Shown in pieces: positions 1-64,000 of a stretch of 64,000 nt of DNA. The first letter of the stretch is position 1, and every line of letters starts with the position of its first letter. Under the pieces are notes generated by a model. It was given only the letters and a program-made list of their open reading frames with translations, was not told the origin of the DNA and made no database searches. The DNA comes from an uncultured delta proteobacterium. Its GTDB lineage: Bacteria; Myxococcota; Myxococcia; Myxococcales; Myxococcaceae. The translations under genes were made by a program, and so were the position numbers. The stretch is from assembly GCA_963776345.1 (NCBI GenBank), contig CAVZMH010000019.1, positions 288,001-352,000 of the forward strand. The letters run 5' to 3'.

Positions 1-37
1 GGGACTCGCAACGCCGCGTGCTCCTGTGCGATCCTGG

Positions 38-53
38 TGGCACGGAAGGCGCA
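38..53 (+). promoter_or_regulatory. possible sigma54-type promoter upstream of the SPFH gene
   Basis: TGGCACGGAAGGCGCA has GG(-24) and GC(-12) at the canonical spacing, but lacks the TT of TTGC. Confidence 0.3.
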
Positions 54-116
54 AGGAGCAATGCCTGTTGCCGGGCGCCGTGATCTCCGCGAAGTCCCCC
101 GTCCGGGAGGTTCGCC

Positions 117-1205
117 TTGGGTCTGTTCGACGCTTTGAAGGGTGAAAGCCAGCGCATCTTCATCGCCCGCAGCGACGCGGCGAAGAACGACATCATCTAC
201 GCCTATCCGGAGCGAAACGTCCGGATGATGACCCAGCTCACGGTCGGCGCGGACGAGGTCGCCGTCTTCGTCAAGGACGGGGTGCTGCAGGGGAAGCTCG
301 GCCCCGGTCGGCACACGCTGGAGACGCAGAACATTCCCTTCCTCGGGCGGCTGGTGGAGGTGGCGACCGGCGGCAACCTCTTCGTCTCCGAGATCTACTT
401 CGTCAGCGTGCGCGAGTTCCCGGGCGTGAAGTTCGGCGGACCGATCGGCGACGTGCGCGACCCCGACACCGGCCTGGGCATCGGGACGATGGTCTACGGC
501 GACTTCTCGGTGAAGGTGACCGACCCCGAGAAGCTGATCCTCGGCCTGGTGGGCCTGCGACGGACGAGCAACGAGGAGTTCCTGGCCTGGTTCAAGAGCC
601 AGGTGCTCAAGGTGGTGCGGGACCACATCGCCGAGCTGCTGGTGAAGAAGAAGTGGGCACTGCTCGACGTGACCTCCGGCGCGTTCACCGAGGAGATCGA
701 GCAGGACGTGCTCTCGGGCTTCAGGCCGCACGTCGACGGCTACGGCCTCACCGTCGTCCGGATGGGCAACTTCATCGTCTCGATCAAGGACGAGGACGAG
801 GCCACCCTCAAGCGGCTGACGAAGGACACCGCGTACAGCAAGCTCGCCGGCGGCTTCCAGCAGTACGCGCAGGGGCAGGCGATGCTCGGCGCCGCCGAGG
901 GCATGGCGAAGGGCGGGGAGGGCGGCGGGAGTGCGCTGCAGGGCGCGGGGCTCGGCGTCGGGTTCGGGATGGCGCAGGCGTTCCAGCAGGGGCAGCAGCG
1001 TCCCCCTGCGGCGCCCGCGGCTCCGGCGCCGGTGGCGGCCGCCGGGACACCGTGCCCGAAGTGCGGAACGCCCGGGACCGGCAAGTTCTGCGGGAACTGC
1101 GGCGAGCCGCTGGCCCCGGTGACGAGGAAGTGCACCGAGTGTGGATCGGACCTCGGGCCCGGGGCGAAGTTCTGCGGCAACTGCGGGAAGCCGACGGCGG
1201 GCTGA
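117..1205 (+). CDS. SPFH/band-7 domain protein (YdjI-like) with C-terminal double zinc ribbon
   Basis: TTG start after GGGAGG. N-terminal 'QLTVGADEVAVFVKDG...LGPGRHTLET' is SPFH-like; glycine-rich AGLGVGFGMA segment; C-terminal CxxC pairs (CPKC, CGNC, CTEC, CGNC). Confidence 0.85.
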   Translation: MGLFDALKGESQRIFIARSDAAKNDIIYAYPERNVRMMTQLTVGADEVAVFVKDGVLQGKLGPGRHTLETQNIPFLGRLVEVATGGNLFVSEIYFVSVREFPGVKFGGPIGDVRDPDTGLGIGTMVYGDFSVKVTDPEKLILGLVGLRRTSNEEFLAWFKSQVLKVVRDHIAELLVKKKWALLDVTSGAFTEEIEQDVLSGFRPHVDGYGLTVVRMGNFIVSIKDEDEATLKRLTKDTAYSKLAGGFQQYAQGQAMLGAAEGMAKGGEGGGSALQGAGLGVGFGMAQAFQQGQQRPPAAPAAPAPVAAAGTPCPKCGTPGTGKFCGNCGEPLAPVTRKCTECGSDLGPGAKFCGNCGKPTAG

Positions 1206-1267
1206 GCGGGCCCGCGTGGGCCGGCGGTCGCATCTGCCCGAGCGCTCTGGCTCGGGATCGTCCTGAC

Positions 1268-3091
1268 TCAAAAACATCCAAAACAAACGGTGCCGGCATC
1301 CGGCGCCCCGGGGGTCTGTGCCGGGGTGAGTGGCGTCGCCGCCGTGGCCGGGGCGGTCCCGCTCGAGGTCGACGTGGGCGCGGGCGACGCCGAAAGAGGA
1401 GCGGCGGGCGCAGCGGGGGCGATCGTCGGGGCGGCCGCCTTCGTCGTCGGCGGCGCCGCTCGGGGCGCCCCCGTGCCCTCCGGAGTTGCGCCCGACAGCC
1501 GTGCCGTGACGGCGGCGACGAACGCGTCCGCCGAGAGCCCGGTGTCCCCGAGCGCACGGGCGAGCCCCTCCGCGTCGAGCCCGTTCCCCGGGGCGAGCAG
1601 CGGCTTCAGGAATGCGCCGGCCGCGGCAGCCTCCCACCAGCCCGCCCCGAACTTCCGGACCAGCGCCGCGCGGAGCTGCGCGCCCAGCAGCCATCCACGG
1701 AGGTAGTCCGCCGCCCCGAGCGTCGCCTCCTGGTCCAGCGTGAAGCGGGCCTGGTCCTGCGCCGTCCCCGGCAGCCCGTAGGCCCGGTCCATCGTCGTCC
1801 GGTACGCGCCGCGCACGTCCGCACCCGGCCGCGCGGCGGCGACGTTGAACAGGATCTTCCCCGCGGCCCGGCGCGCCAGGAAGAGCTCCTGCACCGCGAC
1901 GCCCTGGATCCACGTCCTGCTCGCCTCGGGCGAGAGCCCCGTCTGCTCCAGCCAGGCCGGCTCGGTGGTCAGCGACTCGAGGAGCGCGGCGAAGGCCTCG
2001 GCGTTGGTCCGGTTCCCGAGCTTCGCCAGCTCGAACCGCCGCTCCTCGGTGAAGGCGTCGTGGACCGCGTGGCCGAACTCGTGCAGGGAGCTACGCTGGT
2101 CCCGGGCGCCGCCCACCGGCCTGAGCGAGATGCGCACGTCGGTCGGCACCACCACCCCGAGCACCAGCCCGCGGGGGTTCTTCTTCGGGGCGTCGCCCGC
2201 GTCGAGGGTGACCGACTTCAGCGCCGCCGGGTCGAGCTGCAGCGGCCCCAGCGTGGCGCGGATCCGCGAGACCACCTCCGCCCGCTTGAATCCCTCGGTC
2301 GCGGGCAGGCGCACCAGCCGCGGGAGGTCCTGCCGCCCGATGCGGTCCAGCGGGAGCTGCAGCTCGCGCTGCGCGAGCCGGGTCAGGGTCGCCGTCCAGG
2401 CGTCCTGGGTCCGGTTCAGCACGGTCTCCGCCAGGGCGCCGAGCTGGTCCGGCGTCGCCTCGCGCAGCTCCGCGGTCCAGGCGGCGGGCTGCAGATTGAG
2501 CGTCGGCAGGAGCTCGGCCGCGCGGGCGCCACGCCGCTCGATCAGGGCCGAGACCTTCTCCACCGCGGGCGTGGCGGCCTCGTAGATCTGCCGCCGGCGG
2601 AGCGCGCTCCGCTCGCCGGAGAGGATCGACTCGAGATTCCGGTAAGGCCGGTCGGTGCCCGCGACCTGGAAGGTCAGCGACTGCTCGACCGTGGCGATGC
2701 CGTCGGACAGGTCCACGAGCTGCTGGGCCATCCACTCCCCGGCGAGGTAGGCGTGGAGGTGCTCCAGCGCCCGGCGCTCGCGCGCATCCGTGGTCAGCCC
2801 GCGCAGCCGCGCCACCTGCGCCACGGCCTCGGGAGTGAGCCAGGCCTCCGTCCCCACGTACGTCCTGGCCAGGTCCGCTGGGATGCCCTCGGTCCAGTGC
2901 TTCCACACCAGCTCGTCCTGAGTGCGGAGGAGCGCCTCGGCCTTCGCCGACAGCTCCGCCACCGCCGGGCCGAGCGCCTCGCGCTCCGGCGTCCGGGAAG
3001 GGAACTTCGCCGCCGGCGGCGGAGCGACGGGCTGGCTGGCGCAGGAGGCGAGGACCAGCGCGAGGAGGAGGTGCGAGGGCCGTGGACGCAT
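1268..3091 (-). CDS. lipoprotein, gluzincin (M3/M2-like) metallopeptidase
   Basis: Signal/lipobox 'LLLALVLASC'; HEXXH motif 'LHEFGHAVH' with a downstream Glu ('NAEAFA'); Pro/Ala/Thr-rich tail. Confidence 0.7.
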   Translation of the reverse strand: MRPRPSHLLLALVLASCASQPVAPPPAAKFPSRTPEREALGPAVAELSAKAEALLRTQDELVWKHWTEGIPADLARTYVGTEAWLTPEAVAQVARLRGLTTDARERRALEHLHAYLAGEWMAQQLVDLSDGIATVEQSLTFQVAGTDRPYRNLESILSGERSALRRRQIYEAATPAVEKVSALIERRGARAAELLPTLNLQPAAWTAELREATPDQLGALAETVLNRTQDAWTATLTRLAQRELQLPLDRIGRQDLPRLVRLPATEGFKRAEVVSRIRATLGPLQLDPAALKSVTLDAGDAPKKNPRGLVLGVVVPTDVRISLRPVGGARDQRSSLHEFGHAVHDAFTEERRFELAKLGNRTNAEAFAALLESLTTEPAWLEQTGLSPEASRTWIQGVAVQELFLARRAAGKILFNVAAARPGADVRGAYRTTMDRAYGLPGTAQDQARFTLDQEATLGAADYLRGWLLGAQLRAALVRKFGAGWWEAAAAGAFLKPLLAPGNGLDAEGLARALGDTGLSADAFVAAVTARLSGATPEGTGAPRAAPPTTKAAAPTIAPAAPAAPLSASPAPTSTSSGTAPATAATPLTPAQTPGAPDAGTVCFGCF

Positions 3092-3122
3092 GAAGGGGCG
3101 AACTGTACCGTCGGCCGCCGGG

Positions 3123-4109
3123 ATGCCCAATCCTTCGCAGTGGGCGGCGGCGCGTGCCCGCCAGGTGCTCCAGCGCGCGATCCGCGAGCAGCTCGAGGCG
3201 CTCGGCTACCGGGAGGTCGAGACGCCGCTCCTGGTCCCGGCGCCGGGGATGGAGCCGCACATCCGGGCCTTCGAGGTGCCCTTCGTGCCCGAGACCGACC
3301 TCGGACGGGCGCGCACGCTCTATCTCCACACCAGCCCGGAGTACGCGATGAAGCGGCTCCTGGCGGACGGCTCGGGGCCGATCTTCCAGATCTGCAAGGT
3401 CTTCCGGAACGGCGAGGTCAGCCCGACGCACAACCCCGAGTTCACGATGCTCGAGCTCTACCGGCCGCAGGCCGAGTACCGGGCGATCATGGACGACCTC
3501 GAGTCCACGCTCGCCGCAGCGGCGACGGCGCTCGAGAGGCCCCACCTGTTCGGGCAGCGCCCCTACGAGCGGGTCACGGTGCGCGAGGCGATGCGCCGGC
3601 AGACCGGCATCGATCTCCGCGAGGCGTCGGACGCGACGACCCTCGCCGAGGCTGCGCGGCGGGTGGGAGTCCGCACCGAGGCCGGGGATGGCTTCGACGA
3701 CGTCTTCTTCCGCCTCTTCCTGGAACGGGTGGAGCCGCGACTCGGACGTGACCGGCCGGCCTTTCTGATCGACTATCCGGCCTCGATGGCCGCGCTCGCC
3801 CGGCTCAGCCCTCAGGACCCCTCGGTGGCGGAGCGGTTCGAGCTGTACGCCCAGGGGCTCGAGCTGGCGAACGGCTTCTCCGAGCTCACCGATGCGGTGG
3901 AGCAGCGCCGCCGCCTGGAGGAGGAGCGCGCGTTCCGGATGGCCCGCGGCCGGCCTGCCTACCCGCTCGACGAGGCCTTCCTCGAGGCGGTGGGCCGGAT
4001 GCCGGCCTCGGGCGGGGTGGCGATCGGGCTGGACCGGGTGCTGATGCTCCTCCTCGGGGCGGAGCGCATCGAGGACGTCCTCCTCTTCCCGGCGCACGCG
4101 TTCATATGA
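3123..4109 (+). CDS. epmA: EF-P lysine aminoacylase EpmA/GenX
   Basis: Motifs EVETP, LYLHTSPEYAMKRLL, FRNGE, HNPEFTMLE, ELANGFSEL, GLDR; lacks the LysRS anticodon domain. Confidence 0.92.
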   Translation: MPNPSQWAAARARQVLQRAIREQLEALGYREVETPLLVPAPGMEPHIRAFEVPFVPETDLGRARTLYLHTSPEYAMKRLLADGSGPIFQICKVFRNGEVSPTHNPEFTMLELYRPQAEYRAIMDDLESTLAAAATALERPHLFGQRPYERVTVREAMRRQTGIDLREASDATTLAEAARRVGVRTEAGDGFDDVFFRLFLERVEPRLGRDRPAFLIDYPASMAALARLSPQDPSVAERFELYAQGLELANGFSELTDAVEQRRRLEEERAFRMARGRPAYPLDEAFLEAVGRMPASGGVAIGLDRVLMLLLGAERIEDVLLFPAHAFI

Positions 4110-4846
4110 TCGGCCGGGAGCTGCTCCACACGGTGGCGACCTACGCGGCGGTGGGGAGCAGCGCCGTCATCGGCCCGATGGTCGTCGTTCTCTCGCCCCG
4201 GCACCCCGAGCGCGCGGATGCGGTGATCCGCGTCTGGTGCAACGCGGTGCTCGGGGCGGCGGCGGTGCGCGAGGAGGTCCACGGGCTCGAGAACCTCTCG
4301 CAGGGGACGTGTGTCTTCGTCTCCAACCACCAGTCGAACTTCGACGCGCCGTTCATCTTCGCCCGGCTCCCGAGGCACATCCGGTTCGTGGCCAAGCAAG
4401 AGGTCTACCGGATCCCCATCTTCGGCGCGGCGGTGAAGGCGATGGGAAACATCCGCGTCGAGCGCACCGGGAGCGACGCCGATCACCAGAGGATCGGGGC
4501 GGCGGTGGAGCAGGTCCGCACCCGCACCAGCATCCTCTTCTTCGCCGAGGGCACCCGCAGCCCCGACGGGGTGCTCCGGACGTTCAAGAAGGGGGCGGCG
4601 ATCCTCGCCATCGACGCGCAGGTGCCGCTGGTCCCGCTGGCCGTGGCCGGGGCGCACCAGATCACCCCCAAGGGCGGGCTCTGGGTCCACTCGGGGCGGC
4701 CGCTGGTCCTCTGCGTCGGACGGCCGATTCCCACCGCCGGGCTCACCCGCGCCGACCGTGACAGCCTGACGGAGCAGGCGCACGATGCGGTGGCTGCGCT
4801 CCTCGAGCAGGGGAACCGGCGGGTGGAGGAGATGCTTCGAACATGA
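4106..4846 (+). CDS. plsC: 1-acyl-sn-glycerol-3-phosphate acyltransferase (PlsC family)
   Basis: NHQSNFD and FAEGTRS motifs; ATGA overlap with epmA. Confidence 0.88.
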   Translation: MIGRELLHTVATYAAVGSSAVIGPMVVVLSPRHPERADAVIRVWCNAVLGAAAVREEVHGLENLSQGTCVFVSNHQSNFDAPFIFARLPRHIRFVAKQEVYRIPIFGAAVKAMGNIRVERTGSDADHQRIGAAVEQVRTRTSILFFAEGTRSPDGVLRTFKKGAAILAIDAQVPLVPLAVAGAHQITPKGGLWVHSGRPLVLCVGRPIPTAGLTRADRDSLTEQAHDAVAALLEQGNRRVEEMLRT

Positions 4847-5541
4847 GCGCCGGCAAGGACAGGGAGACCCTCGAGCGGCTGCTGGCGATGCGCTTCGCCG
4901 CGCACCCCTGGCACGGAGTTCCGATCGGAGACAGAGCCCCGGAGGAGGTGACGGTCTACGTGGAGATCGTCCCCACCGACTCGATCAAGTACGAGCTGGA
5001 CAAGGCGACCGGCCACCTCCGGATCGACCGGCCGCAGCTCTACTCGAGCTTCTCGCCCACGCTCTACGGCTTCATCCCCCAGACGTTCTGCGGCGTGTCG
5101 GTGGGGGCACGCTGTGCCGAGCGCACCGGACGCGCCCACGTGGATGGCGACGGCGACCCGATGGACATCTGCGTGCTCAGCGAGCGCGACGTGAGCCACT
5201 CGGGCGTGCTGCTCCGGGCGCGGCCCATCGGCGGGCTGCGGATGATCGACGGCAACCAAGCGGACGACAAGCTCATCGCCGTGCTCGCCGGAGACACCGC
5301 GTTCGGCCATCTGGGCGACGTCGGCGAGCTGCCTCCCGGGGTCCTGGACCGCTTCCGGCACTACTTCCTCACCTACAAGCAGATGCCGGGAGAGAAGCGG
5401 CCGGTGGAGATCCCCGAGGTCTACGACCGCGCCGAGGCGCAGGAGATGGTCCGCCGGAGCCAGGCGGACTACGCGCGCGAGTTCGGCCAGCCATCCGAGC
5501 GGATCGACGCGCTGCTCGGGCTCCTGGGACTGCCGGGATGA
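4843..5541 (+). CDS. ppa: inorganic pyrophosphatase (family I)
   Basis: HPWHG, KYELDK, YGFIPQT, DGDPMD, DDKLIAV motifs. Confidence 0.92.
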   Translation: MSAGKDRETLERLLAMRFAAHPWHGVPIGDRAPEEVTVYVEIVPTDSIKYELDKATGHLRIDRPQLYSSFSPTLYGFIPQTFCGVSVGARCAERTGRAHVDGDGDPMDICVLSERDVSHSGVLLRARPIGGLRMIDGNQADDKLIAVLAGDTAFGHLGDVGELPPGVLDRFRHYFLTYKQMPGEKRPVEIPEVYDRAEAQEMVRRSQADYAREFGQPSERIDALLGLLGLPG

Positions 5542-5548
5542 CCGGGGC

Positions 5549-6703
5549 CTAGCCGGGCGATCTCGCCGAGGTCTCGGCCCGTCGGGCCCGCGCCCACCGC
5601 TCGACCGCGCCCGTGAGCAGCGCCGCCGCGCCGGCCCGCGCTGCCGGATCCGACTCGCTCCACCCGGGCGGGCTGACCTGGATGGCGTCGTCGAACGGCA
5701 CGTCGCCCGCGAGCGCCTGCGGATCGATCCGCCCGGCGAAGGCCACCACCCGCGTGCCCGCCAGGCGGGCGCGCCGAGCCAGCTCGAGCGGTCCCTTCCC
5801 GCTCAGCGTCTGGGTGTCGAGCCGCCCCTCGCCGGTGAGGACCCAGTCGACGTCGGCCAGCTGCGTGTCGACCGCGAGCAGCGTGGCCAGGTGCTCGAAG
5901 CCGCGGCGAATCCGGGCGCCGCATCCGACGAGCAGCCCGTAGGCCAGGCCGCCAGCGGCGCCGGTCCCCGGGAGGTGCGCCGCGTCGACCCCGAGGTCCC
6001 GGACCACGATCTCGGCGAAGCGGGCCAGCGCCGCGTCGAGGAGCTCCACGTCCTCGGGCGATGCTCCCTTCTGCGGGCCGTAGACGTGGCTCGCGCCGGT
6101 GGGGCCGCAGAGCGGGTTCAGTACGTCGGTCATCACCGTCAGCTCGGCCTGCCGCACCGCCGGGTGCAGGTCGTCGGCGACGATGCGCGCGAGGCTCCGG
6201 AGCGCTGCGCCTCCCGGCGGCAGGGTGCGGCCCGCGGAGTCGAGGAAGCGGTACCCGAGCGCCTGGAGCGCGCCCACGCCGCCGTCGTTGGTGGCGCTGC
6301 CGCCCACGCCGATCAGGAGGGAGCGGACGCCGGACTCCAGCGCGTCGGCGATGAGCTCGCCCGTCCCGAGCGTGGTGGCGACCCGCGCGTCGCGCTCGGA
6401 CGGGTCCAGCAGGACGAGGCCGGAGGCGCGGGCCATCTCCACGACGCCTCCACCGGACCAGCTCGCCCACTGCGCCTGGAGCGGGCGCCCGAGCGCGTCG
6501 TGCGTCCACGCGGTGTGCCAGGTGCCGCCCAGGGCCTCCACCAGGGCATCGGCCGTCCCCGGCCCGCCGTCGGCGAGGGGAAGGAGGCGCACCTCCGCCT
6601 CGGGCCAGCCGCTCCGGACTCCGGCCTCGATCGCTCGAGCAGCCTGGCCGGCGGTGAGGCTTCCCTTGAACTCCAGCGGGGCGATGAGGATCCGGACGGT
6701 CAA
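5549..6703 (-). CDS. glxK: glycerate kinase
   Basis: ILIAPLEFKGSL, PLADGGPGT, GGSATNDGG, YGPQKGA, GAAGG, TGEGRLD motifs; start (TTG 6703) is approximate. Confidence 0.88.
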   Translation of the reverse strand: MTVRILIAPLEFKGSLTAGQAARAIEAGVRSGWPEAEVRLLPLADGGPGTADALVEALGGTWHTAWTHDALGRPLQAQWASWSGGGVVEMARASGLVLLDPSERDARVATTLGTGELIADALESGVRSLLIGVGGSATNDGGVGALQALGYRFLDSAGRTLPPGGAALRSLARIVADDLHPAVRQAELTVMTDVLNPLCGPTGASHVYGPQKGASPEDVELLDAALARFAEIVVRDLGVDAAHLPGTGAAGGLAYGLLVGCGARIRRGFEHLATLLAVDTQLADVDWVLTGEGRLDTQTLSGKGPLELARRARLAGTRVVAFAGRIDPQALAGDVPFDDAIQVSPPGWSESDPAARAGAAALLTGAVERWARARRAETSARSPG

Positions 6704-6812
6704 GGAATCGGGGCGGCGACGGGGACGATGGGTGGCGGAGGCTGGACGAGGTTGGCCGGCACCGAGTCGTCCACGCAGCGTGGCACCGGCCCCCGGGTGT
6801 CGCAACGTCGGC

Positions 6813-7334
6813 TCACGGCCCGGGCTCCTCGCACCAGACCGTCAGCGGGCGCGGCCCCGGCTCGTCCGGACGAACGCCGCGGGCGATGGTCTCCAGGCGC
6901 CGCTGCAGCCGGTCCATCTCCTCGGTCGGCTCCTTCCCCGGCCCGGTGGCGCGGTGACAGAAGTAGGTGCGGCAGCCGAGCGGTCGCGAGGCGTACACCG
7001 TGCAACGCCGCCCCTCGGCATCGAGGAACTGGCAGCCTCCGTCGGCCCTCGGCGGCGGGAGCTTGGGGACGACGCGGCGGAGCGCGTCCCACTCCACGCC
7101 CCAGAGCCAGGGCTCCCGCCCGCGCTTCGCGAGCTGGCAGCATTCGGCCGTGCCCGGGCACCGGAACCCTGCCCACGCCTGGTCGGCCTGGCGGTACAGC
7201 GTCTCCAGCGCGCGGGCCGCGGTGCGATCGGCGTGCGCGCGGCGGGCGCGACCGGGCGCCCAGCCGGGGCGGTCGTCGTCCGGGACGCCCGTCGAGGCGG
7301 CATCCGCGTCCAGCATCTCGTCGGGAGCCCTCAT
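6813..7334 (-). CDS. YkgJ-family cysteine cluster (Zn/Fe-chelating) protein
   Basis: CPGTAECC...CQFLD..GRRCTVYASRPLGCRTYFC pattern. Confidence 0.8.
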   Translation of the reverse strand: MRAPDEMLDADAASTGVPDDDRPGWAPGRARRAHADRTAARALETLYRQADQAWAGFRCPGTAECCQLAKRGREPWLWGVEWDALRRVVPKLPPPRADGGCQFLDAEGRRCTVYASRPLGCRTYFCHRATGPGKEPTEEMDRLQRRLETIARGVRPDEPGPRPLTVWCEEPGP

Positions 7335-7353
7335 GCGCGCCGCCCGGGCACGT

Positions 7354-7620
7354 TCAGCCTCCTCCCGGCCCGGGCAGCGCACCGGCACCGGAGCAGAACT
7401 GCGGGGTCGAGGCGCAATCGCCAGGGGCCATCGAGCCCGCGGGGCAGGTCCAGCCTCCCGGTCCGCAGACGGCTGGCGTCGTCGTGTCTCCGGTGCAGCC
7501 GCCGACGCAGCAGGAGATCGGCGTGGGCGTCTCGCAGGGACTGCCGCAGCCGGCGGCAGCGCTCCCGACCCACCACAGGGCCATCGTCCAGCTCCACCCG
7601 GTTCCCCCGCGGCCAGGCAT
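7354..7620 (-). CDS. small cysteine-rich putative lipoprotein (88 aa)
   Basis: ATG overlaps the stop of the upstream methyltransferase (TGATG); AAAGC lipobox-like; 9 Cys (CGSPC..SCC..C..C..C..C..C). Confidence 0.55.
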   Translation of the reverse strand: MPGRGGTGWSWTMALWWVGSAAAGCGSPCETPTPISCCVGGCTGDTTTPAVCGPGGWTCPAGSMAPGDCASTPQFCSGAGALPGPGGG

Positions 7621-8885
7621 CAGTCCACCACGCGGAGCACGTAGAACTTGAGGTATCGCGTCTCGCGCAGCGCCGTCAGCACGGGATGGTCGCGGGACGC
7701 GCCTCGGCGCTCGACGATCTGCACCCGCCGCCGTGCGTCCGACGCCGCGGAGGCCAGTATCGCCTCGAAGCGCTCCTCGTCCACGTGGTAGGTGCAGCTG
7801 GCGGTCATGAGGATGCCCCCGGGGGCGAGCAGCTGCAGGGCCCGGAGATTGATCTCCTTGTACCCGCGGACCGCGGCCTCGATGGCGTCCTTGCTCTTCG
7901 CGAACGAGGGCGGGTCGAGCACGATGGTGTCGAACCGGCGCCCCTCGTCCACGGCGTCGCGGAGGAAGTCGAAGGCGTTCGCCGTCACCACCTCCACGTT
8001 CTGGAAGCCGTTGCGCTGCACGTTGCGCCGCAGCGACTCGCAGGCCTGCTCGGAGATCTCCACCGCGGTGACCCGCGTGGCCCGGGTGGCGAGCTGCAGC
8101 GCGAACCCGCCGAGGTAGGCGAAGCAGTCCAGCGCCTCCCCGCGGGCGTAGGTCGCGGCGAGCTCGTGGTTCTCGCGCTGGTCGAGGAACGCCCCGGTCT
8201 TCTGTCCAGTCTGCACGTCCGCCGAGACGCGCACCAGCCCCTCGGCGTACTCCACGCGCTCGGGTACCTCGCCCCGGAGCACCGCCCGGCGCAGCTCGAG
8301 TCCCTCCAGCGTCCGGACGTTCACGTCGGAGCGGTCCATCACTCCCGCGGGCCGGAAGTGCGCGACCAGGAGGTCGGTGAGCAGCTCCCGGCGCGCCTCG
8401 GTGGCCTGCACCAGGAACTGGACCGAGAGCACGTCGCCGTAGCGGTCCACCACCAGACCCGGGAGGAGGTCCGCCTCGCCGTGGACGGCCCGGTAGGTGG
8501 TCTCGCCCGGGTAGAGGGCGCGGCGCAGCGCATCGGCCTGCGCGATGCGGGCGGCGAGCAGCTCCGGTCCGACCACCACGTCCTCGAACGACACCCAGCG
8601 GAGCGAGATCTTCGATGTCGACGAGTAGAACGCCTTGCCCAGGAACCACCCGCGGGCGTCGACCACGCGCACCACCTCGCCGCCCTGGAGCGGCGGGAGG
8701 TGAAGCAGGTCCGCCCGGTAGATCCACGGATGGCCCGACTGCCAGCGCTCCGTGCCTCGCGGGCCGAGCGCAATCTGGGGCGTCCCGTCGGGGCCGGCCG
8801 CCGGAGGAGGAGGGAGCGGGCGCTGCGTGCGGGGGCCCCGTCGTGGGGGCCGCGGTGCTCGGTGGGGTCGGCTCGGCGGCGGCAT
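7620..8885 (-). CDS. rlmI: RlmI-like 23S rRNA m5C methyltransferase (PUA + class I SAM)
   Basis: GHPWIY, HGEADLLPGLVVDRY, GQKTGAFLDQRENH, VLDPPSFAK, TASC motifs. Confidence 0.85.
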   Translation of the reverse strand: MPPPSRPHRAPRPPRRGPRTQRPLPPPPAAGPDGTPQIALGPRGTERWQSGHPWIYRADLLHLPPLQGGEVVRVVDARGWFLGKAFYSSTSKISLRWVSFEDVVVGPELLAARIAQADALRRALYPGETTYRAVHGEADLLPGLVVDRYGDVLSVQFLVQATEARRELLTDLLVAHFRPAGVMDRSDVNVRTLEGLELRRAVLRGEVPERVEYAEGLVRVSADVQTGQKTGAFLDQRENHELAATYARGEALDCFAYLGGFALQLATRATRVTAVEISEQACESLRRNVQRNGFQNVEVVTANAFDFLRDAVDEGRRFDTIVLDPPSFAKSKDAIEAAVRGYKEINLRALQLLAPGGILMTASCTYHVDEERFEAILASAASDARRRVQIVERRGASRDHPVLTALRETRYLKFYVLRVVD

Positions 8886-8886
8886 G

Positions 8887-9825
8887 TCAGGCACCCTCGA
8901 TGCGCCAGCAGCGGTGGACGTCGCGCTGGTGGAAGTCCGGCGGGAGGCTCCGCGGGGTCAGCTCCTCGATGCGCGCCGGCAGGCCCTCCGGCTCGAACCG
9001 GAATCCCTTGTAGTTGGTGGAGAAGTACAGCACTCCGCCCGGGGCGAGAAGGGCCAGGGCGCCCTCGAGGAGCCGGCGCTGGTCCCGCTGCACGTTGAAG
9101 TCGCCGCGCATCGCCTTGCTGGTGGAGTGCGCCGGGGGGTCGAGCACGATGAGGTCCCAGCGGGGCTTCTCCTGGGGGGCCTCGTCCATCCACCGGAGGC
9201 AGTCCGCCCGGACCAGCGCCTGCGTGGCGCCGGGGGTCACCCCGTTGAGCGCGAGGTTGCGTCCGGCCCAGTCGAGATAGGTCGCGGACAGGTCCACCGT
9301 GGTCGTGCTCCGAGCGCCGCCGGTCGCCGCGGCCACGGTGAAGCTGCCGGTGTACCCGAAGAGGTTCAGCATCCGCTTGCCGGCGCTCTCGGCGCGAACG
9401 CGGGCCCGGGTGTTGCGGTGGTCCAGGAAGAGCCCGCTGTCCAGCCGGTCCGAGAGGTTGACGATGAAGCGCATCGGGCCCTCCTGGACCTCGAACTCCG
9501 CGCCGGCATCGGCCAGCCGCCCGTACTGCGGACGGCCCCACGGCTGGGGGGCGTGCGTCTTGGTGAAGACCAGGCCCGGCTCGACCTCGAGCACCTCCAC
9601 CACGGCCTGGAGCACCGCCTCGCGCTCCGGGTGACCGCCGGCGGCGCGCTGCGCCCGGCGCGGGTACTCGACCAGGTGCACCGCCGGCCCGTACCGCTCG
9701 ACGACGAAAGGGTATTCCGGGATGTCCCGGTCGTAGACCCGCCAGGCCGTCACCCCGGCACGCTCCGCCCAGCGGCCGAGGTGCCGAGTGTTCTTCCGGA
9801 GCCGGTCGGCGAAGGCGGAGGACAT
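8887..9825 (-). CDS. RlmK-like stand-alone class I SAM rRNA methyltransferase
   Basis: FADRLRKN, YDRDIPEYP, DSGLFLDHR, LNLFGYTGSF, VDLSATYLDW, DPP, FSTN: resembles the C-terminal half of RlmKL. Confidence 0.8.
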   Translation of the reverse strand: MSSAFADRLRKNTRHLGRWAERAGVTAWRVYDRDIPEYPFVVERYGPAVHLVEYPRRAQRAAGGHPEREAVLQAVVEVLEVEPGLVFTKTHAPQPWGRPQYGRLADAGAEFEVQEGPMRFIVNLSDRLDSGLFLDHRNTRARVRAESAGKRMLNLFGYTGSFTVAAATGGARSTTTVDLSATYLDWAGRNLALNGVTPGATQALVRADCLRWMDEAPQEKPRWDLIVLDPPAHSTSKAMRGDFNVQRDQRRLLEGALALLAPGGVLYFSTNYKGFRFEPEGLPARIEELTPRSLPPDFHQRDVHRCWRIEGA

Positions 9826-9854
9826 GCAGGTGCTGGAGTGCTTACCCTCTCGCC

Positions 9855-10493
9855 ATGGCGACGCGCACCCCGAAGACCACGGCCGCGCCCTGGGTCCCGG
9901 ACCACGGAGGGCTCGCGGCGCTCCAGCACGCCTCGCAGGACTGCCGCGGCTGCGAGCTGTGGCGCAACGCCACCCGGACCGTCTTCGGCGAGGGCCCGGC
10001 GCATCCAGATCTCATGCTGGTGGGCGAGCAGCCCGGTGACACGGAGGACCTCGCCGGGCGTCCCTTCATCGGGCCGGCGGGGCGGGTGCTGGACGAGGCG
10101 CTGGCGGCGGTGGGCATCGACCGCGGCCGGGCCTACGTCACCAATGCGGTGAAGCACTTCAAGTGGGAGCGCGGCTCGGGGCAGCGGCGCATCCACGCCA
10201 GGCCGAACCAGGCGGAGATCCAGGCCTGCCGGCCCTGGCTGGAGGCGGAGCTCTCGGTGCTCGGACCGAAGGTCCTGGTCTGCCTCGGGTCCACCGCGGC
10301 ACAGGCGCTGCTCGGCGGCGCCTTCAGGGTGACGGTGCACCGGGGCGAGTGGGTCCCCTCGACGCTCGCGCCTCACGTCCTGGCGACGGTGCATCCGTCC
10401 TCGATCCTCCGGGCCCCGGACGAGGCGGCGAGGGTGGAGGCGATGCAGGCCTTCATCCGCGATCTCCGTCCGGTGGCGCGGCTCCTCGCTTGA
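9855..10493 (+). CDS. udgX: UdgX-family uracil-DNA binding/glycosylase protein
   Basis: CRGC, GEQPG, NAVKHFK, RRIH loop, CRPWL, HPSS motifs. Confidence 0.85.
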   Translation: MATRTPKTTAAPWVPDHGGLAALQHASQDCRGCELWRNATRTVFGEGPAHPDLMLVGEQPGDTEDLAGRPFIGPAGRVLDEALAAVGIDRGRAYVTNAVKHFKWERGSGQRRIHARPNQAEIQACRPWLEAELSVLGPKVLVCLGSTAAQALLGGAFRVTVHRGEWVPSTLAPHVLATVHPSSILRAPDEAARVEAMQAFIRDLRPVARLLA

Positions 10494-11376
10494 GGGGAGA
10501 CGCGCTCAGCATCATCTGGCTCCTGAATGCGACCGCCTCCTCCTCCCAGGCGTGGAGCGCCCGGAGGACCTCCTGGGCCTGGCGGTCGCGGTCGGTGCGC
10601 AGCCGGCGGAGCACCGCGTCCGTGCCCTGCGCGCCCCCGTCGCCGTGTGTGTCCACGAGGTCGACGCGCACGTCGGTGTCGTGGAGCGTGCCCAGGCTCT
10701 CCTGGAGCGGGACGATGCTCTCGAGGAGCTCCTGCACCTCGCCGGGCATCGCCGGCTCGAGCAGCTCGACCGCGTAGCGGAAGCGCTTCACCGTCTTCCG
10801 GAGCTCGTGCATCGGGGTCGGCGAGGGATCCTGCTGGGCGTCGACCACCCGCGCCTCGAGCACCTCCAGGTCCCCGATGAGCTCCCCCCGCAGCCGGTGG
10901 CCACCGAGCTTCCCCTTCGGCTCGAGCCGCTCCAGCCGCCCGAGGACCTCCAGGCCGCGCTGCTCCCAGCGAGGGATCGCCGCCGCCAGGATGTCCGCCT
11001 TCTCCGGCAGGCGGCCACCGAGGTGTTGCCGGACGTGCCGGAGCACGGTGCGCTCCAGCGGGCCCGCCCGGTCGCTCATCTGGCCGAAGGCGTCGAGCTG
11101 GACATGGAGGTCACGGACGTCGCCCAGCGCGTCCTGGAGCTCGCTGATGACGCGATCGGCCCGCCGCACCCGCTTCCCGTCCCCGAGCAGCGCGAGCGCC
11201 GCCCTCAGCCGTCGGCTCGCCACCCGGGCGTCGTGGACCGGGTCCGAGGCGAGGCGTGGTCCGAGCTTTGCCACGTGTCGCTGGAGGTCGGCCAGCCGGG
11301 TGGTGAGGAACGCGCGCGCGGCCTCGGACATGGGCGTCCCGGCGTCGAGGCCGCGAACGGGGGTGGGCTTGGCCAT
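10453..11376 (-). CDS. CHAD domain (polyphosphate-binding) protein
   Basis: VHDARVASRRLR, LQDALGDVRDLHV, MHELRKTVKRFRY, LGTLHDTDV. Confidence 0.85.
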   Translation of the reverse strand: MAKPTPVRGLDAGTPMSEAARAFLTTRLADLQRHVAKLGPRLASDPVHDARVASRRLRAALALLGDGKRVRRADRVISELQDALGDVRDLHVQLDAFGQMSDRAGPLERTVLRHVRQHLGGRLPEKADILAAAIPRWEQRGLEVLGRLERLEPKGKLGGHRLRGELIGDLEVLEARVVDAQQDPSPTPMHELRKTVKRFRYAVELLEPAMPGEVQELLESIVPLQESLGTLHDTDVRVDLVDTHGDGGAQGTDAVLRRLRTDRDRQAQEVLRALHAWEEEAVAFRSQMMLSASPLKRGAAPPDGDRG

Positions 11377-11392
11377 TCGAAGGCTCTCTCCC

Positions 11393-12253
11393 TCAGCCTC
11401 TCTCCAGCGCGCGCATCTCCGCGTCGTCGAGGATGAGCGCCGCCGCGGCGACGTTCTCCTCCAGATGCTCCACCGACGACGTTCCGGGGATGGGCAGCAT
11501 CACCGGCGACCTCAGCAGGAGCCACGCCAGCGCCACCTGGGCCGGGGTCGCCGCGTGCTTCCCGGCTGCCCGGTCCAGCGCCCCTCCCGCCTTCGCCAGC
11601 GCGCCGGCCCCCACCGGATACCAGGGCAGGAAGCCGAGCCCCTCGCGCGCGCAGAGCTGGAGCACGTCCTCCGACGCGCGGTCGCCGAGGTTGTACCGGT
11701 TCTGCACCGAGACGATGGGCACCAGGGCCCGCGCGCGCTGCAGCTGCTCGACGCTGACGTTGGACAGCCCGATGTGCCGGATCTTCCCTTCCCTGCGGAG
11801 GCGGATCAGCTCGCCGAGCGAGTCCTCCATCGGGACGGCCGCGTCCACCGCGTGCAGCTGGTAGAGGTCGATGCGGTCGACCCGGAGTCGCCGAAGGCTC
11901 CCCTCGCAGGCCTGGCGCAGATGCTCCGGGCGCCCGTTCCGGTGCCACTGCCCCGGACCGCTGCGGGTCAGCCCGCCCTTGGTGGCGACGACCAGCCCCG
12001 CGGGGTAGGGGTGCAGCGCCTCGGCGATGATCGTCTCGCTCACCTCGGGCCCGTACGAGTCCGCGGTGTCGATGAGGTTGACGCCGAGCTCGACCGCCCG
12101 GCGGAGCACGGCGTGGGCGCGGGCGCGGTCGGGAGGGTCCCCCCAGATGCCCTGGCCGGTGAGTCGCATGGCCCCGAAGCCCATGCGGCGGACGACGAGG
12201 TCACCTCCGAGGGTCATCGAGCCGGCGGCGGCGGCGGGAAGTTCGGTGGGCAT
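11393..12253 (-). CDS. aldo/keto reductase
   Basis: GFGAMRL, DTADSYG, ATKGG, IDLYQLH, IGLSN, SVQNRYN, PIPGT. Confidence 0.92.
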   Translation of the reverse strand: MPTELPAAAAGSMTLGGDLVVRRMGFGAMRLTGQGIWGDPPDRARAHAVLRRAVELGVNLIDTADSYGPEVSETIIAEALHPYPAGLVVATKGGLTRSGPGQWHRNGRPEHLRQACEGSLRRLRVDRIDLYQLHAVDAAVPMEDSLGELIRLRREGKIRHIGLSNVSVEQLQRARALVPIVSVQNRYNLGDRASEDVLQLCAREGLGFLPWYPVGAGALAKAGGALDRAAGKHAATPAQVALAWLLLRSPVMLPIPGTSSVEHLEENVAAAALILDDAEMRALERG

Positions 12254-12264
12254 CGGATGTCCTT

Positions 12265-12366
12265 TCAGCATGAATCGGCCGCGGAGAGCGAAGACCCGGG
12301 CGGCGTCTCCACCACGACCAGCACAGCTTCGCCCGTCCGCGCCGACAGACTGACCAGGTCTTTCAT
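12265..12366 (-). pseudogene. possible 5' remnant of a second inorganic-pyrophosphatase-like gene
   Basis: MKDLVSLSARTGEAVLVVVETPPGS resembles the VVVETPxGS N-terminus of family I PPases, then stops after 33 aa. Confidence 0.25.
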
Positions 12367-12384
12367 GCGATGGTCCCCGACGCC

Positions 12385-13527
12385 ATGCGCTTCGACACCC
12401 TCGCCATCCACGCCGGCCAGGAGCCGGATCCCACCACCGGCGCGATCATGACGCCGGTCTACCTCACCTCGACGTATGTGCAGGCCGGCCCCGGCGAGCA
12501 CAAGGGCTACGAGTACAGCCGGACCAGGAACCCCACCCGCACCGCGCTCGAGGGCTGCCTCGCCGCGCTGGAGGGTGCACGGTTCGGCGCGGCCTTCGCC
12601 TCGGGCTGTGCGGCCACCGACACCCTGATGCACCTGCTCGACAGCGGGGACCACGTCGTCTGCTCGGACGACGTCTACGGCGGCACGTTTCGACTGTTCG
12701 ACAAGGTCTTCAAGCGGCTGGGGCTGACCTTCAGCTTCGTGGACCTCTCCAAGCCGGGCACGCTCGAGGCGGCGCTGACGCCGAAGACCAAGATGGTCTG
12801 GGTGGAGACGCCGACCAACCCGACGCTGAAGCTCGTCGACCTCGCCCGGGTGGGGGAGATCGCCCGCGCCCGGAAGATCGTCTCGGTTTGCGACAACACC
12901 TTCCTCTCGCCGTACTTCCAGCGCCCGCTCGAGTTCGGTCTCGACGTGGTGGTGCACTCCACCACCAAGTACATCAACGGCCACAGCGACACCGTCGGCG
13001 GCTTCATCGCCACCAGCAACGAGGAGCTCGCCCAGCGCATCGCCTTCCTCCAGAACGCGGTGGGCGGGGTGCCCTCGGCGATGGACAGCTTCCTCGTGCT
13101 CCGCGGGGTCAAGACGCTCGGAGTCCGGATGGCGCGGCACGAGCAGAACGCGATGAAGGTCGCCGAGTTCCTGGTGGGCCAGAAGAAGGCCGGGCACGTG
13201 GTCTACCCGGGCCTGGCGAGCCACCCGCAGCACGCGCTCGCCCGGAAGCAGATGAAGGGCTTCGGCGGGATGCTCACCTTCGAGATCCAGGGCGGTCTCC
13301 CGGCGGCCCGGAAGTTCCTCAAGGGGGTCAAGGTGTTCGCCTGCGCCGAGTCGCTCGGCGGGGTGGAGAGCCTCATCGAGCACCCGGCGATCATGACCCA
13401 CGCCTCGGTGCCCCCGGAGACCCGGGCGGCGCTGGGCATCTCCGACGGGTTCATCCGGCTGTCGGTCGGCATCGAGGACGTCCAGGACCTCATCGACGAC
13501 CTCTCCCAGGCGCTCGCCCAGGCCTGA
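12385..13527 (+). CDS. metB: cystathionine gamma-lyase/synthase (PLP trans-sulfuration enzyme)
   Basis: YEYSRTRNPT, DDVYGGT, ETPTNP, DNTF, HSTTKYINGHSD, ESLGGVESL. Confidence 0.9.
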   Translation: MRFDTLAIHAGQEPDPTTGAIMTPVYLTSTYVQAGPGEHKGYEYSRTRNPTRTALEGCLAALEGARFGAAFASGCAATDTLMHLLDSGDHVVCSDDVYGGTFRLFDKVFKRLGLTFSFVDLSKPGTLEAALTPKTKMVWVETPTNPTLKLVDLARVGEIARARKIVSVCDNTFLSPYFQRPLEFGLDVVVHSTTKYINGHSDTVGGFIATSNEELAQRIAFLQNAVGGVPSAMDSFLVLRGVKTLGVRMARHEQNAMKVAEFLVGQKKAGHVVYPGLASHPQHALARKQMKGFGGMLTFEIQGGLPAARKFLKGVKVFACAESLGGVESLIEHPAIMTHASVPPETRAALGISDGFIRLSVGIEDVQDLIDDLSQALAQA

Positions 13528-13563
13528 TTCCGGGCGGTTCCGTCGACCTACCGGGCGGTCGGC

Positions 13564-13593
13564 TTGCACGCGGCCGCCCAGGTGGGCTAGCTC
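13564..13593 (+). promoter_or_regulatory. putative sigma70-type promoter of the his leader
   Basis: TTGCAC at 13564-13569 and a weak (C)TAGCT -10-like element at 13587-13593, about 9 nt before the leader GTG. Confidence 0.4.
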
Positions 13594-13601
13594 TGCAGTC
13601 C

Positions 13602-13688
13602 GTGGTCATCCAGCACCATCACCATGCGCACCATCGGCACGGGCCCGTCGGGTCGGTGCACGCGCATGGCGGTGTGTTCGCTCACTGA
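13602..13688 (+). CDS. hisL: his operon leader peptide (MVIQHHHHAHHRHGPVGSVHAHGGVFAH)
   Basis: 28-aa ORF with 10 His codons ending 96 nt upstream of hisG. Confidence 0.8.
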   Translation: MVIQHHHHAHHRHGPVGSVHAHGGVFAH

Positions 13689-13778
13689 CCCGCCCCCGCT
13701 GACACCGAAGAATCCCGACCGGGCCCTCCAGGCAGCCGCATCCCTGCGGCGTGCCTCGAGGGCCCTTCGCATCTGGAG
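13641..13778 (+). promoter_or_regulatory. his attenuator: alternative RNA structures
   Basis: Long hairpin 13721-13765 (GGGCCCTC-C-AGGCA-GCCGCA/TGCGGC-G-TGCCT-C-GAGGGCCC). Competing pairing 13641-13658 with 13703-13726. CTCCAG (13726-13731) is complementary to CTGGAG (13773-13778), which contains the SD. Confidence 0.65.
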
Positions 13779-13784
13779 AAGCAC

Positions 13785-14642
13785 ATGCTGCGCATCGCAC
13801 TACCGAACAAGGGCAGGCTGGCCGAGGACGTCAGAGGTGTCTTCGCCGACGCGGGCCTGGAGATCCGCGCCCGTGGCGAGCGGGCGCTCACCGCATCGCT
13901 CGGCGGCGAGTTCGAGGCCATCTTCGTCCGGAGCCAGGACATCCCCGAGCTGGTCTCGGACGGCGTGGCCGACGCGGGCGTCACCGGCTGGGACCTGGTC
14001 TGCGAGACCGGCCGGCCGGTCGACGTCCGGCTGGACCTCGAGTTCGGCCGCTGCCGGCTGGTGCTCGCCACCCGGGACGACTCGGGCATCGAGCGGGTGG
14101 AGCAGCTCCCGGCCGGGACGCGGGTGGCCACGGTCTTCCCCCGGCTCGCCAAGTCGTTCTTCGCCGAGAAGGGGCTGGCGGTGGAGGTGGTGCCGGTCTC
14201 CGGCGCGGCGGAGGTCGCGCCTCACCTGGGCATCGCCGACGTCGTCGTCGACCTCACCAGCACCGGGAGCACGCTCCGTACCAACGGTCTCAAGGAGGTC
14301 TGCACGCTGATCGAGTCGAGCGCGCGCCTCATCGCCCGTCCCGGCCTGGCTCCCGAAAAGGCCCGGGCGCTGAGCGAGCTGGAGGACGCGCTCGGCTCGG
14401 TGCTCCGTGCGCGCGGGAAGCGATATCTCATGGCCAACGTGCCGCGCGCCAGGCTGGAGGCGGTGCGGGAGGTGCTCCCGGGCCTGAGCGGGCCGACGGT
14501 CATCGAGCTGTACGGCGGCGGGGCCCTGGTGGCGGTGCACGCGGTGGTCGCCGAGGCCTCGCTCTACCGGACGGTGGCCGCGCTGAAGGCGCTCGGCGGC
14601 GAGGGCATCCTGGTCACCCGCATCGAGAGGCTCCTGCCGTGA
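13785..14642 (+). CDS. hisG: ATP phosphoribosyltransferase (long form)
   Basis: MLRIALPNKGRL, DIPELV..G.ADAGVTGWD, DLTSTGSTL, C-terminal regulatory domain. Confidence 0.95.
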   Translation: MLRIALPNKGRLAEDVRGVFADAGLEIRARGERALTASLGGEFEAIFVRSQDIPELVSDGVADAGVTGWDLVCETGRPVDVRLDLEFGRCRLVLATRDDSGIERVEQLPAGTRVATVFPRLAKSFFAEKGLAVEVVPVSGAAEVAPHLGIADVVVDLTSTGSTLRTNGLKEVCTLIESSARLIARPGLAPEKARALSELEDALGSVLRARGKRYLMANVPRARLEAVREVLPGLSGPTVIELYGGGALVAVHAVVAEASLYRTVAALKALGGEGILVTRIERLLP

Positions 14643-15943
14643 GTCTGCCGGTGCGGTGGACGGGCCCGCTGGCCGCGCTCGGCCCGGACGCGCTCCGGGC
14701 CCTGCTCTCGCGCGGCCAGGGCGACTCCGGCGCGCGGGACCTCCGCGCGCAGGTGGCCGGCCTCATCGCCGAGGTGCGGACCCGGGGGGACGGGGCGCTG
14801 CGCGAGCTCGCCCGGAAATACGACGGGGTCTCGCTCGCCTCGATCGAGGTGCCGCGCGACGCGGTCCGTGCCGCCCTGGACCGGCAGCCGCCTGCGCTCC
14901 GGCGCGCCCTGGAGCGCTCGGCCCGGAACGTCGCCCGCGTGCACTCCGCCTTCCGTCCGCAGGCGAGCCGGATCGAGGTGGAGCCCGGCGTCGTGGTGGA
15001 GCGGCGGCCGGATCCGCTGACCCGGGTCGGGGTCTACGCTCCCGGTGGCCGGGCAGCGTACCCCAGCAGCGTGCTGATGGGCGCGGTCCCGGCGCGGGTG
15101 GCCGGGGTGCGCGAGGTGGTCCTCTGCTCTCCGCCGGGGCCGAACGGGCTCCCCTCCGACCCGGTGCTCGCCGCGGCGGCGGTGGCCGAGGTGGACCGGG
15201 TGTTCGCCCTCGGCGGCGCGGGCGCCATCGCCGCGCTGGCCTACGGCACCGAGTCGGTCCCACCGGTGGACCGCATCGTCGGGCCGGGAAACGCCTGGGT
15301 CGCCGAGGCCAAGCTGCAAGTCTCGTCGCGCGTCCCCATCGACTCGCCGGCGGGTCCGTCCGAGCTCCTGGTCCTGCTCGACGCCACCTCCGACGTCGAG
15401 GCGGTGGCGCGCGAGCTGCTCGCCCAGGCCGAGCACGACCCGGAGGCGGCGGTGGTGGCGGTGGCGCTCGACGAGCGGACCGGGCAGCGGCTGCTCGAGC
15501 GGCTCGGGGCCCTCGTTCCCACCGCGGAGCGGACGGCCATCATCGGTCAGGCGCTGTCCAGCCGGGGGGCGGTGGTGGTGGCGAGCACCCTGGACGAGGC
15601 GGTCGACTTCGCCGAGCGCTGGGCCCCGGAGCACCTCATGCTCGCGGTCCAGGGCGCGCCCGAGCTCTCCCGCCGCATCCGGAACGCGGGCACCGTCTTC
15701 GTCGGCACCTCGAGCTCGGGCGCCTTCGGCGACTACCTGACCGGCGCCAACCACGTGCTGCCCACCGCCGGCGCGGCGCGGGCCTGGTCCGGGCTGTCCA
15801 CGCTGGACTTCGTGCGCTGGACCACCGTCCAGACCGTCTCCCGCGAGGGCGCGGCCTCGCTCGCTCCGGACACCGACGTCTTCGCCACCGCCGAGGGGCT
15901 GCACGCCCACGCCGCCGCCGCGCGGGCCTGGAGGGCGCCATGA
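14639..15943 (+). CDS. hisD: histidinol dehydrogenase
   Basis: GVYAPGGRAAYPSSVLM, VGPGNAWV, AGPSE, QAEHD, APEHL, GDYLTGANHVLPT; GTGA overlap. Confidence 0.95.
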   Translation: MSLPVRWTGPLAALGPDALRALLSRGQGDSGARDLRAQVAGLIAEVRTRGDGALRELARKYDGVSLASIEVPRDAVRAALDRQPPALRRALERSARNVARVHSAFRPQASRIEVEPGVVVERRPDPLTRVGVYAPGGRAAYPSSVLMGAVPARVAGVREVVLCSPPGPNGLPSDPVLAAAAVAEVDRVFALGGAGAIAALAYGTESVPPVDRIVGPGNAWVAEAKLQVSSRVPIDSPAGPSELLVLLDATSDVEAVARELLAQAEHDPEAAVVAVALDERTGQRLLERLGALVPTAERTAIIGQALSSRGAVVVASTLDEAVDFAERWAPEHLMLAVQGAPELSRRIRNAGTVFVGTSSSGAFGDYLTGANHVLPTAGAARAWSGLSTLDFVRWTTVQTVSREGAASLAPDTDVFATAEGLHAHAAAARAWRAP

Positions 15944-16983
15944 GCCCGGCGCGCCCTCGCCCGGTGCTGACCACGCTGCCGCTCTACTCCCCGGACCCGA
16001 GCCCGGTGGAGATCGACCTGAGCGACAACGTGAACATGTGGGGGGTGCCCCCCGCCGCGGAACGGGCGCTCCGGGATCCACTGGCCGCCCACCCGAGCGT
16101 CTATCCGCACTCGGACCCGGTGGAGCTGCGTCAGGCGCTCGCGGCGTACGCGGGGGTGAGCGCGGCGGAGGTCATCACCGGCTGCGGCTCGGACGACGTC
16201 ATCGACGGAGCGCTCCGCGCCTTCGCCGCGCCGGGCGAGAAGGTGGCCTACTCGGCCCCGAGCTTCTCCATGCTGGTGAACTTCACCCGGGTGAACGGCC
16301 TCGAGCCCGCGCCGGTGCCGTTCCGGAACGACGGCGACATCGAGCCGGACGCGCTCCTCGAGCAGCGCGCGGCCATCACCTACATCTGCAGCCCCAACAA
16401 CCCCACCGGGACCGGCGTCTCGCCCGCGGCGATCGAGCGCGTGGTCTCCCGTGCCGAGGGCCTGGTGCTGGTCGATGAGGCGTACGGCGAGTACTCGGGG
16501 CAGACCGCGGTCCCGCTGCTTCCCCGGGCGCCGCAGCTCCTGGTGACCCGGACGCTGTCCAAGGCGTTCGGGCTCGCCGGTCTCCGGGTCGGCTACGGGC
16601 TCGCGGCGCCCGAGGTGGTCCAGGTACTGGAGAAGGTGCGCGGGCCGTACAAGGTGAACGTCCTCGGCGAGCGGGTGGCGCTGGCGGCGCTCCGCGCGGA
16701 CGTGCCGTGGGTCCGCCGCCACGTCGAGGAGGCGCGGGGCCTCCGGGACCGGCTCCGGAGGGAGCTCGAGCGGCTGGGCCTCGCTCCGCTGCCCTCGGCG
16801 GCGAACTTCCTCTGCGTGCCGGTGCCCGACTCCGCCGCGGTGGGCAAGGCGCTGCTCGCCCGCGGCATCAAGGTGCGCGTCCTGCGGTCGCTCCCCGGCA
16901 TCGGCGACGCCTTCCGCGTGGGGGTGGGGCCGTGGGAGCAGATGGAGCGACTGGTCTCCGCCCTGCGCGAGGTGCTCCGGTGA
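15940..16983 (+). CDS. hisC: histidinol-phosphate aminotransferase
   Basis: GSDD, CSPNNPTG, VDEAYGEY, RTLSKAFGLAGLRVGY. Confidence 0.95.
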   Translation: MSPARPRPVLTTLPLYSPDPSPVEIDLSDNVNMWGVPPAAERALRDPLAAHPSVYPHSDPVELRQALAAYAGVSAAEVITGCGSDDVIDGALRAFAAPGEKVAYSAPSFSMLVNFTRVNGLEPAPVPFRNDGDIEPDALLEQRAAITYICSPNNPTGTGVSPAAIERVVSRAEGLVLVDEAYGEYSGQTAVPLLPRAPQLLVTRTLSKAFGLAGLRVGYGLAAPEVVQVLEKVRGPYKVNVLGERVALAALRADVPWVRRHVEEARGLRDRLRRELERLGLAPLPSAANFLCVPVPDSAAVGKALLARGIKVRVLRSLPGIGDAFRVGVGPWEQMERLVSALREVLR

Positions 16984-17573
16984 GGGTGGCGGTCCTCGAC
17001 ACCCGGGTGGGGAACGTCCACTCGCTGCTCAAGGCCCTGGCGGCGGCGGGCGGGGAGCCGCGCCTCGAGTCGCGCCCCGAGGCCTGTCTGGACGCCCCGA
17101 TGCTGGTCCTCCCCGGCGTGGGCGCGTTCCCGGCGGCGAGCGGGCTCCTGGCCGAGGCGCGCGAGGCGGTCCGGAAGCGGCTCCTCGGCGGTGCGCCCTG
17201 CCTCGGCATCTGCCTCGGGATGCAGCTCCTCCTGGACGAGAGCGAGGAGGGCCCCGGGGCCGGGCTGGGCGTCATCCCCGGCCGGGTGGTCCGGCTGGAG
17301 GCGCCCCGGGTCCCTCACATGGGATGGAACCAGGTCGAGGGGGAGGACCCCCTCCTGACCCGTTCCGGGCTGCGGACGGCCTACTACGCCCACAGCTTCG
17401 TCTGCCGCCCGGTGAATCCGGACGTCATCCAGGCAACGACGGAGCACGCGGGCGTCAGCTTTCCGGCGATGATTCGGTCCGGGGGCATGGTGGGCGTGCA
17501 GTTCCACCCCGAGAAGAGCGGCGCACCGGGCCTGGCGTTCCTGGCCGCGGTGCTCGAGGAGGTCGGCACATGA
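16980..17573 (+). CDS. hisH: imidazole glycerol phosphate synthase, glutaminase subunit
   Basis: LPGVGAF, GICLGMQ, PHMGWN, QFHPEKS. Confidence 0.95.
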   Translation: MRVAVLDTRVGNVHSLLKALAAAGGEPRLESRPEACLDAPMLVLPGVGAFPAASGLLAEAREAVRKRLLGGAPCLGICLGMQLLLDESEEGPGAGLGVIPGRVVRLEAPRVPHMGWNQVEGEDPLLTRSGLRTAYYAHSFVCRPVNPDVIQATTEHAGVSFPAMIRSGGMVGVQFHPEKSGAPGLAFLAAVLEEVGT

Positions 17574-18280
17574 GGGTCTTTCCGGCGATCGATCTGCGGG
17601 GCGGGGCCTGCGTCCAGTGGGTCGGTGGCGAACCCGACGCGGAGAAGATCCGCCTCCCCGACCCGGTGGAGGTGGCGCACCGCTGGAAGGCAGCGGGCTT
17701 CCGGGCGCTGCACCTCGTCGACCTCGACGCCGCCCTCGGGACCGGCTCGAACGCCGCGGTGATCGCCGCCATCGTCAAGGACTCGGGCCTGGAGGCCGAG
17801 GTGGGCGGCGGCGTGCGGGACGCCGATGCGATCCAGGGGCTGCTCGACCTGGGCGCCAGCCGGGTCATCGTGGGCACGCGCGCGCTGGAGGACCCCCGCT
17901 GGCTCGAGGAGATGGCCTTCAAGTTCCCCGGGAAGCTGGTGCTCGCCGCCGACACGCGCGAGCGCCAGGTGGTCACCCGGGGCTGGACACGGACCCTCAC
18001 CCAGGACGTGGGGGCGCTGATCGCCGGAGTGGACCCGCTGCCGCTGGCCGCAATTCTGGTGACCGCGGTGCACGTCGAGGGCCGGGAGGGGGGCACGGAC
18101 CTGGCCCTGATGTCCGAGCTGGTGGAGACCACCAGCCATCCCCTCCAGGCCTCCGGGGGCATCGCCTCCATGGACGAGCTGCGCCAGCTGGCCAGCGCCG
18201 GCGTGGCCGGGGCCATCCTGGGCATGGCGCTCTACACCGGGAAGATCGACGCCGCCGCCGCCGCGAAAGAGTTCCCGTGA
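17570..18280 (+). CDS. hisA: ProFAR isomerase
   Basis: FPAIDLRGG, LHLVDLDAA, EVGGGVR, ASGGI. Confidence 0.95.
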   Translation: MRVFPAIDLRGGACVQWVGGEPDAEKIRLPDPVEVAHRWKAAGFRALHLVDLDAALGTGSNAAVIAAIVKDSGLEAEVGGGVRDADAIQGLLDLGASRVIVGTRALEDPRWLEEMAFKFPGKLVLAADTRERQVVTRGWTRTLTQDVGALIAGVDPLPLAAILVTAVHVEGREGGTDLALMSELVETTSHPLQASGGIASMDELRQLASAGVAGAILGMALYTGKIDAAAAAKEFP

Positions 18281-18819
18281 GCGTCCGGCTGGTGCGAGAG
18301 ACGAAGGAGAGCCGGGTCGAGGTGGAGATCGGCCCGGGGACGGATCCGGCCCGCATCGAGACCGGCAAGCCGTTCTTCGACCACATGCTGGCGACGTTCG
18401 GACGCTACGCGGGGTTGAGCCTCGGCGTGAAGGCGCGCGGCGACCTGACCCATCACCTGATGGAGGACGTGGCCATCACCGTGGGGCTCGCCTTCCGGAA
18501 GATGGTCCCCGCGACGGCGGCGCGCTTCGGCGAGCGCACCGTGCCGATGGACGACGCGCTGGTGCAGGCAGCGGTGGACGTGGGCGGGCGGGCCTACTAC
18601 CGGGGCCGGCTCCCCAACGCGCTGTACGAGCACTGGATGCGGAGCTTCGCCGAGAACGCCGGGGCCACCGTGCACCTGCGCGTCATCCGCGGGCGCAACC
18701 GCCACCACGTCGTCGAGTGCGCGTTCAAGGCGCTGGGCCTGGCGCTGCGTGACGCGCTCGCCGAGGGCGGGACGGTGTTCAGCCTCAAGGGGTCGGTGAA
18801 GGTGACGGAGGGCGGCTGA
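18277..18819 (+). CDS. hisB: imidazoleglycerol-phosphate dehydratase
   Basis: RETKES, FFDHML, HHLMED, VPMDDAL, NRHHVVECAFKA. Confidence 0.93.
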   Translation: MSVRLVRETKESRVEVEIGPGTDPARIETGKPFFDHMLATFGRYAGLSLGVKARGDLTHHLMEDVAITVGLAFRKMVPATAARFGERTVPMDDALVQAAVDVGGRAYYRGRLPNALYEHWMRSFAENAGATVHLRVIRGRNRHHVVECAFKALGLALRDALAEGGTVFSLKGSVKVTEGG

Positions 18820-19580
18820 TGCTGGCTCCGCGCATCGTCGCCTGCCTGGACGTGACCGGCGGCCGGGTGGTGAAGGGGACGAAGTTCGTGAACCTCCGCG
18901 ACCAGGGCGACCCGGTGGAGCTCGCCGAGGCCTACGGCCGGGACGGGGCGGACGAGGTGACCTTCCTGGACATCTCGGCGACCCCCGAGCAGCGCGCGCC
19001 GCTCCTGGACGTCGTCCGGCGGACGGCGGAGCGTCTCTTCGTCCCGCTCACCGTGGGCGGTGGGATGCGCTCGGTCGAGGACGTGGAGCGAGCGCTGCGG
19101 GCAGGGGCGGACAAGGTGGCGCTCAACTCCGCGCCGGTGCGCGCCCCCGAGCTGTTCTCGGAGTGCGCCCGGCGCTTCGGGGCGCAGTGCGTGGTGGCGA
19201 GCATCGACGCCCGGCGCTCGGGCGACCGCTGGCAGGTGGTGGTCGGCGGCGGCCGGACCGCGGTGGACCTGGACGCGATCGAGTGGGCGCGCGAGGCCGA
19301 GCGCCGCGGGGCGGGGGAGATCCTCCTGACCAGCATCGATCGCGACGGGGTCCGGACCGGTTACGACCTCGCCCTGACCCGGGCGGTGGCGAGCGCGGTG
19401 CGGGTGCCGGTGGTGGCCTCCGGTGGGGCAGGGGAGGCCGAGCACCTGCGCGCCGTGCTCCAGGACGCGGGCGCCGACGCGGCGCTGGTGGCGGGGATTC
19501 TCCATGACGGCACGACCACGGTCCGGGCGCTGAAGAAGGCGCTCTCGGCGGCCGGGGTTCCGGTGCGCGGCGAGGCGTGA
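18819..19580 (+). CDS. hisF: imidazole glycerol phosphate synthase, cyclase subunit
   Basis: RIVACLDV..GRVVKG, GADEVTFLDI, GEILLTSIDRDG, ASGGAG. Confidence 0.95.
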   Translation: MLAPRIVACLDVTGGRVVKGTKFVNLRDQGDPVELAEAYGRDGADEVTFLDISATPEQRAPLLDVVRRTAERLFVPLTVGGGMRSVEDVERALRAGADKVALNSAPVRAPELFSECARRFGAQCVVASIDARRSGDRWQVVVGGGRTAVDLDAIEWAREAERRGAGEILLTSIDRDGVRTGYDLALTRAVASAVRVPVVASGGAGEAEHLRAVLQDAGADAALVAGILHDGTTTVRALKKALSAAGVPVRGEA

Positions 19581-20351
19581 TGAGCGAGGCACGGGCGTGG
19601 ATGGAGGCGGCGGAGGCGGTGGCCCGGGTGGCGGGGGAGGTCGCGCTGCGCCACTACCACCGCGGGGTCACGGTGGAGACCAAGGGAGACGGGACGCCGG
19701 TCTCGGTGGCGGATCGCGAGGCGGAGGAGGCCGCGCGGCGCTGGCTGGAGAAGCACTGCCCCCAGGACGGAATCCTCGGCGAGGAGCTCGGGACCACGCG
19801 GCCCGAGGCGCACCGGAGGTGGATCCTCGACCCGATCGACGGGACGAAGACCTTCGTCCGGCGGGTGCCGCTCTGGGGGACGCTGGTGGCGCTGGCCGAG
19901 GGCGAGAAGGTCCTCGCCGGCGCGGCGTTCTTCCCGGCGGTGGACGAGCTGGTGGTGGCGGCACAGGGCGGGGGGTGTCTCTGGAACGGGCGTCCGACGC
20001 GGGTGTCGAGCGTGTCGAAGCTGTCCGAGGCGCGTGGTGCTGATGACGGATGCGCGGATGGGGACGCCCGAGCAGGTCCGCGCCCTCGACGGCCTCTGTT
20101 CCCGCGCGGGCCTGGTCCGGACCTGGGGCGATTGCTACGGGTACCTGCTCGTCGCGACAGGTCGGGCGGAGGCGATGGCCGACTCGGTGATGGCGCCGTG
20201 GGACGCGGCCGCGCTCCAGCCGATCATCGAGGAGGCGGGCGGCGCGTTCAGCGACTGGAGCGGACGGCGCACGGCCTTCGGCGGGAACGCGGTGGCGAGC
20301 AATGCCGCGCTCGCGGCCGAGGTGCGCGCGGCGCTCGGAGCGCAGCGATGA
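19580..20351 (+). pseudogene. hisN: histidinol-phosphatase HisN (inositol monophosphatase family) with one frameshift near 20033; possibly a sequencing error
   Basis: N-half (ILGEE, WILDPIDGTK) is in the 19577 frame; C-half (RTWGDCYGY, PWDAAA, IEEAGG) is in the 20034 frame; one extra base in GAG GCG C GTG GTG. Confidence 0.8.
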
Positions 20352-20932
20352 CGCTCGACTTCGACAAGGGTGGAGGCCGGGTCACCGTCGTCACCCGCGA
20401 CGCGCGGACCGGCGCGGTGCTGATGGTGGCCCACGCCGACCGCGAGGCGATCGCCCGGACCGAGGCCACCGGAGAGATGCACTACACCTCGCGGACCCGC
20501 GGGCTGTGGCGGAAGGGCGAGACCAGCGGGAACGTGCAGAAGGTGGTGCGGCTGACGCCGGACTGCGACTCGGACGCGGTGCTCGCCGACGTGGTGCCGG
20601 CGGGGCCGGCCTGTCACGACGGGACGGTCTCCTGCTTCCGCGAGCCCGGCGAGGCGTCGGGCGCGTTCGCCCGCCTCGACGCCGTGGTGCGCGCTCGGTC
20701 CGAGTCGAGCGAGGGCGAGAGCTACACCCGGAAGCTGCTCGGGGACCGGAACCTCCGGCTGAAGAAGCTCGGCGAGGAGATGGCGGAGCTGGTGACCGCC
20801 TGCGCCGACGGCGACCGCGAGCGCGCCGCCGAGGAGGCCGCGGACGTCGTGTACCACCTGACGGTGGCGCTCCGGGCGCTCGGGGTGGGGCTCGGCGAGG
20901 TCGCCGCGGCGCTCGACCGGCGCGCGCGCTGA
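20348..20932 (+). CDS. hisIE: bifunctional phosphoribosyl-AMP cyclohydrolase / phosphoribosyl-ATP pyrophosphatase
   Basis: LWRKGETSG, DCDSD, GPACHDG..SCF, SYT..LL, KKLGEE; ATGA overlap with the hisN stop. Confidence 0.93.
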   Translation: MTLDFDKGGGRVTVVTRDARTGAVLMVAHADREAIARTEATGEMHYTSRTRGLWRKGETSGNVQKVVRLTPDCDSDAVLADVVPAGPACHDGTVSCFREPGEASGAFARLDAVVRARSESSEGESYTRKLLGDRNLRLKKLGEEMAELVTACADGDRERAAEEAADVVYHLTVALRALGVGLGEVAAALDRRAR

Positions 20933-21089
20933 TCCACCCCCGGACCACGCGGAGGGCAGAGTACGCGGGGCGGGCAAGTGGTCGAGGCCGCTGGCCGCAG
21001 GACGACCGGCCCGCGCGAGCCTCGAGCGCTCCGTGTTCGACGGAAGTCCCGGACGACGGGCCGTCACTGTTGGGTTCTCGGACGCGGTT

Positions 21090-21333
21090 CGCGAAACAGT
21101 TTCGGACGCTCAGGCCGGGGAGGGGTCGCGAGGCGCGGCCGAGCGTCTGATTCGGTTTCGCGGAGCTCGCCCGCGAAACACTTTCAACCGCAACGGAGTC
21201 CACGCTCGCTCGCGGATGAAGGGTCGCATCCGGCGCAGCGCGTCCCGCCCTCGAGCGCTCGCCGCCGGCATCAGGTTCCAGCCTGGAGGAATTGATTCCC
21301 ACGCGTGCTTCAGGAAACCGTTTCGGACGCTCA
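21090..21333. repeat. cluster of ~20-nt REP-like repeats in direct and inverted orientation
   Basis: CGCGAAACAGTTTCGGACGCTC (21090-21111); inverted copy 21141-21162 (18/22); partial copy 21172-21185 (13/14); direct copy 21314-21333 (19/20). Confidence 0.6.
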
Positions 21334-21501
21334 AGAGGACCTTGCGACCGCTTCCCAGGGCGACCGTCCCAAAATGCTTCGGGAACGCACCTCCCGAAAC
21401 CCGGCAGTGCACTGCCTCACGTCATGCCCGCTTGACGCTCCGGGCCCGTTCGCTCGGACCGGGCAGGAAGAGCGGGCCAGAAGACCCAGGAATATGTGCC
21501 T

Positions 21502-21536
21502 TGCATGCATACAATTCTCGAAATCGTGTGCATGCA
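21502..21536 (+). promoter_or_regulatory. palindromic operator overlapping a TACAAT -10 element
   Basis: TGCATGCATAC (21502-21512) / GTGTGCATGCA (21526-21536) inverted repeat; TACAAT at 21510-21515 in an AT-rich patch. Confidence 0.45.
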
Positions 21537-21557
21537 GAGCACCTATCTCGGCGCTGG

Positions 21558-21972
21558 ATGCTCATGAGCGCGGTCGCGGTTGTCCTGGCCGGGTGCCGCG
21601 GATCGACCGAGGTGAGGCCGAGCACGGACCGGTCACCGTTCTGCACCAGCCGCTGCGAAGAGCGAACGCCCGCGCGCGCCCGGTGAAACCAATCCCCGAG
21701 CCGTGGTCGGCAAGATCCTCGGGATCGAGCCGGGTGAGAGGGTCGAGATCGAGGTCTTGAACGGGAGCGTCGACCCGAGCCTGCCGAGCCCGATCTCGAT
21801 CGACGACGTCGCTTTCGGCTCGCCCACTGCGCTACGGCCCAGCGGACTCTTTGCCGTCTACATGGGCGCCACGCCGGTCGGCATGATCCGCCTCGTTCCG
21901 GAGCGCCATCGCCCGGTCGAGATCGTCTCCGGCGCCGATGAGCTGTGCGTGCTCGTCGAGCTCCGGAAGTGA
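21558..21972 (+). pseudogene. putative small lipoprotein gene split by a frameshift
   Basis: MLMSAVAVVLAGC lipobox ORF stops at 21686; an overlapping open frame (from 21616) continues into the well-formed ORF 21703-21972. Confidence 0.35.
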
Positions 21973-21987
21973 ACGCCGCCCGTTCGC

Positions 21988-22329
21988 TCAGCGCCTCGGG
22001 CCGACGAAGATCGGCTCGGCCAGCACCGACCGGGTGAGCCGGGTCACCTTCCCGTACCGGGCGGTGTGGTCGTCCCGGAGCCGGACGGCCTCCGCCGAGC
22101 TCCGGTACGCCTCGATGGCCGCCACGCTCTCCGCCCGGTAGTGCACCACGTACCGCACCCAGCCGTCGGCGGCGCGCTCCTGGTCCTTCCACCGCGTCGC
22201 GCCCAGGAAGCCCGGCTGCCGCAGCACGTCGGTCAGGTGATCGGCCGCGTGCCAGCGCGCCCAGGCCTCCTCGACCGCCGGCGCCACCTCGATGGTCACC
22301 CGGTACACCGCGTTGGCCCGGCCGCTCAC
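21988..22329 (-). CDS. DUF4286-like / EthD-fold small protein
   Basis: YRVTIEV..AVEEAWARW...HLTDVLRQPGF; coupled to the cbs stop. Confidence 0.7.
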   Translation of the reverse strand: MSGRANAVYRVTIEVAPAVEEAWARWHAADHLTDVLRQPGFLGATRWKDQERAADGWVRYVVHYRAESVAAIEAYRSSAEAVRLRDDHTARYGKVTRLTRSVLAEPIFVGPRR

Positions 22330-23693
22330 ATGCGCTCCGCGAGGAACTCGATCAGGTCGATCTTGGTCACGATGGCCACCACCTGCTCGTGCTCCTTGAC
22401 CACCGCGACGTTGTCCTGGGCGAAGACCTCTCGCAGGCGGCTCAGCGTCGCCTCGGGGCTCACCACACCCTGGAGCGGGGCGATCAGCGAATCGATCACG
22501 TCGTGGAACCCCTGCTTCTTGGAGACCAGCGCGTTCAGGAGGTCGTACTCGTGGATCATCCCCACGGTGCCGCCGTGCGCGTCACGCACCGGCATCTGGC
22601 TGAAGCCGTGCTTGCGCATCTGCTCGACGACCGCGTCGATGCGCTGTCCCTTCTGCACGAAGAGGACGTGCTGCTTCCGCGAGCCGATGAGGTCCTTCAC
22701 CCGGCCCGGGGACTTCTCGTCCACCGCGAAGCCGTTGTCCTTCATCCACTCGTCGTTGAAGAACTTGGTGATGTAGTTGTTGCCGGTGTCGGTGAGCACC
22801 ACGACCACGACCTTGCCCTTGCCCAGCTCGCGCGCGATCTCGACCGCGACGTGCACCGTGGCGCCCGAGCTGCCGCCGCCGAAGAGGCCCTCCTCCCGGG
22901 CCAGCCGTCGCGCGGCGTTGAAGCACTGCTGGTCGTCGACCTGGCGGATCTCGTCGATCACCGAGAAGTCGAGCGCCTTGCACAGCATGTCCTCGCCGAT
23001 GCCCTCCACCTTGTAGACGTGCGGCTCCGGCAGCTTCCCGGTCTGGAAGTAGCCCTGGTACACGCTGCCCACCGGGTCCACGCCCACGTTCCGGATGGCG
23101 GGGTTCTTCTCCTTCAGGAACTTGCCCACGCCGGTCATCGTCCCCCCCGTCCCGAGCCCGGTGACGAAGACGTCGAGCCGGCCCTCGAGCTGCTCCCACA
23201 GCTCGGGCGCGGTGGTGAGGTAGTGGGCCTCGCCGTTGTCGGGGTTGTGGTACTGGTTCAGGTAGAAGCTGCCGGGCGTCTCGCGGGCGATGCGCTTCGC
23301 CGTCTCGTAGTAGCTCTGCGGCGAGTCGGCGGGCACGTTGGTCGGCGTCACCACCACCTGCGCGCCCAGCGCCTTCAGCCGGTTGACCTTCTCCGCCGAC
23401 ATCTTGTCCGGCATGGTGAAAACGCAGCGGTAGCCCTTCACCGCCGCGGCCAGCGCCACGCCCATCCCGGTGTTGCCCGAGGTGTTCTCCACGATGGTGC
23501 CGCCGGGCTTCAGCTTCCCCTCACGTTCGGCCTTCTCGATGATGTGCAGGGCCATCCGGTCCTTGATCGACCCGCCCGGGTTCATGAACTCGCACTTGGC
23601 GTAGACGGTGGCGTCGTTCGGGCCGACCAGCTTGTTGAGCCGGACCAGCGGGGTGTGGCCGATGGCCGAGAGGATGGTGGAGTGCACGTTCAT
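22326..23693 (-). CDS. cbs: cystathionine beta-synthase with C-terminal CBS pair
   Basis: IGHTPLVRL, KCEFMNPGGSIKDR, TSGNTG, GTGGT, EGIG, then CBS domains (FSQMPV). Confidence 0.92.
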   Translation of the reverse strand: MNVHSTILSAIGHTPLVRLNKLVGPNDATVYAKCEFMNPGGSIKDRMALHIIEKAEREGKLKPGGTIVENTSGNTGMGVALAAAVKGYRCVFTMPDKMSAEKVNRLKALGAQVVVTPTNVPADSPQSYYETAKRIARETPGSFYLNQYHNPDNGEAHYLTTAPELWEQLEGRLDVFVTGLGTGGTMTGVGKFLKEKNPAIRNVGVDPVGSVYQGYFQTGKLPEPHVYKVEGIGEDMLCKALDFSVIDEIRQVDDQQCFNAARRLAREEGLFGGGSSGATVHVAVEIARELGKGKVVVVVLTDTGNNYITKFFNDEWMKDNGFAVDEKSPGRVKDLIGSRKQHVLFVQKGQRIDAVVEQMRKHGFSQMPVRDAHGGTVGMIHEYDLLNALVSKKQGFHDVIDSLIAPLQGVVSPEATLSRLREVFAQDNVAVVKEHEQVVAIVTKIDLIEFLAERM

Positions 23694-23742
23694 GGCGCTC
23701 CCGCTCATAGCACCAGCGGCCGTCAGCGCGCCCTGTCCGGAT

Positions 23743-25029
23743 TCACCCGGCAGCGTGGTCCAGCAGCCAGCAGCGGAGCGCGACGGGGTCGGCCGCCAGC
23801 GGCTCGGAACGTGACGGCCGGGCGAGCAGCTCGGCCAGGGCGGGCGGGACCGAGACCGGATGTCCGACCAGCGGCTCGACGATGCCCTCGAACTTGGCCG
23901 GATGCGCCGTCGCCGCCACGGCCCATTGCCCGCTCGCGCCCTCGGCCCGGAGCTGCTCCAGGACGCGCACCCCGGCGGCGGTGTGCGGACAGAAGACCCG
24001 CCCGTGCCGACGCTCGCCCTCCTGGATGGTCCGGGAGATGTCCGCATCCGCCACCGCCCGCGCCCGCGAGGCGGGTCCGGAGCACCTCCAGGTCGGGGAA
24101 CGTCCAGACCAGCCGCTCGAAGTTGCTCGGGTCCCCGACGTCCATCGCATTCGCCAGCGTGGCCACGCTCGGCCGGCCGCGGTAGACGCCGAGCTCGAAG
24201 AACTCGACCAGCGTCCGGTTGGCGTTCGTCGCCAGGACGATGTCCCCGATCGGCGCGCCCAGCTCGCGCGCCCACACCGCGGCCAGCGCGTTGCCCAGGT
24301 TCCCGGTCGGGACCACGAGGTTGAGCGTCCCCGGTGCTCCAGGCCGCCTGCGCGTGGTACGCGAGCTGCGGCAGGAGCCGGCCGAGGCTGATGCTGTTCG
24401 CCGAGGTGAGCCGGAGCGAGGCGAGCGCCGGGTCGGCGAAGGCGGCCTTGACCATCTGCTGGCAGTCGTCGAACGCGCCCGCCACCCGGAGCGCCGTCAC
24501 GTTGTCACCGAACGTGCCGAGCTGGTGCGCCTGGCGGGGCGAGACCCGGCCCTCGGGGTAGAGCAGCACCACCCGGACGCCGGCCATCCGGTGGAAGGCC
24601 GCGGCGACCGCGCCGCCGGTGTCGCCCGACGTCGCGACCAGCACCGTTCGCGTTCCGGCGCCGGCCGGATGGAGCCGCGCGCACGCAGGCGGCGAGGAAC
24701 CGCGCCCCGAAGTCCTTGAAGGCCGCGGTCGGCCCATGGAACAGCTCGACCACGAAGTCGCCCGGGCCGCGCAGCGGCACCAGCGGGGCAGGGAAGGTGA
24801 AGGCCTCGGCCACCATCGTCGGGAGCTCGGGCGCGAGCCGATCGCCGGCGAAGAACGGCGCGAGCACCGCCACCGCCGCGTCGGCGAGCGCACCCCCGCC
24901 CGGCGCTCGCACCTCGCCGCGGGGGAGCCGCGCCGGGACGAACAGTCCGCCATCCGGCGCCGTGCCCCGGAGCAGCGCGTCCGCCAGCGGCAGGTCCGCC
25001 ACCCCGCCGCGGGTGCTCCCGACGTTCAC
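23743..25029 (-). pseudogene. thrC: threonine synthase with three frameshifts (~24685, ~24330, ~24065); possibly sequencing errors
   Basis: Collinear motifs in four frame segments: APDGGLFVP/ELFHGPTAAFKDFG; ATSGDTG/FDDCQ/SANSISLGRLLPQ; VPTGNLGN/NAMDVGDPSNFER; CPHTA/TAHPAKF. Confidence 0.85.
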
Positions 25030-25952
25030 CCCACCACCCTCGCCGCCGGCGCGGCGACGGGCGAGATCCACACGTCGCAGTCGATGAACGCCGACCGGAA
25101 GGCCTGCTCCATGGCCGCGGCGATCCGCTCCGCCCGGTCCTTGGTGCACCAGGCGAAGACGCTCGGGCCGCCGCCGGAGATGCTCGCCCCGAGCGCGCCC
25201 TCCTCGAGCGCGGCGGCCTTCACCGGCCCGAAGCCGCCGACCAGCGGCGCCCGCAGCGGCTCCACCAGCACGTCGCGCAGCCCGGCGCGGATGCAGTCGA
25301 GGTCGTTGCGGTAGCACCCGGCGAGCACCAGGGCGAGGTTCGCGCTCTGCTCCACGAACTGGGGCAGCTCGAACGGCAGCCTCAGGACGGCCCGCGCGGT
25401 CTTGGTCTCCAGGATCTGGTGGGGATGCACCAGCACGCAGGTCAGGCCATCCGGCACGGGGATCGGGACCAGCCGGTGGTGCGTGGCCAGCGCCAGCCCT
25501 CCGAGCAGCATCGGGCCCACGTTGTCGCCGTGCTCCGCGCCGCTCGCCGCCGACTCGCCGATCATCGCGCACTGGTACAGGACGTCCATCGGCGCCGGCC
25601 GCTCGAGCACCGCGTTCGCCGCGACCAGGGCCGCGACGCACGAGGCCGCCGAGCCCCCCATCCCCGAGCCGAGCGGGATCCCCTTCTCGATCGTCACCTC
25701 GAAGCCGTGGGTGAGCCCCAGCCGTCCGCGGAGCGCGAGCAGCGCCCGGCCCGCGGTGTTCTTCTCGGCGTCCATCGGCAGTCCGACCACCACACCCCCG
25801 ATGGCGGCGATTCGCACCTCGGGTGCATCGATGCGCTGGACGGTCACCCGGTCCGACGGACCGACGATGGCATGGCCGAGGATGTCGAAGCCCACGCCGA
25901 CGTTGCCCACCGAGGCGGGAGCGGCGGCGGTGGCCCGCAGAGAGCGTTCCAT
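25026..25952 (-). CDS. thrB: homoserine kinase
   Basis: APASVGNVGVGFDILG, KGIPLGSGMGGSAAS, HGDNV, ISGGGPS (GHMP kinase). Confidence 0.92.
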   Translation of the reverse strand: MERSLRATAAAPASVGNVGVGFDILGHAIVGPSDRVTVQRIDAPEVRIAAIGGVVVGLPMDAEKNTAGRALLALRGRLGLTHGFEVTIEKGIPLGSGMGGSAASCVAALVAANAVLERPAPMDVLYQCAMIGESAASGAEHGDNVGPMLLGGLALATHHRLVPIPVPDGLTCVLVHPHQILETKTARAVLRLPFELPQFVEQSANLALVLAGCYRNDLDCIRAGLRDVLVEPLRAPLVGGFGPVKAAALEEGALGASISGGGPSVFAWCTKDRAERIAAAMEQAFRSAFIDCDVWISPVAAPAARVVG

Positions 25953-26004
25953 TCCCCGGAGCCTAGTGCGCGAGGGCGTGACGGGTCTGCTACCCTTGGG
26001 AGCA

Positions 26005-27045
26005 ATGCACAGCGAGCAGGCCCTCCGGGACCAGGTGGCGCTCGCCACCGGTCGTCCGCAGGACGGGGCCCCGGTCCTCCAGCTGAAGGGTGACGCGAGC
26101 AACCGCTCCTACCTCCGTGTCGGGCGCTGGCCGGACAGCCACGTGGTGATGGTGATGCCACCCGGTCCCCAGAGGAGCGAGGAGGCCAGCAAGGGCGGGC
26201 CTCCGGACGAGCTCCCCTTCCTCAACGTGCAGCGTTACCTCGAGGGCCTCGGGGTCCGTGTCCCGCGCATCCTCCGGTACGACCCCGCCGTGGCGATGAT
26301 GGTCCTCGAGGACCTCGGCAACGTCACCTTCGAGCGGGCGCTGGAGGGGATCTCGCGCGAGGCGCTCTACGGCCGCGCGGTAGATCTCCTGGCCCGGATG
26401 CGCGCCGCGGCCGAGGCGCGGCCCGACCCGCGCTGCCTCGCCTTCACCCGGGCCTTCGACGAGGAGCTCTACACCTGGGAGCTCCACCACTTTCGCGAGT
26501 ACGGCCTCGAGGCCTGGAGCGGACGGGTGCCCACCACGGCCGAGCGCGCGCAGCTCGAGCGCGCCTTCGCCGGGATCGCCGGACGCCTCGCCGCGGCGTC
26601 TCGGGGCTTCACCCACCGCGACTACCAGAGCCGGAACCTCATGGTGACCGGCGGCGAGCTGGTGGTCATCGACTTCCAGGACGCGCTCCAGGGCCCGTGG
26701 CAGTACGACCTGGTCGCCCTCCTGCGCGACAGCTACGTCGAGCTCGCGCCGGAGCTGGTGGAGGCGATGATCGACCGCTGGCTCGCCGAGTACGCGCGCG
26801 CCTCGGGCCGCACGCTCCAGCGGCCAGAGTTCAGGCGCTTCTTCGATCTGCTCACCGTGCAGCGCAAGCTGAAGGACGCGGCGCGGTTCGAGTTCATCCA
26901 CCGGGTGAAGAAGAATCCGGGTTTCCTCCCCTCGATCCCCGCCTCGCTCCGCTACGCCCGCGCGGCGATGGAGCGGCTGTCCGACGACCCGGACGTGGTC
27001 GCGCTCCGCGAGGTGGCCGTGCGCTACGTCCCCGAGCTGCGCTGA
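26005..27045 (+). CDS. amgK: AmgK-like anomeric MurNAc/GlcNAc kinase (APH family)
   Basis: GDASNRSY, LEDLG, HRDYQSRNLM, IDFQDALQGP..YDLVALLRD; adjacent to a nucleotidyltransferase. Confidence 0.8.
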   Translation: MHSEQALRDQVALATGRPQDGAPVLQLKGDASNRSYLRVGRWPDSHVVMVMPPGPQRSEEASKGGPPDELPFLNVQRYLEGLGVRVPRILRYDPAVAMMVLEDLGNVTFERALEGISREALYGRAVDLLARMRAAAEARPDPRCLAFTRAFDEELYTWELHHFREYGLEAWSGRVPTTAERAQLERAFAGIAGRLAAASRGFTHRDYQSRNLMVTGGELVVIDFQDALQGPWQYDLVALLRDSYVELAPELVEAMIDRWLAEYARASGRTLQRPEFRRFFDLLTVQRKLKDAARFEFIHRVKKNPGFLPSIPASLRYARAAMERLSDDPDVVALREVAVRYVPELR

Positions 27046-28019
27046 TGCCGCCGGGCTCCAGAGCCTTGGTCCTCGCCGCGGGATTGGGCACGCGCCTCCG
27101 CCCGCTGACCGAGGCGTTCCCCAAGCCGGCGGTGCCGTTTCTCGGCGCCCCGTTGCTCCGCCGGACGTTCGCCGTGCTGGCGAGGGGCGGCGTGGACCGC
27201 GTCGCGCTCAACACTCACCACCTCCCGGAGGCGATGGCGCAGGTCGCGCGCGAGGAGGGCGCCCGGCGCGGGCTCGCCGTCGTCACGGTCCACGAGCCGG
27301 TCATCCAGGGCACCGGCGGGGGGCTGCGGGGCCTCGCCCGGGCGCTCCCGGGAGACGACGTGGTCGTGGCCTGGAACGGCGACATCCTCTTCGCCCCGGA
27401 CCTCGGGCGGCTGCTCGAGGTGCATCGGGCCTCGGGCGCGGCAGCGACGATGGTGCTCTTGCCCATGCCCCCCGGCCGGAGCTACGGCGTGGTGGAGATC
27501 GACGGAGCGGGGAGGGTGCGGCGCATCGGCCGGGCGGCCGCGGCGCCGCTGCCCGGCTGCACGCCGTGGCACTTCAGCGGCGTACATCTCATATCGCCGC
27601 GGGTGTTCGAGGTGATGGCTCCCGCGGGGCCCGAGGACATCAACCACGACGTCTACCCGCGGCTCTTCGCGTCGGGCGCGGTGCGCGGCGTGGTCGTCGA
27701 CGCGGCCTGGTCCGACCTGGGCTCCCCGGCGACGTACCTCGAGGCGCAGGCCGACCTCCTGCTCGGCCGCGTGCCGGATCCGCTCGGGCCGGAGTCGCCG
27801 CTCGCCGGACGGACCGGGATCGAGGCGCTGGTGGAGAAGGGCGCCCGGGTCCACCCGTCGGCCGAGCTCTCGCCGGACGTCTTCGTCGCCAGCGGCGTCG
27901 AGGTGCCCGCCGGCGCGCGCATCCGACGGAGCGCGCTGCTCGCGGGAGCCGTGGTGCGTCCGGACGAGGCCGTGAAGAACCAGATCCGCTGGTCCGGCGG
28001 AACGCTCCAGGCGGGCTGA
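27045..28019 (+). CDS. murU: MurU-like NDP-sugar nucleotidyltransferase
   Basis: LAAGLGTRLRPLT..PKP, GTGGG, NGD, WSDLGSP; TGATG coupling with amgK. Confidence 0.75.
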   Translation: MPPGSRALVLAAGLGTRLRPLTEAFPKPAVPFLGAPLLRRTFAVLARGGVDRVALNTHHLPEAMAQVAREEGARRGLAVVTVHEPVIQGTGGGLRGLARALPGDDVVVAWNGDILFAPDLGRLLEVHRASGAAATMVLLPMPPGRSYGVVEIDGAGRVRRIGRAAAAPLPGCTPWHFSGVHLISPRVFEVMAPAGPEDINHDVYPRLFASGAVRGVVVDAAWSDLGSPATYLEAQADLLLGRVPDPLGPESPLAGRTGIEALVEKGARVHPSAELSPDVFVASGVEVPAGARIRRSALLAGAVVRPDEAVKNQIRWSGGTLQAG

Positions 28020-28199
28020 GGCGGGAACAGGGGCGCAGCCCCTCGAGCTCCCAACTGCTCGCGACGTGGGGCGCTGCCGCCCACTCGGCGCCCCTCCGGC
28101 TCCATTCACCGGCCCCGATGACCGCTCGCCGGTCCGTCTTGCGCACGGCGTCCGCCTCCGCTTCGATCGCCGAGGACTCAGGGAAGGGGAGATGCGCTC

Positions 28200-28682
28200 A
28201 TGCAGATGCCCACGCCGACCGAGGAGCACCGGAAGCTCCACCGCCTCGCAGGGAGCTGGACCGGGGAGGAGACGCTCCAGCCGTCCCCGTGGGGTCCGGG
28301 CGGTCCAGCCGTCGGACGGATCGCCGCGCAGGTCGCGCTGGACGGCCTGTTCGTCGTCTCCGACTACGTGGAGGAGAAGGACGGGAAGGTCGTGTTCCGG
28401 GGACACTCGGTCTTCGGCTGGGACCCGTCCTCGAAGTCCGTCACCTGGTACTGGTTCGACACGATGGGAGCGAATCCCCCTTCGCCGGCTCGCGGCACGT
28501 GGGATGGAGACACCCTGGCTCTCGCCGTCACCACCCCGGGCGCCGAGGGTCGGTACACCTACCGCTTCCACGGAAGCGATCGCTACGAGTTCAAGATCGA
28601 GAGCTCGTTCGACGGCGGGAAGACCTGGGTGAAGTTCATGGAGGGCACGTACCGGCGCGCCGGGAGTGGGTCGTCCGCGTGA
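28200..28682 (+). CDS. DUF1579-like beta-barrel protein
   Basis: EHRKLHRLAGSW, FGWDP....YWFDTMG, FMEGTY pattern. Confidence 0.7.
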   Translation: MQMPTPTEEHRKLHRLAGSWTGEETLQPSPWGPGGPAVGRIAAQVALDGLFVVSDYVEEKDGKVVFRGHSVFGWDPSSKSVTWYWFDTMGANPPSPARGTWDGDTLALAVTTPGAEGRYTYRFHGSDRYEFKIESSFDGGKTWVKFMEGTYRRAGSGSSA

Positions 28683-28761
28683 CGCAGGGGTGACGTTCCC
28701 GGCGCTTCGACCTCGACGAGTTGCGGTCGTCGGCCTTCGCGCCCATGGTGGTGCGACCGCC

Positions 28762-29602
28762 TTGATTCGCCTCGCCCACCTCAGCGACCTGCACCACCAG
28801 ATCGACTGGCGGCGGCGCTCCCTCTGGAGCTCGGGCTGGCGCGGCGCCCCCGGGCGCTTCGAGCTCCACGCGCTCGGCCGGCTCCGCCGCTTCGCCGGGG
28901 TGGAGCAACGCATCGCCCGCCTGGTGGACCAGGTGCTCCGCCTCGCGCCGGACCGGGTCCTCCTCACCGGCGACCTGACCGCGCTCGGCGACGAGGCCGA
29001 GCTGCGCCACGCCAGGGCGCTGCTCGAGCCGTTCATCGCCGCCGGCTTGCTGGTGGTCATCCCCGGCAACCACGACCGCTACACCGACGCGCGCTCGCCG
29101 GCGTTCGAGCGCGTGTTCGCGGACCTCCTGACCAGCGACCTCCCCGGGCTCGCCGACGCACGGGGCTACCCGTTCGTGAAGCTGGTGGGCGACCGCCACG
29201 CCCTGGTGGGCCTGGACAGCACGCGGGTCCAGGGCTGGGGCCACTACCTGCTCGGGCGGCTCGGGGCGAGGCAGCTCCGGGCGCTGGCCCGCGTGCTCGA
29301 GCACCCCGCGCTGGAGCGCCGCACCCTCCTCCTCCTCGCCCACCACGGACCGGCCGGCCCGTCCGGCGTCATTCGACTGGGGCGAGTCAGGGCTGGTCGA
29401 CGCCGCGGCGCTGCTCCGGACCGTCCGGCACCGCCCGGTGGTGCTCCTCCACGGACACTCGCACCAGCGCTACTGGCACCGCGCCAGGGCCGGGCGGCCG
29501 CACCTCATCGCCGGCGGCAGCTCGACCGAGCGCGCGGGCTTCTGGGAGGTCCAGGTGGACGATCACTGCGCGCTGGAGGCGGTGGCCCACCCGCTCCGCT
29601 GA
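28762..29602 (+). pseudogene. calcineurin-like metallophosphoesterase with one frameshift near 29370; possibly a sequencing error
   Basis: HLSDLH, TGDLT, PGNHD, AHH in the first frame; LLHGHSH and the C-terminus (..AHPLR*) in the shifted frame ending TGA 29602. Confidence 0.75.
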
Positions 29603-30240
29603 CGGCCGCGCAGCTCGGGGATCCAGAAGAACACCATGGCGATCGCCAGCGCCAGGAAGAGGCCGGCGAAGATGTCCACCAGGTAGTGCTGCTTGGTGGT
29701 GAGCGTGGATGCCGCCACCGCCGTGGCCCAGAGCAGGAAACCGCCGAACACCGCTGGCCGGTGCCGCCAGAGCGCGAACGCCGCCAGGTACGAGCCGGCC
29801 ACGTGCATGCTGGGCAGGCAGCTGGTGGCCGCGTCCACCCCGCGGAGGCTCGCCAGGGCGCGCGCGCTCGCGCCGCCGCCGGCGATCGGGAACCACTCGC
29901 GGGGGAACACCGTCGGCCAGAGGAGGTGGACGAATGCCCCCACCACCAGGAGCGCGAAGTACGTCTTCACGTACCGCCTCACCTCCGGCCAGCCCATCTG
30001 GAGCATGAAGGCCGCCGCCACCAGCAGGTAGTCCGAGAAGTAGATCCATACCGTCCCGGGGAGGAAGGGGACCGCGGCGTCGGCGGCCGTCCACCAGAGC
30101 TGGCGCGGCGGGAACAGCTGGAGGTGGTTGGGGACCAGGTAGAGCACCGCGTTCATCAAAGTGGCCCCGAGCGCGATGAGCAGCTTCTGCCCCGCGCTGG
30201 GCGGCGGTGAACGCCGGTGGGAGGAGAAGACGTCCGTCAC
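29563..30240 (-). CDS. PAP2-superfamily membrane phosphatase/phosphotransferase
   Basis: Multiple TM segments; CLPSMHVA and STLTTKQHYLVD motifs. Confidence 0.8.
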   Translation of the reverse strand: MTDVFSSHRRSPPPSAGQKLLIALGATLMNAVLYLVPNHLQLFPPRQLWWTAADAAVPFLPGTVWIYFSDYLLVAAAFMLQMGWPEVRRYVKTYFALLVVGAFVHLLWPTVFPREWFPIAGGGASARALASLRGVDAATSCLPSMHVAGSYLAAFALWRHRPAVFGGFLLWATAVAASTLTTKQHYLVDIFAGLFLALAIAMVFFWIPELRGRQRSGWATASSAQ

Positions 30241-31001
30241 TCGAGCCGGCAGCGGGCGAGGATGCAGGTGACGTTGTCGTTCCCACCGGCGGCGTTGGCC
30301 CGCTCGATGAGCCGGGTGCAGGCCTCCTCGAGGTCGGCGGTCTCGCGGAGCAGCTGCTCCATCTCCGCGTCGCTCACCATCCCCGAGAGCCCGTCGGAGC
30401 AGAGCAGGAACACGTCGCCGTCGATGGGCTCGAACCGCCCCACGTCCACCTGCACCGTGTCCTTCATCCCCAGCGCGCGGACGATGACGTTCTTGTGAGG
30501 GAAGGCGTCGATCTCTTCCGGCGAGAGCTTCTTCGCCTTCAGGTAGTCGTTGAGCAGCGAGTGGTCCTCGGTGACCTGCTCCAGCTTCCCGTCCCGGAAG
30601 CGGTACACCCGGCTGTCCCCCACGTGACCGACGTAGACGGAGCTCTCGGCGATGTGCACCGTGGCGATGGTGGTCCCCATCCCCCGGTAGTTCGGGTCCC
30701 CGCTCGCCGCCTCGTAGATCCGGGCGTTGGCCAGCTTGATCCCGGTGGCCAGCCGGTTCTCGTCGTAGTTCCGCGTCTTGTCCATCTTGAACGGCCAGGT
30801 CACGTCCGAGTCGGTCGAGGTGAGGCGGAAGAACTCGGCCAGCTCGTCGATGGCGATGCGGCTGGCGATCTCGCCGGCGAAGTGGCCGCCCATCCCGTCG
30901 GCGACGCAGTAGAGCCGCTGATCGGGCATCACGAGGAAGCTGTCCTCGTTGATGTTGCGCTTCATGCCGACGTGGCTCTTGCCTGCGACCTCGATGCGCA
31001 T
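30237..31001 (-). CDS. pph1: PP2C-type Ser/Thr phosphatase (Pph1/Stp1-like)
   Basis: RNINED, VADGMGGH, GMGTT, HVGDSR, LCSDGL, GGNDNVT. Confidence 0.9.
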   Translation of the reverse strand: MRIEVAGKSHVGMKRNINEDSFLVMPDQRLYCVADGMGGHFAGEIASRIAIDELAEFFRLTSTDSDVTWPFKMDKTRNYDENRLATGIKLANARIYEAASGDPNYRGMGTTIATVHIAESSVYVGHVGDSRVYRFRDGKLEQVTEDHSLLNDYLKAKKLSPEEIDAFPHKNVIVRALGMKDTVQVDVGRFEPIDGDVFLLCSDGLSGMVSDAEMEQLLRETADLEEACTRLIERANAAGGNDNVTCILARCRLE

Positions 31002-31063
31002 CCCGGAGTCGGGGAACGCTAGCAAAGCCCCGAGCGATGGATCAAAGACTCCCCGAACGACGC

Positions 31064-31543
31064 ATGGCGCTGCTCCGCTCCCCCTCTCCTCCGCTGCACG
31101 TGGTCCTGGTCTCGCCACGCATCCCGCCCAACACCGGGAACGTGGCCCGCCTGTGCGCGGTGACCGGCTGCCGGCTCGAGCTGGTCGAGCCGCTCGGCTT
31201 CTCCATCGCCGACCGGGACCTCAGGCGGGCCGGGCTCGACTACTGGGACAAGGTGTTCCTCGCGCTGCACGCCGACTGGGAGGCATACCTCGCGGCGAGC
31301 GCGGGCGTCCGGCGCTGGCTCTTCACCGGCCACGCCGCGCTGACGCACTGGGACGCGCCCTTCACTCCGGGTGACCACCTGGTGTTCGGGTCGGAGCCGG
31401 GGGGCCTGCCGCCCTACATCCTGGAGGGAGGTGAGGGCACCCCGGTGGCCATCCCCATGGCGCCGGGCGTTCGCTCCCTCAACCTCTCCACCGCGGCGGG
31501 CATCGGGGTCTACGAAGCCCTCCGGCGGATCCGGCTAGAGTAG
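31064..31543 (+). CDS. trmL: tRNA (cytidine/uridine34-2'-O)-methyltransferase
   Basis: IPPNTGN, PLGF, RRAGLDYW, FGSE, RSLNLS. Confidence 0.9.
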   Translation: MALLRSPSPPLHVVLVSPRIPPNTGNVARLCAVTGCRLELVEPLGFSIADRDLRRAGLDYWDKVFLALHADWEAYLAASAGVRRWLFTGHAALTHWDAPFTPGDHLVFGSEPGGLPPYILEGGEGTPVAIPMAPGVRSLNLSTAAGIGVYEALRRIRLE

Positions 31544-31556
31544 GGGGTCCCCACCG

Positions 31557-34322
31557 ATGGCTCGCCCCTCCCTCCCGCCCGCGGCCGAGGCGCTCTTCCG
31601 CGCGCAGCAGGACAAGAGCACCGGCTGGCTCACGCTCCTGTGCCGCGGACGCGAGGCCAAGCTCTATCTGCAGCACGGAGACCTGGTGGGTACACGGCTC
31701 GGGTTCGGCCATCAGACCGATGCCCAGGCGCTGCTCGCCGCGGGCGCCCTCGTCCCCCCGGCGCTCGACCTCCTCTGGTCGCGCGGGCAGCTCGGGGATC
31801 CGGCGCGGGTCTGCGAGGCCGCCGGGGTCGACCCGACGTCGGTCTCCGAGGCGCGGGCCCTGGCCTCGGTTCGCCGGGTGGCGACGCTCGCCGAGGAGGC
31901 GAGCTTCATGCCCGCGCTGGTCGAGGTGACCTTCCCCCGCGTCCGTGGCGCCCGGGCGGTCCGCGCCGCCTTCGAGGCGTTGCCGCCGGTGCCCGCGACC
32001 TCGTGGGTGCGCTGCCGCGACGTGTCGGCGGCCGAGCCGTTCCTCGCCACCGCCGAGGAGCGCGCCTTCCTCGCCTCCCTCGCCGAGTTCCACACCGCCG
32101 AGGCGCTGTCCTCCGCCCAGTCGGCGCTGCTCCGCGCGCTCGAGCATGCCGGGCTGGTGGAGGTCCTCGGGCCCGAGGAGTGGGAGGCGCGCGCCGGGGA
32201 GGAGCGGGTCGAGGCCGCCCGCCGTGCCGAGGAGGAGTCCCGGCGGGAGGCGGCCCGGCTCGCTCTGGAGGCGGCGCGCGCGGCCGAGGAGCGCCGCCAG
32301 GCCGAGGTGCGCGGGCGCGCCGAGGCCGCCAGGAGGGCGCTCGAGGCGGCGAAGGCCGCCGAGGCCGCGTGGCGCCGCGCCCAGGGGAATGGGGACGCCG
32401 GCCCGCCGGTGGTGCATACCACCGAGCCCGAGTTCCCCGGTCCGCCCCCGCCCCGCGCCCGGACCACCGACCACGAGTTCCACGCGCTCTCCGAGGAGAT
32501 GCCTCCGCTCGAGCCGCCCGTCGCGGACGCGCCCGACGTCGAGGGCGACGAGGCGATGGTGCCGGTCATCACCCGCACCACCCTCCCGCCCTTCGAGCCG
32601 CCGGTGCAGAGCACCGACCCCATGGGGCTGCCGCCGGTCGCCGAGGGGCTCGGGGACGAGGACACCTTGGTGCGCGCCATGGAGTACGCGCGCGGACAGA
32701 CGGACCCCTACGCCTCCGTGCCCGCGGCCCCCGGCCGGGTCCAGGCGCGCGGGGAGCCGCCTCCGCCCCCGCGCTCCGGGACCGACCCGTACGCCCCGGG
32801 CCTGGAGCCCGAGGCGCACCAGACGGACCCGTACGCCCAGCCGCTCTCGCAGGCCACGCCGCCCCCGTCGGCGGACGAGCTGCCCACGCCTCCGGCACGG
32901 CCCTTCATGTTCCCCCCCGCCGGGGCGACACCCACCCCGCCCACGGGGACGGACGACACCCGCACGCCTCCGGGCGGCATCAGGCTCGAGTCGGAGGAGC
33001 CGGTGCTCGAGCCCGACTCGCTCGCCCTCGCCGACCTGGAGCCGGCGCCCACCCCGGCCGCGGGAACGCTGGTCGACGAGCTCAGCGAGGCGCTCCGCCG
33101 GGCCGGCTCGGACGCACCCGCGGAGCTGTGGCGGACGCCGAGCACCGAGGCGGTGGGGAGCAAGCCCGCGGAGCGGACGCCGCTGCGGCTCGGGCCGGAG
33201 TCGGGGGAGAACGACGCCGACCTGTGGAGGCTGGTGAGCGAGAAGCCGGTGGAGCAGCCGGGCTCCTTCGAGGCCGCGCTCCACCAGGTGGACGAACAGC
33301 TCGAGGCGCTCGCGGGCCTGGGCGCGGCCCCGACCGATCCGGACAACCCGAGCACCGTCCCCCTGGCCACCACGGACCTGGACGCGCTGGTGAAGGCGTC
33401 GTTCGAGTCGGGCGAGTGGACGATGGCCCCGCCCGCCGCGCCGGACGAGAGCCCCGACGGCGGTCGCATCGGTCTGGCGGCGCTGAGCGGGACGCCGCCT
33501 CCCGCTCCGCCGTCGCCCGTCGCCGAGCCGCCCGAGCTGTCCGCCGCCCGCAGGCAGGCTCTCCTGCGCCAGGCGCGCGCCGCCGCCGAGCGCGAGCCCG
33601 TGGCCAGCATCCCCACCCCTCCGCCGCGCTCGCTGGAGGACGCGGAGCTGGCCGATGCCATCGAGGCCCGTCACGCCGCGCTCACCCGCGACCCGGACCG
33701 GTTCGCGGTGCTGGGCCTGCCCCCCGAGGCGGGGCGGGACGACGTGAAGCGCGCGTTCATCGAGCTGGCCAAGGTGTTCCATCCCGATCGGCTGCCGCGC
33801 TCGCTGGCGATGCTCCAGCCCAAGACCGCGCGCGTCTTCGACGCCATCCGCGAGGCCCAGGAGTTCCTGCTCGACGACGTCCGCCGTGCCGAGCATGCCG
33901 CCACCCACGTCCGGAGCGGGCCGGGCCGGGCGAACGACCCGGCCGCAGCGTCGGAGGCGCTGGTCGCCGGGGAGATGGCGATGCGCAGGCGCGAGTACGC
34001 GCAGGCCGAGGCCTTCTTCCGGGAGGCCCACGAGGCCGACCCGCGCCCGGCCACCCTCGCCGCCGAGGCCTGGGCCATCTACATGGACCCGTCGCGGAGG
34101 AGCGAGGCGCCGCGCGCCCGGGCGATGATGGTCGACGCCCTCAAGGCCGATCCGGACTGCGACCGTGCGCACTACCAGCTCGGGGTCATCGCCCGCGTGG
34201 AAGGCGACGTGGACCGGGCCGAGAAGCACTTCCGCGAGGCGGTACGCAGCAACCCGCGCCACCTCGAGGCCGCGCAGGAGCTGCGGTTGCTGGAGATGCG
34301 GCGCCGCCCGAAGAAGAAGTAG
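31557..34322 (+). CDS. large myxobacterial J-domain + TPR protein with Pro-rich linker
   Basis: FAVLGL...VKRAFIELAKVFHPDR J-domain near the C-terminus; TPR (AHYQLG..AEKHFREAV..NPRH); N-terminal DUF4388-like region. Confidence 0.75.
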   Translation: MARPSLPPAAEALFRAQQDKSTGWLTLLCRGREAKLYLQHGDLVGTRLGFGHQTDAQALLAAGALVPPALDLLWSRGQLGDPARVCEAAGVDPTSVSEARALASVRRVATLAEEASFMPALVEVTFPRVRGARAVRAAFEALPPVPATSWVRCRDVSAAEPFLATAEERAFLASLAEFHTAEALSSAQSALLRALEHAGLVEVLGPEEWEARAGEERVEAARRAEEESRREAARLALEAARAAEERRQAEVRGRAEAARRALEAAKAAEAAWRRAQGNGDAGPPVVHTTEPEFPGPPPPRARTTDHEFHALSEEMPPLEPPVADAPDVEGDEAMVPVITRTTLPPFEPPVQSTDPMGLPPVAEGLGDEDTLVRAMEYARGQTDPYASVPAAPGRVQARGEPPPPPRSGTDPYAPGLEPEAHQTDPYAQPLSQATPPPSADELPTPPARPFMFPPAGATPTPPTGTDDTRTPPGGIRLESEEPVLEPDSLALADLEPAPTPAAGTLVDELSEALRRAGSDAPAELWRTPSTEAVGSKPAERTPLRLGPESGENDADLWRLVSEKPVEQPGSFEAALHQVDEQLEALAGLGAAPTDPDNPSTVPLATTDLDALVKASFESGEWTMAPPAAPDESPDGGRIGLAALSGTPPPAPPSPVAEPPELSAARRQALLRQARAAAEREPVASIPTPPPRSLEDAELADAIEARHAALTRDPDRFAVLGLPPEAGRDDVKRAFIELAKVFHPDRLPRSLAMLQPKTARVFDAIREAQEFLLDDVRRAEHAATHVRSGPGRANDPAAASEALVAGEMAMRRREYAQAEAFFREAHEADPRPATLAAEAWAIYMDPSRRSEAPRARAMMVDALKADPDCDRAHYQLGVIARVEGDVDRAEKHFREAVRSNPRHLEAAQELRLLEMRRRPKKK

Positions 34323-34337
34323 CGCCCCCGGGGGGGG

Positions 34338-34679
34338 CTACGGGGCGTTCCGGACCCAGGCGTCGAGCGCCGCCCGCTCGTCCTTGCCCAGGCGCACGAA
34401 CTCGATGCCCATGCCCGCCGGCTCCTCGGGACCGGGGAAGCGGCGAACCCAGGCCACCCGGGCCTGTGCCTGTACCGGCGCGGGGCGTCCGACGATCTGG
34501 AACTCGAGCGACAGCGTCTCGCCCGGCTCGAGCAACAGGTCTGATACGAGAAACGCCCCACCGGCAGACAGGTCCGCGCCGGACAGCTCCAGAGCGCCGA
34601 GGCCGTCGGTTCCCCCGGCACGGAACTCCACCGAGAGCGACCGCCGCGCGTGCCGGCGCTTGTCCTCGTGGGTCAGCAC
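34338..34679 (-). CDS. stand-alone PilZ domain protein (TIGR02266-like)
   Basis: RxxxR (RRHAR) and DxSxxG (DLSAGG) motifs; ARVAW, GMGIEF. Confidence 0.85.
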   Translation of the reverse strand: MLTHEDKRRHARRSLSVEFRAGGTDGLGALELSGADLSAGGAFLVSDLLLEPGETLSLEFQIVGRPAPVQAQARVAWVRRFPGPEEPAGMGIEFVRLGKDERAALDAWVRNAP

Positions 34680-34738
34680 GGGACGAAGCCTGACCCGCGC
34701 GCCATGGGTGTCAAGGGCCTGCTAACCTCGCCCGGCCC

Positions 34739-37138
34739 ATGGCCAAGCAGCATCTCCTGCTCGTCGACGGGGACCCGAAGAGTCTCCGGGTGATGGAGGT
34801 CAGCCTGAAGAAGGCCGGCTTCTCGGTCACCACCGCGGCCGATGGGAAGGACGCCCTCCAGAAGATCCAGATCAGCCCGCCGGACCTGGTCCTTTCGGAC
34901 ACCAGGCTGTCGGAGCTGGACGGGTTCGAGCTCTGCCGGCGGCTGAAGTCGGACGAGCGGCTGAGGCAAATCCCGTTCGTCTTCCTCACCAGCCAGAAAG
35001 CCGTGGAATTCAAGGTCCGGGGCCTGGAGATGGGCGGCGAGGACTACCTGACCAAACCCATCTACATCAAGGAGATCGTCACCCGGGCGCGGATGATTCT
35101 CCAGAAGGCGGAGAAGGAGCGCTTCGAGCGGCGCGAGACGCGCGGCGGCTTTTCTGGAAGTTTGAGCGACCTCGGGGTGGTCGACCTGGTCCAGACCTTC
35201 GAGGTGGGGCGGAAGACCGGGCTCATCCGGCTCGATGGCGAGCGCTCCGGCACCATCTACTTCCGCGACGGCCGGGTCATCGACGCCGAGCTGGGGCGGC
35301 TCGCCGGCGAGAACGCGTTCTACCGGATGCTCAACACCTTCGAGGGGCAGTTCGAGGTGCAGTTCGTCCCGGTGGACCGGCCCGAGCGCATCGAGGTCTC
35401 GACCCAGGGGCTGCTGCTCGAGGGCATGCGCCGGCTGGACGAGTGGGGCCGGATGCTCGAGCAGCTCCCTCCGCTGGAGACGGTGTTCGAGATCGACTAC
35501 CGGCAGCTCGCGGACCGGCTGAGCGAGATCCCCGACGAGGTGAACGGGCTGCTCCGGCTCTTCGACGGGCACCGTTCGCTGGCACGGGTGGTGGACGACT
35601 CGGACTTCGAGGACCTGGCCGCGCTGGGCATCATCAGCAAGCTCTACTTCGAGGGGCTGGTGCGCGAGGCCGGAGGCACGCCACCGTTCGGCCCGCGCGA
35701 GTCGCGTGCCCTCGGGGCGTGGCTCGACGGGACGCCGCCCCCCCCGGTGTGGTCCGGACCCGTGGCGGTGCAGCCGAACCCGGCGGCCCACACTCCGCCG
35801 CCGGGTGCGGTGCCGACGGTGGCGCCGCTCTCGGCCGAGGAGACGGCGGCACGCTCGGCTCCCGTGACCAACGGCGCGCCGGCCGCGCATCCGGCCGTCC
35901 CGGACGCGGTGAACGGAACGACGTTGGAGCCGCACGCAGGCGAGTCGCAGGGGGCACCTGGTCACGTCCCGGCGGACACGCCGGCGCCCGGCGGCCCCGA
36001 CGCGGCGGACGTGCTCGCGCCGCTCCCGGCGGCCATCGCCGCCGAGGTGGCCAGCGCCGAGCCGGAGCTGCACGCCCTCCTCACCGCTCCGCCGTCGCCC
36101 GAGGCGGGGGTGGCCCTCCGCCCGGGCAATGGGCCGGGCTCGGCGGACGTGCTCCTCTTCTCTCCCAGGCCGGACGCCATGCCGGCGCGACTCCCGGGCT
36201 CGTCGTTCCTCGTCGCTCCGCCTCCCGCGGCGCGCGCGGTGGAGCAGGCGCAGGCCAAGGCCCTGACGGACTGGGGACATGCGCCGCCCGCGGTTTCCGT
36301 CCCGCCGCCGGTTCCCCCGGCGCCGGCGCTGCGCGAGCCGCTCTTCGGGGGCGCGGCGGAGGAGACGGAGGAGGCTGAGGAGACGCCCCCTGACGCGCTG
36401 CCGGAACCCGAGCGCCCGCGGCTCCGGTTCCTCGAGCCCCCGCCCCCGCGCCGGACCGGACGATGGGTGGTGGCAGGGCTCGCGCTCATCGCCGTGGCGG
36501 CCGGGGTGGCCTGGGCGTTGGGGGTCCGCCGCGCCCCTCCTCCGCCTGTGTCCGAGCCTGCTGCCGTGGCGGCGCCCGCCGCACCCGAGGAGCCCCACGC
36601 TCCCGCCGCGGCCGTCGCCACCGGGAGCGCTCCGCCGGCCACGAGCGAGCCCGCGCCCCCCGTGCCCTCGCCGGCGCTCGCCGGCTCCCCGCAGCAGGAC
36701 GCCCCCCCGGCCGGCGCCGCGGAGGACCCGGGCGAGGCCCAGTACGCCGAGGCGGTGCGGGCCGCCCGCGAGGCCAACGCCGGGAGCAAGTGGGAGGTGG
36801 AGGCCGAGGCGTACCGGCGCGCGCTCTCCATCCGGCCGGCGTCGCTCGAGGCCAAGGAGGGCCTCGGGGCGGCCATCGTCAAGAGCGCGGGCCGGGCGGG
36901 CAGCTATCTCGAGTCGGAGCGGCTCCTGTCCGAGGTGGTGACCGCCGACGGCGCCCGCTCCCGCGCCTGGCTGGTGCTGGGGATGGCCCGGCAGCTCGGC
37001 GCGCGGCCGGGGCCCGCCATGGAGGCATACCGGCGCTACCTCGAGCTCGTGCCGCAGGGCCCCTACTCGGCGGACGTGCGCGCGGTGGTCCGCGAGCTGG
37101 AACGGCGGGACGTGGCGCAGCGGCGGCCGGGACGGTAG
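34739..37138 (+). CDS. response regulator receiver + DUF4388 + TM + TPR protein (PglH-like)
   Basis: Receiver (LLVDGD..PDLVLSD..FLTS..YLTKP); DUF4388-like '[18 protein letters not shown]'; TM '[19 protein letters not shown]'; TPR C-terminus. Confidence 0.8.
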
Positions 37139-37177
37139 AGCACGCTCCGACGGCCCCTCCCCGGGGCCACTCCGACA

Positions 37178-38176
37178 ATGCGCGTCCTTGGGCTCGAGAC
37201 CTCGTGCGACGAGACGGCGGCCGCCGTGGTGGAGGACGGCCGTCGCGCGCTCTCCGACGTCGTCTCCACGCAGGTGGAGATCCACCGCCGGTGGGGCGGC
37301 GTCGTCCCCGAGCTCGCCAGCCGGAACCACGTCGTGCAGGTGCTCCCGGTGGTGGACGAGGCGCTCCGCCGGGCCGGGTGCACGCTCGAGGACCTGGACC
37401 TCATCGCCGTGACCCGCGGCCCCGGGCTCCTGGGCGCCCTGCTGGTGGGGGTGCAGCTGGGGAAGTCGCTCTCGGCCGCCACGGGCATCCCGCTGGTCGG
37501 GGTCAATCACCTCGAGGGCCACCTGCTCGCCGTCCGGCTGTTGCCCTCCCCGCCGGAGCCGCCGTTCCTCGCCCTGGTCGTCTCCGGCGGACACACCAGC
37601 CTCTACGCCGTCCGGGACTACGGCCAGTACACCCGGGTGGGCAGCACGCGCGACGACGCGGCCGGTGAGGCGTACGACAAGGTGGCCCGGCTCCTCGGAC
37701 TCCCGTACCCGGGCGGGCTCCCCATCGACCGGCTTGCGCAGACGGGCGACCCGCGCGCCATCCGCTTCCCCCGCGCGTTGAACGTCCCGGGCGTGTTCGA
37801 CTGGAGCTTCAGCGGCCTCAAGACCGCGGTCCGGAACCACGTGCGCGCCAGCGGCGTGCCGGAGGGCCAGGCGCTGGCGGACCTCTGCGCCTCGTTCCAG
37901 GAGGCGGTGGCCGACTCGCTCTCGCGCAAGCTGGTGGCCGCGGCGCGCGCGCTGGGCCAGAAGGACGTCGTCCTCTGCGGCGGGGTGGCGGCCAACTCGC
38001 GGCTCCGGTCGCTCACGCTCGAGCGCGCGGGCGAGCGGGACATCCGGGTGCACCTGCCGCCGCCGGCCCTCTGCACCGACAACGGGGCGATGATCGCCGT
38101 CGCGGGGACGGAGGCCTGGCGCCGGGGCGAGTGCGGGGACGGCCTCCCGGTGGTGGACGCGGGCTGGACGCCCTAG
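37178..38176 (+). CDS. tsaD: tRNA N6-adenosine threonylcarbamoyltransferase
   Basis: LETSCDET, GGVVPELASR, NHLEGH, SGGHT, DDAAGEAYDK, CTDNGAM. Confidence 0.96.
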   Translation: MRVLGLETSCDETAAAVVEDGRRALSDVVSTQVEIHRRWGGVVPELASRNHVVQVLPVVDEALRRAGCTLEDLDLIAVTRGPGLLGALLVGVQLGKSLSAATGIPLVGVNHLEGHLLAVRLLPSPPEPPFLALVVSGGHTSLYAVRDYGQYTRVGSTRDDAAGEAYDKVARLLGLPYPGGLPIDRLAQTGDPRAIRFPRALNVPGVFDWSFSGLKTAVRNHVRASGVPEGQALADLCASFQEAVADSLSRKLVAAARALGQKDVVLCGGVAANSRLRSLTLERAGERDIRVHLPPPALCTDNGAMIAVAGTEAWRRGECGDGLPVVDAGWTP

Positions 38177-38186
38177 GGGAGCGGCT

Positions 38187-39011
38187 GTGGACTCGCCACG
38201 GCGGATGCTGCAGCAGCACGGGCTCCGGCCGAAGCACGCCTGGGGGCAGAACTTCCTCGATGACCCGGCCGTGCTGGCCGACATCGTCCAGGCGGCCCGG
38301 CTCGGTCCGGACTCGGTGGTGGTCGAGCTCGGGGCAGGGCTCGGCCACCTCACCCGGGCGCTGCTCGACACGGGGGCACGGGTGGTCGCCGTCGAGCGTG
38401 ACCGCGACATGCTCGCCATCCTCGAGGCGCTGAAGACCGAGCGGCTGACGGTGCTCGCGGCCAACGCCGCCCGGCTGGAGCTCGCCGCGGTCGCCGGCAT
38501 GCGCCCGCTGACCTTGGTGGGGAACCTGCCCTACCACCTCACCTCGTCCATCCTCTTCCAGGCGCTGGAGCAGCACCGGGATCTCGAGCGCTGCGTGTTC
38601 ACCGTCCAGAAGGAGGTGGCCGAGCGGGTGGCGGCCGGCGAGGGGACGCGCAGCGCGGGCCTGCTGACGGTGCTCCTCGGGGTGTGGTTCGACGCGTCCA
38701 TCGTCCGCACCGTGCCGGCCGGGGCGTTCCATCCCCCGCCCAAGGTGGACTCGGCGGTGCTGCTCCTCGAGCACCGGGCGGCGCCCCGGGCCGAGGTGGG
38801 TGACGAGGGGCACTTCCGCAAGGTGGTGAAGGCCGGGTTCTCCCAGCGGCGCAAGACGCTGCTCAACGCGCTCCGGTCGGACCCCGAGCTGGGGGATGCG
38901 GGGGCGATCCGGGCCGCGCTCGAGGCCGCGGGCATCGAGCCAAGCCGCCGGGCCGAGACGCTCGCCGTGGCGGACTTCGCGCGTCTGGCCCGGGCGTTGA
39001 GGAGCCCCTAG
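38187..39011 (+). CDS. rsmA: 16S rRNA dimethyladenosine transferase
   Basis: GQNFL, ELGAGLG, GNLPY, QKEVAER, PPPKVDSAV, FSQRRKTL. Confidence 0.95.
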   Translation: MDSPRRMLQQHGLRPKHAWGQNFLDDPAVLADIVQAARLGPDSVVVELGAGLGHLTRALLDTGARVVAVERDRDMLAILEALKTERLTVLAANAARLELAAVAGMRPLTLVGNLPYHLTSSILFQALEQHRDLERCVFTVQKEVAERVAAGEGTRSAGLLTVLLGVWFDASIVRTVPAGAFHPPPKVDSAVLLLEHRAAPRAEVGDEGHFRKVVKAGFSQRRKTLLNALRSDPELGDAGAIRAALEAAGIEPSRRAETLAVADFARLARALRSP

Positions 39012-39020
39012 AGGGCGTGG

Positions 39021-39671
39021 TTGACTCCGCCGGACTTGGACCAGCGCTACATCGCCGTCGAGGGGCCGATCGGGGTGGGGAAGACCAGCCTGGCGCGGCT
39101 CCTCGCCGAGCGGCTCGGCGGCCGGCTCGTCCTCGAGGAGGTCGAGGACAATCCCTTCCTCGCCCGCTTCTACCAGGACCGGAGCGCCTGGGCGTTCCAG
39201 ACCCAGCTCTTCTTCCTCCTGAGCCGCTGGCAGCAGCAGCAGAAGCTGCTCCAGACCGACCTCTTCGCCGCGGCCACGGTGAGCGACTACGTCTTCGCCA
39301 AGGACCGCATCTTCGCCACGCTCACCCTGCAGCCGGCGGAGCTCGCGCTTTACGACCGGGTCTACGACGCGCTCGGGCCCCGGGTCCCGCAGCCGGACCT
39401 GGTCATCTTCCTCCAGTGCCGGCTGGAGGTCCTGCTCCATCGCATCCGGCGCCGGGGCCGCGACTTCGAGCGGCACTTCGACGCCGACTACCTCGAGGCG
39501 CTCTCCAGGGCGTACAACGACTTCTTCTTCCACTACACGGACACGCCGCTCTTGGTCATCAACACCAGCGACATCGACTTCGTCCACAACGCGGCCGACC
39601 TGGACAACCTGGTCTCGGTGGTCCGGAAGATGCGGAAGGGGGTCCACCACTACCTGCCCCTGAAAAGGTAG
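39021..39671 (+). CDS. deoxynucleoside kinase
   Basis: IAVEGPIGVGKT P-loop, NPFL..FY, QLFFLLSR, RRRGRDFE. Confidence 0.9.
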   Translation: MTPPDLDQRYIAVEGPIGVGKTSLARLLAERLGGRLVLEEVEDNPFLARFYQDRSAWAFQTQLFFLLSRWQQQQKLLQTDLFAAATVSDYVFAKDRIFATLTLQPAELALYDRVYDALGPRVPQPDLVIFLQCRLEVLLHRIRRRGRDFERHFDADYLEALSRAYNDFFFHYTDTPLLVINTSDIDFVHNAADLDNLVSVVRKMRKGVHHYLPLKR

Positions 39672-39802
39672 TTTCCAGTGGCACGGGACACCTCCCGTGA
39701 CGATAGATTAGGGTCCCCCGAGGTCGCCGAGCCGCGAGGCCGGTGAACCCATGGCGAGGGGATGCAGCACCACATAACCCGCAGTCAGACGGAGGTGAAC
39801 CC

Positions 39803-40699
39803 GTGGACAAGGTCACCATCCACACGCTGAAGCGCCTGAAGCAGGCCGGCCAGAAGATCTCCATGGTCACGGCCTACGACGCCACCTTCGCCCGCATCCT
39901 GGACGACGCCGGAGCCGACGTGCTCCTGGTCGGGGACAGCCTGGGCATGGTGGTCCAGGGCAACGAGTCGACGCTGCCCGTCACCATGGACCAGATGGTC
40001 TACCACTGCCGCGCGGTGAGTCGCGGGGCGAAGCGGGCCCACGTCGTGGGGGACCTGCCGTTCCTCAGCTACCAGGCCAGCGTGCCCGAGGCGGTGAAGA
40101 ACGCCGGGCGGATCCTGGCCGAGGGCGGGGCGAGCAGCGTGAAGCTGGAGGGCGGCGCCGATTTCGCCGAGACCATCGAGGCCATCGTCCGCGCCGGCAT
40201 CCCGGTCATGGGGCACCTCGGCCTGACGCCGCAATCGGTGCACCGGATGGGCGGCTTCGTCGTCCAGGGGCGCGAGGAGGAGCAGGCGAAGGCCATCTAC
40301 CGGGACGCGCAGGCGCTGGAGCGCGCCGGCTGCTACGCGCTGGTGCTCGAGGGGGTGCCGCTGGAGCTGGCGCGGGACATCACCGCGTCGCTGCGCATCC
40401 CCACCATCGGCATCGGCGCCGGCGTCCACTGCGACGGTCAGGTGCTGGTCTGCTACGACCTGTTCGGCTTCAACCCCGACTTCAACCCCAAGTTCGTGAA
40501 GCGCTACGCCGACGGGTATGGCGTGCTGCGGGGGGCGGCGGAGGCGTTCTTCACCGAGGTGCGGAGCGGCGCCTTCCCGGGCGACGAGCACTCCTTCACC
40601 AGCAAGACGCTGCGCGTGCTGCAGGGTCAGAAGTCCGCGTCGTCCCCACCGTCGGGAGAGCCGGAGAAGGTCGGTGCGGTCTACGGCGTCCCGGTCTGA
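39803..40699 (+). CDS. panB: 3-methyl-2-oxobutanoate hydroxymethyltransferase
   Basis: [42 protein letters not shown] before the GTG. Confidence 0.96.
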
Positions 40700-41544
40700 T
40701 GCGCGTCTTCCGGACGCCGGCCGAGCTCTCGGAGTGGTCGGAGACGGCGCGGCACCAGGGCCGGCGGGTGGGGCTGGTGCCGACGATGGGGTTCCTCCAC
40801 CAGGGACATCTCAGCCTGATCGAGGAGTCGCGCGCCCGCGCCGGGTGCACGGTGGTGAGCATCTTCGTCAACCCCACCCAGTTCGGGCCGACCGAGGACC
40901 TCGCCCGCTACCCCCGTGATCTCGAGGGCGACCTCCACAAGTGCCGGGAGGCTCGGGTGGACGCGGTGTTCACGCCCGACGCCGGGGCCATGTACCCGCC
41001 CGGGCACCGCACCTTCGTGGAGGTCACCCAGCTTCAAGACGGGCTCTGTGGCGGGCGCCGGCCGGGGCACTTCCGGGGGGTGGCGACGGTGGTCACCCAG
41101 CTCTTCGCCCTGGCCCGGCCGCACCTGGCGGTGTTCGGCGAGAAGGACTGGCAGCAGCTGCAGATCATCCGTCGCCTCGCGGTGGACCTGCACCTCGGGG
41201 TGGAGGTGGTGGGGATGCCCATCGTCCGCGAGGGGGATGGCCTGGCCCTCAGCTCGCGCAACGCGTACCTCTCGGCGCCCGAGCGCGCCCGGGCCCTCGC
41301 CCTGAGCCGGGGCCTCGGGGTGGCACGGGCCCGGTGGTCGGCCGGGGAGCGCCAGGCGGACGCCCTGCGCGAGGCGGTGCGGTCCGAGCTCCGGGCGGCC
41401 GAGGTGCGGGAGGACTACGTGGAGCTGGTGGAGCCGTCGACGCTCGAGCCCCTCGCGCGGGCGGAGCGGCCCGAGGCCCGGCTCCTGGTGGCCGGCTTCG
41501 TGGGGACGACTCGGCTCATCGACAACACGGCCATCGGCTGCTAG
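40699..41544 (+). CDS. panC: pantoate-beta-alanine ligase
   Basis: VPTMGFLHQGH, FVNPTQF, RPGHFRGV, FGEKD, ALSSRN, RLIDN. Confidence 0.96.
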   Translation: MRVFRTPAELSEWSETARHQGRRVGLVPTMGFLHQGHLSLIEESRARAGCTVVSIFVNPTQFGPTEDLARYPRDLEGDLHKCREARVDAVFTPDAGAMYPPGHRTFVEVTQLQDGLCGGRRPGHFRGVATVVTQLFALARPHLAVFGEKDWQQLQIIRRLAVDLHLGVEVVGMPIVREGDGLALSSRNAYLSAPERARALALSRGLGVARARWSAGERQADALREAVRSELRAAEVREDYVELVEPSTLEPLARAERPEARLLVAGFVGTTRLIDNTAIGC

Positions 41545-41558
41545 GGGCCGGAGCCCGC

Positions 41559-42026
41559 ATGGCGCAGAAGGAAGCCCCGGGCGAGCTGGTCGTCGCCACC
41601 AACAGGAAGGCGCGCGCGTCCTATACCGTCGAGGACACGCTCGAGGCGGGGCTCGCCCTGGTCGGCAGCGAGGTGAAGAGCCTCCGGGCCGGGGCGGTCC
41701 AGATGGCCGACTCCTTCGCCCAGCCCCGCGGGGGGGAGCTCTACCTTCACTCACTGCGGATCGCCCCCTACGGGGCGGCGGCGGCGTTCCCCCACGACCC
41801 GGTCCGCCCCCGGAAGCTCCTGCTGCATCGGGCCGAGCTGGACCGCTGGGAGGCCAAGGTGCGGGAACGGGGTTATTCCATCGTCCCGCTCGTGCTTTAC
41901 TTCAAGAAGGGCAAGGCCAAGGTCCAGCTGGGGCTGGTCCGGGGCAAGACCCACGAGGACCGACGCGAGGACATCAAGGAGCGCGAGACCCGACGCGAAA
42001 TGGATCGCGCGCTCCGCCGGCGTTAG
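41559..42026 (+). CDS. smpB: SsrA-binding protein
   Basis: NRKA, EAGLAL.GSEVKSLR, RKLLLHR, GKTHEDRRE. Confidence 0.95.
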   Translation: MAQKEAPGELVVATNRKARASYTVEDTLEAGLALVGSEVKSLRAGAVQMADSFAQPRGGELYLHSLRIAPYGAAAAFPHDPVRPRKLLLHRAELDRWEAKVRERGYSIVPLVLYFKKGKAKVQLGLVRGKTHEDRREDIKERETRREMDRALRRR

Positions 42027-42046
42027 AGCCAGGCCACGGACGACGG

Positions 42047-42526
42047 ATGGACGACCGAGCCTCCGAGAAGAAGGACCGCCTGCTGACCGCCCTGGAGCGA
42101 GGGATGGTGATGGTCCATCTCGACGCCCGGCGTCCGGGGGTGCTCGTCCCGACCGAGCTTCGAGGCGAGTCTCATCTGCGTCTGCATCTCAGTTACAGGT
42201 TCGTGCCGCCCGACCTGACCGTGGGCGAGTGGGGCATCCGCAGCACGCTCAGCTTCTCCGGGCAGCGCTTCACCGTGGCGGTCCCCTGGAGCGCGCTGTT
42301 CGCCGTCACCAGCAAGGTGACCCACGAGTTCTGGATGTTCCCCGAGGACATGCCAACCGAGCTGACGCAGATTCCCCCGCCGAAGCTCCGTGCCGCCGCC
42401 GCGGTCCGTCCCCCGCTCGAGGGCCGTCCGGTGGCGCTGCGCGAGGTGGACGGGGAGGGCAAGTCCGGCGAGGCCGAGGGCGGTGACGCCCCGCGCGGAC
42501 GGTCGCACCTCCGGCTGATCAAGTAA
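42047..42526 (+). CDS. sspB: SspB-like ClpXP adaptor
   Basis: MVHLDAR..GVLVP, TLSFSG....VPWSALFAV, C-terminal HLRLIK ClpX-binding-like tail; follows smpB. Confidence 0.75.
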   Translation: MDDRASEKKDRLLTALERGMVMVHLDARRPGVLVPTELRGESHLRLHLSYRFVPPDLTVGEWGIRSTLSFSGQRFTVAVPWSALFAVTSKVTHEFWMFPEDMPTELTQIPPPKLRAAAAVRPPLEGRPVALREVDGEGKSGEAEGGDAPRGRSHLRLIK

Positions 42527-42630
42527 GCGGAGGTCAGCGGCGGAGCGGGACCCCGGCCGCGGTGTCCTTCGGTGAGCCTGCTCGCCTCACGCCGCCCATG
42601 GCTCGGACCGGACGTGGGTGGGTTCCAAAC

Positions 42631-42721
42631 GACAGGAAGGTCACCTGACTATTTTCGAACGATAGTCAGGTGACTCACCTGTCTAGTTCGAGCCCCGAGC
42701 CCCGTCTCGCCTCGGGGCTCG
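42631..42721. repeat. two strong inverted repeats between convergent genes
   Basis: GTCACCTGACTAT-N9-ATAGTCAGGTGAC (42640-42674, perfect 13 bp, extended by GACAGG/CCTGTC) and CGAGCCCCGAG/CTCGGGGCTCG (42689-42721). Confidence 0.7.
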
Positions 42722-42768
42722 CGCACGCACCCACTCGCGTCTTCTCGGGGCAAGTGTGCCTCGTCCAC

Positions 42769-43464
42769 TCACCGTTTCCGGAGGTTCGCCTCGAGCGTGG
42801 CCTGCTGCCCGCCCATCGTCACCCCCTGCCACGGCTTGTAGCCGGCCTTCCGCACCTCGATCCGGAGCGGCTCCTTCGGCCAGACGTTGTCCCCGGCCCA
42901 GGGGGTGACGCCCACCTCGGTTCCGCCGACGAGCACCGTGGCCCCGGACGGCTCGCTGAGGACCAGGAGCGTGGGCGCGGGCGTCCCCACTCGCTTCTCC
43001 TTCACCTCCTCCTTCTTCGGCTGCTCCGACCCGAGGAAGTCCAGCGAGAAGCCCTTGAGCGTCGGGAGCTTCCCGGCCACCACCACCCACGCGCCTGCCA
43101 CCACGGCGCCGAGCACGGCGGCGCGCAGGATCCATGGCCCCCACCGGATGTCCGGCGTCGTGAACTTGACCGGCTTCTCCGGCGGCGGCGGCGTGAAGTC
43201 CGACACCATCGGCGGCGGCGGCCGCTCCACCAGCTCCACCCCCTCGGTCCGCTCGGCGTCGTTCCGCACCCGCGACGGCGAGATCACCGTCGGCTCGTAG
43301 GACGGATCGTGGAGCAGCGAGTCACCCGGAGGCGGGGGCACCTCGCCCAGCAGCGGCACCTCGTTCAGGAGCGGGATGGGGCTGGCGGGCCGGAGCGCGC
43401 CGTCCTCTCCCAGCGCCTTGCCGGAGAAGATCTGATCCTCGTCCTCGTCGGGGGTCTGGCTCAT
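42769..43464 (-). CDS. bitopic PEGA-domain protein
   Basis: TM segment followed by 'VLSEPSGATVLVGG..VGVTP...IEVRKAGYKPW'. Confidence 0.8.
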   Translation of the reverse strand: MSQTPDEDEDQIFSGKALGEDGALRPASPIPLLNEVPLLGEVPPPPGDSLLHDPSYEPTVISPSRVRNDAERTEGVELVERPPPPMVSDFTPPPPEKPVKFTTPDIRWGPWILRAAVLGAVVAGAWVVVAGKLPTLKGFSLDFLGSEQPKKEEVKEKRVGTPAPTLLVLSEPSGATVLVGGTEVGVTPWAGDNVWPKEPLRIEVRKAGYKPWQGVTMGGQQATLEANLRKR

Positions 43465-43473
43465 CGGTCGGGC

Positions 43474-43824
43474 TCAGCTCGGCGCGGGCGCGCGCTCGGT
43501 CACCCCCCGCAGCATGGCCCAGGGGAAGATGCCCGTGGCGTGCTGGTCGCTGAAGGTGATGGACAGCGCGTAGGCCCCCACCGGGGCGACCTCCCGGATG
43601 GTGAGGGTCTCCGGCACCGTGGCCGGGTCGAGCGTCCGCGCGCTGGTCCACTCGTCCACGCAGGCGGCGCAGGGGCAGGCGAGCCGGAGCGCGCGGGCGG
43701 TGGAGGCCGTGCGCTTGCCGTCCTCCCAGTGGAGCCGGAGCACCTTCCCGTCGCTGGTCACGTCCATGTGGATGGCGGTGGGGGCCGGCGGCGCAGCCGG
43801 TTTCACCTTGTCCCAGAAGCTCAT
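43474..43824 (-). CDS. DUF971 / GBBH-like N-terminal domain protein
   Basis: LRLACPCAAC, VGAYAL.I.FSD.H.TGIF.W. Confidence 0.88.
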   Translation of the reverse strand: MSFWDKVKPAAPPAPTAIHMDVTSDGKVLRLHWEDGKRTASTARALRLACPCAACVDEWTSARTLDPATVPETLTIREVAPVGAYALSITFSDQHATGIFPWAMLRGVTERAPAPS

Positions 43825-43849
43825 GGCAGCTCCCATGGCGTCTCGCCGC

Positions 43850-45556
43850 TCACGATGCAAGTGGCACGGCCCGCGGCGGGGCCTCCGCGAGCGCGCCCTT
43901 CTTCTCCAGCAAGCGGGCCAGCGCGTCGACCACCTCCGGGTCGAGCGACACGCCCCGGAGCCGGTTCATGACCTCCATCGCCGCGTGCGCGCTCATCGCC
44001 CGCTGGTAGGGCCGGGTGGAGGTGCAGGCGTCCCAGGTGTCGGCGCAGGCCACCACCCGGGCGATGAGCGGGATGGCCGAGCCTCGGAGGCCCTCGGGGT
44101 AGCCGGTGCCGTTCCACTTCTCGTGGTGGCTCCGCACCGCGTCCCGGGCCGTGCCGAGGAAGCTCACCGGGCCGACGATGGACGCGCCGATGGTGGGGTG
44201 CTCGCGCATCACCGACATCTCGTCCGGGGTGAGCTGGGTCTGCTTGCAGAGGATGTTCTCCGCGATGCCGATCTTCCCGATGTCGTGGAGGATGCCGCCG
44301 TACCGGAGCTGCTTCACCTCGCGGTCGGTGAGGCCGAGCTCGCGGCCGATCTCCGCCGCCATGTCCCCGACCCGCTGGCTGTGGCCGCGGGTGTACGCGT
44401 CCTTGCTGTCGATGCTGTTGGCCAGCGCGAGGATGGTCTCGAGGTAGCCGCGCTCGAGCGACTCGTAGAGCCCGCGGTTCTCCTTGTCGTACGCCAGGAG
44501 CTGCTGGCTCATGTAGTTGAAGGTGTGGGCCAGCTCGCCCAGCTCGTTCCGGGTCTGCACGTGCACCTGGGTGCCGAACTGCCCCCGGGCGATCTCCAGC
44601 GCCGAGCGGGTGAAGCCCTTGAGCGGCCGGGTGAGCCCCCGGGAGAAGACCAGCGCCAGGATGAGCGCCACGCCGATGGCGGCGACGAGGCCGAGCCCGA
44701 TGCGCCGCTGCATCAGCCGCACCTGGGTGTAGGCGGCCTCGAGCGGCTGCTCGCTGACCACCGCCCAGCCCGGGCCGGGGATGACCGCCGAGGCGGCGAC
44801 CACCCGCTCGTCCCCCTCGCCGAAGTTTCCCACCCAGGTGACCTCGCGCTCGGGCGAGCCTCGGAGAAGCTTCAGCGCCGGGACCACCGCGGGGCGGCTG
44901 GACACGTCCTCGCCCGCGCGAACGTGGTCGGGCGGACCGGCCAGCAGACGCCCGGTGGCGTCCACCACGTAGGCGAAGCCGGTGCTGCCCACGTGCTCGG
45001 CCTCCAGCGCCTGCCCGAGCGCGGCCAGCGACAGCTCGCCGGCGACGTAGCCCCTGGCGGGGTCGCCGAGCGGGAAGGCGAAGGTGAGGCTCGGCGGGCG
45101 GCCGGGGAGGATGGTCGCCGGGCTCCAGCGCACCGTCTCCGGGCCGGGGCCGAGCAGGGCCCGGGCGCGGGCCTCGTGCTCGGCCACCTCGGTCGGAGGC
45201 AGGTCCTTCACCGCGAACGCCTGCAGCCCGGGGAACCGCTCGCCTCGGGCGGAGAACACCGTGAGCGCGGTCAGGTCCCGCCGCTCGGTGAGCACCGCGG
45301 CGAGGTGGGCCCGCTGCTCCGCGAGCGGCAGGGAGAGGAACCCCGGCACGCGGGCGAGCACGGTCGCCGCGCGCACCGGGGCATCGAGCGCGGCGGTGGC
45401 CTTGAGCGAGACCTGCCCCACGCGCTCGGCGGCGAGCTCCTGCGCGTCGCGGGTGAGGAGCTCGCGAGTGTCGGAGAGGACCAGGAGCCCCACCAGGCCC
45501 GTGGAGACCAGGGCCACGCCGAGCATCAGGAGGAAGATGGCGGTGAAGAGCCTCAC
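43850..45556 (-). CDS. pmxA: membrane Cache-HAMP-HD-GYP cyclic dinucleotide phosphodiesterase (PmxA-like)
   Basis: Two TMs, Cache (AYVVD..GRLL), HAMP (NELGELA..FN.M), YTRGHS, LHDIGK, HHEKWNGTGYP, RPYQ. Confidence 0.8.
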   Translation of the reverse strand: MRLFTAIFLLMLGVALVSTGLVGLLVLSDTRELLTRDAQELAAERVGQVSLKATAALDAPVRAATVLARVPGFLSLPLAEQRAHLAAVLTERRDLTALTVFSARGERFPGLQAFAVKDLPPTEVAEHEARARALLGPGPETVRWSPATILPGRPPSLTFAFPLGDPARGYVAGELSLAALGQALEAEHVGSTGFAYVVDATGRLLAGPPDHVRAGEDVSSRPAVVPALKLLRGSPEREVTWVGNFGEGDERVVAASAVIPGPGWAVVSEQPLEAAYTQVRLMQRRIGLGLVAAIGVALILALVFSRGLTRPLKGFTRSALEIARGQFGTQVHVQTRNELGELAHTFNYMSQQLLAYDKENRGLYESLERGYLETILALANSIDSKDAYTRGHSQRVGDMAAEIGRELGLTDREVKQLRYGGILHDIGKIGIAENILCKQTQLTPDEMSVMREHPTIGASIVGPVSFLGTARDAVRSHHEKWNGTGYPEGLRGSAIPLIARVVACADTWDACTSTRPYQRAMSAHAAMEVMNRLRGVSLDPEVVDALARLLEKKGALAEAPPRAVPLAS

Positions 45557-46464
45557 TGCCAGGGAGCCTCCTTCACCTCGAGCTTGATGCGCCCCGGGAC
45601 CAGCTGGATCGCCCGGGTCGCCGCGGGGCCGAGCGTCCCGTCGCCCTGCACCGCGCGCACCGTCCAGCGGTACTTGCCGGCCGGCAGCCCGGGCACGGTC
45701 ACCACCGGCTGCGCGGTGCGAATGGTGTGGGTCCGCGGCCCTGCGAGCTCCAGAACGTAACCCGTCGCCTCCGGCACCGGCTTCCAGGCGAAGCGCACCG
45801 GGCCGAGGCCGCCCGGCGCAGGCTCCAGGGCGAGCTTCAGGCCCGGCTCCGGCGAGAGAAGGATGGGCGGCTCGCCTCCGGCAGGGCTGCCCGAGGACTC
45901 GCCCTGCGGCGTCCCGGGTGGCTCGCCCCGGATGACGGTGAGCGTCTCGCCGGCGCGGACCGCGCGGGTGCGCCCCTGCGCCTCGACGCGCACCGGCACG
46001 CCCTCGCGCACCGCGACCCGGGTGCGCCCGTCCGGCTCCACCGCCACGGCGAAGTGCGAGCGCTCCTCGCGCGCCTCGGCGAGCAGCTTCCACGCGCCGT
46101 CGGCCTGGGCGGCCGCCTCGGCATAGCGGGCACGGGCGAGGAGCGACTCGGCCTCGGCCAGCCGGGCCTCCGCCTCGGTCCGCGCGCTGCCGGCCGGGGC
46201 CTGCACCACCGCGCTCCGGGCCGAGCCGATGGCCGCCACCGCCCGGGCGCGCTCGGGGCCGGGGACGAGCACCCGGGTGCCCGCTGCCGGTGCGCCCTGG
46301 AGGTGGTTGAACGCGAGGAGCTCCGGCCCGGCGCCCTCGCTCCCGAGCGTGCGCGCGGCGAGCTGGGCCAGTGACTCGCCGGGGCGGACGACGGTCTCCC
46401 CCGTCGGCGGCGCGGTGGCTGCCGAGGCGAGGAGCGCGAGCGCGGCTGCGAGGGCGTGGCTCAC
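45553..46464 (-). CDS. secreted LysM-like + fibronectin-III-like protein
   Basis: Signal peptide; 'VVRPGESLAQLAARTLG' LysM-like; C-terminal FAW.PV..A.GY.LE / GKYRWTVRAV. Confidence 0.7.
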   Translation of the reverse strand: MSHALAAALALLASAATAPPTGETVVRPGESLAQLAARTLGSEGAGPELLAFNHLQGAPAAGTRVLVPGPERARAVAAIGSARSAVVQAPAGSARTEAEARLAEAESLLARARYAEAAAQADGAWKLLAEAREERSHFAVAVEPDGRTRVAVREGVPVRVEAQGRTRAVRAGETLTVIRGEPPGTPQGESSGSPAGGEPPILLSPEPGLKLALEPAPGGLGPVRFAWKPVPEATGYVLELAGPRTHTIRTAQPVVTVPGLPAGKYRWTVRAVQGDGTLGPAATRAIQLVPGRIKLEVKEAPWQ

Positions 46465-46898
46465 TGGAAGACGATCTCCCGCCCGGCGCGGACGGTGGCC
46501 GCGGGGGTGCCCACGGTGAGGGACTGGTTGGCCGGACGGTCCAGGGTGGCGTCGACCGTTCCGCGGAGCACCGTGACGTCCGCCTGGGGCCGGCCCGGCG
46601 CCGCCCGCGTCTCGGCGATGCCCAAGAGCGTGTCCTCGGAGACGACCACCACCGTGCCCGAGGGGAAGTGCAGCTCGGCCGAGCCCCCGCGCTCGGTCCG
46701 CAGCTTGTCGTCGTCGTAGAGCGCGGTGCCGCTGACCGCCGCCTGCCACTCGTCCCCCGCGGCCCGCTTCACCGACACCGCGCCGCGCACCTGGGCGAGC
46801 GTGGCCCGGACCGATTGCTTCGGGGCGGGGGCGGGCGGAGCCTTGGCGTCCCGGCGACACGCCGGAGCGCACACGAGCAGCGGCAGGCACAACGCCAT
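46461..46898 (-). CDS. FecR-domain lipoprotein
   Basis: 'LLVCAPAC' lipobox-like; VRGAVSVKR..W...LYDDDKLRT..SAEL.F..G; VGTPAATV. Confidence 0.7.
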   Translation of the reverse strand: MALCLPLLVCAPACRRDAKAPPAPAPKQSVRATLAQVRGAVSVKRAAGDEWQAAVSGTALYDDDKLRTERGGSAELHFPSGTVVVVSEDTLLGIAETRAAPGRPQADVTVLRGTVDATLDRPANQSLTVGTPAATVRAGREIVFQ

Positions 46899-46971
46899 CG
46901 GAATCCAGGGACAGGACCGGCGCAGGAGTCCGAGTGTACTTCAGGGCGCCAGGGCGCAGCGCGTCGAGGCC

Positions 46972-47775
46972 CTAGCCGCCCAGCCGGCGGTGCCGCAGGG
47001 CGGGGAGGTTCCTCCGCACCCGGGCCAGCAGCTCGGGGTCGAATTCCGCCAGGGCCAGCCCCTCGCCGTCCGAGGCCCGGGCGACGACCAGCCCCCACGG
47101 GTCGACCACCATGGCGTGCCCGTACGTGACGCGCTGATCCGTGTGCCGCCCGCCCTGCGCAGGTGCGAGGACGTAGGACTGGTTCTCGATGGCCCGGGCC
47201 CGGAGGAGCACCTCCCAGTGGTCCTTGCCGGTCATCAGGGTGAAGGCCGCGGGGACGGTCAGGAGCACCGCGCCGGCCGTGGACAGCGCCCGGTACAGCT
47301 CGGGGAAGCGCAGGTCGTAGCAGATGCTCAGGCCCACCGTGCCGAACGGCGTCCGGGCCGTGACCGGGCCCTCGCCGGGGGCCACCGCGTCGGACTCGCG
47401 GTAGCTCGCACCGTCGTTCACCTCGGCGTCGAAGAGGTGGATCTTCCGGTAGACGGCGAGGCGCTCCCCGTCGGGGCCGAACAGGACGCTGGTGTTGTAG
47501 ACCCGGCCACCCGGGGCTCCGGCCTCGAGCACCGAGCCCGCCAGGAGGTGGATGGAGAGCTCCCGGGCCAGCTCGGCGAAGCGCGTCAAGGTCGGCCCAT
47601 CCAGGCGCTCGGCAGCGGACGGTCGGTCCTTCTCCGACCCCATCCAGGCGACGTTCTCCGGGAGGCCGACGAGCGTGGCGCCTCGCTCGGCGGCTCGCCG
47701 GACGAGCCGGGTGGCGACGTCGAGGTTCCGGGTCCGGTCCGGCCCGGAGGCCATCTGCGCAGCGGCGATCAGCAT
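46972..47775 (-). CDS. carbon-nitrogen hydrolase (Nit1/deaminated glutathione amidase-like)
   Basis: LPEN, YRKIHLFD, ICYDLRFPE, HWEVLLRARAIEN. Confidence 0.9.
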   Translation of the reverse strand: MLIAAAQMASGPDRTRNLDVATRLVRRAAERGATLVGLPENVAWMGSEKDRPSAAERLDGPTLTRFAELARELSIHLLAGSVLEAGAPGGRVYNTSVLFGPDGERLAVYRKIHLFDAEVNDGASYRESDAVAPGEGPVTARTPFGTVGLSICYDLRFPELYRALSTAGAVLLTVPAAFTLMTGKDHWEVLLRARAIENQSYVLAPAQGGRHTDQRVTYGHAMVVDPWGLVVARASDGEGLALAEFDPELLARVRRNLPALRHRRLGG

Positions 47776-47902
47776 GGAACCCCTGGGTGTCGGCGCCCGA
47801 CTGTAACCTCGGTCGCGCCGGGGCGTCCCCCGCGCCGAACGGTTTGACACGCGAGGGGGCCAGCGGGCATGTGAAGGGTCCCGTCACCTCAGGAGGTCCG
47901 TC

Positions 47903-48085
47903 ATCGCCGCACCTGGAGCCACCAAGCGCCTGAAAGAGCTCGCCCGGCAGCAGAAGCAGCGCGAGAAGGCCGAGAAGCGCGAACAGCGGAAGCGGGAGAA
48001 GGCCGACCGTCCGACGCCGCAGAGTGGCGAGGACCCGGACATCGCCGGCATCGTCCCCGGACCGCAGCCGCCGCTGGAGTTCTGA
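47903..48085 (+). CDS. small basic coiled-coil protein (60 aa) with apparent AUC start
   Basis: Perfect SD AGGAGGT (47891-47897) 5 nt before ATC; (M)AAPGATKRLKELARQQKQREKAEKREQRKREKADRPTPQSGEDPDIAGIVPGPQPPLEF; TTGACA at 47844. Confidence 0.65.
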   Translation: MAAPGATKRLKELARQQKQREKAEKREQRKREKADRPTPQSGEDPDIAGIVPGPQPPLEF

Positions 48086-48231
48086 CGCCCGGGGACGGGG
48101 CCCGCGCGCCTCATCTGGAATCTGCCCGAAGTCCGGGCGCTTCCGCGGATGGGCAGGCCCTGTTCGCCTTGCGCCGGTGCGCCCCCACGTGGTAGGCAGC
48201 CCGGCGACATTTTTCGATCGGAAGCACCTCG

Positions 48232-48258
48232 AAAAGTGGGCCCCGTGCCCGCTTTTTT
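48232..48258 (+). promoter_or_regulatory. rimP leader terminator-like hairpin
   Basis: AAAAGTGGG-CCCCGTG-CCCGCTTTTTT, 18 nt upstream of rimP; matches the short GGGc..gCCC + U-tract rimP leader type. Confidence 0.7.
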
Positions 48259-48276
48259 CGTTTCTAGCGCTCACCC

Positions 48277-48783
48277 ATGGCCGAGAGCACCCACCGACAG
48301 GACGTCGTGTCCCGCGCCGAGGCGCTGGTGGAGCCCGTGGTGCGTGCCGAGGGCCTGGAGCTGATCGAGCTCGAGTACGTCCGCGAGCCGGCGGGCTGGG
48401 TGCTCCGGCTGTTCGTCGACCGGCCCGGGCGTGACCCGATGTCGAAGGAGGGCGGGGTCGGCCTGGAGGAGTGCGCGCAGGTCTCGCACGCGGTGGAGAC
48501 CGCGCTCGAGGTGGAGGACCTGGTCCCCCACGCGTACTCGCTCGAGGTCAGCAGCCCCGGGATCAACCGGCCGCTGCGGCGCGCGGAACACTTCGCGAAG
48601 GTGGTGGGGCAGCGGGTCAAGGTGAAGACCTACGGCCCGGTGGGTCAGCCTCCGCGGAAGAGCTTTTCTGGCGTCCTGTTGCAATCGGGCGCGTCGGACA
48701 TCACGGTGCAGGTCGAGGGCGGAGGGGCGTTCCACATCCCCTTGCGCGATATCGCCAAGGCGAACCTCGACTTCGAGTTCTAG
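48277..48783 (+). CDS. rimP: ribosome maturation factor RimP
   Basis: VLRLFVD, EECA.VS, YSLEVSSPGINRPL. Confidence 0.95.
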   Translation: MAESTHRQDVVSRAEALVEPVVRAEGLELIELEYVREPAGWVLRLFVDRPGRDPMSKEGGVGLEECAQVSHAVETALEVEDLVPHAYSLEVSSPGINRPLRRAEHFAKVVGQRVKVKTYGPVGQPPRKSFSGVLLQSGASDITVQVEGGGAFHIPLRDIAKANLDFEF

Positions 48784-48814
48784 AGACATTCCCCGAGGAA
48801 CCGGAACGACCCCC

Positions 48815-50518
48815 ATGGCGACGCCCAGCACTCCGTCCGTCAATCTCAACCTGGTCCTGGAGCAGGTGGCCAAGGACAAGGGCATCGACAAGAGCGTTCT
48901 GGTCGCGACCCTCGAGGACGCGATGCAGACCGCGGCCAAGAAGCACTTCGGTCAGGACCGGAACCTCGAGGCCAAGTACGAGACCGAGAAGGGCGTGGTG
49001 GAGCTCTTCCAGGCGGTGACCGTGGTGGAGCAGATCACCGACCCCATCCAGGCGGTGAACCAGCTCACCCTCGACGAGGCGCGGAAGAAGGGGATGGAGG
49101 TCGAGCCCGGCGACGAGCTGGTGTTCCAGATCTTCTACCGCGACGAGGACGCCGCCGAGGCCAAGGCCCAGGACGACCAGTACGGCGACATCCTCAAGCT
49201 CCGGACCTTCCGGCACGGCTTCGGCCGCATCGCCGCCCAGACCGCCAAGCAGGTGATCCTGCAACGCACCCGGGATGCGGAGCGGGAGAACGTCTACAAC
49301 GAGTACAAGGACCGCCGGAACGAAATCGTCACCGGCATCGCCCGGCGCTTCGAGCGGGGGAACATCATCGTCGACCTCGGCCGCGCCGAGGCGGTGCTCC
49401 CGGTGCGCGAGCAGGTGCCGCGCGAGACCTACCGCGCCGGCGACCGGGTGCAGGCCTACGTCCTCGACGTGCTCCGCGAGTCCAAGGGCCCGCAGATCAT
49501 CCTCAGCCGGGCATCGGTGAACCTCCTCACCAAGCTGTTCGAGATGGAGGTCCCGGAGATCGCCGAGGGCATCGTGGTCATCGAGGCCGCGGCCCGCGAG
49601 CCGGGCGGCCGGGCGAAGATCGCCGTCAGCAGCCGCGACCCGGACGTGGACCCGGTCGGCGCCTGCGTGGGCATGAAGGGCAGCCGGGTGCAGGCGGTGG
49701 TCCAGGAGCTCCGGGGCGAGAAGATCGACATCGTGCCCTGGGACGAGGACCCGGCCCGCTTCGTCTGCGCGGCGCTGGCCCCGGCCGAGGTGGCCCGGGT
49801 CATCATCGACGAGGCCAACCACGCCATGGAGCTCATCGTCCCCGACGACCAGCTGTCCCTGGCCATCGGGCGGCGCGGCCAGAACGTGCGGCTCGCGGCC
49901 CAGCTCACCGGCTGGAAGCTGGACATCAACAGCGAGACCCGGGTGCGCGAGATGCGCGAGTTCGCCACCCGCTCGCTGGGTTCGCTCCCCGGCGTCACCG
50001 AGATGCTGGTGGAGACGCTCTACGCCCACGGCTTCCGGCAGGCGCGCGACGTGGCCGAGGCCTCGCCCGAGGTGCTGGCGCAGATCCCGGGGCTCGACCC
50101 GGCGCGCATCCCGGCCATGCAGGAGCAGGCCAAGAAGCAGATGGTGGACGACGAGATCGAGCTCCGCCGCCTGGAGATGGAGCGCGAGCAGGCGCGCGCC
50201 ATCGAGGCCCGCCGCCACCCGGACGAGCTCTCGCCAGCCGAACGGCTGATGCGGGTCCGCGGGATGAGCGAGAAGACCATCGAGCAGCTGGCGATCGCCG
50301 GCTACAAGACGGTGGAGGATCTGGTGGCGGAGAAGGACATCGCCAAGCTCGGCGACGCCCCCGGGGTGGGCATCAAGAAGGCCCGCCAGCTCAAGAGCGC
50401 CGCCGAGAGCTATCTGTTAGAGGAGGCGAAGCTGCGCGCCGAGCTCGACGCCGAGCGCGCGGCCCTGGGCGCCTCCGCATCGGTCCCCCCGCCAGCCGAG
50501 GAGGCGAAAGCGCCCTGA
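48815..50518 (+). CDS. nusA: transcription factor NusA with C-terminal HhH extension
   Basis: FGRIAAQTAKQ, AREPGGRAKIAV, DPVGACVG, AIGRRGQNVRLA. Confidence 0.97.
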   Translation: MATPSTPSVNLNLVLEQVAKDKGIDKSVLVATLEDAMQTAAKKHFGQDRNLEAKYETEKGVVELFQAVTVVEQITDPIQAVNQLTLDEARKKGMEVEPGDELVFQIFYRDEDAAEAKAQDDQYGDILKLRTFRHGFGRIAAQTAKQVILQRTRDAERENVYNEYKDRRNEIVTGIARRFERGNIIVDLGRAEAVLPVREQVPRETYRAGDRVQAYVLDVLRESKGPQIILSRASVNLLTKLFEMEVPEIAEGIVVIEAAAREPGGRAKIAVSSRDPDVDPVGACVGMKGSRVQAVVQELRGEKIDIVPWDEDPARFVCAALAPAEVARVIIDEANHAMELIVPDDQLSLAIGRRGQNVRLAAQLTGWKLDINSETRVREMREFATRSLGSLPGVTEMLVETLYAHGFRQARDVAEASPEVLAQIPGLDPARIPAMQEQAKKQMVDDEIELRRLEMEREQARAIEARRHPDELSPAERLMRVRGMSEKTIEQLAIAGYKTVEDLVAEKDIAKLGDAPGVGIKKARQLKSAAESYLLEEAKLRAELDAERAALGASASVPPPAEEAKAP

Positions 50519-50775
50519 GCAGGGAGCCCGAGAGAACGTGCATCGGGTGCGGGACCAAGCGTCCCCAGCGTGAACTGAGGCGGCTCTGCCTGTCGAGCGA
50601 GGGCGAGCTGTTGTGGGACCGAGACCGACGAGCGCCAGGACGGGGCGCTTACCTCTGCGGCGCAGGCTGTCTGACCGCGGCGGTGAGCCGGAAGTCGCTG
50701 GGGCGGGCTTTCCGGGGGCGGGTGACCGGCGGGCTCGAGGCGGTGCAGAGAGAGCTGATCGCCTCCGAGGGTTAA
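50515..50775 (+). CDS. ylxR: YlxR/RnpM (DUF448) family protein, apparent CTG start
   Basis: PERTCIGC...GRGAYLC...LGRAF motifs in the canonical nusA-infB position; CTG overlaps the nusA TGA; GAGGAGG at 50498-50504. Confidence 0.8.
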   Translation: MSREPERTCIGCGTKRPQRELRRLCLSSEGELLWDRDRRAPGRGAYLCGAGCLTAAVSRKSLGRAFRGRVTGGLEAVQRELIASEG

Positions 50776-50826
50776 GTCCAGGGCGCAGGTGGGGTAGAAG
50801 GCAGACGCTGTTTCGAAGGGGTCTGG

Positions 50827-53832
<3,006 letters not shown>

Positions 53833-53867
53833 GGCCGGGCCGTCTCTCCCTCAGGACGGCTGTCGTC

Positions 53868-54386
53868 ATGTTCGTCGGCGTCGCACGCCTCACTCTGCAG
53901 ATCGCGGACTCCGGCTCGCTGAAGTCGAAGCGCCAGGTGCTCCGGCGCGTCACCGACCGGCTGAAGGCCCGGTTCAACGTCTCGGTCGCCGAGGTGGAGG
54001 ACCAGGACCTCTGGCAACGGGCCACCATCGCCCTGGCGGTGGTGAGCGCCGACCGGCGGCATGTGGACGAGCAGATCCAGAAGATTCTCCACTTCGTCGA
54101 GGAGATGTACGTCGCCCCGCTGATCAGCCGGGAGCTGGAGATCCTCGCCTTCGGCGATCAGCTCTTCGGCGGCGGCCCCCCGGACGACGGGAGCACGCTC
54201 GAGCTCCCCTTCGCCCGGGAGGACCGGAGCCTCGCCGAGGCCGAGGGGATGGCGGAGTGGGAGAGGCGGCCCGGCGCGCTGGTCCAGGGCCGGCCGGGGT
54301 CCCGGGGCGGGGGAGACCTCCCTCTGTCCGAGGCCCGGGCTCGGGCGCGGAAGCTGCGCAACAAGCGCGAGTGGGAGAAGCCCTGA
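53868..54386 (+). CDS. DUF503 (YlxP) protein with C-terminal extension
   Basis: [23 protein letters not shown]. Confidence 0.85.
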
Positions 54387-54405
54387 TGGGGCCGGGAGGT
54401 GTGCG

Positions 54406-54765
54406 ATGAGCGTGCCCGGACGGCCCGAGCGGGTGGGGGCGGAGATCCAGGCCGCGGTGGGCGAGCTGCTCTCACGGGGCGACCTCCGCGACCCACGCAT
54501 CGGCTACATCACCATCACCGGGGTGAAGATGAGCCCCGACCTCCGGGTGGCCCAGGTCTACTGGTCGTCGCTGGGGACCGAGGCCGAGCGGGAGGAGACC
54601 CAGGCCGGGCTGGACGCGGCCAAGGGCTTCGTCCGCCGCGAGGTGACCGCCCGGGTCAAGCTCCGGGTCTCGCCCGAGGTCTTCTTCGTCTTCGACAAGA
54701 GCGTGGGCGAGGGCGACAAGATCGACCGCCTGCTGCGGGAAGTGAAGACGAAAGAGGGATGGTGA
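54406..54765 (+). CDS. rbfA: ribosome-binding factor A
   Basis: [32 protein letters not shown]. Confidence 0.95.
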
Positions 54766-54814
54766 GCCCGCGCCGGAGGGTTACACTTCCGGGTCGAGGG
54801 CGGCCCCCTCCTCC

Positions 54815-55708
54815 ATGCACGGCGTTCTGGTCATCGACAAGCCCCAGGGCCCCACCTCCTTCGAGGTCGTCCGCCGGGTGCGGTCGGCCCTGGCGCTGAA
54901 GCGCGCCGGGCACACCGGCACGCTCGATCCGATGGCCACCGGCGTGCTCCCGGTCTGCCTGGGCGAGGCCACCAAGCTGGCGGGGCTCCTGACCGAGGGG
55001 GACAAGGCGTACGACGCCGTGGTGCGGCTGGGGCTGGTGACCGACACCCAGGACGTCACCGGGACGGTGCTGGAGACCCATCCGGTCCCCCCGCTCTCGG
55101 CCGAGGTTCTCGAGTCCGCGCTCCGGAAGTTCCGGGGCACGTTCAGCCAGGTCCCGCCCATGTACTCGGCGGTGAAGGTGAAGGGGAAGCGGCTGTACGA
55201 GCGCGCCCGGGCCGGCGAGTCGGTGGAGCGGACGCCCCGGCAGGTGACGGTGCACAGCCTGGTGCTCCGCGACTTCTCCGCCTCGGAGTGCACGCTCTCC
55301 GTGCGTTGCTCGAAGGGCTTCTTCGTGCGGACGCTCGCCGAGGAGCTTGGCCGGGCGCTGGGCTGCGGCGGCGCGCTGAAGAGCCTGCGCCGCACGGCCA
55401 GCGGCCCCTTCGGCCTCGACCGCGCGCTCCCGCTCTCGACGGTGGAGGCGCTCGGCGTGTCCGGTCCGGCGGGCCGTGCGCAGCTCGAGGCGCGGATCGT
55501 CTCCATGGCGGACGCGCTGCCCGAGCTCGCGGCGGTCCGGGTCTTCGAGCGGGACGTCCCCCGGGTGCTCCACGGCGTGCCGCTGGTGCTGGGCCCGGAG
55601 GCGCCCGCCGGGCGGGTGCGGGTGCTGGGCCCCGACGGAGCGCTGCTCGCGGTGGGCGAGGTCCACGAGGGCCGGCTCGGCTACGTCCGGGTGGTGGTCC
55701 CCCGGTGA
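54815..55708 (+). CDS. truB: tRNA pseudouridine(55) synthase
   Basis: DKPQGPTS, GHTGTLDP, QVPPMYSAVK, CSKG..VR. Confidence 0.96.
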   Translation: MHGVLVIDKPQGPTSFEVVRRVRSALALKRAGHTGTLDPMATGVLPVCLGEATKLAGLLTEGDKAYDAVVRLGLVTDTQDVTGTVLETHPVPPLSAEVLESALRKFRGTFSQVPPMYSAVKVKGKRLYERARAGESVERTPRQVTVHSLVLRDFSASECTLSVRCSKGFFVRTLAEELGRALGCGGALKSLRRTASGPFGLDRALPLSTVEALGVSGPAGRAQLEARIVSMADALPELAAVRVFERDVPRVLHGVPLVLGPEAPAGRVRVLGPDGALLAVGEVHEGRLGYVRVVVPR

Positions 55709-55983
55709 ACGTCACCGTCCTGGTGCCCTCCACGCTCCGCTCCGCCGTGGACGGCAAGCACAAGCTCGACCTCGGCGTGCCCGCGGGCTCCGGGGTGGGC
55801 GAGGTGCTGCAGACCTTGCTCACCCTCTACCCGAAGCTGCGCTCGGCGATGGCCAGCGAGACCCGCCTCCGTCGCCAGCAGCTGACGGTGGTGGTCGAGC
55901 CGCGCTCGGTGCTCCGCGGCGGCAGAGACGGCGTCCGGGTGTGGCTCTTCGCCGCGCCGGCCTCGGCCGAGCTCGCCGGCTAG
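55705..55983 (+). CDS. MoaD/ThiS-like beta-grasp protein lacking C-terminal GG
   Basis: V.V.VPSTLR...G...L, VGEVL..L...YPKL; GTGA coupling to truB; ends LAG. Confidence 0.55.
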   Translation: MNVTVLVPSTLRSAVDGKHKLDLGVPAGSGVGEVLQTLLTLYPKLRSAMASETRLRRQQLTVVVEPRSVLRGGRDGVRVWLFAAPASAELAG

Positions 55984-56672
55984 AACGTGAGCCGGGCCGA
56001 GAGCCCGGCGAATCCCGGGGCGACCGCCGGCAGGATCTCGAGTCGTGCACCCGTCGCTCCGTGGCTCCGGCCGAGCGCGCGGTTGTAGTCGGTCGCCAGC
56101 TGCAGCGTCTCCTCCCGGGGGGTGACCATCTCCGGCGTGCTGACGCCCCAGACGATAAACGCCCCGCCCAGGGCGACCCCGGCGCCGATCAGCAGCGCGC
56201 CCGCCGTGGTGGCCTTGCTCGACTGCTCGACGCAGCTCTTGTAGACGTCCGGGCCCCGGGCCAGGCAGTCGGGGGAGCTGGTGTCCGGACCGCTGGCCAT
56301 CACCAGGAGCCCGCTCACCAGCCCCGCGACGATGGTCAGGCCGCCGCCGGACATCAGCCAGATCCGCTGCCGGGTGCGCTCGTCGGCTGCGGCCGCGAGG
56401 TCCGGCCGGCCGATGCGGCTGTAGAAGTCGAAGGCGGAGATGGGCTTGCCGCCGAGGGTGACCCGGTTGTCGCGTCCATCCACCCGGATGAACGCGTCGA
56501 GGAAGGCGTCCCGCTCGGGGCCCTCCGGAGGCAACGGCACGTAGGTCGACTCGCCGCGCCGGGCGTCGGGGCCGGTGGAGTCGATGAGGATCTCGCCCGC
56601 GCCCGGGCGGGCCTGCGCGAGGACGGGTTGGCTGCTCCCCACGGCCAGCACCAGCAACACGCTCCAGCCCAT
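55980..56672 (-). CDS. uncharacterised secreted/membrane protein, paralog 3 of 3 (230 aa)
   Basis: Signal peptide, two hydrophobic helices around a C-x10-C loop, ends ARLTF. Confidence 0.8.
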   Translation of the reverse strand: MGWSVLLVLAVGSSQPVLAQARPGAGEILIDSTGPDARRGESTYVPLPPEGPERDAFLDAFIRVDGRDNRVTLGGKPISAFDFYSRIGRPDLAAAADERTRQRIWLMSGGGLTIVAGLVSGLLVMASGPDTSSPDCLARGPDVYKSCVEQSSKATTAGALLIGAGVALGGAFIVWGVSTPEMVTPREETLQLATDYNRALGRSHGATGARLEILPAVAPGFAGLSARLTF

Positions 56673-56780
56673 GACGCCCCCCCGGGTTCGACCCAGTCCC
56701 GGGAGAGCGTGCCAGAGGCCTGGCCGCCCGACCACTTCCGGAGTCCGTCCGGCGGCGCGGACGATCTAGAAGCGGACGGC

Positions 56781-57473
56781 CTAGAAGGTGAGCCGCGCGA
56801 CGAGGCCGCCGTACCCCGGCCCGAATGCCGGCAGCACCCGGAGCTTCACCTCGGTGGCCCCGTGCTTCCGGGCGAGGGCGCGGTTGTACTCGGTCGCCAG
56901 CGCGAGGGTCTGTGCAGGCTCGGTCACCATCTCGGGGGTGGACATCCCCCAGACGATGAGCACTCCGCCCACCGCGAGGCCGGCACCGATGAGCAGCGCC
57001 CCGGTCATCTGGGCCTTCTCCGCCCGGTTGAGGCAGTCGTTGTACACGGCGGGAGGGCCGGTCAGGCACTCGGGGGAGCTGGTGTTCGGGCCGCTGGTCA
57101 TCAAGAGGGCGCCGGTCACCACGCCGGCGACGATGGCCAGTCCCCCGCCGGACATCAGCCAGATCCGCTGGCGGGTGCGATCCTCGGACCAGGCGACGAG
57201 GTCGGGGCGATCCACCCGCTGGTAGAACTCCCGGGCGGGGAGGGGCTTCGTCCCGAGCGCGACCTCGTTCCTCATCATGTCCACCGAGATCGCCTCGGCG
57301 ACGAACGCGTCCCGCCCCGGGCCGGGCGGGGGCAACGGCACGTTGGTGGTCAGCTCCCGCTCGATCGTCTTCGGCTGCTTCGAGTCGATGATGATCTCCT
57401 CCGGTCCCGGCTGCGGCTGAGCCAGCGCCGGAGCTGCGCACCCCAGGATGACGACCAGCACCCACCTGCGCAT
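56781..57473 (-). CDS. uncharacterised secreted/membrane protein, paralog 2 of 3 (230 aa)
   Basis: MRRWVLVVILGCAAPALA signal; same motifs as its neighbours; ends ARLTF. Confidence 0.8.
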   Translation of the reverse strand: MRRWVLVVILGCAAPALAQPQPGPEEIIIDSKQPKTIERELTTNVPLPPPGPGRDAFVAEAISVDMMRNEVALGTKPLPAREFYQRVDRPDLVAWSEDRTRQRIWLMSGGGLAIVAGVVTGALLMTSGPNTSSPECLTGPPAVYNDCLNRAEKAQMTGALLIGAGLAVGGVLIVWGMSTPEMVTEPAQTLALATEYNRALARKHGATEVKLRVLPAFGPGYGGLVARLTF

Positions 57474-57544
57474 CGAGGTTCTCCCGTCGAGACGTGTGAT
57501 GCGTGGCAGGGCTCCTGCCACGCGGTACCAGAGCCAGAGTCCAC

Positions 57545-58237
57545 TCAGAAGGAGAGCCGGGCCGTGAGCCCGGCGTACCCCGGAGCCAGCGCCGGCAGGA
57601 GCTGGAGGCGCGCGCCGGTGGCGCCGTGCTTCTGCGCCAGGCCGCGGTTGTAGTCCGTGGCCAGCCGCACGGTTTCCTCGGGGGTGGTGACCATCTCCGG
57701 GATGAGCAGCGCCCAGGTCAGGAGCGATGCCGCAACGACGACGCCGGCGCCGATGATCAGGCTGCCGGTGAGCGTGGTCTTGGTGTTGCGGTCGAGGCAC
57801 TCGTTGTAGCTGACGTTGCCGTTCACGAGGCAGGCCGGGTCGTTGAGGTTCTGGGCGTTGCCGATGACCACCGCGCCTGCCACCGTCCCCGCGGCGAGCG
57901 TCAGCACCGAGCCGGAGATGAGCCACACTCGCTGCCGGGTGCGCTCGTCCGCCTGGGCGGCGAGGTCCGGCCGCTCGATCCGGTTGTAGAAGTCGAAGGC
58001 GGAGAGCTTCCGGCCGCCCACCGAGGCCTCGTTGTCCCGCGGACTGACGCGGATGAAGTCCCTCAGGAACGCATCCCGGCCCGGCCCCTCCGGGGGCATG
58101 GTGACGCGGGTCGACTCGCCGTGCTCGGCGCCCGGTCCCGTCGACTCGATGAGGATCTCCCCGGCTCCCTGGCTGGACTGGGCCAGGACCGGCGTGGAAC
58201 ATCCCAGGGCAACGGCGACCAAGAACCCCCGCAGCAT
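57545..58237 (-). CDS. uncharacterised secreted/membrane protein, paralog 1 of 3 (230 aa)
   Basis: [19 protein letters not shown] signal; same motifs; ends ARLSF. Confidence 0.8.
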
Positions 58238-58317
58238 CGCGATTCCCACCCGCGCTGTGCTCCCCTCGCGCTGCACCGTTGCAGATTCACTGCCCTTTCG
58301 CCAGCAGTCACGGGAGA

Positions 58318-58346
58318 TTGCAATCCCCGGTCCAGGCGCCTATAAG
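58318..58346 (+). promoter_or_regulatory. sigma70 promoter of rpsO-pnp
   Basis: TTGCAA-N17-TATAAG. Confidence 0.65.
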
Positions 58347-58453
58347 CCCGCGACCCCCGGGTCCGGCGCCTGCACCCCTCCGCGGACGTCCGAACCTGGC
58401 CCAGGGGCGCAGGTCAGGACCATCCTCGGGAGCGGGACGGAGTTGCACCGAAC

Positions 58454-58723
58454 ATGGCAGTCCTCAGCGAGCGCAAGGCGGCCGTCGTCCAGCAGTACCG
58501 CACCCACGAGACCGACACCGGCTCTCCCGAGGTGCAGGTGGCGCTGCTCTCCGAGCGCATCAACATGCTCACCGAGCACTTCAAGACGCACAAGAAGGAC
58601 TTCCACAGCCGCCGCGGGCTGTTGAAGCTCGTCGGCCAGCGTCGCCGTCTGCTCGATTACCTCAAGACCAAGGACAACGCGCGGTACCGGAAGCTCATCG
58701 ACGGTCTGGGCATCCGGAAGTAG
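58454..58723 (+). CDS. rpsO: 30S ribosomal protein S15
   Basis: [31 protein letters not shown]. Confidence 0.98.
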
Positions 58724-58932
58724 CAGGAGCAGTTCAACCAACGCCGGCGCGGCACGGAGCGCCGGCGCCTCCCGTCCCAGGGCGGAGAGGAGTTTCCGGT
58801 TTCCGTTCGGAGCCGCCGACCCTCCCGGCGTCGGGCCGTCGGCGGCTGCGGTCAGAGACTGAAAGTTCCTTCTCGCCAGGGCGCCGAGGCCAACGGACCA
58901 CAACGGCCGTGCCCAGGGAAGGAACGAACCAC

Positions 58933-61089
58933 ATGCATCTGAAGAAGAGCGTCCGGGTCGGCGAGCAGGAGCTGGTCCTCGAGACGGGCAAGCTGGCCAA
59001 GCAGGCCGACGGCTCGGTCACGGTGCGCTACGGCGACACCATCATCCTGATCACCGCGGTCAGCGCGAGGGAGAAGAAGGACGTCGACTTCCTCCCGCTC
59101 ACCGTCGAGTACCAGGAGAAGCTGTACTCGGCAGGCCGCATCCCCGGGAGCTACTTCCGGCGCGAGGGCCGGCTCACCGAGAAGGAGACCTTGACCTCCC
59201 GGCTGGTGGACCGGAGCTGCCGCCCGCTGTTCCCCGACGGCTACGCCTACGAGACGCAGGTCATCGCCTCGGTCATCTCCTCCGACTCGGAGAACGAGGG
59301 CGACATCCACGGCATCACCGGCGCCTCGGCGGCGCTGATGCTCTCCGACATCCCCTTCGGCGGGCCCATCGCCGGCGTCCGCGTCGGCCGGGTCGACGGC
59401 CAGCTGGTGGCCAACCCCACCGCGAAGCAGCGCGAGACCTCGGACATCGACCTGATCATGGCCTGCAGCCGCGAGGCCATCGTCATGGTCGAGGGTGGCG
59501 CGAAGGAGGTCTCCGAGGCCGACATGGTCGCGGCCCTCGAGTTCGGCAAGGCCGCCACCCTGCCGCTGATCGAGATGCAAGAGCAGATGCGCCGCGAGCT
59601 CGGGGTGGCTGTCCGCGCCTACGAGAAGGCCACCGGCGCGGATGACGCGCTCCGGGAGCAGGTCCGGGCGCTGGCCGCCGGGGCGATCGCCAAGGGGTAC
59701 GAGATCAAGGAGAAGCACGAGCGCTACGCGGCGCTCAGTCAGGCGAAGAAGGACGCCGTCGCCGCCCTCAAGGGGAAGATGGGCGAGGCGTTCACCCCCG
59801 CCATCGAGAAGCTGGCAAAGGCGGTGGTCGAGGACCTCAAGTACGACCACATGCGCAACCTCACCGTGAGCGGCGGCCGCATCGGCGCGCGCGGTCACGA
59901 CCAGGTCCGCACCATCACCTGCGAGGTGGGGCTCCTCCCGCGGGTGCACGGCTCGGCGCTCTTCACCCGCGGCGAGACCCAGGCGCTGGTGGCCGTCACC
60001 CTGGGCACCAGCGACGACGAGCAGCGCCTCGAGCTGCTCTCGGGCATGACCTTCAAGCGGTTCATGCTCCACTACAACTTCCCGCCCTTCAGCGTGGGCG
60101 AGACCAAGCCGCTCCGTGGCCCGGGCCGGCGGGAGATCGGCCACGGCGCGCTCGCCGAGCGGGCGCTGCGCGGGATGCTGCCCCGGAGCGAGGACTTCCC
60201 CTACACCATCCGCATCGTCTCCGACATCCTCGAGTCCAACGGCTCGTCGTCCATGGCCTCGGTGTGCGGCGGTACGCTGAGCCTCATGGACGCCGGCGTG
60301 CCCATCAAGGCGCCGGTGGCCGGCATCGCCATGGGCCTGGTGAAGGAGGGCGAGAAGATCGCCATCCTCTCCGACATCCTCGGCGACGAGGACCACCTCG
60401 GGGACATGGACTTCAAGGTCTGCGGCACCCGGGACGGCATCACCAGCATCCAGATGGACATCAAGATCACCGGCCTCACCACCGAGATCATGTCCCGGGC
60501 GCTGGAGCAGGCCCGTCGCGGCCGGCTGCACATCCTGGGCGAGATGCTCAAGGCGATCGACGCCCCGCGGAAGGAGATCAGCCAGTACGCGCCGCGGATC
60601 ACCACCATCATGATCCGGCCGGAGTTCATCAAGAACGTCATCGGCCCGGGCGGCAAGGTGATCAAGGACATCATCGCCCGCACCGGGGCCTCCATCAACA
60701 TCGAGGACTCGGGCCGGGTGGACATCGCCTCCAACAACTCCGAGGCGGTGCAGCAGGCCATCACCATGATCCAGGCGCTGACCCGCGAGGCCGAGGTGGG
60801 GAAGATCTACCTGGGCACGGTGCGGAAGATCGCCGAGTTCGGCGCCTTCGTGGAGCTGTTCCCGGGCACCGACGGGCTCATCCACATCTCCGAGCTCTCG
60901 GACAAGCGGGTGAAGAGCGTGTCCGACGTCCTCAAGGAGGGCGACGAGGTGATGGTGAAGGTCATCTCCATCGACCGGAGCGGGAAGATCCGCCTCTCGC
61001 GCAAGGAGGCGCTCGCCGAGCGTGCCGGCGCCTCGGTGCCCCCCGCCCAGGGCGCGCCCGCCGACGAGGCTCCGAAGGCGAAGGCCTGA
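58933..61089 (+). CDS. pnp: polyribonucleotide nucleotidyltransferase
   Basis: [54 protein letters not shown] and S1 domains. Confidence 0.98.
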
Positions 61090-61096
61090 GCCAGCC

Positions 61097-61549
61097 GTGA
61101 CGGCGGTGCGGGTCCAGGTCCGGCGCGTGCGGTCCCACGCCGCGCCGCTGCCGCTTCCGCGGTACCAGAGCGACCAGGCGGCGGGGCTCGACCTCTGCGC
61201 CGACATCGACGCGGACTGGACCCTCGCCCCGCTCGCGCGCCGCGCGGTCCCCACCGGCATCGCCATCGCCCTGCCGGAGGGACACGAGGCCCAGGTACGT
61301 CCGAGATCGGGGCTGGCTCTCCGACATGGGATCACCTGCATCAACTCGCCCGGGACCATCGACGCCGACTACCGGGGCGAGATCCAGGTCCTGCTGGTGA
61401 ACCTCTCCGGCGAGCCCTACACGCTCCGCCGCGGTGAGCGCATCGCACAACTGGTCGTCGCGCCGGTGGTCCACGCCGTGCTGGAGGAGGTGGACACATT
61501 GCCCACCACCGTCCGCGGCGAGGGCGGCTTCGGAAGCACCGGGCGCTAA
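61097..61549 (+). CDS. dut: dUTP diphosphatase
   Basis: [38 protein letters not shown]. Confidence 0.96.
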
Positions 61550-61634
61550 CGGCCGTCCGCTTCGGCGGCGCAGCGCTGCCTGGTAGACTCGGGCGGTCTC
61601 CTCTCCCCCGAACGCGTTTCCGGAGCCCGCGCAC

Positions 61635-64000
61635 TTGCTCTGCTACCGCTGCGGCAGCCACGTTCCCGATTCGGCCGAGCGCTGCAACACCTGCGGCCAG
61701 CGCCAGGTGGGGACGGCGCGCATGCCGAGCACCACCGGCATCCGCCGTCGCCTCTCGCCCGCGCTGCTCGCCGGCGCGCCGTACCGGGTCGGCGACCGGA
61801 TGGCGGAGCGGTACGTGGTGAAGGACGCCATCGGCCTCGGTCCGCTGGGGTACGTCCTCCGCGCCACCGACGAGCGGCAGGGCATCGACGTCGCGGTGAA
61901 GATGATCCACCCGCGCTTCGTGCAGACCGCCGAGGAGCGCGAGGCGTTCGCCCGCGCGGTGGAGCCGGCGCGCAAGTTCCTCCAGCCGTCGCTGGCGCGG
62001 GTGCACGACCTCGGCGTCGACCAGGGCTGGCCGTACGTCACCTACAGCTTCCTCGACGGGCTCACCCTGCGGCGGATGATCGACTCGCGCCTGGCCAAGG
62101 GGCAGACCTTCACCCTGGACGAGGTGGAACCAATCCTCGGCCAGCTCGCCGCGGCGCTCGAGGCCGCGCACCCGGTCGGTGCGCACGCCGACCTCAAGCC
62201 CGAGAACGTGGTCATCCTCCCCGACATGCTCCGGGTGGTGGACTGGGGCGTCGCCCGCGGGCTTCCGCGGCTTCCCTTCGTGCAGGCGCAGCGGCAGCGG
62301 TCCACCCACCGCTACCTCGCGCCGGAGGTGGTGGCGGGCGCGGAGCCCGATCCGCGCGCGGACCTCTACGCGCTCGGGGTGCTGGTGGGAGAGATGCTCA
62401 CCGGGCTCACCCCCGACGAGGACATCCCCGAGCTGCGGCTGACCTCCTCCGAGCTCCCCGAGGCGGTGGAGGGCTTCTACCGCCGCGCACTCAACGAGCG
62501 CCCCGAGGCGCGCTTCCGGAGCGTCCGCGAGCTGTACGAGGAGTTCGTCTCGCTGCTCGCGCCGGAGCCCGCGTCCGCCGCGGTGCCTCCCGAGGCGCCG
62601 GTCCACGAAATCGAGGCGCTCGTCGAGCAGGTCGAGGCGCTCGCCGAGCACGTCGAGTCGCCCGGGCCCGTCGCCGCGCCGGAGCAGGTCCTCGCGCAGC
62701 CGGTGGAGCCAGCTCCGGTCGCCGAGCCCATCGCCGCCGCCGCGCTCCCGCGCTTCGACAGCCAGGTCCCGGAGGCCCCCCGCCACTCCACCCGCGAGGT
62801 GGTGGCGCTCGAGCCGCCAGCCTGGACCGGTCCCTCCGCCGCCCCCGCGGAGGCCACCCCCGGCCGGTCCGATTCGGCCGGGTCGGTGCGCTGGCGCGCC
62901 CTGCGGCTCTGGGACGCCGACGAGTCCGGCCCGGACGAGCAGGCGCCCGCGCCGGCTCCGGCGCCCGAGCCCGCCGCCGCCGCCGAGGCCACCGGGCCCG
63001 AGCTTCCGGTGCGCCGCGAGCCCGCGCTGGCGCTGGTCGACACCGCCGCCCTGCCGCGCAACGGGGTCAGTGGGCTCGAGCACCCGGACGACGAGGCGGA
63101 GCGCGCGGTCGCCAGCCTCATCGAGGTGGACGAGGGCTCCGAGCTGTCCGTCGAGGGAGACGGCGACGAGCCGCTCCTGGCCGATGCGCTCGGGGTCGAC
63201 CTGCTGATCGACGGAGACGAGCCGGGTCCGGCCGCTGCGGCCGAGGCCGACGCCTTGCCCCCCCCGTTGCGGGAGGTTCCGCGCCCAACGGCCGACACAC
63301 CGCCGCCGGTCGCCGCGCCGGTCCGCGAGGCGCCGCGGCTCGTTCCCGACTCGCGGCCGTGGGCCACCGAGCCACGTCCAGCGCCCTTCCACCGCGAGAT
63401 GCCGGTCGTGCATCCGCTTCCGCCGCCCGTCGCCGCTCCGGCGGCCGGGCTGGTCGAGGCGCCGGCGGCGGCCGCGCTCACCGCGCTCCCCCCGCCGCCC
63501 AGCATCCCGCCGCTGCGGGCGAGCGTTCCCCGGCTGTCCCCGGTCGAGCCGGTCACGCCGCGTCCGTCCACGGCGACGGCGCCCACGCCCCTCTCGGTCG
63601 TTCCCGAGCCGTCCCCCACGCGCCAGGAGAAGGTGGTGGCGCCCCCGCCGCCCGCCGAGGCGCTGAGCCCGGCCCCGGCCCGCGGCGCCGGGAGCTGGAG
63701 CCCGGCGGAGCTGCTCGCCCAGGTCGTCGCCGAGATCCGGGCCGAGGAATACGGCCTGGGGCTTCCCCAGGGCGCCACCTGGGAGCCGGTTCCCCTGGAT
63801 GCGACCCAGCCCATCTCCACCGAGGAGGTGGCGGCGCGGGTGGCCGCCGAGACGCGCGGGTTCACCACCGCCTCCGTCGCCGCGGCCGGCTCCCAGGACG
63901 ACGAGGATCTTCCTGCGCTCCGTCACGAGGCGGGCAGGGCGGGGATGCGCATGGCGCTCCTCACCGCGGCCGGGATCATCCTCGGGATGCTGGCCGGCTG
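61635..64000 (+). CDS. zinc-ribbon + Ser/Thr protein kinase with Pro-rich linker and TM (runs off window end)
   Basis: TTG start; CYRC..CNTC ribbon; IGLGPLG, VAVK, HADLKPEN, DWG, YLAPE, DLYALG; hydrophobic segment at the window end. Confidence 0.85.
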   Translation, partial: MLCYRCGSHVPDSAERCNTCGQRQVGTARMPSTTGIRRRLSPALLAGAPYRVGDRMAERYVVKDAIGLGPLGYVLRATDERQGIDVAVKMIHPRFVQTAEEREAFARAVEPARKFLQPSLARVHDLGVDQGWPYVTYSFLDGLTLRRMIDSRLAKGQTFTLDEVEPILGQLAAALEAAHPVGAHADLKPENVVILPDMLRVVDWGVARGLPRLPFVQAQRQRSTHRYLAPEVVAGAEPDPRADLYALGVLVGEMLTGLTPDEDIPELRLTSSELPEAVEGFYRRALNERPEARFRSVRELYEEFVSLLAPEPASAAVPPEAPVHEIEALVEQVEALAEHVESPGPVAAPEQVLAQPVEPAPVAEPIAAAALPRFDSQVPEAPRHSTREVVALEPPAWTGPSAAPAEATPGRSDSAGSVRWRALRLWDADESGPDEQAPAPAPAPEPAAAAEATGPELPVRREPALALVDTAALPRNGVSGLEHPDDEAERAVASLIEVDEGSELSVEGDGDEPLLADALGVDLLIDGDEPGPAAAAEADALPPPLREVPRPTADTPPPVAAPVREAPRLVPDSRPWATEPRPAPFHREMPVVHPLPPPVAAPAAGLVEAPAAAALTALPPPPSIPPLRASVPRLSPVEPVTPRPSTATAPTPLSVVPEPSPTRQEKVVAPPPPAEALSPAPARGAGSWSPAELLAQVVAEIRAEEYGLGLPQGATWEPVPLDATQPISTEEVAARVAAETRGFTTASVAAAGSQDDEDLPALRHEAGRAGMRMALLTAAGIILGMLAG

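Follow-up and report, generated by a model that had tools for sequence, protein, structure and literature searches.

A 2010 comparative survey by Lopatovskaya and colleagues reportedly predicted attenuation in delta-proteobacteria. Histidine attenuators are described for gamma-proteobacteria and Firmicutes in PMC9413887 and PMC4833913, the accessible portions of which name neither Myxococcus nor Gemmatimonas. According to the accessible portion of PMC9413887, the enterobacterial hisL element (RF00514) has a His-codon leader before hisG, rival protector, antiterminator and terminator folds, and predicted read-through upon ribosome stalling, all of them seen or predicted for the element analyzed here. 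Candidate His leaders of the Bacillus cereus group, Peptostreptococcaceae and Erysipelotrichales, outlined in the same portion, have a predicted terminator and antiterminator outside RF00514, as here; they belong to a different phylum and are likened by description, not by sequence. For the same gene and family, Naville and Gautheret (2010; PMC2965389, Table S8, row 9021) list a 'His_peptide_leader' with a premature terminator 36 nt upstream of hisG in Myxococcus xanthus DK1622, and the M. xanthus AM003 leader (L052) can be aligned with the one studied here. In the accessible portions of PMC2965389 the DK1622 entry is a table prediction only, Myxococcus not being found in a search of the main text. 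Finally, the mycobacterial polycysteine short ORFs, such as Ms5788A (bioRxiv 10.1101/834739, accessible portion), are leaderless, as is likely here, and are likewise rich in codons for the end product and found in a GC-rich host. Our literature search, whose coverage left out most subscription journals, retrieved no study devoted to the element in Myxococcota or Gemmatimonadota.

The element lies in a 64,000-nucleotide stretch of DNA from an uncultured member of Myxococcaceae, referred to below as the window (Table 1). The operon behind the leader is a complete his operon with hisG first, although the hisA, hisB and hisN matches score below their curated cut-offs in the profile search. Elsewhere in the window, by-eye reading of the ORF list gives threonine-synthesis-like frames at 23700-26102 on the minus strand, comprising a homoserine kinase-like frame (25026-26102) and a threonine synthase-like gene apparently split over several frames. 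Among the best 80 of 155 hisG relatives, the closest named ones (92-93% identity) come from uncultured Myxococcaceae or delta-proteobacterial bins, followed at 61-73% by Myxococcus, Archangium, Corallococcus and many Gemmatimonadota. The long-form hisG together with the leader is common to Myxococcaceae and Gemmatimonadota at 61-73% protein identity, whereas other families of the same order have hisG matches of only 34-43%; this distribution would suggest transfer of the operon together with its attenuator.

Table 1. Features of the hisG leader region and its flanks, in window positions
Feature	Position	Strand	Remarks
Cystathionine gamma-synthase-like gene	end at 13527		upstream flank of the element
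-35-like hexamer TTGCAC	13564..13569	+	TTG 17-18 nt ahead of TA in 27/30 genus-type leaders (upper bound)
-10-like element TAGCTC	13588..13593	+	only TA conserved; 14 nt before leader GTG
His-rich leader ORF, likely leaderless	13602..13688	+	GTG 13602 to TGA 13686-13688; 28 codons, 10 His
Control block of His codons	13614..13640	+	codons 5-8, 10, 11, 13; overlaps segment 1 (13622-13629)
Protector hairpin 1:2	13622..13669	+	13622-13629 with 13662-13669; 13642-13646 with 13650-13654
Segment 2, 5' strand of predicted antiterminator	13641..13658	+	duplex calculation, leader alignment
Segment 3, 3' strand of predicted antiterminator	13703..13726	+	13703-13708, 13714-13718, 13720-13726
Long hairpin 3:4	13721..13765	+	-38.4 kcal/mol; 5/19 pairs changed on both sides; homologous to relatives' terminator hairpin
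Eroded U-tract TTCGCATC	13766..13773	+	3 T of 8; aligns with TTCTTCGTTT, TTTGTCGTTT, TTTTTTCGTTT of relatives
SD-like GGAG of hisG	13775..13778	+	pairing with 13726-13731 not supported
his operon	13785..20932	+	hisG (13785-14642), hisD, hisC, hisH, hisA, hisB, hisF, hisN-like, hisIE

The His-rich leader and its likely start

The preliminary description of the region proposed looking for His-rich upstream ORFs before hisG in relatives, and these were found. Twelve other genomes of the genus were examined; the leader is present in all 11 that have a hisG match, and the twelfth is 68% complete. We considered 182 loci in total and recognised the hisG start by script in 157; the metagenome pattern scan gave 43 loci, a mix of true leaders and chance matches. 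The 157 loci hold 124 distinct His leaders: 30 of the genus type, 9 of a sister genus, 28 of the Myxococcus type and 57 others, the last being mostly Gemmatimonadota by record title, with one sister-genus leader (L166) misfiled among them. His leaders are thus distributed over the window's genus, Myxococcaceae more widely and Gemmatimonadota. Nine loci gave no leader call, seven of them cut short upstream; the other two (L012 and L054) represent one Myxococcaceae genome, G031, whose hisG has no His leader in the 340 nt upstream.

The originally reported coordinates and His counts of the 28-codon ORF are confirmed, with seven of the ten His codons before and three after segment 2. At the genome His frequency of 2.0%, the binomial probability of at least 10 His in 28 codons is 8e-11. 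However, the genome, which is GC-rich, has many His-rich shadow frames (144 overlapping 12-codon stretches with at least six His), and therefore the case for the leader rests on position and conservation rather than on the His count. One other such frame in the window's genome, G000:C19:9525, is a shadow frame within another gene. Among 38 close leaders (L168 being left out of this count), His occupies codons 6, 8, 10 and 11 in all 38 and codon 13 in 37, compared with codon 20 in 26 and codon 28 in 12. Judging from this alignment, the His codons do not act symmetrically: the invariant ones are those of the first block. The conserved His-rich ORF with its invariant first block supports the earlier proposal of a His-sensing leader of the his operon. 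The leader peptide has no Pfam match at E up to 10 and no NCBIfam match.

Two observations concern histidine decoding. CAT makes up 44% of leader His codons (117/265 in genus-type leaders) and 10% of those in the genome's genes, a bias that fits slower decoding and also CATG pairing in the protector stem. With default settings, ARAGORN called 54 tRNAs in the window's genome, with neither tRNA-His nor tRNA-Asn among them, probably reflecting an assembly gap.

Upstream of the leader, the two promoter-like elements are separated by 18 nt. A strict sigma-70 scan of the plus strand called no promoter, the window's hexamers being too weak for it. The start-picking rule favoured promoter presence, so that the counts of promoter spacing are upper bounds and the tight spacing is their informative part: TTG followed after 16-19 nt by TA, itself 11-16 nt before the start codon, occurs in 27/30 genus-type, 9/9 sister-genus, 26/28 Myxococcus-type and 52/57 other leaders. 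TA lies 13 or 14 nt before GTG in 27/30 genus-type leaders, and wherever it was found in genus-type and sister-genus leaders its position is always one of these two. No SD-like 4-mer precedes the leader in any of the 30 genus-type leaders, or in any of the 39 when the sister genus is included. Since both the promoter spacing and the absence of an SD fit, the leader transcript is likely leaderless, with a predicted transcription start at or beside GTG 13602, much as the preliminary description had suggested from the missing SD and the promoter element directly ahead. Genome-wide, promoter-like spacing ahead of gene starts does not peak sharply (of 3956 starts, 18 have it at 13-14 nt, 17 at 15-16 nt and 16 at 17-18 nt); consequently, that count gives no help on the leaderless question. 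The M. xanthus Cappable-seq supplements (PMC8844925) gave no hit for hisG.

Rival pairings and ribosome position

The leader region folds better than shuffled sequences (z -3.4; 3/200 shuffles as good). The complementarity between segments 2 and 3 noted earlier is confirmed: their duplex reaches -34.3 kcal/mol, whereas shuffled sequences average -22.4 and 3/2000 of them do as well. In the form expected as a stalled intermediate, the antiterminator pairs 13641-13647 with 13720-13726, 13648-13652 with 13714-13718, and 13653-13658 with 13703-13708, and the last six bases of segment 3 double as the base of the long hairpin. Across 30 leaders the antiterminator is almost invariant, with 94% of cells paired, while the two protector helices have 97% and 99% of cells paired, one pair being double-changed in three related sequences. 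In the models, the protector is predicted to hide segment 2 when the RNA is free of ribosomes. Covariation, another check proposed at the outset, gave a divided answer. The protector plus long hairpin fold has some within the genus (17 double-change cells versus 9 in shuffles, with 0/500 reaching it, although related sequences can exceed this shuffle control). In contrast, the antiterminator, a nearly invariant helix in the 30 genus-type leaders, has none above shuffles.

To relate these folds to translation, a ribosome footprint was masked for each codon, extending 15 nt upstream and 8 nt downstream of the A-site base, and the gain from closing the last six hairpin pairs was computed. In the window this gain is -4.9 kcal/mol with the ribosome on the His block, -14.6 past the block and -8.0 with no ribosome. 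The sample comprised all 39 close leaders together with a hand-picked 12/28 Myxococcus-type and 17/57 other leaders, and in these 68, which include kin that are not independent, the closing force is at least 2 kcal/mol weaker on the block than past it in 67 (29/30 genus-type, 9/9 sister-genus, 12/12 Myxococcus-type, 17/17 other); in 66 it also falls short of the value for ribosome-free RNA by at least 1 kcal/mol. L126 has the opposite energy trend. Five other leaders with mis-called hairpins (L051, L067, L094, L096 and L107) were left out of the polarity and anti-SD analyses.

The computed polarity reverses the one first proposed, in which a ribosome on the His codons masks segment 2 and the long hairpin forms as the ON state. 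A ribosome on the first block leaves segment 2 free and weakens the hairpin base, and if the hairpin were the ON state, starvation would turn the operon off. In leaders with an obvious terminator the computed polarity is that of classical attenuation, and the modelled window has the same sign. Many relatives switch at equilibrium (median base-closing probability 0.00 with the ribosome at the block's last His, 1.00 two codons on and 0.52 in naked RNA), whereas in full-length window RNA the base is closed with P >=0.97 wherever the ribosome is placed, whether 8 or 12 nt are masked downstream. The switch in the window must therefore act during RNA synthesis, through folding kinetics. Thus, the earlier statement that leader pairing excludes the hairpin base stands in so far as the two compete over six base pairs during RNA synthesis, but fails at equilibrium. 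Our models accordingly favour the antiterminator when a ribosome sits on the control codons, as a kinetic rather than an equilibrium switch in the window.

Hairpin, tail and mode of action

The long hairpin of the preliminary description is present with its reported ends. Its companion claim, that no U-tract follows, was overstated: TTCGCATC aligns with the U-tract of relatives, although just two U adjoin the hairpin. Genus-type hairpins, about 45 nt at -36 kcal/mol versus -18 in relatives, are about twice as long and stable. The tails differ as well. Myxococcus-type leaders combine a short stem with 6-7 T of 8 in 28/28 cases, sister-genus tails have 5 T of 8 in 9/9, and other leaders have at least 6 T of 8 in 49 of the 54 with a called hairpin (there was no call for L087, L095 and L166). 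Genus-type tails range from 2 to 6 T of 8, with three or fewer in 16/30, four in 2/30 and at least five in 12/30, two of the hairpins having been re-set by motif. Hairpin 3' arms and tails align across the leader groups, and by this alignment the window's hairpin and tail are the homologue of a canonical terminator. When the tail and SD region are left out of tree building, U-poor tails come out interspersed with U-rich ones, with 7 changes, at least 3 of them forced by well-supported branches, given a short alignment and two long branches.

A strict terminator scan of the plus strand did not call the window hairpin. In a survey of the window's genome that used rough gene calls and counted hairpins not shown to be terminators, strong hairpins were followed by at least 5 T of 8 in 2/68 cases at convergent gene ends and in 8/169 at tandem ends; at least 3 T followed 18/68 of the convergent ones. 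Since a U-poor tail is thus the local norm, the weak tail alone is no evidence for translational output. TCGT is present in several of the genome's hairpin tails, as in the his tails. A rho gene is present on C19, and a further rho-like match (G000:C1:117767-118861, minus strand, 469 bits) falls below the cut-off. According to the accessible portion of PMC3993855, the E. coli polymerase requires at least three adjacent U, while the mycobacterial polymerase tolerates imperfect U-tracts, aided by NusG, and reads through hairpins without a U-tract even with NusA and NusG. Measured against that portion of the study, the window tail would lie near or below the U limit, and a leaky stop or help from Rho is plausible.

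Taken together, we consider it likely that the element controls the his operon by ribosome-mediated transcription attenuation of the classical kind, with a long hairpin, an eroded U-tract and a likely leaderless transcript. The His-rich ORF, the rival pairings, their conservation and the terminator homology are read directly from sequence and the polarity is computed; leaderless loading, ribosome stalling and termination are steps that we infer. Transcription would start at or beside the leader GTG, where a ribosome would load. Under a shortage of charged tRNA-His, this ribosome would halt at codons 5-11 and cover segment 1, leaving segment 2 free to capture segment 3 as it emerges; the hairpin base would be kept open and RNA polymerase would read into hisG. 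With plentiful histidine, either translation would proceed across segment 2 or 1:2 would form; the hairpin would then be paired down to its base, and RNA polymerase would stop near 13773. Because only 3 of 8 tail positions are U, this stop would probably be leaky or aided by NusG, NusA or Rho. Several findings weigh against this reading: the two adjacent U, the 16/30 genus-type tails with three T or fewer, the closed base at equilibrium, the antiterminator without covariation and the L126 trend.

A more far-reaching version, which is tentative and somewhat doubtful, holds that the genus attenuator has repeatedly lost its U-tract while its hairpin doubled, and that it now acts without a canonical intrinsic terminator, through Rho or NusG at a hairpin pause or through gating of hisG translation. 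If true, the 30 natural variants with 2 to 6 U would form a ready series on attenuation in GC-rich bacteria poor in U-tract terminators.

It is also conceivable, though unlikely, that with the same polarity the closed hairpin mainly serves as a Rho pause site, or sterically hinders hisG initiation, instead of acting as an intrinsic terminator. The eroded tail, a hairpin about twice as long and stable as that of relatives and the presence of rho are all in keeping with it. The linker from stop codon to hairpin is rich in C (C 0.51, G 0.20), and most of it is unpaired in the 1:2 plus 3:4 fold; however, the sister genus has an equally C-rich linker together with a fair U-tract. As for a steric block, 19 nt separate the end of the hairpin from the ATG, and the cost of opening -25..+13 is 26.0 versus 14.2 kcal/mol, yet for footprints from -15 or -20 the states are only about 1 kcal/mol apart, and the hairpin-to-ATG gap varies from 18 to 35 nt across U-poor leaders. 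Pairing of the leader 5' end with the SD varies with the cut point chosen for the fold and lacks conservation (3/30 in the best tenth of background).

Decay of the attenuator is a further, quite unlikely, alternative: leader and hairpin would persist with little histidine control in this sub-lineage, the hairpin mainly stabilising the RNA. Repeated U loss on the tree, a base closed in every equilibrium state of the window and the existence of a family member (G031) with hisG and no His leader agree with such decay. Against it, the His codons, the frame, the promoter spacing and both rival helices are near-invariant whether a leader is U-poor or U-rich, in contrast to the freely varying loop, spacer and SD region.

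The translational mechanism of the preliminary description had the hairpin as the ON state hiding an anti-SD; with plentiful histidine, the leader would open the hairpin and CTCCAG (13726-13731) would block the hisG SD. The complementarity of CTCCAG to CTGGAG (13773-13778) is real, and in the window this 6-nt complement ranks in the best 6% against 664 background ribosome-binding regions; in 13/30 leaders, however, the corresponding duplex is weaker than more than 90% of that background. Although CTCCAG occurs in 27/30 genus-type leaders as part of the stem, a CTGGAG or TTGGAG partner is found in only 6/30, and L147, whose leader is near-identical to the window's, has CCGGAG with no compensating change. 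The proposed pairing has a probability of 0.000 for each of the 28 ribosome positions as well as for naked RNA, and at most 0.0002 with segment 2 masked, the fold proposed as a check, or with the His block masked; the complete OFF fold, in which the leader is paired and CTCCAG occupies the SD, is less stable than the free ensemble by 8-11.5 kcal/mol.

Two other anti-SD segments were considered and rejected. The hairpin 3' arm with the tail would close the site in the starved state, which is the wrong direction; it is absent from the window (percentile 0.99 of background; genus median 0.28-0.35), and 3/21 unique pairs rank in the best 5%. The leader 5' end pairs with the SD in the window with a probability of 0.64 if the fold ends 6 nt into hisG and 0.06 at 25 nt, and ranks in the best tenth of background in the same few leaders noted above. 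Hence, among the three candidate segments there is no conserved helix that hides the SD at plentiful histidine and is freed by a stalled ribosome. As a separate observation, leader invasion can free the 3' arm for pairing with the ribosome-binding region of hisG in L005, L011, L112, L126 and L134; this is strong in some relatives (L005, L011, L126) and modest overall, and in L005 and L126 the pairing extends over about 11-12 bp of sequences that differ between them, with no function evident.

Although the hairpin would be favoured by a ribosome stalled at His codon 13, 20 or 22, and many relatives, the window excepted, pair the freed 3' arm with the ribosome-binding region (matched versus swapped p=0.003, kin not independent), the translational mechanism is highly improbable given the near-zero CTCCAG:SD probability, its energetic cost and the rarity of the SD partner, together with a hairpin that is closed in ribosome-free window RNA (0.999), leaving no default OFF state, that is opened by stalls on the invariant block in 67/68 leaders and whose homologue is a canonical terminator in 28/28 Myxococcus-type leaders, and with forced opening of the ribosome-binding site costing nearly the same in both window states (9.0 versus 7.9 kcal/mol, about 1 kcal/mol apart; such costs were computed for all 30 genus-type and 6/9 sister-genus leaders).

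Relation to described attenuators

Compared with enterobacterial hisL, the window's element has no Rfam or Pfam match, is likely leaderless, has its stop codon downstream of segment 2 and carries a weak U-tract. Rfam, including the RF00514 His_leader model, gave no match at E up to 5 in window positions 12800-14200, and none at the gathering score in five related loci. The difference from the mycobacterial polycysteine ORFs lies in the output. As set out in the accessible portion of bioRxiv 10.1101/834739, in translational attenuators of the Ms5788A type it is the control codons themselves that pair with the SD region, and a transcriptional reporter proved insensitive, whereas in the window's element no conserved SD-sequestering helix was found. 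On the strength of the modelling, the claim of a translational His attenuator did not survive testing and is unlikely to hold.

The mechanism favoured here, transcription attenuation by a stalled ribosome, is the textbook one and, as far as the accessible portions of PMC2965389 go, was already predicted for M. xanthus in its 2010 supplement. A family of His-leader attenuators that has neither an Rfam nor a Pfam model is now extended to another lineage, and the M. xanthus homologue with its canonical terminator makes the element testable in that species. M. xanthus has a short hairpin and 6 U of 8, while in the window's genus the hairpin measures 45 nt, the antiterminator is displaced by one hexamer and the tail is eroded. 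It is this long hairpin, and a U-tract that comes and goes inside one genus, that are particular to the element described here and that bear on how transcription ends in GC-rich bacteria.
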